From Eledone cirrhosa (lineage: Eukaryota), in contig OZ024764.1 of the NCBI GenBank assembly GCA_964016885.1, forward strand, positions 25,916,001 through 25,980,000: DNA of 64,000 nt, given 5' to 3'. Below are positions 1 through 64,000 of the stretch, piece after piece (within the stretch, counting starts at the first letter, position 1; each line of letters starts with the position of its first letter). A program made the translations under genes and the position numbers. The notes beneath the pieces were generated by a model. It was not told where the DNA came from. It did not search any database and was given only the letters and a program-made list of their open reading frames with translations.

Positions 1-8
1 TATATATG

Positions 9-807
9 TTAGGCGGAGTCTTTCTCAGATGAAGGATCAGTGGTGGAGTGAGAAAGCTGATGAGATACAAACTGCGTCAGATTCCAATAACACAAAGTTG
101 TTGTACAGTCTCTTGCGTGAAGTTTATGGACCGTCTTCTTCTCTGGTGACACCGCTTCGCAGCAAGGATGGCAAAGAACTTCTTCGTGACTCACAAGGAA
201 TTCTACGAAGGTGGCGAGGGCACTTTCATGAACTTTTGAATCAGCCGTCTGTCGTCAATGAAGATTTCCTCAATCTCATTCCAGAAAAATCCTATGAAAG
301 TAGCTCTCGCAGAATCTCCGATGCTTGTGGAGGTTGCAGTGGCTATCTCGAAGCTGAACAGTGGAAGGTCTCCAGGTATGGATGGCATACATGCGGAGCT
401 CCTACAACATGGTGGTGAGAGACTCCTGCAACATCTTCACTCTTTGTTTGGCAGGATATGGGCTAATGAATCTGTACCTGAGGACTGGAGAGATGCAGTA
501 ATGGTGGTCTTGTACAAGGGAAAAGGTACCAGGAATGATTGTGGAAACTACAGAGGTATATCATTGCTTTCTGTCGTAGGGAAAGTTTTATGTAGGGTGC
601 TTCTGGACCATCTGCTGACACACATTGCAGATTGTGTTCTTCCTGAAAGTCAATCTGGTTTTCGTGCTGGACGCGGCACTACTGATATGATCTTCTCAGA
701 TAGACAGCTCCAGTAGAAGTGCATGGAACAAGGTTTGTATCTGTATCAGGTTTTTGTCGATCTGACAAAAGCTTTCGATACTGTTAACAGAAATGCATTA
801 TGGAAGG
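9..807 (+). mobile_element. RTE-clade LINE ORF2 fragment (RT N-terminal part), frameshifted and with a stop
   Basis: ORFs 29-418 and 258-716: SPGMDGIHAELL, YKGKGTRNDCGNYRGISLLSVVGKV, ESQSGFRAGRGTTDMIF, then after a stop LYQVFVDLTKAFDTVNR. Confidence 0.85.
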
Positions 808-1153
808 AAAACTCTGATATAACACCTGCAACTCTGATGTTGACTTGTTATTCTTTTTGGTAAATATCATCTTGGTTAAGAGAGTGGGACTGGCTTTGTG
901 CAGTGCCTTTGCTCACTATAAAAGCTTCACGGCACAGGCATTGCTTTGTATCTGGAGATCTCTCTGCACTTGTCGTCACATGGTACCATGGGCCCAGCAA
1001 TATGTGTCAATAATTGTCACAAGTGTAGTGTTTGTACCAGAGTTTTCAAGTTGCTGGCTGGACTAAAAAGTCACACTCGTTCAGCGCATCGGTAGGGGTT
1101 CTCCTACATGGATATAAAGTAGTACCCGTACTCGAAAACGAGTTGGCAGCCAC
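803..1153 (+). mobile_element. 3' part of the RTE-derived non-autonomous repeat (same family as 46956-49359), followed by a (TATG/TA)n tail to about 1289
   Basis: Near-identical to the 3' part of the 46956-47567 unit; encodes [23 protein letters not shown], an RTE-type C-terminal C2H2 motif. Confidence 0.75.
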
Positions 1154-1564
1154 CATGTATGTATGTATGTATGTATATATATGTATATATGTATATATGT
1201 ATGTATATGTATGTATATATATGAGTATGTATGTGTATATATATATGTATACATGTAAGTATGTATGTATATGTATATATATGTAAGTATGTCGGATCAC
1301 TCTTGAGTGCTACTGGTAACATGTAACTCAGTACAACCTGTTGCATGGCCAGATTGTTGGCGACTAAACCGGCAACCCCACCAAGTTTACATGGTGAGGA
1401 GGTGATTTTGGACACCCTGCAGGACAAATATCAAAACCTGAGAGCGGGGAGAAAACTCATAAGAGTCAACGGCCATCCAAAATGTGTAGATATGTATATA
1501 CATGTATGCATGTGTATATATGTATATATGTATATATATGTATATATATGTATATACATGTATG

Positions 1565-3692
1565 TGTAGCGGTTGTCTCCCTTGTTTTGATTGGGATCTA
1601 GACGGGAAGTGGAACCCTTTCTGCAACTTCCGGTCAGAACCCTATAAAACTAACAACTTTAAGCTCCCTCTCTCTCTTTGCCTTTTCGGCACCAGGTCAA
1701 GAGCCTTCTCATTGGGCTCCGCCATTAATTTGGCCAACAGGCGCCTTGCCTTAGCCAGGCGTCCTCTGCCAGCCACGTTTGCCTGGCAATCAAAACGGTA
1801 ACTACTAACTTTGTTTCATTCTAACATCTATTCCTATTGACATGTCAACTATACTATCTACCATTGTTAATTAAATATTATACACACAAACCATGTCTTG
1901 TTTTGTTACATTCATACAACCTAGTATTCTCGCTATATTGGTAACCCTGACGTGATACGAACACGCAGCCGTTCATCGCTATAAGTGGTCACCCCCCCAA
2001 AAAAAGAAAAAAATAGCACATCTGGTTTTGTGAGTAACATTACGAATACACAGCAAATTTAGCGACAAACTATGAAAATACTCAAGGACACGCACACACG
2101 CACATGTGGAATTCGCACAGACAGACTTTTTCTCTCACGCATCAATTAACGGTCGCATTTCACCAATATATATATATGTTTCTCGTTTCTTACAACGAAC
2201 ACTTTCAAAACAAAAAAAAAAAAAACATTTCACGATATATATATATGTTTCTCGTTTCTTACAACGAACTCTTTCAAAACACAAAAAAAAAAAAGAAATT
2301 TGATATTCTTTAAAAAAACATTTCAACAGGAACATTTATTTTCGATGAACCATTGCCTTTTTGTTCATCGTTTTCTTCATCGTTCAAGTTTTTTTTTTTT
2401 TCCCCAAAGTTCACACCAATAATTATGCTGAGTGAAGCCTTTCTTTTTCATCATTGTCACTTTCAAAATTGCACTATCATTTTCTCGCGCGTTAGAAATA
2501 TTATTTTTTTTCAACCTTGTATTGGCACGTGTAGGCAGCATAAATTCTCGATTCACAGAGATGTCTCTACTCACAGACAGCCGCACGCCAGAGATAACAT
2601 TTCTCACCAGGGATTCTTCAGCCTTAAGCTATATTCTTCTATTTGCCGGTTTATAAATTTACAATGTTAATTTACCGTTGATAACCGCGCATTTATTAAG
2701 AATGCTTATTTCTCTGGTCGCTGGCCTCTTGACCCTTCCAGGTCAACGCATTCTCAACATCGACCATCAACTTCGGCTGCTATTTCTAGCACTTTGCGCA
2801 ACTCATTTTTTCTAAAAAAAAATGTTTTTACTGTGAATTTAAACACCGAATACGCTCACTCAGCGAGACAACAGCAGCAGCAACAGCAATATAACAGCAA
2901 CAGCAATACATCAATACAGCTTCACCAAAGCCAGAGAATTCATTTTTGCAGCACTCTTCCTGTGAGAAAATCCATTCGGAGGTTGGAAATTTCACGATAT
3001 ACCACAGAACAGAAACCACCTGCATTCATTCTCTGGAACACACTTTCTTTCCTGCTGTCATGTGATTGCACACCTGTGAACTATATTTTGAACTTTGAGC
3101 TCTTCTATTACCTTTACTTTATTACATTGTATCTTTGGGTGATGGATAGATGGATGTCCAGTCGTTCTCTGGCCAAGAGCGGTTGGCTACCTTGATATCT
3201 ATCATTGATTTTTCCAAACATTCTTTTGTCGTAATTTTCATGCCTGTTACAACATTCTCGCCAACTTGCTACATATTTTCATTTCGATTTTTATACACTA
3301 AAATTCTGGCGGGAGGTTATGTAGCGGTTGTCTCCCTTGTTTTGATTGGGATCTAGACGGGAAGTGGAACCCTTTCTGCAACTTCCGGTCAGAACCCTAT
3401 AAAACTAACAACTTTAAGCTCCCTCTCTCTCTTTGCCTTTTCGGCACCAGGTCAAGAGCCTTCTCATTGGGCTCCGCCATTAATTTGGCCAACAGGCGCC
3501 TGGCCTTAGCCAGGCGTCCTCTGCCAGCCGCGTTTGCCTGGCAATCAAAACGGTAACTACTAACTTTGTTTCATTCTAGCATCTATTCCTATTGACATGT
3601 CAACTATACTATCTACCATTGTTAATTAGATATTATACACACAAACCATGTCTCGTTTTGTTACATTCATACAACCTAGTATTCTCGCTATA
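1565..3692 (+). mobile_element. Non-autonomous LTR retrotransposon (TRIM/LARD-like): 373-bp LTRs, about 1.38-kb non-coding interior
   Basis: LTR1 1565-1937 and LTR2 3320-3692 (tgtagcg...cgctata; 5 differences counted by eye); 4-bp TSD TATG at 1561-1564 and 3693-3696; PBS at 1939; purine tract ggcgggagg just before LTR2; no gag/pol ORF. Confidence 0.92.
1939..1970 (+). promoter_or_regulatory. Primer-binding site complementary to the tRNA-Trp 3' end, extended to 32 nt
   Basis: tggtaaccctgacgtgat-acgaacacgcagcc versus the recalled reverse complement of metazoan tRNA-Trp, TGGTGACCCCGACGTGAT-TCGAACACGCAACC. Confidence 0.85.
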
Positions 3693-4224
3693 TATGCATG
3701 TGTATGTATATGCGCGGGGACATAGAAATAGTCGAGCTAGATACCCGATTGTGCGGTTAAACCAATGGGAGTGAAGGACCCCTAGCCTTTGTCAGGGCAT
3801 TCTTCTAGGAGGAGGTAACTCAGGAAACTGGGATAACTCCGACATAAAACCTGCGGCTCAGTAGTTACCGATGATGTTGATCTTTTCTTTTTTTCGGGTT
3901 ATAGCTACTGTCTCTCAGAGAGTGGGATTGGCTCAGTGCACAGTCTTTCCTCACTTTAAAAAAACATCTTTACGCACTGGCATTGGACAATGGCATTAAT
4001 TGATAATTATTAATAATTGTTTCTACTTTTGGCACAAGGCCAGCAAATACCCAGTACATTGCTAGTACTAATAATATTATATCATGCAATGACCATACTC
4101 GATAATGAGGGATACGAAGCTGAAGGTGTATCTTGGATACTGAATCTGCAAACTCCTCATCAATGGTCCTTAGATGTCCTCCTCCTTATGTATTTTTCTT
4201 ACAATTTTGACATCAAGTAGTATG

Positions 4225-4272
<48 letters not shown>

Positions 4273-4475
4273 TATGTATACGTACATACATATATGTATA
4301 CAGACGTACAGTATTATATATATATATATACATACATGCACACATATATATATATGTACGTATGGATTCACCGAATATTTATTATAATGCTCGTTGTGTT
4401 TGTAAACAAACATCCCGTATGAAGCCGTAGTGTCTAGCAACCACCGTTGCTCGTTTGTTCAACACTGACAAAGGA

Positions 4476-4518
4476 ACGCTGTACAAGTTTCAAGCTTATT
4501 AGCTATCGTCAGCAACGT
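4476..4518 (-). ncRNA. Minimal type-I hammerhead ribozyme motif in a ~335-bp insert (probable Penelope pLTR remnant)
   Basis: Minus strand: acgttg CUGACGA u-agcu-aaua-agcu-u GAAA c uu GUA cagcgt; stem I acguug/cagcgu; GUA cleavage triplet. Confidence 0.7.
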
Positions 4519-4825
4519 ATACCTTCCTGCCAGATGATTGAACGTCCGAAAGTATATACTTTCCTTATGCATATTAACGGCTGAGTAGCCTAATTTGCAT
4601 ATCGAGTGAGTTAATCGGTCGGGTGCACCGAAAACGATAAACGGAAAGAATGAAACGAAATTTCATTTCCCACTCTTAGTACGGCTGTTACTTAAATATA
4701 AGTATGTATACGTACATACATATATGTATACAGACGTACAGTAGTATGTATATATATATACATACATGCACACATATATATGTACAGCCACCGGAAATAA
4801 CATCTGTGAAATATACAGCGCCACC

Positions 4826-5010
4826 TATCTGTATCAGGTGTTTGTCGATCTGACAAAAGCTTTCGATACTGTTAACAGAAATGCATTATGGAAGGTTCTC
4901 CAGAAACTTGGTTGCTCTGATAAGTTCCTTGCTTTAGTTAGGTCTTTCCATGACGACATGAAAGCTTGGGTTAATGTCGGAGGTAACATGTAGGAGCCTA
5001 TTTCAGCGGG
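4826..5010 (+). mobile_element. Continuation of the RTE RT fragment
   Basis: YLYQVFVDLTKAFDTVNRNALWKVLQKLGCSDKFLALVRSFHDDM; the first 70 bp duplicate 738-807. Confidence 0.8.
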
Positions 5011-5427
5011 AAACAAAAGAACCCTTAAAAGCTACCAGAATAAACGACTACACAGCGGCTAAACATCAAACGATTATTTCTGTATAAATAGAGTGGTTCC
5101 AAACACTTCAGCAGTCGACATTTGGCAGAGTCAATTCGCGCATCGTTGTTCCTCGCCTCTGCCACGCTTTGTCACTCACACACGCCTTGTACCTCGTATC
5201 GTCGCTTCATGTGAAAATAAATAGCTGATCGAATTTACATCTCGCCTTGCTTTCGTCTGTCCATCCTCAACAGTTCTTTTAAGGGCTATATGCGACAACA
5301 GTCCTTTTAAGGGCTATTCTCGGATCTGATCGGAAGTAGTGACTAGACTGACTAACCACGTCGCTACAATTGGTGACCCAAACGTGAGTTGAACGCGCAA
5401 CCAGACAGCACCTAAGAAGATATCAAC

Positions 5428-6300
5428 ATGGACATGTCACAAACGACAGAGGTCGAGATACCAACCACACAAGCGACGTTAACATTGTAAGTCCCCGTTT
5501 TTTGGTCCAACGACCCGACTCTGTGGTTCGCTCACATAGAAGCGCAATTCGCCGCAAACAGAATTAAGAGCGATTCCGCAAAGCTCACCTACATCATTGG
5601 GTCTGTCCAGCCAGAAGTCTTGGCTGAGGTGAGGGACCTCGTCATGGCACCGCCGGGAACGGTGTCATATGAATCATTCCGCAAGGAATTGGTCAAGCGG
5701 ACGACCGCGTCACAGCAGAGACAACTCAACCAACTCGTGTCTGCAGAAGAATTGGGGGACAGAAAACCGTCCCAACTATTGCGGCGAAAGATGAGACAAC
5801 TGATGGAGGACCAGCCGCTTTCAGAAGATCTGCTGAAACGGCTGTTTATACAGCGCTTGCCCTTATCGATGCAGAGCATTCTGGCGTCAACGAACGAGTC
5901 AGCAACCCCGGAGGAACTGGCGAGTGTCGCAGATAAGATCGCTGAGGTATCAAACCCTTTTGCCTCAGTAGCACAGGTAGATCGTCGGACGAACCCTTAC
6001 GTAGCGTCCTCGGACTCCACCTCCGAGATTTCAGAGCTGCGGGCTATGATCAGAGAGCAGGCTGGTCAAATTAAAGCCCTCTCAAACCAATTAGAGAGCA
6101 TGACCTTGCAAACACACCGGCGGCGCAGCAACAGTCGGTCCAGGCCCTTTCACCGTCGAAGATCGAGAAGTCCCAGTCAAAATCGTGTGTCTGGCAACCT
6201 CTGCTGGTATCACGAAGAATTTGGCGCACGGGCATCTAAGTGTAGGGCCCCGTGCTCTTTCCAGAATACCACCCAGGGAAACGGACAGACCAGGGCCTAG
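5428..6300 (+). pseudogene. gag: Gypsy gag with one in-frame stop (TAA 5488-5490)
   Basis: PVFWSNDPTLWFAHIEAQF N-terminal motif, LGDRKPSQLLR, C-terminal [19 protein letters not shown] (CHCC). Confidence 0.85.
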
Positions 6301-8705
6301 CGATGACGTTCACCCCTGGTACTGAAAATAAAAGTCGTCTATTTTTTATTAACGACCAGGCGACAGGCATCCGTTACCTCATGGATACAGGAGCCAAGGT
6401 TAGTGTTATTCCTGTTTCACTAATCTCGGGCAAAAGACACCCAACCCCGTCCTTTCTGCAGGCAGTGAACCGATCGTCAATTCCGATTTTCGGGGAAAAA
6501 TCACTGACCCTCAATTTAGGCCTGAGGCGGCGTTATCAATGGGTGTTCGTCGTGGCAGATCTGCCGACCCCTATCCTAGGAGCCGATTTTCTCCACCACT
6601 TCAACCTTCTGGTGGATATGAAGAACCGGAGGCTTATCGACACTACCACAAACCTCACTGTGAGAGGTATATTTACCACGCAATCCACAGTGAGCCCTGT
6701 AATTTGCCAGTCAGAGCCTTCGTGGTACAACGGCATTCTCCAGAAATACCCAGACATCACTCGCCCGGTATTTAAGGATGGTCCTATTAAGCATAGTGTC
6801 ACGCACCACATCGAGACAAGAGGACCACCCACAGCTGCCCGACCAAGGAGACTGCCTCCAGACCGATTGAGAATCGCCAAGCAGGAGTTCCAACACATGC
6901 TGGACCTCGGAATCATTCGCCCTTCCTCCAGCAACTGGTCTGCACCCCTACACCTTGTTCCAAACAAAAACGAGAATGATTGGCGACCATGTGGGGATTA
7001 TCGTGCACTTAACAATTCTACAGTGCCCGATAATTACCCTGTACCTCACCTGCACGATTTTTCTGCCTCTCTGCAAGGCGCACGCATCTTTTCCAAGGTA
7101 GATTTGGTGCGTTCATATAACCAGATACCTATGGAGCCTGCAGACATTCCGAAGACCCCAATCACAACACCGTTCAGTTTATTCGAATTCCTGCGAATGA
7201 CGTTCGGTCTGCGCAACACTGCACACACTTTTCAGCGGTTTATTGACACCGTGTTACGCGATCTACCCTTCGTATACGCGTATATTGACGACGTGCTGGT
7301 AGCAAGTACTTCCGAGCAAGAGCACGAGAAGCACTTAGATCTCCTTTTCCAACGTTTGGCTGAGTACGGTATCATCATCAACCCCAGCAAGTACCTTCTC
7401 GGCGTTCCTTCACTGTCCTTCCTCGGGCACATCATTGATAAAGACGGCATTCGTCCACTTCCCAAGAAAGTAGAAGCTATCCGCAGTTTTCCCGCACCTA
7501 CATCACTTCGGAAACTGCGTGAATTCCTCCGTCTGGTGAATTTTTATAGGCGGTTCATCCCTCATTGTTCCGTCGCAGCCAGACTCCTCACGGACCTTCT
7601 TCGTAACCGGACTCGCAAAAACGAAGAGATCACTCTGAACGAGGAAGAATTAACATCTTTTAACCGCCCGAAGGAAATGTTAGCAAACGCTCCCATGCTC
7701 GTTTTCCCCAGGTCTGGCGCTCCTCTTTCGCTGCTAGTGGACGCATCAGACACGGGGGTTGGAGGCGTTCTACAACAACATGTCGACGGCGTGTGGCAAC
7801 CCTTATCCTTCTTTTCTAAGCGGTTGCAACCGGCAGAAACGAAATACAGCACCTTTGGCCGCGAACTCTTGGCAACCTATCTTTCGGTTAAGCATTTTCG
7901 GCACATGCTCGAAGGATCAGATTTCGTGATCTACACGGACCATAAACCATTAGTTTATGCGTTCCGTACCAAACCTGATCGACATTCACCGAGAGAACTC
8001 CGACACCTGGATTTTGTCTCCCAATATTCAACTGATATTCGGCATATCAAGGGATCAGACAACGTAGCAGCCGACGCCCTGTCCCGAATCCAGCTGAACG
8101 CAATACATGTGCATTCAGGCATCGACCTTCAACAGATCGCAGCTGAACGAAGAGTTTATCAAGCTCCGAGATTCGCCATCCCTCAAGTTTCAGCAAGTTC
8201 CCATTCCTTCTTCTCCGGGACAAATTTGGTACGACTTTTCTACCGGTCATGAACGACCGTACGTACCACAGATGCATCGTCGACAAGTTTTTTCTGCTTT
8301 ACACTGCTTGTCTCACCCGGGAATCCGGGCTACACAGAAACTCATCTCTGCTCGTTTTGTGTGGACTAACATTAACAAGGACGTGCGTGACTGGTCCAGG
8401 AGCTGCATTGCCTGCCAGAAAGCCAAAGTTCACAGACACATCAAAACTCCACTCAGCACATTCGCGCAATCTGATGCACGTTTTCATCATGTGCATATCG
8501 ACATCGTCGGACCTCTACAACCATCACATACCTACACACACTTGCTCACCTGCATAGATCGATTTTCCCGTTGGCCTGAGGCTTTTCCCATAAATGATAC
8601 CTCAGCGGAAACAGTCGCTAAAACTTTGGTTTTACACTGGGTATCACGTTATGGCGCCCCAGCGAAGATAACGGACAGAGGACGCCAGTTTGACTCCCAC
8701 CTCTT
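6252..8705 (+). pseudogene. pol: Gypsy pol (protease, RT, RNase H, integrase); frameshift near 8140; integrase truncated
   Basis: [56 protein letters not shown]...CIAC, HIDIVGPL, IDRFSRWPEA, ITDRGRQF. Confidence 0.92.
6276..6321 (+). promoter_or_regulatory. Candidate -1 programmed ribosomal frameshift signal (gag-pol)
   Basis: G GGA AAC slippery heptamer (6276-6282) in the gag frame, followed by stem accaggg/ccctggt; pol is in the -1 frame. Confidence 0.7.
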
Positions 8706-9215
8706 CTACTTGGGGTTGCAACCGATAGAAAGTATTAGCAATTAGAAAGACCAACGGAAACATTGTTTCCCCGGTCCGATTTGACGAAATTCAATCGACT
8801 GTATGTATGTATCTATATATGTAAGTATGTATGTGTATGTATGCACAGGGACATGGAAATATTAAGTTTGGTACCTGAGCACCCAGCTCAGCAGGGGGGA
8901 GGGTCCTTTATGGTAGAGGCCAGTGGTAGCACCTCTTACTGGTGTAGTAAGAGAGAGTCTGGTGTAGATTTGGCAGAACTCCTCTGTGGAGTTAATGACA
9001 GGTTTATGTATGTGACTCTTCTGTTAGTGCAGAGGTTCTCAGTGTGGGTGCTATCGCCCCCAGGGGGCGTTGAGAAGGTCCGGGGCATGCTGGGGTCTAA
9101 TGACATAGTAGTGATGATATAATAGTATATTAAATATCAAATGATACATATATATATATAGTAAAATAAAAAGTATATAATATTTATTTATTCATATTAT
9201 ATATTATATTATTTA

Positions 9216-10393
9216 TCTATATATATAAAGCTGATGTTGTCTGTGTGTGTGTGAGTCCTAATTTTTGCAAAGTCTATACACATCCACATTTCTACTCCAA
9301 TTGACTTCAAACTTGCATTTATATATTCCTTGCGGTCTAAAGATATTAACTGCAGCTTTTATTTTTCAATTTTCTTTTGTTAAAGGGGTGCTAGGCGCCG
9401 GTTATCCATCTCTGTCACGCCCTTATAATATCTGTCTGTATGCCTGGCTGTCTGCATTACGACATATTGACGAACATTGATGACGTATTATGTTGGCTAT
9501 TATCCGTTCATTGCCAGGGAACGTCTTCACGAACAAAAGTATCGTTTTCCTGTTTCCCTTCGGTTGCAACGTTTTTCGAAATATTTACTTCTACGTTCAC
9601 AGATTGATGTGTTTAGTTTCAGAAGATCCTGTTAAGGGTGAAAGCAACAATTCTTTGCTTAAACTTTAATCTGTTATTTTAATATATAAAATAAGCGAGG
9701 CAAGCCAGCCCAGTTGCACTTCTTGCCAATAAACATTAACCCTTTGTGCGCCATTCATCTAACTGTAGACCAACAAATACCAACTAAACGGAACATTGAC
9801 AAGAACGATGGCAAATGAATCTACGAAGTGAACAGTTTCCTCCCGAGCTGTTACTTCACGCGGGATTCACTGCTATACCTTTTCGTAATAATACCGAACA
9901 ACGTACTGTTGCTCACCCCTTCCCCCAAAATCCGTACAAAGCGGACATGTGCATCGGGCAGATGGATCGAGTGCAAATCTACACCAGGCCTACGCGAGAC
10001 ATTCGCAAGGGACTGTACCGGGGGGGGGGGGGGATAGAGAGAAAGAGTAACTTAGTGGAAAGAGTGCAAATGAACTTTTGAGGTAAGTAGCCTACGCCTT
10101 ACTGCTATTGCACTGGAACCTTCTGCCAACTTAACCTGTGACTTTCTCTTTCACATTTACTCCAAAAGGACAAAACAGAGGAGTATGAAAAGAAGGGGCT
10201 CAACAATATTTCTATGAACAATGCATGTAGACAGCTAAACTGTACTTTCAAATTCTTAATTTTTTCCAAATAAAACAAGTTTCCTGTCGGTATATGTTCG
10301 TGAGTTTTTAACAGGCACTCATAAATAAACGTTTCTCATTGGAGGTGCTATTACCAATGTTCTTACCCGTGCAACGCCGGGATACACTGCTAG
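9216..10393 (+). mobile_element. Non-autonomous Helitron-type element
   Basis: A|TC 5' end (tctatatatataaagctg), 3' hairpin cccgtgcaacgccggg (10366-10381), CTAG|T end. Confidence 0.75.
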
Positions 10394-10599
10394 TTATATA
10401 TAAATTAACGATTTATTTACTGTTTACAATTTGTGTGTAGGCGGGTGTCTCTGGAAATAGGGAGGGGGGCGGTGGTGGCCACCAAAGTTTGAGAACCTCT
10501 GGGTTAGTGAATGGCAGATATATGACCCTTGTTAGCATTTAACCCCTCACTATGTCTGCACCTGAGCAAGGGAGGGTTTCTCTGAAAGAAGTCTAAAAG

Positions 10600-11398
10600 G
10601 TATCCCACATAACATTTACATTACTCTATATATACTAATGTATTTTCACAGTAAACGCTTTACCTCACATAATATCTCACATAACATTTACATTACTCTA
10701 TATATACTATTGTATTGTCACAGTAAAGGCTTTACCTCACATAATATCTCACATAACATTTACATTACTCTATATATACTATTGTATTGTCACAGTAAAG
10801 GCTTTACCTCACATAATATCTCACATAACATTTACATTACTCTATATATACTATTGTATTTTCACAGTAAAGGCTTTACCTCACATATCTCACATAACAT
10901 TTACATTACTCTATATATACTATTGTATTTTCACAGTAAAGGCTTTACCTCACATATCTCACATAACATTTACATTACTCTATATATACTATTGTATTTT
11001 CACAGTAAAGGCTTTACCTCACATAATATCTCACATAATATTTACATTACTCTACATATACTATTGTATTTTCACAGTAAAGGCTTTACCTCACATAATA
11101 TCCCACATAACATTTACATTACTCTATATATACTAATGTATTTTCACAGTAAAGGCTTTACCTTACATAATATCTCACATAACATTTACATTACTCTATA
11201 TATACTATTGTATTTTCACAGTAAAGGCTTTACCTCACATATCTCACATAACATTTACATTACTCTATATATACTATTGTATTTTCACAGTAAAGGCGTT
11301 ACCTCACATAATATCTCACATAACATTTACATTACTCTATATATACTATTGTATTTTCACAGTAAAGGCTTTACGTTACATAATATCTCACATAACAT
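10600..11398 (+). repeat. 72-bp (some 69-bp) minisatellite, left block
   Basis: Unit ttactctatatatactattgtattttcacagtaaaggctttacctcacataatatctcacataacatttaca, about 11 copies; resumes at 17026-17220 and 19307-19716. Confidence 0.95.
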
Positions 11399-11608
11399 CT
11401 CGTATACGAGAAACGTGTTTTGACGTGTGTGAACAAGCTCGGCTACCGAGTCGGATTTACTTACTCAAAAGTGAGTTTTGATTAATTTTTTTATACTGTA
11501 ATATACGTTAACCCCTTGCCTTGGTCGTCAAACTTTGAGTTTATTTATTTTCGCCCCTTTTTGGGGCGAATTTTCCAGTTAAAAATTTATTACGGCAAAC
11601 TAATAGAA

Positions 11609-12823
11609 ATGGACGGAATTTTCACATCTCATCCTAACGTGAAAGCCACGCCCCCTAAGAAAGGTGATACAGAGAAGCTAGAAGCACAAGGCTCTAAGTC
11701 TTCCCTCCTCACTTCTGCAAAAGAAACATGGAACACGGAATTAAAAGAAAAATTTGTAAAAATGGGTGAAAACCCAGAAAGTCACATAAACGCAGACAAA
11801 AACAACAACGACAATAACAGCAATAGTCACAACACCAACAAAGGAAAAAATAACGATAACACCAAACAAAGCGAACACACTACTGGTGCCTCCTTTGCAC
11901 AGGCGGTCCGGAAAACACAAACCTGCAAGCAACTGGACATTACAACTCTGAGAGAAAAGATGAAGGAAGCAAAACAGTATGTAACTTTCAAAGAAGGAGG
12001 AGACTTCACAATCACCTCCCCACAAGAAATCAAAAGAGACACGACGCTAAGAACGATATCTTTCAGAACAATTTCCAACATAACAAGGAAACCAGCTCAA
12101 TTATCCCAAAAAGAAATTCCGCTGGTCCTAAAAAATGTGTGGAGTGATATATCGTTCATACAAAAAGAGCCACTCTATGGGAATATAACGGTGCTTATGA
12201 AGGATCAATTGACGGCCAGGAAATACTCTGTGGCGCCAATTGTTTCCAAGCTACATACATTTTTCCCCACATATTTAGGGAAAAGAACGCAGAAAATAAG
12301 GGTCTCCGGAATCCGGCCAAATGCATGCATTTTCTGGGTACTAACAGGATTTTTAGAAGACGAGGACGGAATCCTCTCAGTAGGAGAAGTCACAACAGAC
12401 GTTTTCGGCGGTTTGAGCGTGGAGGTTCTGGTCCAAATGAGACCAGAACGAATAGCTAGAATACGACAGAGGGTGTCCCTCGATGGAGAAACATTTATAT
12501 ACATTTCAGCCGAGGGTAGGAGGCCCATATGTTACTACTGTTCAAGCAGGGGTCATCTAAGGGCTGCCTGTCCTCAATTGACAAAAAAAAAGGCTCTTTT
12601 GCCTACACCCCACACACCACCACCGCCACCACCTCCACCACCACCACAACAACAACAAAAACAACACGGAAAAATAACACAAGACACGGCCCCACCCAAA
12701 ACAAGTCCAAAAACACACACAAACACAACAAAACCCCAAAATACACCACTACCCGACAGCACGGACGAGGACCCAGCTGAAACGGCACCTAGTGACGAAG
12801 AGGGGGACCCTTCCAACCTGTAA
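11609..12823 (+). CDS. Tx1 ORF1 (gag-like nucleic-acid-binding protein)
   Basis: First ATG at 11609 (MDGIFTS); SFAQAVR motif; CYYCSSRGHLRAAC zinc knuckle; Pro/Thr-rich tail. Confidence 0.8.
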   Translation: MDGIFTSHPNVKATPPKKGDTEKLEAQGSKSSLLTSAKETWNTELKEKFVKMGENPESHINADKNNNDNNSNSHNTNKGKNNDNTKQSEHTTGASFAQAVRKTQTCKQLDITTLREKMKEAKQYVTFKEGGDFTITSPQEIKRDTTLRTISFRTISNITRKPAQLSQKEIPLVLKNVWSDISFIQKEPLYGNITVLMKDQLTARKYSVAPIVSKLHTFFPTYLGKRTQKIRVSGIRPNACIFWVLTGFLEDEDGILSVGEVTTDVFGGLSVEVLVQMRPERIARIRQRVSLDGETFIYISAEGRRPICYYCSSRGHLRAACPQLTKKKALLPTPHTPPPPPPPPPPQQQQKQHGKITQDTAPPKTSPKTHTNTTKPQNTPLPDSTDEDPAETAPSDEEGDPSNL

Positions 12824-13352
12824 AAAGGAAAAAAAGAAAGCACCACTCGAATATAAACGAAACAAACACACAACCACCAACAAAAACAAAACAAACAGAA
12901 CAAACAAAATCCGCCCCACCCCAAAACATAACACATACAACAAAACGTAAGCACACACAAGAACAACAAACAAACACAACACAAATAAAACAGTATACAT
13001 ACATTAACACAAATAACAAAGAACTAGTAAAAACAATACACAAAGACCCTTCGGTGGAAACTGAAGGGCAATTCTTTGCAAGCGCGGCCAACAAACCGCA
13101 TTTAAAAATGATAAGACTCCCAATGGACACCTATGCAAAACTAAGAGAGAACTTTCCTGAGGACGTGGGGAAAACATGTACTCGACCCTATAACCGCGTC
13201 CTCTTGAAACGTTTCCCCACCCACACCTCACCAAACACCCCACTCCGCCACAGAACAACACACCACCAAACAACCCCTCCAATACGCCCATGGATATTGT
13301 GCAACCTGCTCCTCAGGAGCCGAACAGGTAGGTCCTTCCTCTTTTAACCAAC

Positions 13353-16300
13353 ATGGATGATATAAGAGTTGGGTGTCTGAATGTACGCGGCCTGGGACTG
13401 TCTTGGAAACAAGGCAAACTTTTAAACGATCTCAGGTCGCATAGAATGGATGTAATGGCTATTTGCGAGTCCAGGATCAGCAGCGAGCACCAACTGGCGC
13501 CCCTCTTCGACGACTTTGAGATCTTCGCATCTCTCTGTCAACCGGGGGGTGGGGGTGGAGTTGTCGTTCTGCTGCGAAAACACCTGGGCCTCGCCATACA
13601 GAAGGTGCACCTGGACCCGGAGGGTCGACTGGTGGTTTTAGACGTCGGCAGTAGTGAAAGTGGAGCCCTTAGACTAATAGCTGTGTACGCTCCTTTTTGG
13701 GCAGCGCGGCCGGAATACTTCCAACGTCTGGAAACTTTTCTGGGAACGTCCCGCTCCTTGCTTTTAGTGGGGGACTGGAATGGTATCCTGGATGCACGTT
13801 GGGACTATGTAGGGGCATGTGCCAATAGAGGGGGGTGTAAAAGCCTCAAAAGGTTAAACGGCCGATTTGACCTGGCCGATAGATATCGACTAGATTTTCC
13901 GACTGTACCACTATGGACGTGGACCAATCGCAGTGGAACATCTAGGTCGTACCTAGATAGGGTCCTAGTTAGAGAGAAGGATAGGGACACATTTAGCTGT
14001 CCAAAAATGTTCATGGTTGACTATTCGGATCACAAGTTAGTGACCTGCATAGCCAACCTTGATAGAACCCATAGACAGGGACCCGGTTACTGGAAGTTGA
14101 ACTTGTCCTTACCGACAAGCAAAGCTTACAGTAAACGGATTAGCACGTTAGTTAAGCAGAGTTTGACAGGGGCAATTGTCAACAACAGGTGGTGGAGCTC
14201 TCTTAAGAGAGCAATTAGAATAGAATCGATAGGTTTTAGTCAGGAATTAGCAAGGGATAGGAACAAGACTGAAAGGGAATTAGTAGATAGAGTAGAAGAG
14301 GCGATTAGGAGTGGCAATGTAGCCGGCGTGCTGGCACCAAGAATGGCCTTAGACCAGTTCTTTGAGGTGAAGCATGAAGGCTGCGTTGTCAGAAGTAAAA
14401 TACGTGCTCTGGGTAATGAGGGAGCCAAAGCTGTGAGCTGGGCCCGAGTGACAGAGGCAAAAAGTGGGAACAAGTCCACAATTCGGTCTTTGAAGGACCA
14501 GGATGGGCGTGTGATCCTTGAACCTGGGCAGATGTGTGCGACCTTTCAGCGGCACTTTGCACGACTGTTCGAGAGGGGCGGCGTGCCGGGTGAGACTATG
14601 GATTTCAATCCATACCTCGACGGCCTGCCGCGCCTCTCGGACGCGGAGGCGAAGTCCTGCGAAAGGACGATTTCAGCTGCTGAGATAGGGGCGGCGCTGA
14701 GCCAATGCGGCAAACGCAAATCCCCGGGTCTCGATGGTCTACCATACGAGCTATATGTAGTGATGCCGGACTTGTTCTCCGATATCCTCGAAGCGGTCTA
14801 CTGCAACTGGCAGCAGAACGGGAGAATTCCCAGTTCTGTGACCAAGGGCGTAGTTACGCTGGTGAGGAAGGATGAGAACAAGGGGGATGACATAAGTAAC
14901 TTCAGGCCCATAACTCTGCTAAATACAGAGTTAAAGATTTTGGCCAAGGTGTTAGCGAAGAGGTTGGCGCTTGTCGTCGGAAACCTGGTGGGAGAAGCGC
15001 AGACATGCGCAATCCCGTCCAGGTCCATTCACGACAATCTCCACCTTATGCGATACATCATAGAGAGGGTAGGGAATGAACCCGGCTTTGGTGGGGCCCT
15101 GATCAACTTGGATCAATCTAAAGCTTTCGATAGGGTTGACCATCGTTACCTGGATGCGGTGCTCGCGGCGGCAGGCTTTGGACCCGTTTTCAGGGGTTGG
15201 ATTGCTGCGATGCACAGCAGCAACGTCTGCTCAAGGGTCAAGGTGAACGGCCACCTCTCGGAGCCGTTCCAAATCATGTGATCCATCCGACAGGGATGCC
15301 CTCTCTCCTCCCTTCAGTATGTGCTGGCTCTTGAGCCACTACTGCGGAAGTTGGAGCGGTGCAGGGCATCCCTTTGGAACTGGGAATGCAGAAAGCGGCG
15401 TCGGCCTACGCCGATGACGTGACAGTAATGGTGTCGAAAACCTCGCAAATCGGTGAGATCGGCATCTTACTGGAGGAATATGAAAGGTTTACAGGAGCCA
15501 AGTTGAACCGGGACAAGTCCGTCGGTTTGCAACTCGGAACATGGAGAGGCAAACCGATGCCCTCCAATGACGTCGTCGGACGCTGGACGGAGGGACCGGT
15601 GAAGCTGCTTGGGGTCTGGTTCGGACCAGACCTCCAGGTGGAGAAAAACTGGAACGAGGTAATGGCCAGGGTGTTTGCACTCACCCAGAAGTGGGCCCAG
15701 TGCAAACTATCCCTGAAAGGTCGAGCGGAGGTGGCGAATACTTATATAGCATCCGTCATCTACTACCGCTTGACCATCGTGCTTTGCCCAGTGAAAAGAC
15801 TCGCCAAAATGGAGTGCGCGCTGTTCCAATTTCTTTGGAACAAGCGGACCCCTTTGGTGAGGAGATCCATCTGCTGTCAACACCCTTCGAAAGGAGGGCT
15901 GGGGATGCCGTGGCTACAGATGCGTAAGCACGCATTAAGGCTGCGGCACCTCCAGGTATTCCTCACCGGTCAACCGGTGTGTGCCCCGTTTGTGAGGCGA
16001 GCCTTTCCCAGACTCGTCTCGCTCACCGAGCTGCAATCCTGGGTCAAGCAAAGACCGAGAAAAGTAGGCGACTGGCACATTGAATGTGCCCAGGCGCTCA
16101 CGGCCCTCTGGAAAGCGGACCCGGCAATCAGTGGAGACTCCGCCTCGACATTCTATAGAGGGTTGGTACGCAGCAGGTGCGACGATGCTCTCGGAAAAGC
16201 TCTAGGCATGGAGGAAGATGAACTGGCCAGTCTGTTCGGTAGGACGTTTGGCCCTGGACCGATGGACAACTTCCAAAAGTCCCTGGCTTGGCAGTGCTAC

Positions 16301-16789
16301 CGAGGGGCTCTACCCGTTCGAGACAAGCTCCACAGGCATGGGAGCCTGGGTAGGGATCCTTTGAATAAGATCTGTCCGAGATGCGTGCATGACGACGAAA
16401 CCGTTGCGCACGCATTTGTACACTGCCCAGGCATTGCTGACCTGTGGCGCTATGTGGAACGACTACTGTCGAGGGTGGGACCAATCCGGTTGACCACCGA
16501 GTCCATTGTCACGATCAAACCGCCTCCCCCTTTCAAAAACGAAGGAGAGGCGGTTTTTCTCTGTGTGATAGCCATGGCTAAAGAAGTTGTATGGTGGACG
16601 AGGCTGAAAGGGCTGAGGTCAGACACCTTTCTCTCCGGCCAACAACTGGTCCCCTTTTTCAAATACCATTTTAAAAGAAGGATCAGAATGGAGAGAGAGG
16701 TCCTCTACCCCAGCAAGTTTTATGAAAGGTGGGTGAAAGTAGGGAGAATGGCCAGAGTGAATGGGTCTTCTCTCTATATCAGCCTGTAG
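13353..16789 (+). pseudogene. Tx1 ORF2 (AP endonuclease, RT, C-terminal zinc finger); TGA at 15279-15281 and a frameshift near 15358
   Basis: CLNVRGL, GDWNGILD, SYLDRVLV, SDHKLV, SPGLDGLPYE, NFRPITLLN, DQSKAFDRVDH, *SIRQGCPLS, AYADDVTV, CPRC..ETVAHAFVHC. Confidence 0.92.
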
Positions 16790-17025
16790 GTGAAAGAAGA
16801 GGAAAAAGAGGAGACGAGGGAAGCACCTACTCTTTGTGCTCCTGAGGAGAAGGGTTGCACATTTTTTCCGGGGTGTGTGCGACCCATGTTAATGCCCCCT
16901 TCCTATTGAGGACTTCGTTTGTTGTTGTTATTTCATTGTTATATTTTTGTACTCGTTAATTATATGTAAACTTCCCCCCTTGTATCTGTCCCTACCTTTT
17001 GTGCCCTAGTGGCAAATAAAGAAAC

Positions 17026-17220
17026 CACTCTATATATACTATTGTATTTTCACAGTAAAGGTTTTACCTCACATAATATCTCTCATAACATTTACATTAC
17101 TCTATATATACTATTGTATTTTCACAATAAAGGCTTTACCTCACATAATATCTCACATAACATTTACATTACTCTATATATACTATTGTATTTTCACAGT
17201 AAAGGTTTTACCTCACATAA
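17026..17220 (+). repeat. 72-bp minisatellite, middle block between the two LINEs
   Basis: About 2.7 units of the same repeat. Confidence 0.9.
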
Positions 17221-19308
17221 AAAAAAGCGGAATAAATCTTCTAACCATCTCAAGCAAGTGACAAAGAAGGCAGTGCTTGAATTTGAACAGTGCATCGCAA
17301 CCAATCCTGACAGTAAGGTGTTCTGGAAATATGTTCATTCAAAGCAGAGACCTCACTCTCCAGTTGGTCCTCTTCGCAATCCCCACACAAGCCAGATCAA
17401 ATAATGCGCAGAACTCATTGCTGAGTGCTATGCAAGTATTTTTACTGTTGAAAACCAGAATGTACCATCTCCACCATCTCTAACATCAAATTCCATAACA
17501 ACTATGGAATTTACACCTGCAATGTTGCGACGTCACCTTAAGAATAAGCGCAACTATGCCTCCCCTGGTCTTGATGGTGTGACATACCTGCTTCTCAAAC
17601 GTGGCGGGGATTTCCTTTTGCGCCAGCTTTCTTTTTTCTTTCAATACTGTCTCAGCAATGGTGCTACTCCGGAGCAGTGGAAAACTGCCAGTGTCATTCC
17701 CCTGTTCAAAAAGGGCAACCGCATGTCACCTGTCAACTATCGTCCAGTCAGTCTTACTAGCTGTATGGCCAAACTGATGGAATCCTGTGTCAGAGAAACA
17801 CTTTGGAACTTCTAGAGCTCTCACAGCCTCATCCGGCCCTCACAGTTTGGATTTATCCCTAACTCCAGCTGCTGTGATCAGCTTATCGAGTTCCTTGAGG
17901 ACATCACCCGGATCACTGACAGCGGCTCATGGGTGGATGTTGTTTACCTTGACTTTGCTAAGGCTTTTAATTCTGTGCCACACAAAAGACTTATGGCAAA
18001 ACTCTCTGCAATGGGTGTGAGGGATGATCTTTTCGACTGGCTGAAATCCTTCATTCTCAGCCGAAAGGAAGTAGTCACGGTTCTAGGACAGCATTCTTCA
18101 CCATATGAGATGTCATCTGGTGTACCACAGGGATCTGTTCTTGGTCCTCTTTTGTTTGTGGCATATATTAATGACATAGATGCCAACTTACAGAATGCCA
18201 CGGTACTAAAATATGCAGATGACATCAAGCTGTACCTTGAAATCAAAAGGACTGATCCTGAAATTTACAACTCTTTCCTACAATCAGACCTGGACACAAT
18301 GCAGCAATGGATCACAGACTGGCAACTGAAGCTGGCTGTGGACAAGTGTACCACCATGCATTTTGGAAGGAAAAATCCAGCGTCCACATACTCCCTCCAC
18401 AACACTGACATCAAAAAGTCCTCTTGTGAACGTGACCTGGGCATTACTGTCAGCAACGATTTGCGTTGGACAGAGCATGTCTCTAAGATTGTCAAGAAGG
18501 CCGAGGGTGTCTTGGCATCACTCAGCAAGACCTTTGTTAGCCGCTCTCTAGCCATCTATTTAAAACTGTATACAGCTATGGTGCGACCACACTTGGAATT
18601 CGCATCATCAGTCTGGAACCCCTATCTTGCTTGGAACATTGACCTCCTGGAAACTGTTCAGAGACGTGCAACCAAGCGCATACCCTCCATCAGACACCTA
18701 CCATACTCTGAACGCCTTGCTTCCCTGGGCATGGATTCATTGAAGCTCAGACGTCTGGCAATGGACTTGGTGAATACCCACAAAGTTTTTAACCATCTTG
18801 CCAACTGCAACCCTGAGAGCCTCTTTGATTATCCATGTGTCTAACACACGTGGACATGCCTACAAGATAAGAAAACAGCACAGCTCCCATGACTTTCGCA
18901 GACATTTTTTCACGCTCAGAGTTGCTGAAGCATGGAACAAACTGCCTGCGTCAATTGTTAGCTGCCGAGACACTGCATCCTTTAAGACACTCATGCTTCC
19001 CGAAATACGCCAAAACTACACCTGATGTGCCCCTTCCATACACATGCACACATGTGTGTATCATGACTCGTGCACTGTTCATTTTACTGATGTTTGTGCA
19101 TTGCCCTATGTACTGTACATGCACTTTTTTGATGAGTTGTGGTGCACCTGGGCACTGTACACAATATTTCATTATTGTTATTGTTATTATATCATGACTC
19201 ATACACTGTTTATTTTCCTGACATTTGTACATTATTCTATGTACTATACATGCACCTTTGATGAGTTGTAGTGCACCTGAGCACTGTACACAATAATTTA
19301 ATTATTAT
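17221..19308 (+). mobile_element. 5'-truncated CR1/Jockey-group LINE (RT and 3'UTR), disrupted
   Basis: SPGLDG, NYRPVSLTSCMAKLMES, VVYLDFAKAFNSVPH, GVPQGSVLGPLLFVAYIND, YADDIK, VRPHLEFASSVWNPY; internally duplicated 3'UTR ending in an (att)n-like tail. Confidence 0.88.
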
Positions 19309-19716
19309 AATATCTCTCATAACATTTACATTACTCTATATATACTATTGTATTGTCACAGTAAAGGCTTTACCTCACATAATATCTCATAACATTTACA
19401 TTACTCTATATATACTATTGTATTGTCACAGTAAAGGCTTTACCTCACATAATACCTCACATAACATTTACATTACTCTATATATACTATTGTATTGTCA
19501 CAGTAAAGGCTTTACCTCACATAATATCTCATAACATTTACATTACTCTATATATACTATTGTATTGTCACAGTAAAGGCTTTACCTCACATAATACCTC
19601 ACATAACATTTACATTACTCTATATATACTATTGTATTGTCACAGTAAAGGCTTTATCTCACATAATACCTCACATAACATTTACATTACTCTATATACA
19701 CTATTGTATTGTCACA
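19307..19716 (+). repeat. 72-bp minisatellite, right block; continues into MITE-like sequence gagattttgatattatttattttgagaacaata
   Basis: About 5.5 units; downstream sequence matches the interior of the MITE at 52784-52998. Confidence 0.9.
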
Positions 19717-19865
19717 GAGATTTTGATATTATTTATTTTGAGAACAATATCTTAACAGAGAATGTAGTTCAATGGCCTAAAAACTCACATCCAGGCTACA
19801 AACACATTGAAGTCTGTTTGAATATTCAAGCAATGGCTGTACTCAAGCATGAAGGGCTGACATAA

Positions 19866-20385
19866 TGGCAGTATCGGTAGAGAGTCGGACGCCATGCTTT
19901 CCAGCATAGTTACGTCCCTTTACGGTCTGAGTTCAAATCCCGCCGAGGTTAACTTTGCCTTTCATCCTTAGGGGTCGATAAAATAAAGTACCAGTAATGT
20001 ACTGAGATAATTGCTGGCCTTGTGCCAAATGTAGAAACAATTATTTATAAATGTAGGGCGGTGGATTGAAAGTATCGGTAGAGGGTCGGACGCCATGCTT
20101 TGAAGCATAGAGTTACCTCCCTTTATGATCTGAGGTTAAATCCCTCCGAGGTTAACTTTGCCTTTCATCCTTACGGGGTCAATAAAATAAAGTACCAGTA
20201 ATGTACTGGGATAATTGCTGGCCTTGTGCCAAAAGTAGAAACAATTATTATGCGGGGGATTGGCAGTATCGGTAGAAGGTTTGACGCCATGCTTTGCAGC
20301 ATGGAGTTACGGCCCTTTATGGTCTGAGTCCAAATCCCGTCGAGGTTAACTTTGCCTTTCACCCTTGCGGGGTCGATAAAATATT
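19866..20385 (+). mobile_element. Three head-to-tail tRNA-derived SINE copies
   Basis: A-box tggcagtatcgg, B-box gagttcaaatcc, body ttgcctttcatcc...ggggtcgataaaataaagtaccag, tail tgtgccaaaagtagaaacaattatt. Confidence 0.85.
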
Positions 20386-20387
20386 AT

Positions 20388-20820
20388 GTCGGGTCACTCT
20401 TGAGTGCTACTTGTAACATGTAACCCAGTACAACCTGTTGCATGGTCGGGTCGTCGGCGACTAAACCGGCAACCCCACCATGTTTACTTGGTGAGCAGGG
20501 GATTTTGGACACCCTGCAGGACAAAGAACAAAACCTGACAAAGGGCGGAAGAACTCATAAGAGTCAACAGCCATCCAAAAGTGTGTAAATATGTATATAC
20601 ATATGTACATATGTATGTATATGTTTATATACATGGGTGCATGTGTATGTATATGTGCGGTTAAACCACTGGGAGTGAAGGACCCCTAGCCTTTGTCAGG
20701 GCATTCTTCTAGAAGGCAACTCAGGAAACGGGGATAACTCCGATATAAAACCTGCGGCTCAGTAGTTACCAATGATGTTGGTCTTTTCTTCTTTTCAGGT
20801 TATAGCTACTGTCGCTCAGT
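20388..20820 (+). mobile_element. RTE-5'UTR-like short repeat (family B), uninterrupted copy
   Basis: Colinear with 1290-1490 and 3750-3920; homologous to the 5' half of the units at 47622 and 48752. Confidence 0.65.
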
Positions 20821-21095
20821 CCTCAATGACATGAACCTTAACTTTCGAAGACTTATTTGTCTGTTTTACGAGCTGAGGATTTTAGTATGCATAGAACTTT
20901 TCTCACCTTAGCCAAAATAAAAGTGGAATAATGCACAATAATCACCTATATATATAAGCACCCAAGATCAGTCTTACGTATATATACATACATAAACATG
21001 TTATTTACAGTTGTATAAAAAAGAAGTATAATTGTTTCTACTTTTGGCACAAGGCCAACAATTATCCCAGTACATTACTGTTACTTTATTATATA

Positions 21096-22394
21096 TCTAT
21101 ACTATAAAGCTGACGGCCGTATGTAAGAAACAAACTTTCCGCCAAGCGGCTGAATCAAACGGCACCAAATTTGCACCATAGTGCAAGTAAGAAAGTGAGG
21201 GTATTTTTGTCTACTAAATTTTGTTAAAAGATTAAAGACATTATTTAAATATTCACTTCTTTAAAATTTTCAAATGTCAACACTTCCGGTTATATGACAT
21301 TCCTAAGGTCTTCACGAACCAAAGTATCATCTCCCTGTTTTCTTTCGGTTGCAACGTTTTTCGAAATATTTACTTCTGCGTTCACAGATTGATTTTTTTA
21401 GTTTCAGAAGATCTTTGCTTAAACTTTAATCTATATATATATAATATATATATATATAATCTCTCTCTCTATATATATATATATATATAATTATATATTC
21501 GTGTACAGATATTTTTGCATACACAAAAACAAAATATAAACAAACGTATTTATTTCACGAAAGCACAGACGACTTATCGTCATTGTTACTGACGATATGC
21601 CCCTCCAGTCGCTGACAAGTCCGGCGTTTAATACATAGACACACACAACTTGGCGCATACATACAAAGATTGTTCCCGTCATTTCTTTCATTGTTTCAAT
21701 ATGCATGCCGACCTAGACAACACGCAGCAACAGCATTTCTGGTGTGTCGAAGTAAACTTTCGTCATCATTCTCAATTGCATGTGAAGATGCAATGGAAGC
21801 AGCATTTCTGTTTTGTTGATTTCAGCGATTCTTTTTGGTGAATATGGCTTTTGCTGCATCTGTCCATTTCGCATGCTGTGGCTGTCTATAATCTGCCCGT
21901 CAAACTCACCATGGGTATGTTATCAGCTCTTCATAGTTTATACTTAAACATCTACGCTATGACATTGTCAATATTTTTTATCACAGGTGCGAACCTCTTT
22001 GATGCTGCCTGCCCCCTCGACTTCGGATAATGTATTTTTTTCTTTTGTTTTTCATGTCCATCCAATTTCTGTATTTCAAAATAACTGATAGTTTGGTTAC
22101 GCTGATGTTTTTTCTCTGAGACAAGTGTTGCATTGTTTACACTTTCGATTTTTGTTAATAGATTACCAGAGCAGTTTTTATCCCCAGCATCCTCTTTTGT
22201 TGTAACATTCGGGTTATGGTTTTGTTTTCTTAACTTCATAAGGCATACTGTTGGTTGAGGGAATATTAATCAAAAGTACCACATGAAAGTCTACACTGTA
22301 GACTCTACAATTTTTAAGCCAAGAAAGGAACTTAACATTGTAACTTTAACACAGCTACTGAGCAGCCCTGAACAACGCCGGGCTTTACTGCTAA
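21096..22394 (+). mobile_element. Non-autonomous Helitron-type element
   Basis: A|TC start (tctatactataaagctg), hairpin gccctgaacaacgccgggc, CTAA|T end; shares internal block 21310-21430 with 9524-9670. Confidence 0.7.
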
Positions 22395-22625
22395 TTATAG
22401 ATATATAATTAATTAGACATACAGACAGATATTATAAGCACGCGACGTTACAGCTATGTATCTATCTAAAAAGACAGTAAGAAAGAGAGAGGAATGTCGT
22501 ATTATTACTAGCTGATGTACCCAGCTTCGCCAAGGTTGACAAATGATAAGAGAAGACCGACAGAAGAGAAAACGTCTGTATTGAATGCATTGTCTTGTTT
22601 ACAGTGTGTGAGTGTGTGAGTGTGT

Positions 22626-22713
<88 letters not shown>

Positions 22714-23001
22714 ATATGTGGGTGTGTGTGTGAGTGTTCGTGTGTGTGCCTGTGTGTGTGTAAACCACCGTTGGAATCGGAGACATAGGCCGCGAAACAC
22801 GATCATCACTGACAACGAACTCGAAGAGAGAATCCCTTATGGTTGATTCCCAACCTGCTAGAAATAGCAGTCAGGTTGGTTAGCATACGTGGTATGTCTT
22901 TCTTCTTCTTTACACATATACACACACACACATACATACATACACACATACATATATATTGAGCAGCTTATAATTAAAGTTGTTCCAGCCGTGACTATCA
23001 T

Positions 23002-23070
<69 letters not shown>

Positions 23071-23076
<6 letters not shown>

Positions 23077-24002
23077 ACGTCAAAACGGACGGTCGCAAAA
23101 GTGAAACTAAAGTTTAGACAGTTACGTACGTCATTATTTTCAAGGGCGGTGGATTGGCAGTATCGGTAGAGGGTCGGACGCCATGTTAGTGCGGTGGATT
23201 GGCAGTATCGGTAGAGGGTCGGACGCCATGTTAGTGCGGTGGATTGGCAGTATCGGTAGAGGGTCGGACGCCATGTTAGTGCGGTGGATTGGCAGTATCG
23301 GTAGAGGGTCGGACGCCATGGTAGGGCGGTGGATTGGCAGTATCGGTAGGGGGTCGGACGCCATGGTAGGGCGGATTGGCAGTATCGGTAGAGGGTCGGA
23401 CGCCATGTTAGTGCGGTGGATTGGCAGTATCGGTAGAGGGTCGGACGCCATGTTAGTGCGGTGGATTGGCAGTATCGGTAGAGGGTCGGACGCCATGGTA
23501 GGGCGGTGGATTGGCAGTATCGGTAGGGGGTCGGACGCCATGGTAGGGCGGTGGATTGGCAGTATCGGTAGGGGGTCGGACGCCATGGTAGGGCGGTGGA
23601 TTGGCAGTATCGGTAGAGGGTCGGACGCCATGTTAGTGCGGTGGATTGGCAGTATCGGTAGAGGGTCGGACGCCATGCTTTCCAGCATAGTTACGTCCCT
23701 TTACGATCTGAGTTCAAATCCCGCCGAGGTTGACTTTGCCTTTCATCCTTACGGGGTCGATAAAATAAAGTACCAGTAATGCACTGGATAATTGCTGGCC
23801 TTGTGCCTAAAGTAGAAACAATTATTTTCAATTTGGATTGTGAATTTGTTTATTTTTTTACAACAGGTCTCACATATATATATGTAAATATAATGTACAA
23901 ATGATAAAGTTTATTTACATATAAACAATTTCTATAATAAATATGATTTACGAAAGAAACAAATTTATCAAAAAAGAAATGAATACAAATCTCCTTCTGA
24001 CG

Positions 24003-24052
<50 letters not shown>

Positions 24053-24540
24053 GAAATATATATATATTTTATATATATATATTTACACACATGTATAAAT
24101 GTATTCGGGGATTCACATTCTCTCTGCTTATATACATAAATGTATATGGGGGAGGGTACACATACCCCTTTCTCTCTCTCTATATATATATATATATATG
24201 CACTCCCTCTATACGAACATAAACCGAGACACATGTACCCTGTGTGTGGGTGCATGCAAACACACACACACATATATATATATACAAATCTATAGGGCAC
24301 AGCTGTAAAGTCAGTGCTCCATCTTAGTCATAGTCAAAGAACACACGTAAACATTTCTATAGATAGACGCATACATATATATGTATTTATGTTTATATAT
24401 ATATTATGTCCAGTTTGGTTGTAGTAAAGTTAAAATTCATTTGAATTGACAATATGCATACATACGTTTGTATGCATGCTTATATATGTGTATATATATA
24501 TATGAACGAGTAGGACCCCGACGGCTGAGCTCAAGCCGTT

Positions 24541-24587
<47 letters not shown>

Positions 24588-24647
24588 ACGTACGTAACTG
24601 TCAAAAATTAGTTTCATTTTTGCGACGGGCCGTTTTGACGTATGCCA
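23071..24647. mobile_element. Putative TIR element or paired inverted termini in (TA)n
   Basis: About 62-bp imperfect inverted repeats at 23071-23133 (tggcatacgtcaaaacgg...) and 24586-24647 (...ccgttttgacgtatgcca). Confidence 0.55.
23143..23827 (+). mobile_element. tRNA-derived SINE carrying 12 tandem copies of its 45-bp head
   Basis: Unit (g/t)tag(g/t)gcggtggattggcagtatcggtag(a/g)gggtcggacgccatg x12, then a single B-box, body and tail. Confidence 0.9.
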
Positions 24648-25223
24648 TATATATATATACATACATGTAGGGGTTTGTGACTAAACTGCAGAATATGATT
24701 TTTGTTGTTGTAAGACAGTAGAGAGTGATATTTGGCTGCTATTTCTACCAGGTCAAGTAAACAGGTAGGAGACTCCCTCCTTGATACGTAATAAATATTT
24801 CACTGAGTGATGCTGCTTGTTTTACCAGGGGTTGGATACAATTGATGGAGTGAATTGATATAACTGAAGGTCTTTCTGAAGGTATTAAATTATGTCAGGG
24901 ACTTTTAACGCATGACACCGGTGTTATTCAGGAGAGTGAAATATTGTCAACAATACCACGTACCTACTATCTTAATTATAACTTTAATTAATCTAATTAT
25001 ATCTTGTGTAGCAATTATCTCATGTTAAGGTGAAAGTTAATATTCTGTAGATAACAGAGTGAGCTCCATGTTCCAGGGTAGGTGTTCCATCTCCTACATG
25101 ATTAAATATTTCATTTCATGAGAAACTACATTACATCGTGAATTGGTTGTTCCACATTTTACAGGACAGAGAGAAAGAGGTTTAAATCACCAACATCTGA
25201 ACAATTAGCTTCCCTGGTCTTTC

Positions 25224-26300
25224 TTGACTTTACACTTGGACTTGAAATATAAAGTACGTATTATTTGTATTGTTAACACACCAGATATTGTGTACTTTTC
25301 TACACTCCGTGGTGAACAATTCTCATTTATTAAGACACAAACACACACTCCCTCTCTTACACCTGTTTCTACCAATATAGATACAGTTACACAGACATAC
25401 AGTGGTGAGAAAACTTTACCTAGTGAAACATGTACTGAACAAGGATCATTATACAGAAATATTCCTGAATATAGCTGTGAGATTTGTAGGAAAACTTTCT
25501 CATCAGAAGATGAATTATCTACACACAAACACATTAAAGACAAACCTTATCATTGTGAAATATGTGGGAAATGTTTCAGTTGGAGTCGTGACTTGACAAA
25601 CCACAAAAGAACACACACTGGAGAAAAACCTTTCAAATGTAAAATATGTGGGAAATCTTTCAGTCTGGATTCCAATTTAATTAGGCATTTACGTTGTCAC
25701 AGTGGGGAAAAACCATTTCACTGTGAATTTTTGGGGAAATCTTTCGCTGAGAAAGCTAATCTTGTTAGACATATTCGTATTCACACCGGAGAGAAACCTG
25801 TTCACTGTGAAATATGTGGGAAATATTTTGCTGATAGTGCTGTTCTTATAGTTCACAGAAGAAGACACACTGGAGAGAAACACTTCCATTGTGAAATATG
25901 TGGAAAATCTTTTGTAACAAACAGTACGTTATACATAAAAGAACACACACTGGAGAGAAACCCTATCACTGTGAAACATGTGGGAAATCTTTTAGCTGGA
26001 GTAATATCTTAACTAAACACAAAAGAACACATACTGGAGAGAGACCCTATCATTGTGAAATATTTATGAACTCTTTTGGCAGGAGTAATGTCTTAACCAC
26101 ACACAAAAAGACACACACTTGTCAGAAACCCCATCAGTGCGAAATATGTGGGAAATCTTTCATTAGTAACAGTGAATATAATAAACACAAAATAACACAC
26201 ACTGGTGAAAATCTTTTTACACAGTGAAATATGTGGGAAATGTTTTTTCTCTAACAGTTACTTAGACACAGAGGAAGGAAAGTTTTTAACTGTGAAACAT
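25224..26300 (+). pseudogene. C2H2 zinc-finger array gene, frameshifted and degenerate (about 9-10 fingers)
   Basis: [16 protein letters not shown] repeats in ORFs 25224-26012 and 25898-26227; frame switch near 25930; Cys lost in CEFLGK and CEIFMN. Confidence 0.8.
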
Positions 26301-26913
26301 GAGACATCCTTCCTCTTACAAATCTAAACTTATTTTCCACCAATATCAAATCTGAATACTTGGCAGTTTGATAGACTCCAAACATTGCTGGCCATTTTTA
26401 CAAATATATTTTCATTTGAAATTAAAATCTTTCTCTGATCTATTCTTGACTTTTTGAATTAATTTTAAATCTATGCCAGAACTTTTAGCCTTGGTTTGTC
26501 AACATTCCCTGCTATAGTGTGTGTAATTAAGGGACCCTCTATCACATGAGGTAATGTCTTCTCTGGTATGATAAATTTTAGAGGCCTACACCAACATTCT
26601 CTGTTGTAGTGTGTAATTAAGGGACCTCTATCACCTGAGGTATTGCTGTGAGTGTCCAGTCTCAGAAATTTTAGAGGGTAACAAAAAACATTCTCTGTGA
26701 CAGTAATTGAAGGACTAGTTTTACCTGTTTTTCTTTTTCTTTCTGACTCCCTTTTTTTTATTGATTTTTTTGTTTTGTAAACAATTTATTAATTTTTCAT
26801 AATTAATTTTATAAATTGTATTTATGTTCTAAATTTCATTTTATTTGTTGCTAACAAAAGAATTATATTTAAGTAATTTATCAAGTCTGTAACTTCAACT
26901 TTTTGTTATTTTG

Positions 26914-27201
26914 CCATCTAAATCTCTGTTATTAACACCATATGTAATGATATCATCTTGTAAGTAGTTTTAATACATCTAACACCCATCTAAATCTCTG
27001 TTATTAACACCATATGTAATGATATCATCTTGCAAGTACTTTTAATACATCTAACACCCATCTAAATCTCTGTTATTAACACTATATGTAATGATATCAT
27101 CTTGTTAGTAGTTTTAATACATCTAACACCCATCTAAATCTCTGTTATTAACACCATATGTAATGATATCATCTTGTTAGTAGTTTTAATACATCTAACA
27201 C
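26914..27201 (+). repeat. 72-bp tandem repeat x4 (unrelated to the 10600 array)
   Basis: ccatctaaatctctgttattaacaccatatgtaatgatatcatcttg... at 26914, 26986, 27058, 27130. Confidence 0.9.
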
Positions 27202-27430
27202 AAACACTTCAATATTGTTTAAAATCATTGAAATTCTATCACTCTCCGTATATTTTACAACTGAAATTTAGAAATTTGACAATATCCTGGTTATAGGGCC
27301 ACTAACTTTGGTGGTATCATTGTTTCCCTAAATAACACGAAAAATTAAAACTTAGTCACAAAATATCACAAACTGTTGAAGTATTAGTTGTTTGTTGTTG
27401 AATTTGTAGTAATGGAGATTTCTGGCATTA

Positions 27431-27790
27431 TTGGTCCCTATACCACCTCCCTACTAACTGTTATCACGGTGGAGTTAGCCACCCACAGGAGTGTCATGTT
27501 AAACTATAGTGGTGGAGTCAATTGTCAGACTTGGTCCCTATACCACCTCCCTACTAACTGTTATCAGGGTGGAGTTGGCCACCCACAGGAGTGTCTTGTT
27601 AAACTATAGTGTTGGAGACAATTGTCAGGCTTGGTCCCTATATCACCTCCCTACTAACTGTTATCAGGGTGGAGTTAGCCACACACAGGAGTGTCTTGTT
27701 AAACTATAGTGGTGGAGACAATTGTCAGACTTGGTCCCTAAACTACTTCCCTACTAACTGTTATCAGAGTGGAGTTGGCCACACACAGGA
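27431..27790 (+). repeat. 100-bp tandem repeat x3.6
   Basis: ttggtcccta at 27431, 27531, 27631, 27731. Confidence 0.9.
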
Positions 27791-28779
27791 GAGAGCCCCA
27801 CAAGTTTTAAAAGTTATTGCAACACATCTCACTTGCTGTCCTCCAGGGTAACCCCCTATCACCATTCTGTCCTCTCCTGGGACCACAAGGTAGCTGGTAC
27901 CTAGTGTTCTCCATGCCAGAGAGAATTCTCCCACACTGTCCAGGTTTGTATCATTGGGGGTAGTGATGGTATAGTTTACTGATTGTTGTTAGTCACAGTA
28001 AATTATAAGAAATGTTTCAAGAAATATGAAGCAACAAATATTATTTGCTAAAACTAGTTAAATCTCTATTGATTTATAAATTAGGCTCAAGAGCAGCAGA
28101 TTTAGGAAAGGAGCAAAGTTGATTAAATCAACCCCAATTCAGATCAGATGACCGTATCTTGGTTTCCATGACTGGATGCCCTTCATAACGCCAACTACAT
28201 TTGCAGTCTGTACTGGGTGCTTTCTGCAGTATCACCAAAATGACCACAGTGTGGACTGGGCTCTATCATGGCACCAAAATGACTACTTTACAGTGTGGAC
28301 TGGATACTTTTTGTTGTGGCACCAAGACAATCACACTACAGTGTCGACTATGGGCTGGGGTGGGGAGATTGATCAAATGTGGGGAACTTATCTGGTGAAG
28401 GGTGGGCTGTATGTGGAGTGTTAGGACATGGGTGGAGGGAGGTGGGAATTGGGTGAAAGGGGAAGGGTATGGTAGGATGTGCATACTAGATGTATACTTT
28501 AACCATGCCCATTGGAAGGCAAGTCCTCGGTATAACGACGTAACGCCAGATATCTCAATCCTGTGTCATCATTTGTGAGATGTGTAATTGTGCAAAGTCA
28601 GCTTTTATCACCTCACCCCAAGTCTACTCCATAGCTTCCATCAACTTTGAGTAACCTGCATCTTTGTATACTGCTGTCATCCTTTATACACATCACATGT
28701 CCATATCAATGTAATTTCCTCTCCTGCATACAGCATCATATATATCATCACCATCATTATCCTTTTTACAACAGTTTTC

Positions 28780-29890
28780 CAATACTTGCATGGGTTGGAT
28801 GGGTCCATTTCAGCACAACATCTCTCCACTTTCCCCATTCCTCTGTCATCTCCTCTGTGAATCTCAGTAATTTGAGATCAGCTTTCATCACCTCTGTCCA
28901 GGTCTTTCTTGGTCTACCTCTACTGTAGCTTCATTCCTCTTGGTTCCCCTGGCACTTCTTCACCCAATGATCATCATCTATGTACATCAAATGTCCGTAT
29001 CAACACAGTCTTCTCTCTTGCACACCACTTCGGATTCCCCTTAAACCCAGTTTCTCCCTCAGTTCATCCAGGCTCTGTCTTTCTTGCACATTTGGATTGC
29101 ACATCCACTGAAGCATGGCTGCTTCATTTCTTTCAAGACAATGCATATCCTCGGCAGTCACTGCCCGTGTTTCACTACCATGTAGCACCACATGTCCTCT
29201 GCAGTCACAGCCCATGTTTCACTGCCATGTAGCACCACGTATCCTCTGCAGTCACAGCCCATGTTTCACTACCATGTAGCACCACGTATCCTCTGCAGTC
29301 ACAGCCCATGTTTCACTACCATGTAGCATCACATATCCTATGCAGTCACTGCCCATGTTCCACTACCATGTAGGACCACACTACCCATGTTTCACTACCA
29401 TGTAACACCGCAATTCACACACAGACATCATACAGTCATCCTTTTGTACATTGACAAAAACTTTTATCAACGGTGGGAGTAACTTTCTAAACTTCCCCAT
29501 CCTCTCCTTATTCTAGCTATTATGTTCTCAGGTTACCCTCCTCTGCTGCTAATTAAGTCACCTAGATAACAGAAGCTACCACTTCTGTGGATCCTTCCTG
29601 TCATTAGAATAGGCTTATATCATTGACGCTCTTCTCCTCAATTACCCCTATGTATCTTTTACGTACAAAATCTTCCCTTCGTCTTAGCCAACCCGATATC
29701 CCACTACATCACTTGAGTATCAAAGATTTACATTGTGTACATTCTGTAGAGTTTATGCCTACTTCTTTTCTAAATATTGAACAGGGCCACTTCCCCATGG
29801 GAATCAAGGTCCTGTCTTCTTTCCTACTTATTATTATATTAGTTTTGGCTAAGTTTTCTCTGAAACCTTTTGATTCCAACTTCTGTTTTT
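28780..29890 (-). mobile_element. Degenerate RTE LINE 3' fragment with an internal 47-bp tandem repeat (29152-29410)
   Basis: LHGSETRAVTAEDMHCLERNEAAMLQWMC...ELREKLGLRGIRSGVQERRLC; LESKGFRENLAKT..GKWPCS..GINSTECTQC. Confidence 0.75.
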
Positions 29891-30919
29891 GTCGAAACGC
29901 CATACCACACTGTCCTTTGCGTGGGTTAATAACGGACATGTCAAGGCCTTAAGTAGAGGGGTCTGTTCGAAAAATATATTGCAGTCTCCATTTCATGCTG
30001 CAAAAACTTGTGATGAGCCTGCATCCTGTCCTGGGAGGCGTGGGATGGACGGTCAAACGTTGCCTATCCCGAGACCCCAAAGTTGGAACCTGGAACATCA
30101 CAACCCTTACAGGTAAGGAGCAGGAACTAGTGGAGGAGGCTAGATGTTAAACCTCCCCAGTAAAGTTTATGCTGTGTGCCTGGCAAATAGTTGATAATTT
30201 CACTGCTATTTCTAGCAGGGTGAGTGACCATGTAGAAGTTTTCGTATAGATATATAATTAATATTTTACTGAGTGATACTTTATGATGTACCATCGATTA
30301 GATACGATTGGGACTGTGTCAGAATGTATTGAATTATATTGGGGACTTTTAACGTATCACACCGGTAAGAGGTGAAACGTTGTCAACGACACCGAGTACC
30401 TGCTGTCTTCATTATAACTTTAATTAATCTGATTATATCTTGTGTAACAATTATATGTATATATATATATACACACACAATTTTCTCTCCCCAACATCAG
30501 TCTTACACTGTCATATCTATTCTTACTTTACAATTGTGTCTACTAAGAGTTCCATTACAATCTGTAGTAGTAAAACTACTATTTCACCAGAACATCTGCT
30601 ATCAGTCATTTATAGACAATATATATATCTATATTTTAGACCACATATCAACCTAATATATATATATTTCCTATCAAATCTGTAGCTAAAGACATAAAGT
30701 CAGCCTCACTACTTCATTCTGATAAGATATCAATTTATGACTAAAGATGAAGAAGATACACCAACGTTAATGTCGTGAAATAAAGCTGATAACATCTTTG
30801 AAACTTCTAATTTGATAACAAAGAGATTATTTCTTTGGTTGTTTAGTAACAACTAACAACACAACACATTGATTATATGTGAAGGAGGTAAGTTGACAAA
30901 GATTTACTTGAAGTCTATA

Positions 30920-31108
30920 ATAATTGTTTCTACTTTTGGCACAAGGCCAGCAATTAACAAGTACATTACTGGTACTTTATTTTATCGACCCCATAAGGAT
31001 GAAAGGCAAAGTTAACCTCGACGGGATTTGAACGCAGACCGTAAAGGGACGTAACTATGCTGGAAAACATGGCGTCCAACCCTCTACCGATACTGCCAAT
31101 TCACCGTT
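30920..31108 (-). mobile_element. tRNA-derived SINE (same family as 23633-23827)
   Basis: Reverse complement of the full head, body and tail. Confidence 0.85.
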
Positions 31109-31339
31109 GAAGTCTATAATAATGATAGCCACAAATACTAACTGCTATACTGTACATTATATAATGTAGTCCTAGATACACTATGTCTGATAGCCACTAT
31201 ACTGTACATTAGATAATGTAGTCCTAGATACACTATGTCTGATAGCCACTATGAAATACTTGTAGAACCCATCTTATATTATAATGTGTCTGAGTATTTT
31301 ATTGATACGTATACCGTTGACATTGTTCTCAGGGAGATT

Positions 31340-31530
31340 CAGTGTGACAATTCTATGTAACAACGTTTCCACTATAATTACTGGTACAACTTATTATTTT
31401 TGCCAGCTGGGTGAAATAAAACAATGAGAAATAAAGTGTCTTGTTCAAGGCCTCAACGTACAGGTCGCCAGGTCTGGGTTTCGAACTCATGAACCATACG
31501 TTCATGTATTGCGTGCTATCACCGCCTAAA
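31340..31530 (-). mobile_element. Degenerate tRNA-derived SINE with a CORE-like central domain
   Basis: Minus strand gagttcgaaaccc (B-box) followed by ccttgaacaagacactttattt. Confidence 0.45.
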
Positions 31531-32054
31531 TCCGGTTTCCTCCACACAAAATACACCGGAATGACTTAATCCGGATTAATTCACGAACAAGAATTACAAT
31601 AAGTCGCTGAGAGTGATCTCCCTTGGCGTACTTTAAAATCTTTTCTTCCATTAAAAATTAATTTGTTTCATGTCTGACTGAAAGACTCTGGAGTTTTTAC
31701 CTGTCTTGGGTTAAATTAATGAGGAATTTTGAGGTATTTATAGCAATTAATAATTATTTCATTACTGAGATATCATTTGAAGGATTTACTAAAGTTTTTG
31801 ATTATTAATTATTTTATTAGTAACTTAACATGTGGTTCTTGTATAAAATTATGTTGGAAGATTTTAGGAAGAAGCTATGTAGCCGGTCCCGGTAAAATAG
31901 ACTCCCAGATTATGTAGCCGGTAAGAGTGTCAGACTCCATGCGTTGCGGCCCTTTATGGTCTGAGTTGAGACAATTTAAAATCTTTTCTACCATCAATTG
32001 TTAAAAAAACAAGTTAAAGTCATTTTGTCGTCCATTCGTAACGTACGTTACACT

Positions 32055-32545
32055 TTAGTTACATATACACACATCTACTGTGTTATATACACACACATCT
32101 ACTGTGTTACATACACACACATCTACTGTGTTATATATACATACATCTACTGTGTTATATACACACACATCTACTGTTACATAATACACATCTACTGTGT
32201 TACATACACCACATCTGTATTACGTACACACATCTACTGTGTTACATAGACATCTACTGTCTTACATACACACACATCTACTGTGTTGTATACACACACA
32301 TCTACAGTGTTACATAAACATCTACTGTGTTACATACACACACATCTACTGTGTTACATACACACATCTACTGGGGTTACACACATCTATGTTACATACA
32401 TACACATCTACTGTGTTACATACACACACATCTACTGAGTTACATACACACACATCTACTGAGTTACATACACACATCTACTGTGTTATATTCACACATC
32501 TACCATGTTACATACACACACATCTACTGGATTACACATCTAATC
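32055..32545 (+). repeat. About 21-25-bp minisatellite (catctactgtgttacatacaca)n
   Basis: About 20 degenerate copies. Confidence 0.9.
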
Positions 32546-32967
32546 ATATATATTCATAAATAGACACACAATACAAAATAATTATTACATACACACACAT
32601 CTATGTAATGATTGAAGAAGGAAGGGGCTGGTGAAACGCTATAGCGATGTGCGTGTTGCGTACCTTTAAGGTTTACCAGCTTCGTAGCCTATTCGAAGAT
32701 TTTATTATAATTATGAACCTTGTATTTCCATTAAGTATGAATAGTTTTGAGCTATTTATCACAATTGTTAGTTAATTACTAACATAGTAACTTACCATAT
32801 GGTTGTTATATAGAATTTCGTTGGAAGACTTTAATTTAGATAGGAACCATTTCCATAGAACGAGAACCTATTTTGGCTGGGTTTCTACCAAAAGGGTTAA
32901 TGAAGAATTTTGAACAATTTACTAAAATTATTAATTATTTCATTACTAGGATAATGTTTGAATACAC

Positions 32968-33003
<36 letters not shown>

Positions 33004-33442
33004 AGTATATACAGTATATATATATATAGTATACAAAAGATGTAGTGGGATAGTGTGTAGTCTTAAGACAAGTCTGTCCAGATAGCTGCGCTGTAGCTTA
33101 TACTTATTGGGACTGTGTTGGCTAGCAGGCCTGTATTTTGGGATCTAGCTGGTCCCTTATGAGGGAGGTCTGGTTAGTTGGCAGCACCATGCCTTACTTG
33201 GGGTATATGTATGTATAGAAATAAGTTATTGTATATATGGTCCATCTATATGTATACATGTATGTTTAAGTATGTGTTTGCATACATATATACATTTTCA
33301 GATGTATACACGTAAGAGTATATATATATTTATATATATATATGTATATTTATAAATATATAAACATACATATGAGTGTGTATATATATATATATTTATA
33401 TATCAATCATCTTTTAATATGTATGTATATATAAAATATATA

Positions 33443-33521
33443 CAGGGTCATCCACAAAAAATGTATACACACTTCAACTACAGTCTATGTAAATGTGTAT
33501 ACATATTTTAGGGGCACCCTG
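33443..33521. mobile_element. About 80-bp Tc1/mariner-type MITE; inverted copy at about 34418-34492
   Basis: ta-cagggt...caccctg-ta termini. Confidence 0.65.
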
Positions 33522-34538
33522 TATATATACATATCATGTAACGTGACTCCTACTATTATTGGTTGTACAGATCGTCACAGATGAAAATATTTATTTCGAC
33601 CAAGATTGAATATTTAATGGAATTAAGTGGAATTAGACAATAAAACAGTGAAATGAAGACATAAGAGGTAGATAGAGTAAAAGAAGAGAGGGGTGGAGAG
33701 AATTAACACAGTTTTGTCTTTCTATCTCTCTCACTTCTCCTCCTTCCATATATTATTCTCTCTTACAAGCAGATCGCCACGCCACCTTTCGAGTAAACTA
33801 CGAATCTCTGAAAGACTATGGGTGATAACTCATTTTAAAAATTAAAGAACCAGCCCGGTTGGAACCATGTAACACTTTAGTCCTGGTGTTAGTAAGCCAG
33901 ACTGCTCACATTAGTAAATTATTGTAGCGCCCTCTTTACAGTAAACAGTGATACTATATAAAAGCAGTAGGAGATAACTCTGTAGACACTATAGTAAACT
34001 ACGTGAGATTCGAACCCTTGTAAGATGAGGGAGCTGAGTTTAGTAAGCCGAGCCGCTACTAATTCAACCACATTAAAGTTTATAAAGAGAGGACATTTTG
34101 TTTTTCTCTCTTTTAACCTCAACATTTCACTGTTTTATTGTCTTATTTCCTAATAAATTCCACTTAATTCCATTAAACATTCAATCTTGGTCATAATAAA
34201 CTACTGAATCTATATTTTTGTCACAATTACAACTTTTATTTCGACATATTTCATTAATATATAGTTATATTATTAAGTTAATGTGGCCAACACGTTAATT
34301 TTATTTAATCTCCTCATTTTCTTCCATGTTTAACAGATTCTACACAAAATTGTTAATAAAATACATGTATATTTATTTATACACATGTAGGAGACGTTTA
34401 ATGATATGTGTATATAGAATGTCCCACAAAAATGTATACACACTTACATAGGCTGTAGTTGAAGTGTGTATACATTTTGGGGAGACCCTGTATATATTTT
34501 ATATACACATATATATGTTAAAAGATTATTGATATATA

Positions 34539-34601
<63 letters not shown>

Positions 34602-34686
34602 GCACATATATTTATAAATATATACTCTTATGTATTCCATTAAATATTCTACACGTGTATATATGTATATATATATATATATATAT

Positions 34687-34826
34687 ATAGGAACCAGTAA
34701 GACCCCGACAGCTGAGCTCAAGCCGTTTCGACGGCTAATTCTGGACGCGAATTCTGGCTAATTCGCGTCCAGAATTAGCCGTCGAAACGGCTTGAGCTCA
34801 GCTGTCGGGGTCTTACTGGTTCCTAT
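34687..34826. repeat. Perfect inverted repeat: 67-bp arms, 6-nt spacer
   Basis: 34687-34753 is the exact reverse complement of 34760-34826; spacer ctggct. Confidence 0.95.
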
Positions 34827-34894
34827 TACCCACTCTACTACCTCAAGTATTGAGTACTTTGGTGCGTTATGGTCCACCTGGTTCCTTACCACAT

Positions 34895-35598
<704 letters not shown>

Positions 35599-35921
35599 TC
35601 TTATGTGTATACGTCTGAAAATGTATATATGTATGTAAATATATTTTTATACATACATGTATACATATAGATGGACAGTTATGCACATAAAATATTTTAT
35701 TATATGAGAGTATTGAAGTTTGCTTGAAGCATTGTGGAACAATTGATATATAAATATATATATATATATATATACACACTCATATGTATGTTTATATATA
35801 TATATATATACACACTCATATGTATGTTTATATATATATATACACACTCATATGTATGTTTATATATTTATAAATATACATATATATATAAAGATATATA
35901 TACTCTTACGTGATATATTTT

Positions 35922-35976
35922 TAATTGCTAACAGTGTTTCGTCCACACTAGAAGTGGGACTCTTCAGAGCATAAAG
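35922..35976 (-). ncRNA. Minimal type-I hammerhead ribozyme at the Penelope 3' end
   Basis: Minus strand: ugcu CUGAAGA gucc-cacuucuagugu-ggac GAAA c acu GUU agca; predicted cleavage between 35930 and 35929. Confidence 0.8.
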
Positions 35977-38465
35977 AGTAAATACATAGTATACAAGCAT
36001 TGACAAAGCCAAAACAGAAGAATATATGTGGGGATACCATAAGTTGGGAGGAGTTTAAAGAGTAAAATAAGAAAAGAGTAAAATAAAAATAAAAATAAAA
36101 ATGAAAAATAAGAAATGTTATCACTCTCAGTTGGGCAGGGTTCCGTTAACATACAGCTACATACAAGTATACGCATAAGCATGAGCACCCGCATGCACCT
36201 ACACACAAGCACCCGTATGCAACACATACAGTATACACTAATACAAATAACATATCATAGACGGATGGGCACAAGTTAAGAGATAGAGATAGATAAAAAA
36301 TAGATAAGAGGTAGATAAAAAATAGATAAAAAAAGATAAAAAAATAGATAAGAAATAGATAAAAAATAGATAAAAAATAATAAAATAAAATAAAATAAAA
36401 TAAAGTAAAGTAAAATATACACCAGAAGATAAATAAAACAATACACCAAAAAAAATGGAGTAAAATATACACCATAAAGGAAGGTGTGGGTAAAGATAAG
36501 ACTGGCAAATGCATAAGCTATCAAGCTATGTTCAACAAGTGATATACGTACAATATATAAAATATACAAAAATATATACAAAATTATATATAAAAAATAT
36601 ATATAAAAGAGAAAGAGACGTATATATAAGGATATATATATATATATATATACACATATCAGTCCAAGTAATGCATATTTATAAAAATGTAACTGGGGGT
36701 AAAAAGATGTAATAAGGGTAATCAAGATGGTAATTATTAGGGCATGTAATAATAATATTATTATAAAAATCCTAAGGTGACACTAGTGTTGACTCATGGT
36801 GATATATGGAATATATCAGGAGCACACGAACGCCTTAGGTGTTGCAGTTAGCCGCAGTTCAACAATAGAGTGTTCGAATGAGATTTTTTATTTTTTTATT
36901 TTTTATGAACAGATGCTATGTCCGCACTAGATTGAGTGGACCATTACAATGCAATGGAAACATCCCAGGTTGGACAGTCCCAAAAGTTCACACTCCAAAG
37001 TTCAATCCACAGGTGTGCATTCATAGAGTTGAGCGGTTGGGCAATCCCAAAAAGTTCACACTCCAAAGTTCAATACACTGATGTGCATTCATAGAGTTGA
37101 GCACTCAGGCAAGAATTAATTGGTTAACAAGGTGTATCCGTATCACAAGCAGGAGCATATGCTGGGAAGGTTGCAGGCAAATTCATATACAGCAGCACGA
37201 ACATCAAGAGGCAAATAACTGAGGCGCATATTAGTGAGCAGAAGCAGGCAAGTGCAGGTGGTAAAACACAGTCAGGTGAAGCAGGTTATTATGCATACCA
37301 TTTAATATAAGAAAACTCAACAACGCGCATAACAAATAGCTTCCAAAGCCGATAACCACAAAATCACAACATTGAGCAACAATCCGGCATCGCAAGAATG
37401 TACGCAACATTAGGATTAGTCCAGAGACAGTATATGTATACTTATACATACACACATACATACAAACATGTATATACAGAGACAGTATACATACACACAT
37501 ATACAGAGACAGTATATATATATATATATATACACATACACGTATATACACATAAATATATACATACACACACACACACACACCGCACCGGATACCCAAA
37601 TCTACGCGGATATATTACACAAAATATCTTACCCAGCTAACAAAAGTCAAAAACCCATAACAGTTGCTCTCACTGGTTGCAGATAATGTAGTTTCACAGT
37701 AAATTAGCCAGAGTAATCACGATTAATATTCAAAATAAAACCTTATGAGGAGATGCGTATTCACACGTGTAGTCACCAGATTCAAGTATAAACAAACCAT
37801 TAATAAATACGGAAGGCTATCGGGGCCAAGACGTTATTCTTGGGAGAATAACACAGAGCGTCAATCTATGGAAGGCCAACTATGCCAAAAATACAACACC
37901 GGGCAAAAACATCCCAAAGTCAGCATGTAGACTGTAAACCGCAGAATAGGAGGGTAACACATACATGTACTCCATATCTACTGCCTACGGCGAGATGGCA
38001 CAGGTCAGCTCACAGTGACTGGCTAAATCTCCGTCCCATATGGGCACAGGCCCATTGGTTCATTCCGAGTCAACATGGTAATTTAAATAAACTAAAATAA
38101 GATAAAATGCGAGGGGCAGGTTAAATATAATCAATTGTGCATCTTATAACGCAGTACACACTCTACATAGATGTATTACATCACAACTCATGAGCATACA
38201 AAGGTACAAATCCATACAATACACGTTGGGATAGACCCACCAATGCACAAACACACACACGGTGGCTGGGCAAGTATGGAAGGGTCACATCCACTGTACC
38301 GAACAAGGGTGCTTATTAACATATACACCAACTCACGTATACACCTCGATATCCAAATTCCATATTCACATGCAGGCATACATATACACACAGACACATA
38401 TACAAACAAGACAAACAATAGGAGACAATTACACTAGATTACCCAACTGGAGAATTCTGAAAGTG

Positions 38466-40944
38466 CTAGCTAATAGGCTTAAAGTAAAAGAAAGAGCTTA
38501 ATATCCGGTGGGGGCAAGAGGAAAATATTTCTGACTTTCTATTTAGTAGGGAGCACTTGGCAAATATAATAGAGTGGGATTCCGTAAGGCATAGGTTACA
38601 TACTCTATTATGAGGAGTATATGGATGGGATTTAGCAACTTGCCGCCAAGTGAGGGTGTACTGTGTTCGTGCATTTTTTAAATTGTGGACGTGCGCTGCC
38701 AAGGAGGTAGAATTCTTCAGTTTATTATGTCTAAATGTACACTGGTGGGAGTTAAATCTGGTTTTAAAAGGGGTGGAAGTTGATCCAATATAAGTTTTAG
38801 TGGACGCAGTAGTTACCACATCACACGCATAAACTATGTTTCTAGTAAGGCAGAAACCATTCAGGGGGCAGCCCGAAGCCCTTCTACAGTTACAATTTCT
38901 GGTGATGCTATTATCTAAATGATCACCAGCTTGCTGATCACGGGTGTTCAGGCTACCTCTGTCAACTCCAATGTTTTCCCCTAGGCGTAAGGTGTCGAGG
39001 CCTTCCTTAATTTTCTTATTATTGGTATTGGCTAGATGAGAGGCCAGATTTTGGGTTGTAGAATACGAGAGTTTAACCACATTCTTATTGAGGATAGAAT
39101 GGTACCTATTACCAGGAGGGAAGTTCCTTTCTAACACAGAGAAGAAGGCCCTAGGAATATTCGTAGCCACTTCGGAGTTAAATGGGGGGGTTAAAATATG
39201 TATTCAATCTTCTTCTATTCTTTTTATCTTTATTATTATTACCATTATTATTATTACCATTATTATTATTATTAATTCCATTGCTAAGGTTACTATGTTC
39301 ACCTAATCTATGCGGGGAGCTAAGAGGCCTACCATTACTGTTACTTAGTCCATTGGTACCCTGTTGGTGCATTTTACCGGCGTTCAAAACCCTCATGTTC
39401 GAAACACCTCTATTACCAATGGACATATTATGTGTTATAACACCTCTATTACCAATGGACATATTATGTGTTATAACAACACTGGTAGAGCTACTATTTG
39501 GACTATTATTTCCCTGGGCATAATGTAATTTGTCCCTAAAGCCGGATCTAGCTAAGGCATCATTATAATAATCAGCCTGCGAGTTAAACGCCTCTTCGCT
39601 ATGTGAGAGTGAACTTATTCTGTTAGAGACCCCCTTCAATATACCACTGATGACCGACCTAGGGTGGTTGGAGTTAGTATTCACATAAGTCAGCAATTCA
39701 TTAGGCTTATGGTACGGTGTGTACGTATGGTTACCTAAGTCCAATGTAACATCAAGGAAGTTGACAGTCCTATCATTTATATCCATAGTAATGGACAGAT
39801 TGAAGGTTTTAAAGAATTTATACAGCTTTTTCCTAATGCGCACTATATTATACTTGCTAGCCTCTATGGAGAGTAGGGCATCATCACGGTACAACCCACC
39901 CCTAAGGAATGGGAAGTTACTATGTAGTTCAGTAAGGAGGTAGAGCCCAACTAAGTCGGTGACCTGGGCAGAATCACTTGACCCCATAGTAATGTCAAAA
40001 TTATCCGGTGTGTTTTTTCTCGTCCATAAATTATCCTCAAACATAATGATGGTTTTACGTGCAGCGAGAACGATATCTATCTGTGGCCGTGTAATGACCC
40101 CTCTCTGCATGGCTAGGATAAGGGCCTTATTGAGGATGATAGGAGATATAGATGTATAATAAGCATCAATATCAAATTGGATAAACCTAAGCGAATCACG
40201 CTTACAATCCGTAGAAAACCACCTAATGACTTCACTAGTATTACCCCAAAGCTCAAGGAATGTTTTTTCTTTAACCAGGGGAATTACGCTATCTAAGATT
40301 CTCTTACTTATAATCCCCAAATCAGACTTGGAGGGGCAGATAAGCCTAACTGAGGGGCTACTAATAAAGTTTTCCTTATGGTCCTTAAGGGTGAATCTAG
40401 GCTGTTTGGGGTAATATGGTTGAGTGTGTTTATCTAGACCTAATTTTACTACTATGTTATACCCCTCTAGATTAATATTATCTAAATTACTCTGCGTTGT
40501 TTTTTTGTAGTTCCTATGTAGTTCATTATAAATGAAGCCACGATAAGTTTTATAATCCATACTATACAGGTTTTTAGTTTTGTCGGAAGGGACCAGAATA
40601 GATTTATTATCCTTAAAGTCCTTAACGATAGAACCGAGTTTACTCTGAAACTTATTGGTACATCTAGATTTTTTATACCTAATATTCCTGACAAGGGATA
40701 ACAGCTCACTTTCGAAATTATCCAATAGGCTATTGTGTGGGGGGCTCCTATATGTCTTAAAGCCATAATTATTAAAACTACACTTATCATCAGGGTTATC
40801 ATACTTCTTATCAAAATGGAACGCACGCCACCGAACACGTTTTACAAAGGAATTTATGCTAGTTATAAGCAATTTCTCATATGAAATTTTAGAAGGGGTG
40901 GGAATATTCTTCAAAGAAATGGGTAAGTATGTCTTTGTTAGCAA
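38466..40944 (-). CDS. Naiad-type PLE polyprotein (RT plus GIY-YIG endonuclease), split by one extra base in a C7 run at 39184-39190
   Basis: SLKNIPTPS..RVRWRAFHF, LVPSDKTKNLY, TLKDHKENF, FDIDAYY, TMGSSD, GLYRDD, VNFLDVTLDL, CNCRRASGCPLNGFCL, IVY..YIGST..FKTRFNSH, CNLCLTE, LNRKSE..CPH; deleting one C gives the continuous YFNPPFNSEVATNI. Confidence 0.88.
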
Positions 40945-41299
40945 TTAAAGATATACCTATGTTCTAAGCGCTCTTTGTTGTTAATTGTATTACGGCTCTG
41001 ACCTCTGACATTGAGCTAACCATATACTGCCTATTTGATAAGTGGAGTGTTACACACTCCCAATTCTCTCCCTTATATATACTCTTACGTGTATATTTTA
41101 TTATGTATTTATATACATACAATGAATTATTAACTTATTAAAAACTACAATATATGATTAAATTATGTTTGATTTTAATGTCTATGAAAGAAAATTATTA
41201 TAATTGATCTAAATTAATGTTAAAATAAATTTTTAAAAATCTAAATAAACAGTTTATTTGTTAACATAACCGTCGTGATAATATTGGTTCCTTATATAG

Positions 41300-41432
41300 G
41301 CATAAGACCAACAATTTTGGGGCAGGAGAAAGTAGATTAAATCAACACCAGTGCATTACTGGTACTTTATTTTCTCGACCTAGTAAGGATAAAAGGCAAA
41401 GTTAACCTCGGAGGGATTTGAACTCAGATCAT
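41300..41432 (-). mobile_element. Partial tRNA-derived SINE
   Basis: ctggtactttattttctcgacc..aaggcaaagttaacctcggagggatttgaactcagatc. Confidence 0.7.
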
Positions 41433-42889
41433 ACCGTTGTCATATTACAAATAAAAAGAGAGGGAGTCGGGCTGCTAACTGTAAGGTTCTTGTCTTTAGG
41501 TGGGGTGTTGTGTTGGTCGTTGGGTAGGAGGTGTTGGCCGATGGGTTGAGCATGTAGTGTCACTGAACCACGATCAAGGCTGCGATAGTGATGCTTCTGT
41601 GGTTTCATATTTCAACACAGGCAAAATTATCTATAATATGAACAGCTAAATTGTGGAGAAATTCATTCAATTGCTACAGGTCTGACCCTTAGTCTGAATT
41701 ATATCTACTTATGTAGGTTTAACTTTACCAAGATTACCGAATCACTGCTCGAACTTGGGGCTTCTAAAACTAACTTATTGTGTTAGCAGATGTTGGATGA
41801 GAATCTTCAATAAAAATGTGGAGAAGCAAGGCGATAGATCTTTCTTTTTGTTTAAATTAATTTTTACGTGTTTTCTTTTCTTTTTCTTGTAAATACAACC
41901 GACGTGTTGTAAGAGTGGTTGAGTTACTGCAGTGTTAATGCTTCAGTGTGTGGAAGCCAGGTTAACAGAGCAGAAATCTTGTTGAGAGATGTACCGGTAC
42001 CAACCACATAATTATGGAGATAACGTTCAGATGAGTAATAAATTGTGGAATGTCCTAGCTTTCGTCCTGGTAAGGCTAAGTAGGCTATTTGCTGTGTTAC
42101 CTTAGGTTTGTAAGGACTATTTAAGTCAATATTTCAGTGATTGATTTCTTGTTTTTGGTGGGTAGTCGCCCGTGGTTGTATGTGTTGCTTATGTTGACTT
42201 AAGTGGAGCCCTAAAAAAACCCGTCCGGCAGGGACGGCTGCCTAAACATAATTTTGAGATGTATCAAAAACAGTGGAGGAGAAATAAATATAATACATTC
42301 ACGAAACATGTGTTACACGTGATTACGAATAAAATATCAAACTGAAACTTGGATCACTCAATCCTGATATATATTTCATTATGGAACTAACCCCCGTTTA
42401 GTTCCCGATTGTCTTTAAACTGGGGCTTAAAGCAACCAACCAAACAGTCCCTTCCTAATTCAAGAAGGTATGTGACCTGAAATAAATTTGGCTGCTATTT
42501 CCAACAGGTCAAGTAACCACATAGAGGTCTTCACTCCTTCTCTCGAAACAAACATATTTGTTATTGTTAGTGGTTTTAGCCAAAAAGTTGTTGAAATCAG
42601 TAATTTTTTACAGGAAAGTTAGGATTAACTAATGAACTTGATACAATTGAGTGAGGGAAGATTTTAGCTGGCCAACATAGAAAACACTTTCTAAATGAGA
42701 CAGAACACTTTGTAGAATAATTATTTCAATGATTCTTTCATTTCACTTATTTTTCCTTCTTTTCTTTAACCTTCTTATTAGATTATATATTGTCTTATAT
42801 TTTCACTTGGACTCTATACTTCTCTGTGTTATACCTATAAGGTTCCATGTGAAACACCATAACTAGAATACAATTGAACAACAAACAAA

Positions 42890-42972
42890 CGATTTGTTTC
42901 GATTATAACGAATTTTTCGTTACAACGAATTATTTTTATACCCCGTGAATTTCGTTATAACGGAATTTCACT
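42890..42972. mobile_element. pogo/Tigger-like MITE terminus
   Basis: Repeated ataacgaa/ttcgttata motifs ending cactg-ta. Confidence 0.5.
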
Positions 42973-42997
42973 GTATATATGTTATATGTGTGTATGC

Positions 42998-43053
<56 letters not shown>

Positions 43054-43940
43054 AGAAGGAGAATGATATTCTGGTGGTTTTCTAGCTTACTCTGAAGTCT
43101 GTACAAAAGACTTGCTGTTGTTGATTGTTTAACTAAACGTAAGAGTTTAAATAAAGAAAAATCTGTAATGGATAATTTCACTGCTATTTCTAGCAGGGTG
43201 AGAGACTACGTAGATATGTAACTGATATTTTACTGAAAATCGTAAAATACGATTGGAACTGTGTCTGAAGGTATTAAATTATATCAGGGACTTTTAACGT
43301 GTGACACCGGTAAGAGAGTTAAATCATTTCCAACGACACCGAGTACTTGAATTAATCTAATTATATCTTGTGTAAAAATTATATATATTTATAACTAAAG
43401 ATGAAGAAAATACACCAACGTTAATATCGTGAAGTAAAGCTGATAACATCTTTGAAACTTCTAATTTGATAACAAAGAGATTATTTCTTTGGTTGTTTAG
43501 TAAAACTTAACAACACAACACATTGATTATATCTGAAGGAGGTAAGTTGACAAAGATTTACTTAATGTCTATATTAATGTGTGTAAATAATATAATTATG
43601 TGAACCCTACAACGATCCAGTAATTATATACAAGTGAAAATATATATAACAACATTGGGAAAATATATTTCTTCCTCCACTTTTATATATAGAAAAAATA
43701 CTTCCAAACTGAAATGTTGATGTGATATTTTTCAATCAGCAGATTCAACTGTTACATGTGATATAAAATATATTATCATGACTATCTTTATTATCTAATT
43801 ACCTCCGTCTATATTTCAACCACTGGAACAACCTCAAACAAGAAACAGTTGTCACACCCTCAGTCAACATTTTAAAGTGAAAGATCTAAATAAATGTTAT
43901 GAGTGTATATAGATAGATGTATGTTGTGTGTGTATATATA

Positions 43941-44100
43941 CAGTAATTCCCCGCTATATCGTGGTTCACTTTTCGCGGTCCCGTTACATCGCGGATATTT
44001 TTTTGGAACGTATCTAATTTCGTCTCGCGGTAATCCTCGCCACATCGCGGATTATTCGTTAGAACATATCTAGTTTCTTTTCGCGGTACGTCTGAATAAA
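43941..44100. mobile_element. pogo/Tigger-like MITE terminus
   Basis: ta-cagtaattccccgctatatcgtgg with repeated tcgcgg motifs. Confidence 0.5.
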
Positions 44101-44404
44101 AAGTGTTTAAAATTTAAACTTATTAAATAAGTTTCAATGTTATTAAAGTGTATATCGTAAGGAAGGGACATCTTAAGGCTTTAATTATGAACAAATGTTT
44201 TTCATTCCATTACTGTTTTACTGATTGTTTTGCTCTAATCTACTACAAACCCTTCATAGATTGACGGGAGATGTGCAGTGTATTACCAAGTGGCTACCGT
44301 GGCTGGCAATGGTCCTCATTGGTAACTAGTGGTATGATAGTTGGTGGTAGTTTCTATACGATCGTTACTGGTTGTTTTTATCATGGTTGGTTCTGGAACG
44401 TATC

Positions 44405-45430
44405 CTGGCTTAGTGGTTAAAGCATTGGGCTTGCAATCTAAAGGTTGTGAGTTCGATTGTCGTACCGGGTGATGTGTTGCATCCTTTATTTCACATTGTT
44501 TACTCAGCTGTAGAAATGAGTTGTGATGTTACTGGTGCCAAGCTGTATCAGCCATTGTCTTTCTCTTGGACAACATCATATATAGTGTATAATATATACT
44601 GCACACAGTGTATATATAATATATATATAGTATATATGCTGTGACACTGGTGCCAAGCTGTATCAGCCATTGTCTTTCTCTTGGACAACATCATATATAG
44701 TGTATAATATATACTGCACACAGTGTATATATAATATATATATAGTATATATGCTGTGACACTGGTGCCAAGCTGTATCACCCATTGCCTTTCTCTTGGA
44801 CAACATCATATATAGTGTATAATATATATTGTACACAGTGTATATATAATATATATATAGTATATATGCTGTGACACTGGTGCCAAGCTGTATCAGCCAT
44901 TGCCTTTTTCTTGGACAACATTATATATCATGTATAATATATACTGTACACAGTGTATATATAATATATATATAGTATATATGCTGTGACACTGGTGCCA
45001 AGCTGTATCAGCCATTGCCTTTTTCTTGGACAACATTATATATCATGTATAATATATACTGTACACAGTGTATATATAATATATATATAGTATATATGCT
45101 GTGACACTGGTGCCAAGCTGTATCAGCCATTGCCTTTTTCTTGGACAACATTATATATCATGTATAATATATACTGTACACAGTGTATATATAATATATA
45201 TATAGTGTATATATGTTGTGATACTGGTGCCAAGCTGTATCAGCCATTGCCTTTCTCTTGGACAATATCATATATAGTGTACATAGTATATATATAATAT
45301 ATATATAAGCTATATATACTGTGTATAGTGTATATATGTTGTGGCGTCACTGGTGCCAAGCTGTATCAGCCATTGCCTTTACCTTGGACAACATCATATA
45401 TAGTGCATCATATACTGTACATAGTGTATA
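44405..45430 (+). repeat. tRNA-derived SINE head followed by a ~115-bp minisatellite (about 8 copies) amplified from its 3' part
   Basis: A-box tggcttagtggtt, B-box gagttcgatt; actggtgccaagctgtatca recurs at 44531, 44646, 44761, 44876 and onward to about 45350. Confidence 0.85.
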
Positions 45431-46264
45431 TCTGTTCTTGGACCCCTTTTTGTTTGTTGCATATGTAGTGGATAAATGTATTCATTTGTGGATGAATGAT
45501 AAAAAGAATAATGCCAGAATTGTGATGTTGACAATGTTTATTTTACAATAACAATATTCACTTGTTTCTACATTGAATATCGAGTAACATAGAACCATCT
45601 AGGCAATAGAAGGAGCTGGTGTCCTGTGTCCACTTACTACTTATTGCACCTGAGCATCAGCCACATACAAAATCTACGTTCTTAGATAGCTTACCTTTAA
45701 TCCCACTACATCTTTTATGTACCCATAGTTTGCATTTGGGACATAAAATGGTATTTCTACCTACTCCTTTGCTACATACTGAACATGGCCATTTCCCAGA
45801 GGGCACCTGTGCCCTATTTTCCTTTCTACATACTAGAATATGTGTATGTAACTCAAATAGTGGTCCCCCATCCTCACTTTGGTCTCAAATAATTGTACCC
45901 CACCCTCGCTTTCGTCTCAAATAATCTTCCCCACCTTCACTTATTTATTTTTCAGATTTTTTACACCACCACCCCATTCTTGATTCACCCTACCCTCTGT
46001 TTATTAAATTTTTCTTATCTCTGGTGAAATATTATTCAAAGTGGTCGCATTCTTGCGACAATTTTCTTTAGACATTAAAAAACATTTTACATGACATAAA
46101 AAGTACATTACTAGAAATGCCATATGTTTTAAAATAAATAAGATGGGTTGGGGTCTCATTATGTAAACTAAATGACTAATTCTGGATTTCTATCTCTGGT
46201 GAAGTTTTACCGATTTTCCACACACCCCACGCTTCTTTCTGGGTCGATGTATTTAATATATCAA

Positions 46265-46710
46265 AAAGCACCCAGTCCACATTGTAAAGTCGTTATGTAG
46301 GTGTCAAAAAGCACTCAGCCCACACTGTAAATTGATCTTGTAGGTATCACATCAAAAAGCACCCAGTCTGCACTGTAAAGTGGTTGTGTAGGTGTCAGAA
46401 CAAAAAGTGCCCAGCATACACTGTAAAGTGGTTGTGTAGGTGTCAGAACAAAAAGTGCCCAGCATACACTGTGAAGTGTTTGTGTAGGTGTCAGAACAAA
46501 AAGCACCTAGTCTACACTATAAAGTGTTGTGTAGGTGTCAGAACAAAAAGCACCCAGCATACACTGTATATATGGTTGGCATTAGGAAGAGCATCCCTCC
46601 ATGTAAACAAAGACAGAAACAGTTCTGTATGAGCAAAACGAAATTGCTTCGAATGGGACAACCCATCAAACCCATGCTACCTTGGAAAACGGCCGTTAAA
46701 TGATAATGAT
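46265..46710 (+). repeat. 48-bp minisatellite (about 7 copies) inside a SINE-like body
   Basis: aaaagcacccagcatacactgtaaagtggttgtgtaggtgtcagaac units, then tggttggcattaggaagagcatcc...gttaaatgataatgat tail. Confidence 0.75.
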
Positions 46711-46955
46711 GTATGTATATGAATTTTTTTTTCTTTTACATCTGGGAGTGAAAGGCCTCCAGTTGTTGTCACAACCTTCTAGGAGAAGAAAACTCTGAAA
46801 GAAAACCTGCGGCTTAGGAAGCGTCCGATGATGTTGATCAGTTCTCTTTTTTGGGTAGCGTTTTTGATGTTCAGAGAGTGGGATTGGTTGAGTGCAAGGC
46901 CTTTCCCCACTTAAAAATGTATGTATGTATGTAAATATGTATGTATGTATATATG

Positions 46956-48343
46956 TGAGACAGGTTGTACTGGGATACATGTTACCAGTAGCACCAAGTG
47001 GTGACCTGACATATGGTCGGGTCGTTGGCGACTAAACTGGCAACCCCACCAAGGTTTCTTGGTGAGGAGGGTGACTTTGGACATCCTGCAGGACTAAAAA
47101 CAAAACCTGTCAAAGGGCAAAGGAGCTCTTAAGAGTCAATGGCCATCCAAAATCACTGGGAGAGATGACCCCTTAGCCTTTGTCAAGGCAGAATTCTAGG
47201 AGAAGGAAAACTCTGATATAACACCTGCAACCCTGATGGTATCCAATGATGTTGACTTGTTCTTCTTTTTGGTAAATATCATCTTGGTTAAGAGAGTGGG
47301 ACTGGCTTTGTGCAGTGCCTTTGCTCACTATAAAAGCTTCACGGCACAGGCATTGCTTTATATCTGGAGATCTCTCTGCACTTGTCGTCACATGGTACCA
47401 AAGTCAAAGCACTATGTGTCAATAATTGTCACAAGTGTAGTGTTTGTACCAGAGTTTTCAAGTCGCTGGCTGGACTCAAAAGTCACACTCGTTCAGCGCA
47501 TCGGTAGGGGTTCCCCTACATGAATATAAAGTAGTGGCCGTACTCGAAAACGAGTTGGCAGCCACCATGTATATATGTACATATATATGTATGTATGTAT
47601 ATATATATGTATATACATATATGTCAGGTCACCAGTTGGTACTACTGGTAACATGTATCCCAGTACAACCTGTCTCATGGTCGGGTCGTTGGCGACTAAA
47701 CTGGCAACCGCACCAAGGTTTCTTGGTGAGGAGGGTGACTTTGGACATCCTGCAGGACTAAAACAAAACCTGTTAAAAGGCAAAGGAGCTCTTAAGAGTC
47801 AATGGCCATCCAAAATCACCGGGAGAGATGACCCCTTAGCCTTTGTCAAGGCAGAATTCTAGGAGAAGGAAAACTCTGATATTACACCTGCAACTCTGAT
47901 GGTATCCAATGATGTTGACTTGTTCTTCTTTTTGGTAAATATCATCTTGGTTAAGAGAGTGGGACTGGCTTTGTGCAGTGCCTTTGCTCACTATAAAAGC
48001 TTCACGGCACAGGCATTGCTTTATATCTGGAGATCTCTCTGCACTTGTCATCACATGGTACCATGGGACCAGCACTATGTGTCAGTAATTGTCACAAGTG
48101 TAGTGTTTGTACCAGTTTTCAAGTTGCTGGCTGGATTAAAAAGTCACACTCGTTCAGCGCATCGGTAGGGGTTCTCCTACATGGATATAAAGTAGTGGCC
48201 GTACTCGAAAACGAGTTGGCAGCCACCATATATGTACATATATGTATATATGTACATATATATGTATATATGTACATATATATATATGTATGTATATATG
48301 TACATATATATATATGTATGTATATATATATGTATATATATAC

Positions 48344-48421
<78 letters not shown>

Positions 48422-48467
48422 GTATATATATATATGTACATATATATGTACATATATATATATGTAC

Positions 48468-48515
<48 letters not shown>

Positions 48516-48565
48516 GTATATATATATATGTACATATATATATATGTACATATATATATATGTAC

Positions 48566-48613
<48 letters not shown>

Positions 48614-49359
48614 GTATGTATACATATGTATATATATATGTATATATGTACATATATATATATATGAATGTATATGTGTATATGTATATATATATGTATA
48701 TATGTATGTATATATGTATGTATATATGTACATATATATGTATATATGTATGTCAGGTCACCAGTTGGTGCTACTGGTAACATGTATCCCAGTACAACCT
48801 GTCTCATGGTCGAGTCGTTGGCGACTAAACTGGCAACCCCACCAAGGTTTCTTGGTGAGGAGGGTGACTTTGGACATCCTGCAGGACTAAAAACAAAACC
48901 TGTCAAAGGTCAAAGGAGCTCTTAAGAGTCAATGGCCATCCAAAATCACCGGGAGAGATGACCCCTTAGCCTTAGTCAAGGTAGAATTCTAGGAGAAGGA
49001 AAACTCTGATATAACACCTGCAACCCTGATGATATCCAATGATGTTGACTTGTTCTTCTTTTTGGTAAATATCATCTTGGTTAAGAGAGTGGGACTGGCT
49101 TTGTGCAGTGCCTTTGCTCACTATAAAAGCTTCACGGCACAGGCATTGCTTTATATCTGGAGATCTCTCTGCATTTGTCGTCACATGGTACCATGGGCCC
49201 AGCACTATGTGTCAATAATTGTCACAAGTGTAGTGTTTGTACCAGAGTTTTGAAGTCGCTGGTTAGACTAAAAAGTCACACTCGTTCAGCGTATCGGTAG
49301 GGGTTCTCCTACATGGATATAAAGTAGTGGCCGTACTCGAAAACGAGTTGGCAGCCACC
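46956..49359 (+). mobile_element. Three head-to-tail copies of a ~610-bp RTE-derived non-autonomous element separated by TA/TATG microsatellites
   Basis: Copies at 46956-47567 (first 55 nt inverted), 47622-48227 and 48752-49359; 5' part RTE-5'UTR-like (gagaaggaaaactctgat); 3' part encodes an RTE C-terminal C2H2 remnant. Confidence 0.8.
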
Positions 49360-49392
49360 ATATATGTATATATGTACATATATATATATATG

Positions 49393-49570
49393 TCCTGCGT
49401 CTCCAACAGACCAGTGTCTGTCCTTAGGGCATCAACATACGTTAACCTTGGTCTTCCTCTTCTAGTGTGTCCATGTAGGGGCTCCCAAAGGAGCACTGAG
49501 TGCAATGTCAACTCTGGATGTCGGTGAGCATGTCCAGCTAACCTCAGTCTCGTCTGTGTCACTTTTGAGC
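49393..49570 (-). mobile_element. RTE-like LINE C-terminal fragment
   Basis: RLRLAGHAHRHPEL..LLWEPLHGHTRRGRPRLTYVDALRTDTG. Confidence 0.75.
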
Positions 49571-50909
49571 TGTTTTCTTGACTCGCTCATATATTCACAC
49601 AGCTTATGCTGAAAGAATAACTATGTTGCTTGTGTTTATTTCCATCTTCGGTTAGCTTCCCCCTGTGTTGTTTACTTGTCTCACTCGCTTTACGCGTTTC
49701 TTTTGTCCTAATAACTTATTATAGTTATTATCGCTCCAACGTGAGGTATATGATTTTTAATGCGATGAAATACCCATGATCGTTTGGTAAATCACTGATG
49801 AGGGACTCATTTTATAACATGTTATCCATGTGCAACCAGCAGTATTCTACTCACCCATATTTACATGTATATATATATATATATATATACATACATATGA
49901 ATATATTTGTATATATGTTTATGTGTATATATCATCATCATTGTAGACACTAGAAATGAAAACTGATACAGGGTATAGAGCTCTTAAGTCCAGTAAAATA
50001 ACCTCTCTAGTGCCACAAACAATACACCCAGCCCTTGCTGTAAAGTAGTTGATGAGAGGAAGGGCATCCAACCAGAAAAGAAAAAAAACGCCAAAATTAT
50101 GGAAATCCCTGCAAATAAAATTCCCACTAATTGTGTCTACAGGACTAACACAAGTCACGTTGGTGGGGTGCCTAGGGTAGCCATATGTGAGAATCCTTTG
50201 ACTCTTATCAAGCAATTGCATAGCATTTTCCCCTTCCAGGTAGAAAGAACTGTTACTCAAGAAACTGTCAAGTTACACATCTCAGGTCTCAGACAATTAC
50301 CATGTTAGAATGTCATATAAGAATGAAGTTCTTGGGTAAAGGCTATAAGGCAGACCTCCCAAGAGTTAGAAGCATCTTGGAATACCACTGCTTACATTGG
50401 AGAGAATTGCTCTGGACAGGAAAGTTGATATCTACAGTTTATCAATATAGAAATATAAAATTTCCACTGTTAAATCTATCTCTGCTTCTAAAGTATTCTC
50501 TATTATCTCATGCTGTTTCTTTCTTATTTCAGAATATCAGATGACATTGGGGTTAAATTTATTTTTTAATCTTGAATACATCCCCTCTATTTATCATCAT
50601 TTCAAGAATAAAGCTTTTCATGCAGAACTCATATAACACTGTTTATATAAATCTATGGCAGAATTACTGTGAAATATTTCCTCAGAACTGTGTTTCTTTG
50701 AAAAATATTGTTTTGTCACCATCTGAAATATTTACAAGATGATTTTGAATCTTAACTAAACTTGGATCAGAAAGAAGTTTGCATCATCTTCAGATCTTGA
50801 CTGAGGTGACAGTTGGGGGAAATATAGCAGAAGAAATATTTTTATGAATATAATATAAAAAAATAACACAAGAATAACATCTGTAAATTTTGACAAGGGA
50901 AGAAGAAAC

Positions 50910-52100
50910 ATGGAAAATAAATTAAGTGAGAAGAAGATTAAATGGGAAACATTGTCTAAAGATATGGCTATTCCAGAAGAGATACCAAAGTCTAGAGGAG
51001 AGAAGCCATATCACTGTGATGTCTGTGGTAAATCATTCGTTGTAAGTAGTCACTTAACTAAACACTTACGTACCCATACAGGTGAGAAGCCATATCACTG
51101 TGATATCTGTGGTGAATCATTCTCTGTTAGTAATAACTTAACTAGACACAAACGTACCCATACAGGAGACAAGCCATACCACTGTGATATCTGTGGTAAA
51201 TCATTCTCTCAAAGTAGTCCCTTAACTACTCACAAACGTATACATACAGGAGACAAGCTATATCACTGTGATATCTGTGGTAAATCATTCTCTCAAAGTA
51301 GTCACTTAACTAGTCACAAACGAATACATACAGGTGAGAAGCCATATCACTGTGATATCTGTGGTAAAACATTCCCTCGAAGTGGTACATTGACTAAACA
51401 CTTACGAACCCATACAGGAGACAAGCCATATGTCTGTGATATCTGTGGTAAGTCATTCGCTCAAATTAGTCACTTAACTAGTCACAAACGTATACATACA
51501 GGAGACAAGCCATATCACTGTGACATCTGTGGTAAATCATTCTCTGTAAGTAGTCACTTAATTAGTCACAAACGAATACATACAGGTGAGAAGCCATATC
51601 ATTGTGATATCTGTGGGAAATCATTCTCTGATAGTAGTCACTTAACTACTCACAAACGAATACATACAGGAGACAAGCCATACCACTGTGATATCTGTGG
51701 TAAAACATTCCCTCGAAGTGGTACATTGAGTAAACACTTACGAACCCATACAGGAGACAAGCCATACCACTGTGATATCTGTGGTAAATCATTCTCTGAT
51801 AGTAGTAAGGTAACTACTCACAAACGTATACATACAGGAGACACGCCTTACCGCTGTGACATCTGTGGTAAATCATTTGATAGTAGTACCTTAACTAGAC
51901 ACAAACATATACATACAGGAGACAAGCCTTACCACTGTGACATCTGTGGTAAATCGTTCTCTGTAAGTAGTGCCTTAATTTCTCACAAACGTATTCATAC
52001 AGGTGAGAAACCATACCAATGTCATATCTGTCATAAATCATTCTCTGTATCAAGTAGTTTAACTAGACACAAATATACCCATACATGTGAGAAACCATAA
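50910..52100 (+). CDS. C2H2 (Kruppel-type) zinc-finger protein, 396 aa, 13 tandem fingers, uninterrupted CDS
   Basis: 13 CxxC...HxxxH fingers with TGE/DKPY linkers; candidate splice acceptor ttttcttatttcag ending at 50532; AATAAA at about 53081. Confidence 0.92.
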   Translation: MENKLSEKKIKWETLSKDMAIPEEIPKSRGEKPYHCDVCGKSFVVSSHLTKHLRTHTGEKPYHCDICGESFSVSNNLTRHKRTHTGDKPYHCDICGKSFSQSSPLTTHKRIHTGDKLYHCDICGKSFSQSSHLTSHKRIHTGEKPYHCDICGKTFPRSGTLTKHLRTHTGDKPYVCDICGKSFAQISHLTSHKRIHTGDKPYHCDICGKSFSVSSHLISHKRIHTGEKPYHCDICGKSFSDSSHLTTHKRIHTGDKPYHCDICGKTFPRSGTLSKHLRTHTGDKPYHCDICGKSFSDSSKVTTHKRIHTGDTPYRCDICGKSFDSSTLTRHKHIHTGDKPYHCDICGKSFSVSSALISHKRIHTGEKPYQCHICHKSFSVSSSLTRHKYTHTCEKP

Positions 52101-53045
<945 letters not shown>

Positions 53046-53749
53046 CCCAAAATAGTGCCACCAATGTTGTTAATATTTTGAATAAAACTTGTTTATTCTG
53101 AAATTATTCTCCTTTAATTTTATTTGTAGAAGTTGTAGCCAAGACTTGTGCTGACAAAACTGTATGGTACAGAATTTACAAACAATATATATATATATCA
53201 CATTCATATAAATTTATCCTTATAAGTATACCTATCAATTAATTTAATTTCTTGTTATAGATCTAGATTCCTTGTGGTTTAAATAAGATTGGTATTTTCC
53301 TTCGTTTTTAACATTATTCTTTAATAACATCAAATTTCCGTGTACCCTTCACTGGCTTGACCTCTTCATCCCCAAAGTATTCTTTTCATTCAAAGTATTC
53401 TTTTCATTCAAAACATAAGTCTGCATTCCTCTACCCCTAAATTAAATTTCTACTACCACTATTCTATCAACTTGACCTCTAACTACTTTTCTATTGGTCA
53501 ATTCAAAACCTGTTCCCAAACCTTTTATATTAAATCTTTGTTGGTTTTTTTTCTATAAAAAAAATCTCATCATTTCTGAAGACAGCATGTATATGTGTAG
53601 GTATGTATATTTCCTCTGATAGTTTGTAATATTTTTACATAGATTTATATGATATACATACCAACACACATATACATCCTAGAAACGATCGTAAAATGAT
53701 GAATTTTTTAATATAAGGAACTTGTTCATTGTTTTTATTAATTTATGTG

Positions 53750-53783
<34 letters not shown>

Positions 53784-53785
53784 TA

Positions 53786-54013
53786 CAGACTGTCAACCGA
53801 CATTCTGCCAGATTTGTCTGTTGGAAAGCATGCAATCTCTCCATTATGCGAGTGCTGCATGAGCTTACGCAAGCCATTTGCAGATTTTTCTCCCAGTTGC
53901 TGGGCCTCGATTCTATTTTGCTTCTTACTATACTGTTCTATAATGTTTCTAAGTTTAGATCTAGCTATACTAAATTGTGCTTCAAATCTGGCAGAATGTC
54001 GGTTGACAGTCTG
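53786..54013. mobile_element. MITE with 31-bp perfect TIRs and an apparent 3-bp TTA TSD (Harbinger-like TSD)
   Basis: cagactgtcaaccgacattctgccagatttg / caaatctggcagaatgtcggttgacagtctg; tta on both sides. Confidence 0.8.
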
Positions 54014-54016
54014 TTA

Positions 54017-56340
54017 AACTACATCCAGGCAATGCAACCCCACATCACTAACACAAGAGAAATAACACCACAAGAGCATGAGGATAGGGAAAAAACCCTC
54101 AATGCCCATATGATGATGTGGACAAATATAATGCAGCCCAACAAAAGGACTGCCAACAACTTCCAGGCCTGGAACAATGACGTGCCAGCGTTGTGGGCTT
54201 TGAAAAGACCATAAAACGAGCAGTGACCCTGTCACGGGACCACCAACACGGCCAGTCTGTGAAGCTAACATTGCTAGTAACTACAGACTTTCCTACTTCC
54301 TCTCCCTGATCATATGCCCCATCATTGAAATGTCCCCAGATATATGTGACAGCACGAAGGACCTCCTCAGCAGAATCAGCGAAGGTAACCGATCTAGGGA
54401 CCTAACAAACTGCATAATAGGTAGTATGGATGTTGTGTCCCTATATCCATCTATTGACATGGATTTTGCTGTGGAGAAATGCGTAGAAATGATCAGTGAG
54501 AGCAATGTTGAATTCCGTGGGATTGATACCAGTGAGCTGGGACTCCTACTTATACTTATAGTAATAATTATCTAGATACATATGACCTTAGCAACCTGTG
54601 ACCTACAAGACCAGCAAGAGGCAGACCACCTACCATTACCTCAATGGCCAAGAAAACCCTCACAGATAGATGGAACGGGTGGACCAGAGCCATACGGACC
54701 CCCGAAAACCACGATGAACTAAAGAAAATGATTGCACATGTGGTGGGGGCCAGTATAAAATTAACCCTTAAGGAACATATGTTCAAATTTAATGGAAAAA
54801 CATATGCCCAAGAGGAGGGAGCAGCCATTGGTGTTAGCATTGCAGGTGACAGCTAACCTATTCATGGTATGCTGGGACAATAAACTTAAACTTAAAGAAC
54901 AATTAGAAGACAGCTTAACCCTGATAATGTACTCCCGCTACGTAGATGATATAAACATCGTAGTAAAAACACCTCCACTAGAGAAAAACACAATGGAAAG
55001 CATCCAGCAAATAGTTAACTCCATCCACCAGAGTATTAGAGTTACTATAGACTACCCAAGCAAACACCCCAAGCATCGATTACCTGTACTAGACACAGAG
55101 CTCTGGTTAGATACCATTAATAACAAAAAACAAATCTTCCATTCCCATTATGCCAAACCCATGACTTCCAAATATCTGATCCACCGAAACTCAGCTGTTT
55201 CGGACCACACCAAAATCAACATACTGATTGCGGATTTGATACGGGTGATGAGAAACGTGTCCCGCATGTGCAACCCCAAAGAACTAGAGAGACACATACA
55301 ACACTTCATCCACCGTATGCAGTTCTCTGGTTACAATCAGAGAGATAAAATCAGAGTGTATAGAGGAGCCAGAACCAAATGGGAAAAAATGGTAAATAAT
55401 GATACAAATGGGACCTGCCCCTTGTATAGGAGCAAATTTTGGAATAGAATAGAAAGAACTAGGAATAAGGTTAATAGAATAAACTCATGGTATGATAGCA
55501 ATAAATACCAGAGTGTAATGTTCATCAATACAACCCCTAGAGGTGAATTAGCTTACAAATTCAGAAGGGCCCTAGATAAACATAAACTCTATTAAGATAG
55601 TAGAAAGACCAGGTACCTCCATAAAAACACTTATTAGCAATACATACTCTTTTCAAAGACCCTCATGTATAGATAAGAAATGTATAACCTGTAAATTAAG
55701 CCCCCATATTAACTGTAAAACTAGAAATGTAGTATATAGCATAAGATGTACTGAAGGACAATGTAGAGATAAGAATATAGTGTACATAGGTGAGACAGCT
55801 CGTAGTATAGGAGAATAGATAAATGAACACTGGCGAGAGCTTCAAGATAGTAAAGAATCATCTGTACTCTACCAACATGCTAAAATAGAACATATGGGTA
55901 AATTAGAGAACATAGAAATAAAAATAAAATCTACACACAGAAAAGACGCAATGTTTAGACAAATCACAGAGGCAATAAACATAAATGAACTCCAACCAAA
56001 ATTAAATAGAAAGCATGAATGGAACAGCAACATCACAACTTACACTTAAGGATAAAATGAAAACACACACACATAGAACAAACAACCAACCAGTAACATG
56101 TAAATAAACAAATATAAACACACACAGACACCCGGATGTAACACATGCGCAAACTAAGCACACAACAACCAAAAACAAGATGGCGTAGGACAGAACAAAG
56201 GAAAGGCACAAAAACAAAGAAAAGAATCCCCAGTCACTGAAGTGGTCACAGAATGTGTGACGAAAGAACTTTGACAATATATGAACAATCGTCTGGTTGT
56301 GGAACCAACCAACCAACCGTAAATTTATAAATTCCTAAAT
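54017..56340 (+). mobile_element. Second Penelope-like element (different clade), 5'-truncated, multiply disrupted RT plus GIY-YIG
   Basis: SMDVVSLYPSID, FNGKTYAQEEGAAIG, SRYVDDINIV, RLPVLDTEL, and at about 55600-56030 CKTRNVVYSIRC..YIGETARS..EH..RQITEA..LNRKHEW. Confidence 0.85.
56233..56275 (+). ncRNA. Hammerhead-like motif with a variant core at the 3' end of the second PLE
   Basis: guca CUGAAGUG gucaca-gaaug-ugugac GAAA g aa CUU ugac. Confidence 0.55.
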
Positions 56341-56462
56341 TTATAAATTTAATTTATAATAAATTGAAGTGAAAGCAACTGGTGCGTGTGTTTCTTATTG
56401 GCAACATACCCTCCCAAAGTATAACAATATATATATATATATATTTGTACATATATAAGTAA

Positions 56463-56469
<7 letters not shown>

Positions 56470-56493
<24 letters not shown>

Positions 56494-57230
56494 TGAGGAT
56501 GTCTGTCTGTGTGTGTGTAAGTTTGAATCCCTAAAACTCGAGAACCACCCAACCGACTGTTTTCAAACTTTACACATGTAATACTTATGTTTCAGGGAGT
56601 CTTCTGAGCAAAAAGTATCAAATTTTCTATGCCTTAGGGACCACATTAGGCGATTTAGCGATATCTCTCTATAATTCTTAGTCTTTCTGTTTTTAGATAG
56701 ATACATACATATAACCTCGCACCCTTATAATATCTGTCTGTATGTCTGGTTGTCTGCATTATGTCACTTCCCTGAGGATGTGGGTGTGTCTGTGAGTTTG
56801 AATCCCTAAAACTTGAGAAGTACCCAACCGATTTTTTTCAAACTTTACATGTGTATTACTTATGTTTCAGGGAGTGTTATGCACATAAAAAAATTCATCT
56901 GCGTTTTTTTAACAATTTAAAAAGAAAATCCAACTCTATTATGGCCTAGGGCCAGCATTAGGTGAAAAACTTCATTTTTTCAGCCTCTTAGTGTTTCTTG
57001 GAGGCGTTACGTCTAGACGATTTTCCCGAAATTTCAAGGCATATTATGCACATAAAAAAAATTCATTTTCTTGATCCCTAGGGCCCACATTAGGTGAAAA
57101 CCTGCATTTTTTCTGCTTCATCGAGGAAAATCTTAAAGATTATACAGCCATCAGAGATTTTGGTTAATTTTCTTTACATATTGTCCAGGCATGCAGTTTT
57201 TCCACGATTAGGTCTAAATTTAGAGATATT
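56470..57230 (+). mobile_element. Helitron-type non-autonomous element, 5' portion, with an internal duplication
   Basis: Start resembles the 9216 element; cccttataatatctgtctgtatg shared with about 9420-9465; 56492-56650 duplicated at about 56772-56970. Confidence 0.5.
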
Positions 57231-57279
57231 TTGTTTGATCTTTACAACAGTAAAGAAGAACAAATAGAAACATACAATA

Positions 57280-59720
57280 TAGGGGAACAGTGGGAGTTCC
57301 TGAAAGAAACTTTGCTGAAGGTGTCAAACTAGATCTGTGGCTGGAGCAGGGCTTCAGAGAGAAGGAGAATAACTTGATGGTGAAATACTAGGGTAGATGA
57401 GACAGTTAAGGCCAAGAGACAGGCATGGAATAATGGTAAAATGGGGGAAGCTGGAGGGTACACTACCAGGAAGCTAGGCAAGAAGTATTCTTTGTAAGGA
57501 GAAAAGCAGCGAATATATAATTTCAGCTGGTTTTATGATGTGAGGACGAAATACATGAGATGTTCAGGATTGTGAGGCAGTGTGTGAGGAAAAATTGTGA
57601 TGTTGGGGTAAAGTGTGTCCAGGATGATAATGGGGCTTTTGCCCTCACTGATGCTGAATAGGGTCAGCTGAAAAGTTCATAGGCAGTTATTTTTCAATAT
57701 AGTCCATGGAAGGAAACAATGCAGTTACAAATAAGAAGAGTTGAAATTAGTGCAGGCAAGATTTCACAGCTCTAGTATCATACTATCATTGATAGTCTAT
57801 GAACTTTTCAGCCAACCTTTGTAACATGGAAATGCCTTTATGAAAGATTACTGAATGAGGAGAATGCATGGGAAGAAGATAGTCTACAGAAAGTGGGCCC
57901 AAAAGAGGGTCCATCCATACAAGTAAGCAGTAGTGTAGTAAGGTAATTAAGGATATGAAGACAGAGAAAGTATCTTGTCCATTGGTGATAGTTGCTGAGA
58001 TACTGAAAGTATCTGGGGTGGTGAGGTCACATCTTAACCACTGGTATCGTACAGCATGTAATACAAAATGGTGTCATACCAAATAAATGGTGTAGTATCA
58101 TCATCATCAACTGCTACAAGGGCAAAGGAGATGTACTAGAGCTAGAAAACTATAGAGACATTAGATGGACCACTTCATGAAGATGTTAGAGTTATAACAC
58201 AGCTGATTAGGGACCAAGTTAACCTAGATGAGATGAAGTTTGGATTTGTGCCAGGTAAAAGTACCACTAATGTCCTCTTCCTTGTGTGGCAACTGCAAGA
58301 GTAGTACCTAGCTAAAATAAGCCCCTCTACTTGGCATTTGTTGACCAAGAGAGAGCTTTTGTGAGACTTCCCCGTTCCATAATCTGGTGTGTAAATTAGA
58401 AAACTAGGGGTGTATGAGTGGCTTGTGAGAGCAGTAAAAGCCATGTATGGAGGAGCAGTCAGTAAGGTTAAAAGTAATGATAGCTATAGTGAGGAGTTGA
58501 GTGAGCAAGTCTATCAGGGCTCTGTTATTAACCCTCTTCTGTTTATTATCATCCTGCAGGCTATTACATAAGAGTTTAAAACTGGCTGTCCATGGGGACT
58601 CCTGTATGCACATGATTGAACCCTTGTCACTTAATCTATGGTAAAATTAGAGGAGAAATTCCAAACCTGGAAGTATGGCCTAGAATGAAAATGTCTTAAA
58701 GTTAACTTGGCAAAATAGAAAGTAAAACAAGGCCTATATCCCCTTAAGAAAATGGCCTTGCTCAGTCTAAATGAAAGGAGTAGGTAGAAATTCCAAACTA
58801 TGGATAAACAAGAGATGTAGTGGAATCTCAGTGAGGCTTGCAAAAGAATGTAAGTTTTGTATGTGGCTGATGCACAAGAGCAATAAGTAGCAAGAGCTAA
58901 CAAAAAAATAAGCTACTTTAACCCTTTAGCATTTACATTACTCTATATATACTATTGTATTTTTGTGGTAAATGCTTTATCTTACATAATTATCTCACAT
59001 AATATCGAATCTACAAGATTTTGATATTATTTATATTGAGAACAATACCTTAATGTCGGTATGAGTGGCCAGTTATGGCCGGTTTGAACAGAAAGATGAG
59101 AGAGTATTCTGGCTGGATATGGCTGGTTTAAATGTCCAGAAGGCTCTGTAGAAACCGGTTCATAATTTCTGTTAACTAGATGACCAAATTAACAGTGGAG
59201 GTGGGTGTTCTGAAGGTACAGTAACCTGAGTGAGAATGGGATGGAAATAGTTTAGGGAGCTACTACTACTGCCTACAAAATGATTTCCCCTGAAAGTGAA
59301 AGGCAGATTGTATGAAGTCTGTGTACGAACAGCAATGTTACATTGAAGTGAGACCAGGGAAATATATTCAGAGGACCTATAAAGACTGGAAAGAAATGAA
59401 GTTTACATGATCTGATAGATGTGTAATAGTGTGCATGAACAACAAGCATTGATAAACTGAGAGAGAAACTAGGTATAAGAGAGGTCAGATGCAGTGTAGA
59501 GGAGAGGAGATTGTGGTGGTTTGGACATGTGATGTATATGGAAGATGACAGCTGTATAAAAAGGTGCAGGGTTGTCAAAGTCGATGTTAACTATGAAAGA
59601 TGAAGACCTAGGAAAGCTTGGGATGAAATAATAAAAGCTCACCTTGCCCAATTAAACCTCTCAATGGAAATGTCACAGGATCGAGACCTCTGGCGTCATG
59701 CTGTACTGTAGAAGACCCCC
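57280..59720 (+). mobile_element. Old degenerate RTE LINE (ORF2 to 3' end), interrupted by a MITE
   Basis: Remnants of CYKGKGD..NYR, FGFVPGKSTT, QGSVINPLLFIIILQAI, LREKLGIREVRC..RLWWFGHVM; many stops. Confidence 0.75.
58922..59133. mobile_element. Second copy of the piggyBac-type MITE, right TIR truncated
   Basis: ttaa|ccctttagcattt... colinear with 52784-52990. Confidence 0.75.
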
Positions 59721-60219
59721 CCCCCCTCCCCATGTGCTGAAATCGAAATAAAACAAACATGTAGAGAACACACTAGTCTGCACGAATCTTCTCTTCACCC
59801 CTCCCCATTCATAAGGCCCTGCCCTCACCTGCTAAATATCCCACACACCTCGTTGATGCTACAACAATAAAAACACCCAGTTCATCCTGTAAGGTGGTCA
59901 TACAAAAGTGTGCAGTCCACATTGTAACGTGTTTCGTGTTAAGAAGAGCATCCAGCCTTAGAAACCAAACCAAAATACACATCCATATGAGACCTGGTCT
60001 CCACACCTGACATGTCTCATAACGTGACAACCTATTTAACCCATACAGGTGTGATAAAAATGAACGTTAAATGATAATGTTGAAGATGATGATGATGGTA
60101 TATATAAACAAACGTAGTAAAGTACCAAGGGAGACAACTCCAACTTTGCTCAATTTAAATCCCATGTTAGTATGATTGAGCCGACCTATAATTAAAGTTG
60201 TTCCAGCCGTGACCATCAT

Positions 60220-60257
<38 letters not shown>

Positions 60258-61079
60258 GTGTGTGTGTGTGTGAGTAAACTGCAGAATATGGTCTTTGTAG
60301 GTGTAAGACAGTAGAGAGTAATATTTGGGTGCTATTTCTACCAGGTCAAGTAACCAGGTAGGAGACTCCCTCGTTGATACGTAATAAATCACCAACATCA
60401 TATTGTTCTACCACCAAGTCACTCTCCTCATCCATGTATATATCTTTTTATCATTATCCTTTTCTCAAATATACACACATGACGACACACATGCAAATAT
60501 TATGCATGGATATGTTAACTGGTAGCTGGAGAGAGAATAATATAGATGATAAAAGTCTATCTTCAGCAACAAGTGCTATATTGTCTCCCATGTTGAAAGA
60601 TATTATTTTACAATATAAGAACTTGAAACTAAGACTAACTGATGTATAGAATAGAAAGACCTAGATGTGAAAAGAAGTGGAAATTGTGCAGATTGAAGAT
60701 TGAAGATTTGACCGATGTGAAGAAACTGGAAAGATGTGTTTGAAAAGAGTGAAGAATGCAGTCCGTAGGAAAGACATCCCCGAGAGCTAGAGCAAGGTTT
60801 TAAGAGTTAGAAAGAGTAGTTGTTGATTGTTCCTGTGAAAAGCAATGAAGTGGAAGCATAACAGACGAGACAAGAATGCAGACCCAGCAGTCGGAGTTAA
60901 GCAGCGAAGCAGATGCCAATATATTATTAAATATTAGAGAATCAGTTTGTTCTTATTTCATGTTTTATTGCGAAATGGTATTGTTGAAAGCTAAAGACAA
61001 TATAGCGTTTGTTGAAGATGATGTATATTACTTTCTATGCAGAAATAAGGAAACATTTGCACAGTCATCTTCATGATCA

Positions 61080-61830
61080 TACGTTCGCTTTCAAGTGTGG
61101 GACATGTACTATTGAGCACCACCTCTCCGCTTATACCGGTCGTTGGTCACCTCGTTGATCGTTAGCGATTTGAGGTCTGCTCTCACCACCCGTCTATGTT
61201 TTTCCTAGTCTTCCTTCTACTGGAATTACTTGGCACTTGTTTACCCAGCAAACCATCTTATTCTTCTCTCCAGCACTCCACAACTCATGCCCATTTTCTC
61301 TCTCAACTCATCTCTGCTCGGTCGTCGACACACATCCAACGGAGCATGCTTCCTTCATTTCTTTCCCAGCCTTGGCATATTCTCTGCAATTGCTGGCCAT
61401 GTCTCACTTCTTCCAACCCATCTTTATTGTAGATACTGTGGCCTCGTAGTAGCCTCCTCTCTTTCTAATCTGCTCATCTATGTAGCGGAAGGTACGAACC
61501 ACTTGTATAGAACCCACCTTCATTTGAAAACTGTTTCTATCACTGGTACTTCTACTGTGAAATTTCTCTCTACATGTAGATTCAACTACCTGTTTGCTTG
61601 CTATCCCACTACATATGTTGTGTACTCCAGATGTGCATTGCGTAGATTTTATAGAATTTATCCCAACTCCTTTTCAACATAGTGAGCATGTTCTCTTTTC
61701 TAGATTCTTATTGTCCTCTTGCTTCCAACTACTGTTTCCATAGACAGCATTTCTTCTCTAGCTTGTTTACTGATTCTGCTATAAGAACCAGATCGTCATG
61801 GACAGCCAGTTTTAAACGCATCTGTTACTG
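61080..61830 (-). mobile_element. Degenerate RTE LINE 3' fragment
   Basis: Minus-strand remnants resemble the 28780-29890 fragment (ERNEGSMLRWMC-like, GRPRKT-like). Confidence 0.55.
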
Positions 61831-63324
61831 ACAGCACCTCTACAAAGCGTACACTGCCCTCACAAGACATTCCTCAACACCTAGTTTGGTTAGGCACCAC
61901 CAGATGACAGATCATGGTAACCTACCAAAGGAGTTGTCTGTCAAAAAAATTAATTGCTAAGATGGATTACATTGCCACCGGTTATATTTTATATATTTCG
62001 TAAGACTCGTTTGATTAAAAAGCTTAATTTTTTATTTCTTTTTACTCTGACATTATTAGTTGTAGCTCTGATAAGTTTAGCTAGATTGCTAGCGTTGAAA
62101 TAGTTGCGCTTTAGTTGTGATGTAGGTGTTGTAAATTCCGGCTGTAAGTCGTGGGGGTGTAGTATATTGTCATGTATGTGTACATATGTCTATGTATGTA
62201 TACACGTACACATGTTGTTATTGTGTATAGTGTTTTTGTGTTTATACGTCTACAAATGTATATGCAATATTTCAATTAGCAAAGGGAGTTTACTCTTGGA
62301 TATTTTAATAAAATTACGAGTTGTTTCCCCTCTTATCAGGAAATTTAGTTTGATAAAACTGAATTGTCAAGGCTGGTTGTCTCGGTCAGTGCTAAGCGTC
62401 TGTTGAAGACTAGACATCGAAATTACGATATACAAGTACACACATCCATGCATGGATATGTTGTCAAGTAGCTGGCGTGTGAGAATAATGTAGATAATCA
62501 AAATATATGAACACTCGCTATATTATCTCGCACTTTTATGGATATGTTTTTGCAATATAAGAATAGGAAACGAAGAAAAACTAATTCACTGAATACTGTG
62601 TGATGCAGGCAAAAGATGTTGAAATTGTGCCGAATTAAGATTGAAAATTTGACCGATGTGGAGCAGCTGTGGAAAATGTGCATGATGTAGTGAAGAATGC
62701 AGTCGGTAGAAAAGACATCCCCGAAAATAAACATAGAAAATAAAGTACCAGTAATACACTGGGAAATTGCTGGCCTTGTGCCAAAAGGAGAAACATTTTT
62801 ATTTGAATTATTGTAAAATAAAGAAAAGTTAGGAGTAGAAAATAAAAAGGCGAATGATTCAGATGTTTATCCTGTGTTTTGTCTTTTAGTCATTTTATTT
62901 CTTCATCTCATTTCATTGTATTAGAGTTTTAATTAGATATTTGTCATTATTTATTAAATCCCATTGCCAAAACAGACGCGCTTAATCTCAATTTTGATTC
63001 TAAATCACTTTGATATTAATTATCCGTTTGTTCCTTTTGTTGTTGTTGTTTTAGCCATCCGTTTATCACATAATGACAGCAATAACAACTGAGATAACAT
63101 AAAAACAAGAATGTGACTTGTATATTTTTGGGTGGTGCTGGAGCTCTCAAAGAAAATCTTCAGGGAATCTTGGAGAAATGTCGTGCCCAATCAAAGTAAC
63201 AACTTAGGATACGACTTACCCCCCAAATAACCCGGGAGGTGTGGAGTCTACAGTAATATACTACTTTCAAAGTGTAAGATACACGCTAGAATTGCGTGCA
63301 TGCAGGCATTACATAAATTTGTTA

Positions 63325-63372
<48 letters not shown>

Positions 63373-63705
63373 CAACTCGCTTTCCACTGATTGACCTCGA
63401 TGTCACGTGATTGATTCTTTTTGAATTTGCCACGGACGTAGAGACAGTGATTTTCTCAATGGCTAGGATTTCAGTCCACGCTTCGCTATTTCCTCTCCAC
63501 TGAATTATTTTTTTAATAAGTTTCCAGAGTCCTCGCTATGCCTGGAAACTTACATGAAAAGAGACTTTCCTGACGACGGAATGCTTTTCTGTATGTTCTT
63601 CGGAAAATATATTTACTCCATTCCAGAAACTAATTAGTTGGAAGTGATATTTTAGTAAGTCAATTTTAAAATTTTTTTATAATTTTATAATTTTCTTATC
63701 TTACG

Positions 63706-63777
<72 letters not shown>

Positions 63778-63778
<1 letters not shown>

Positions 63779-63965
63779 TTGTTTCTACTTTAGGCACAAG
63801 GCCAGCAATTATCCAGTGCATTACTGGTACTTTATTTTATCGACCCCGTAAGGATGAAAGGCAAAGTCAACCTCGGCGGGATTTGAACTCAGATCGTAAA
63901 GGGACGTAACTATGCTGGAAAGCATGGCGTCCGACCCTCTACCGATACTGCCAATCCACCGCCCT
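63778..63965 (-). mobile_element. tRNA-derived SINE, full length
   Basis: Reverse complement of 23638-23823, apparently identical. Confidence 0.9.
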
Positions 63966-64000
63966 AGGGAGATTTTACATAATGAAATCTATAGCTCTAT

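Follow-up and report, generated by a model that had tools for sequence, protein, structure and literature searches.

Penelope-like elements (PLEs) are the closest relatives of telomerase reverse transcriptase (RT). How they choose their start sites, and how their one-sided tails and inverted arms arise, is a long-standing question that we address here. In L1 twin priming, two target strands prime one RNA, the second primer at variable sites. For the Anolis element PAc (Poseidon clade), in vitro work identified two internal RT starts that bound the tail; activity required RNA reaching nt 172 of the ORF but no hammerhead cleavage, and the RNA signal was left as a hypothesis (Frangieh et al., 2024; PMC11167929). 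An earlier study of PLE insertions, with a tail of 31 bp, favored a model in which an antisense template is self-primed (Arkhipova et al., 2013; PMC3846280), and tails of 30–40 bp are given by Craig et al., 2021 (PMC8557442). In the latter work, Naiads have an N-terminal endonuclease, CxC and DKA and no canonical hammerhead, and the Hydra clade is described as generally shorter than 3 kb, which is a tendency and not diagnostic.

We analyzed a stretch of 64,000 nucleotides from Eledone cirrhosa (the window; contig OZ024764.1). The window holds a Hydra-clade head-to-head insertion; it is likely, in our assessment, that both target strands were primed to make it, and that twin hairpins fix both RT starts.

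Architecture and clade of the window copy

The window copy comprises the following features, numbered from the first base of the window.

35895..35912, plus strand: left copy of the likely target-site duplication (TSD), 18 nt, TA-rich; motif also in a local repeat
35913..35929, minus strand: body-arm 3' end, +1 to +16 past the predicted hammerhead cut; non-standard, since the family standard is +50
35924..35972, minus strand: predicted type I hammerhead of the minimal kind, in which stem I has 4 bp, stem III has 2 bp and the core reads CUGAAGA/GAAA (RF00163, 18.4 bits, E 1.7, below the gathering score of 34)
35973..38465, minus strand: 3' UTR, about 2.5 kb long, containing simple repeats and a tandem duplication of 68 nt
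38466..39203, minus strand: C-terminal frame, 245 aa, with CxCx5C linker, GIY-YIG nuclease without CCHH, and CxxC plus CxH (PF01541, E 0.01)
39178..40944, minus strand: N-terminal frame, 588 aa, with KNIP, RWR, DKT, RT with YRDD, and Asn-rich linker
40936..40943, no strand assigned: 8-nt microhomology at the head-to-head junction; start-codon context (minus) equals −4 to +4 around the hammerhead cut (plus)
40936..41073, plus strand: second arm (−4 to +134), which is the long 3' tail standard in the family; it stops where tandem-junction copies continue into hairpin 2
40993..41017, plus strand: hairpin 1 of the twin motif, with GCUC stem, 2-nt 3' bulge and inner stem-loop
41026..41031, plus strand: hexamer for which, in junction copies, pairing with the six bases preceding the AUG is predicted
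41074..41091, plus strand: right copy of the likely TSD; its first 7 nt also match native RNA immediately upstream of hairpin 2

The 18-nt direct repeat reported in the initial annotation is present and is likely a TSD. The same 18-mer also occurs inverted at 33309–33326, and with 17/18 identity at 35590, within the local repeat; a search for an empty-site paralog found none. The ORF lacks an ATG and has a stop upstream, as had been noted: the N-terminal frame is missing the A of its ATG, and a frameshift in a C run near 39190 separates the two frames, whereas a single intact ORF of 829 aa is present in 5 of 20 fetched family copies. A Pfam search gave no RT match and the weak GIY-YIG match listed above. 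The hammerhead lies near the TSD, also as described earlier, and its predicted cut, between 35930 and 35929 after the triplet GUU, is 17 nt from it. This putatively self-cleaving motif is of the minimal type I found in PLEs. The conserved core and stems I–III align, and another copy (L025) gives the same RF00163 match. The active fold is not formed in the minimum free energy structure of the monomer.

By domain order and motifs, the window copy reads as a Hydra-clade PLE. The RT is 5' and the GIY-YIG domain C-terminal, RWR at residue 38 is of the RWK type, DKG is changed to DKT at residue 121, a CxCx5C linker is present and CCHH absent, and CxxC and CxH flank a conserved E and N. The hammerhead lies near the 3' end, and insertion is into (TA)n. 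The Hydra clade, to which Hydra-1_Obim and Hydra-1_Ajap belong, shares this domain content, the RWx, DKT, CxCx5C, CxxC and CxH motifs and the lack of CCHH, along with the hammerhead and (TA)n targets (Craig et al., 2021), and the family N-terminus reads like published Hydra proteins. One relative, P0028, has 49% identity over 30% of the query, and its opening stretch reads like Hydra-1_Obim. The family departs from the short length typical of the clade, at about 5.2 kb with a 2.5-kb 3' UTR; its units span 4.3–5.7 kb from the ATG to the next hammerhead owing to this UTR. The element had been called Naiad-type, an identity that we reject on domain order, DKA and hammerhead: RT precedes a C-terminal GIY-YIG, DKT stands at residue 121, and the hammerhead core is canonical. 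Common to both groups are the (TA)n preference and tandem and inverted structures.

Twin hairpins and the ends of copies

Two copies of a motif, GCUC-[hairpin]-UH-GAGC, lie between the hammerhead and the AUG in three host families. Hairpin 2 was sought after hairpin 1, as a test of a prediction, and was found in two further host families. At least two motifs occur in 29 of 31 non-redundant leaders, marine relatives (33–42% RT identity) included, and in 0.4% of shuffled leaders; family L267 carries a single motif. The outer GCUC/GAGC stem is nearly invariant (55/62). Hairpin 1 covaries: its inner pairs are kept in 31/31, 26/31 and 25/29 cases with U-A, C-G and G-C swaps, which none of 5000 shuffles match, and the inner stem of hairpin 2 covaries weakly (equaled by 1008, 414 and 62 of 5000 shuffles), statistics that take no account of relatedness. 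The predicted helix between the tail hexamer and the bases before the AUG shows one compensatory change between families. Counts of G-U pairs settle neither RNA nor cDNA as the folding strand of the hairpins.

An Rfam search returned no family for the twin hairpins, and we met no description of them in the literature searched. They are visible in published Hydra consensus DNA, and the Hydra-1_Ajap consensus in the supplement of PMC8557442 opens 2 nt upstream of a first motif of this kind, which a second one follows; the word 'hairpin' has no match in the text of that supplement, and its section 11 makes no mention of twin hairpins.

Copies end at these hairpins. Of 86 terminated host arms from three families, 85 stop on the 5' side of a hairpin at a distance of −2 to 10 nt. 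Hairpin 1 accounts for 48 of these ends and hairpin 2 for 37, the latter being less sharply placed because TA homology extends over as much as 9 nt. The short end (+50, position 40989 in the window copy) is just 5' of hairpin 1 and the long end just 5' of hairpin 2, which lies outside long-ended copies, and tail length tracks hairpin spacing (92, 100 and 111 nt). In samples not selected by end type, all 28 classifiable inverted pairs consist of one long and one short arm; the long-plus-long pairs L014 and L022/L023 come from a set that was chosen for its long ends. Of the 16 3' ends that could be mapped in metagenome loci, 10 fall 0–4 nt before a motif, with exceptions at 12, 27, 43 and 65 nt. 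Copy L198 ends 55 nt early, and the body arm of the window copy ends away from any hairpin; just three family-A arms end between +5 and +28.

The window junction and rival explanations

The initial annotation read 40940–41073 as an inverted 5' leader whose inner junction was a footprint of hammerhead self-cleavage, copied by twin priming. Compared with the family, the segment is indeed inverted, but what it represents is the standard long 3' tail, and its last base is the one at which other long copies stop. The checks proposed in other copies bear out its native position: it follows the hammerhead in sense orientation in 29 of 29, and 26 of 30 ATG-bearing loci reach the ATG through a further 79-nt leader. 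The geometry fits twin priming, and a leader flipped at its own break finds no support. The inverted 19/20 match between 40936–40955 and minus-strand 35933–35914 is present, exclusive in its 20-nt form to the window copy, and is not a separate feature but the overlap of two arms of one element; its single mismatch resembles target sequence after the TSD. Among the sequencing runs listed, none was an RNA run holding the sequence. Contigs from four runs of one study break at 40935–40936, in hammerhead sequence, and at 40943, in leader sequence; no listed piece bridges the junction, which does not demonstrate its absence. A start codon acting as a stall hotspot was rejected: just three matches, the window copy among them, carry a non-native base 41 nt upstream of the anchor.

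Could the template's 5' end nevertheless have been made by self-cleavage, with 40940–41073 a cDNA that began in the 5' pLTR, ran off at this end and was linked to body cDNA? The microhomology, spanning −4 to +4, contains +1, and the tail precedes the leader and ATG in those 26 of 30 loci, with hairpin 2 found solely at such junctions. A template cut at +1 would need four matching bases by chance, however, and five junctions retain 4–8 nt 5' of the cut. The window junction is unique in the genome, A or G precedes +1 in 0 of 87 matches, and junctions start at −2 to +5 in 0 of 23 surveyed events versus 2.9 expected, without clustering (p 0.79), in an incomplete survey whose pattern missed the window copy itself and in which event L075 was placed at −4 by eye and at +3 by script. 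On the unique junction and these two zero counts we reject a self-cleavage footprint as a family trait, and regard this origin as quite unlikely for the window copy; the tie between its insertion and ribozyme cutting is probably coincidence, and the junction itself is a one-off of an ordinary kind. The related proposal that start-codon sequence pairs across the cut as an antisense gate on cleavage or circularization is very improbable. Complementarity is 8/8 in the subfamily of the window copy (28 of 37 rows, in which some loci appear twice), but falls to 7/8 in the GUC subfamily and 4–6/8 in sister families B and C with no compensation, while the adjacent tail/pre-AUG helix stays 6/6 in 35 of 37 rows; an inverted body match exists, moreover, for 13 of 131 tail 8-mers. 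We rejected the gate because this pairing lacks covariation.

Two other readings concern the ends. Hairpin 2 might mark the 5' end of a unit RNA and the long end its 3' end, with template jumps making the tandem junctions and the hairpins serving transcription, translation or packaging. Some full-length copies do begin right at hairpin 2 (L111, L254), and the 5' leader contains the two hairpins as well as a helix that ends at the AUG. We nonetheless hold this to be unlikely: the short end, which is certainly internal, stands 0–5 nt from a motif just as the long end does, and the motif is the same; an upstream pLTR is present in 26 of 30 ATG copies; and in the anole PLE the starts at both boundaries of the tail are internal (PMC11167929). 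That homology between U/A-rich RNA and a (TA)n target alone sets the ends is scarcely credible. All ends adjoin TA repeats, and the rare +16/+17 ends (window, L093) lie at a U/A patch; yet the +50 site, with no TATA or ATAT 4-mer, takes 12 of 27 family-A ends, and better-matching patches at +12 and +83 are hardly used.

Proposed priming at two marked sites

Position and conservation make it likely that the hairpins function in start-site choice. The RT/endonuclease, possibly as a dimer, would bind each hairpin, and a nicked (TA)n strand would prime on the U/A-rich bases 5' of each, so that the PLE 'tail' is the stretch between hairpins. The template of a long-ended full-length copy would then have to extend into a leader, as a tandem multimer or circle. 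For the window copy, one strand may have started from the usual long site (+134) and the other from a rare U/A patch (+16), the two cDNAs then joining through 8 complementary bases; the hammerhead of the template was most likely uncut or re-ligated, so that copying could pass through it.

This scheme resembles that of PAc in its two starts with the tail between them, AT-rich targets, extension of both strands, predicted dimer and dispensable hammerhead. It differs in that the PAc starts were assigned to a stem-loop that is AC-rich and lies within the ORF, and the parts of PMC11167929 considered name no duplicated motif, whereas here the sites are in the non-coding leader, 52–111 nt apart, with the same motif after each. 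Head-to-head arms, TSD, one-arm tail and microhomology junctions are shared with the insertions of PMC3846280; the data here favor a sense RNA on which two primers start, each at a marked site, rather than self-priming. The head-to-head junction, microhomology and short overlap also recall L1, but in this family both sites are normally fixed and the arms mostly overlap widely.

A duplicated motif, clade-wide and at a fixed distance from both ends, is a concrete candidate for the start signal. It predicts element ends from sequence, which is helpful for annotation, and implies that the template extends beyond the long end. More tentatively, at somewhat under even chances, the two bulged hairpins may form a bipartite RNA recognition element, one for each subunit of an RT-endonuclease dimer, that programs internal priming of both strands, with twin priming as the normal route and, since a long end never includes hairpin 2, full-length copies arising from circular or multimeric RNA. 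If true, the sister group of telomerase would have an RNA element that positions the template.

The window element and its clade

As the initial annotation had it, the Penelope-like element (PLE) lies between two copies of an 18-nt direct repeat (35895-35912 and 41074-41091). We grade this repeat only a probable target site duplication (TSD), since its 18-mer recurs within a local repeat and a search for a paralogous unfilled site found no empty-site paralog. The right flank (41098-41430) is a high-copy repeat, and 33250-33420 is a relative of the left flank in inverted orientation. The ribozyme of the element is:

35972-35924, minus strand: minimal type I hammerhead (Rfam 18.4 bits, under the gathering score)

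Its predicted cut falls 17 nt from the left repeat copy, again as annotated. The 588-aa minus-strand frame without an ATG was likewise recovered, overlapped by a 245-aa frame; the window copy is frameshifted, with two frames where intact copies have one ORF. The domain order is reverse transcriptase (RT), then GIY-YIG. According to the accessible text of Craig et al. 2021 (PMC8557442), Naiads have the nuclease first and lack a canonical hammerhead, and the features of the Hydra clade are those found here; Hydra proteins in the accessible part of its supplement share this type of N-terminal start. By sequence, the Naiad label is thus wrong, the nuclease following the RT and a hammerhead being present, and the features point to the Hydra clade.

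An Asn-rich low-complexity stretch between RT and endonuclease, with an in-frame 36-nt tandem duplication (39209-39295 and 39403-39474), is reminiscent of N-rich inserts that the accessible text of PMC3846280 describes in Penelope elements of rotifers. A single 829-aa ORF is found in 5/20 fetched ATG-bearing copies. L303, L305, L306, L310 and L319, from a sister subfamily with 86-88% identity to the window ORF, carry the 829-aa frame without interruption, and present activity of the family is therefore possible.

Origin of the inverted segment

A genome search (40 of 1126 candidates scored) placed the segment 40940-41073 in sense behind the hammerhead in all 29 other fetched loci, so the proposed inversion in the window copy is real. 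In those 29 loci its long end is at +134 from the cut and runs into (TA)n; a second standard 3' end is at +50. The segment also leads to the ORF in relatives, where tandem-junction copies (L025; 26/30 loci) read tail, 79-nt leader, ATG. The start context is ATG CTA ACA in 59/63, and the octamer that follows its A is reverse-complementary to -4..+4 about the cut. The window copy therefore consists of two arms fused at their 5' ends by this start-codon/cut-site microhomology. One is long-ended and extends back to about -4; the other, the body arm, spans +16 to the start codon. The 19/20 inverted match, present as first described, is where the two overlap, and its single mismatch makes the left end like the target sequence following the TSD, which suggests that the target strand served as the primer there. 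A miniature insertion at L093:1500-1712 has the same end combination, with one arm to +17 and the other to the long end.

The segment had been read as an inverted leader ending at the cut, a footprint of self-cleavage. The head-to-head junction is unique in the genome, allowing up to one mismatch, and all 87 matches with a non-T base before +1 carry C (a GUC subfamily), none A or G. A pattern built to catch 5' junctions from -27 to +28 returned 24 rows, or 23 events once L070/L071 were merged; it missed the window copy itself, and L075 was set to -4 by eye (script: +3). None of the 23 starts at -2..+5, where 2.9 would be expected. Five begin at -8..-4, and the starts show no clustering (p 0.79). 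Retention of 4-8 nt on the 5' side of the cut at some junctions implies that the hammerhead was read through in their templates, and in vitro an anole PLE dispenses with cleavage and gives no reads ending at the cut (PMC11167929). A cleavage footprint at the inner junction is unlikely given the unique junction, the empty -2..+5 interval and the missing A or G. The long arm ends 12-20 nt beyond the start of the second primer, which may account for the nearness of the junction to the cut without cleavage. The alternative reading, an antisense gate over the ribozyme, draws on complementarity that is 8/8 in the subfamily of the window copy, 7/8 in the GUC subfamily and 4-6/8 in host families B and C. 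This start-codon/cut-site pairing failed a covariation test across families, leaving the gate unsupported.

Twin hairpins at the 3' ends

In native RNA both standard ends have one and the same motif on their 3' side, made up of a GCUC/GAGC stem that encloses a smaller stem-loop and has a 2-nt bulge on its 3' strand. Its first copy is:

40993-41017: hairpin 1, inside the tail

Hairpin 2 lies just beyond the long end and is seen solely at tandem junctions; it was predicted beforehand for other families and found in two. The spacing is 92, 100 and 111 nt across the three host families. In samples anchored upstream of both ends, 90 loci gave 88 arms, L055 and L059 being left unclassified; 86 arms terminate and 2 read through. 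All but one of the 86 have their end -2 to 10 nt before one of the hairpins (85 arms: 12+15 in family A, 17+12 in B and 19+10 in C). U/A patches at +12 and +83 fit (TA)n better than +50 does, yet in family A no more than three arms have an end in the interval from +5 to +28.

All 28 classifiable inverted pairs (9 A, 7 B, 12 C; seven 'other' rows from a loose pattern dropped) combine a long with a short end; two long+long pairs (L014; L022/L023) occur in a set chosen for long ends. Copies in which hammerhead-bearing terminal repeats (pLTRs) flank the ORF number 18, 12 long-ended and 6 short-ended. On the premise that the long start is set by hairpin 2, the long-ended templates had the ORF upstream of the leader, and such a template would therefore be a multimer, known in the genome, or a circle. 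Genomic multimers in which pLTR-leader junctions follow one another two or three times (G000 C1002, C15:42262516-42267651, C4:58598751-58604651) could serve as templates with the ORF upstream of hairpin 2.

A helix is predicted between a tail hexamer and the six bases directly before the AUG (L025:1580-1720 and junction copies in families A, B and C), and a single compensatory change is seen when families are compared. Such pairing might mask the start codon or close off the domain that surrounds hairpin 2. At L091:1515-1845, a family-B end is directly followed by putative histone H4 coding sequence.

Conservation and a candidate priming signal

A metagenome scan gave at least 78 loci with RT identity of 33-42%. 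Among the matches listed, a hammerhead core lies upstream of 40 ORF starts, 29 of which have two strict motifs, 7 one and 4 none; a non-redundant set of these matches has two strict motifs in 20/28. With a relaxed motif and the host families included, 29/31 leaders have two or more (exceptions: L254, a truncated leader, and L267) versus 0.4% of shuffled leaders, the shuffles ignoring relatedness. The first three inner pairs of hairpin 1 form in 31/31, 26/31 and 25/29 and include several kinds of base pair, with none of 5000 shuffles matching any of these counts (relatedness ignored); those of hairpin 2 are weaker (27/29, 16/29, 12/21). Of 16 mappable metagenome 3' ends among the matches listed, 10 fall 0-4 nt before a motif, one more coincides with the end of its contig, and the remaining five depart from the pattern.

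In the accessible part of the PMC8557442 supplement, the Hydra-1_Ajap consensus begins 2 nt ahead of a motif that is followed by a second one, while two further Hydra consensuses end shortly past a motif. Variants UCUC/GAGA and GAGCUC (L224, L262, L273), and GCCC/GGGC at the start of the Hydra-1_Crog consensus as far as published text was accessible, suggest that the outer stem can also covary. Rfam holds no family matching the twin hairpins.

Beside the observed end positions, end-type pairing, conservation and hairpin 1 covariation we set a model in which the element's protein would bind each hairpin and a nicked (TA)n strand would be primed on the bases directly 5' of it. One hairpin site per target strand would yield head-to-head arms with the tail on one side; the window copy would reflect priming at the long site and at a rare U/A patch at +16. 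Such two-site priming agrees with the anole PLE, in which both strands are extended from two internal starts bounding the tail, and which needs its RNA to extend as far as nt 172 of the ORF and has been predicted to form a dimer (PMC11167929).

One-sided tails and head-to-head arms were already known (PMC3846280; PMC8557442), as were pLTR hammerheads (PMC4209133; PMC7229834; bioRxiv 10.64898/2026.07.22.740005), and antisense self-priming is favoured in PMC3846280, all as far as the accessible parts of these sources go. In the openly accessible text searched, no account of a start-site motif present in two copies was found; material beyond it, such as paywalled articles, notes in Repbase, figures or the GenBank supplement of PAc (the Anolis PLE of PMC11167929), may be relevant here. 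On sequence grounds the twin hairpins are likely a cis-acting signal for PLE priming, and the window locus has thus led to a candidate priming signal that is directly testable.
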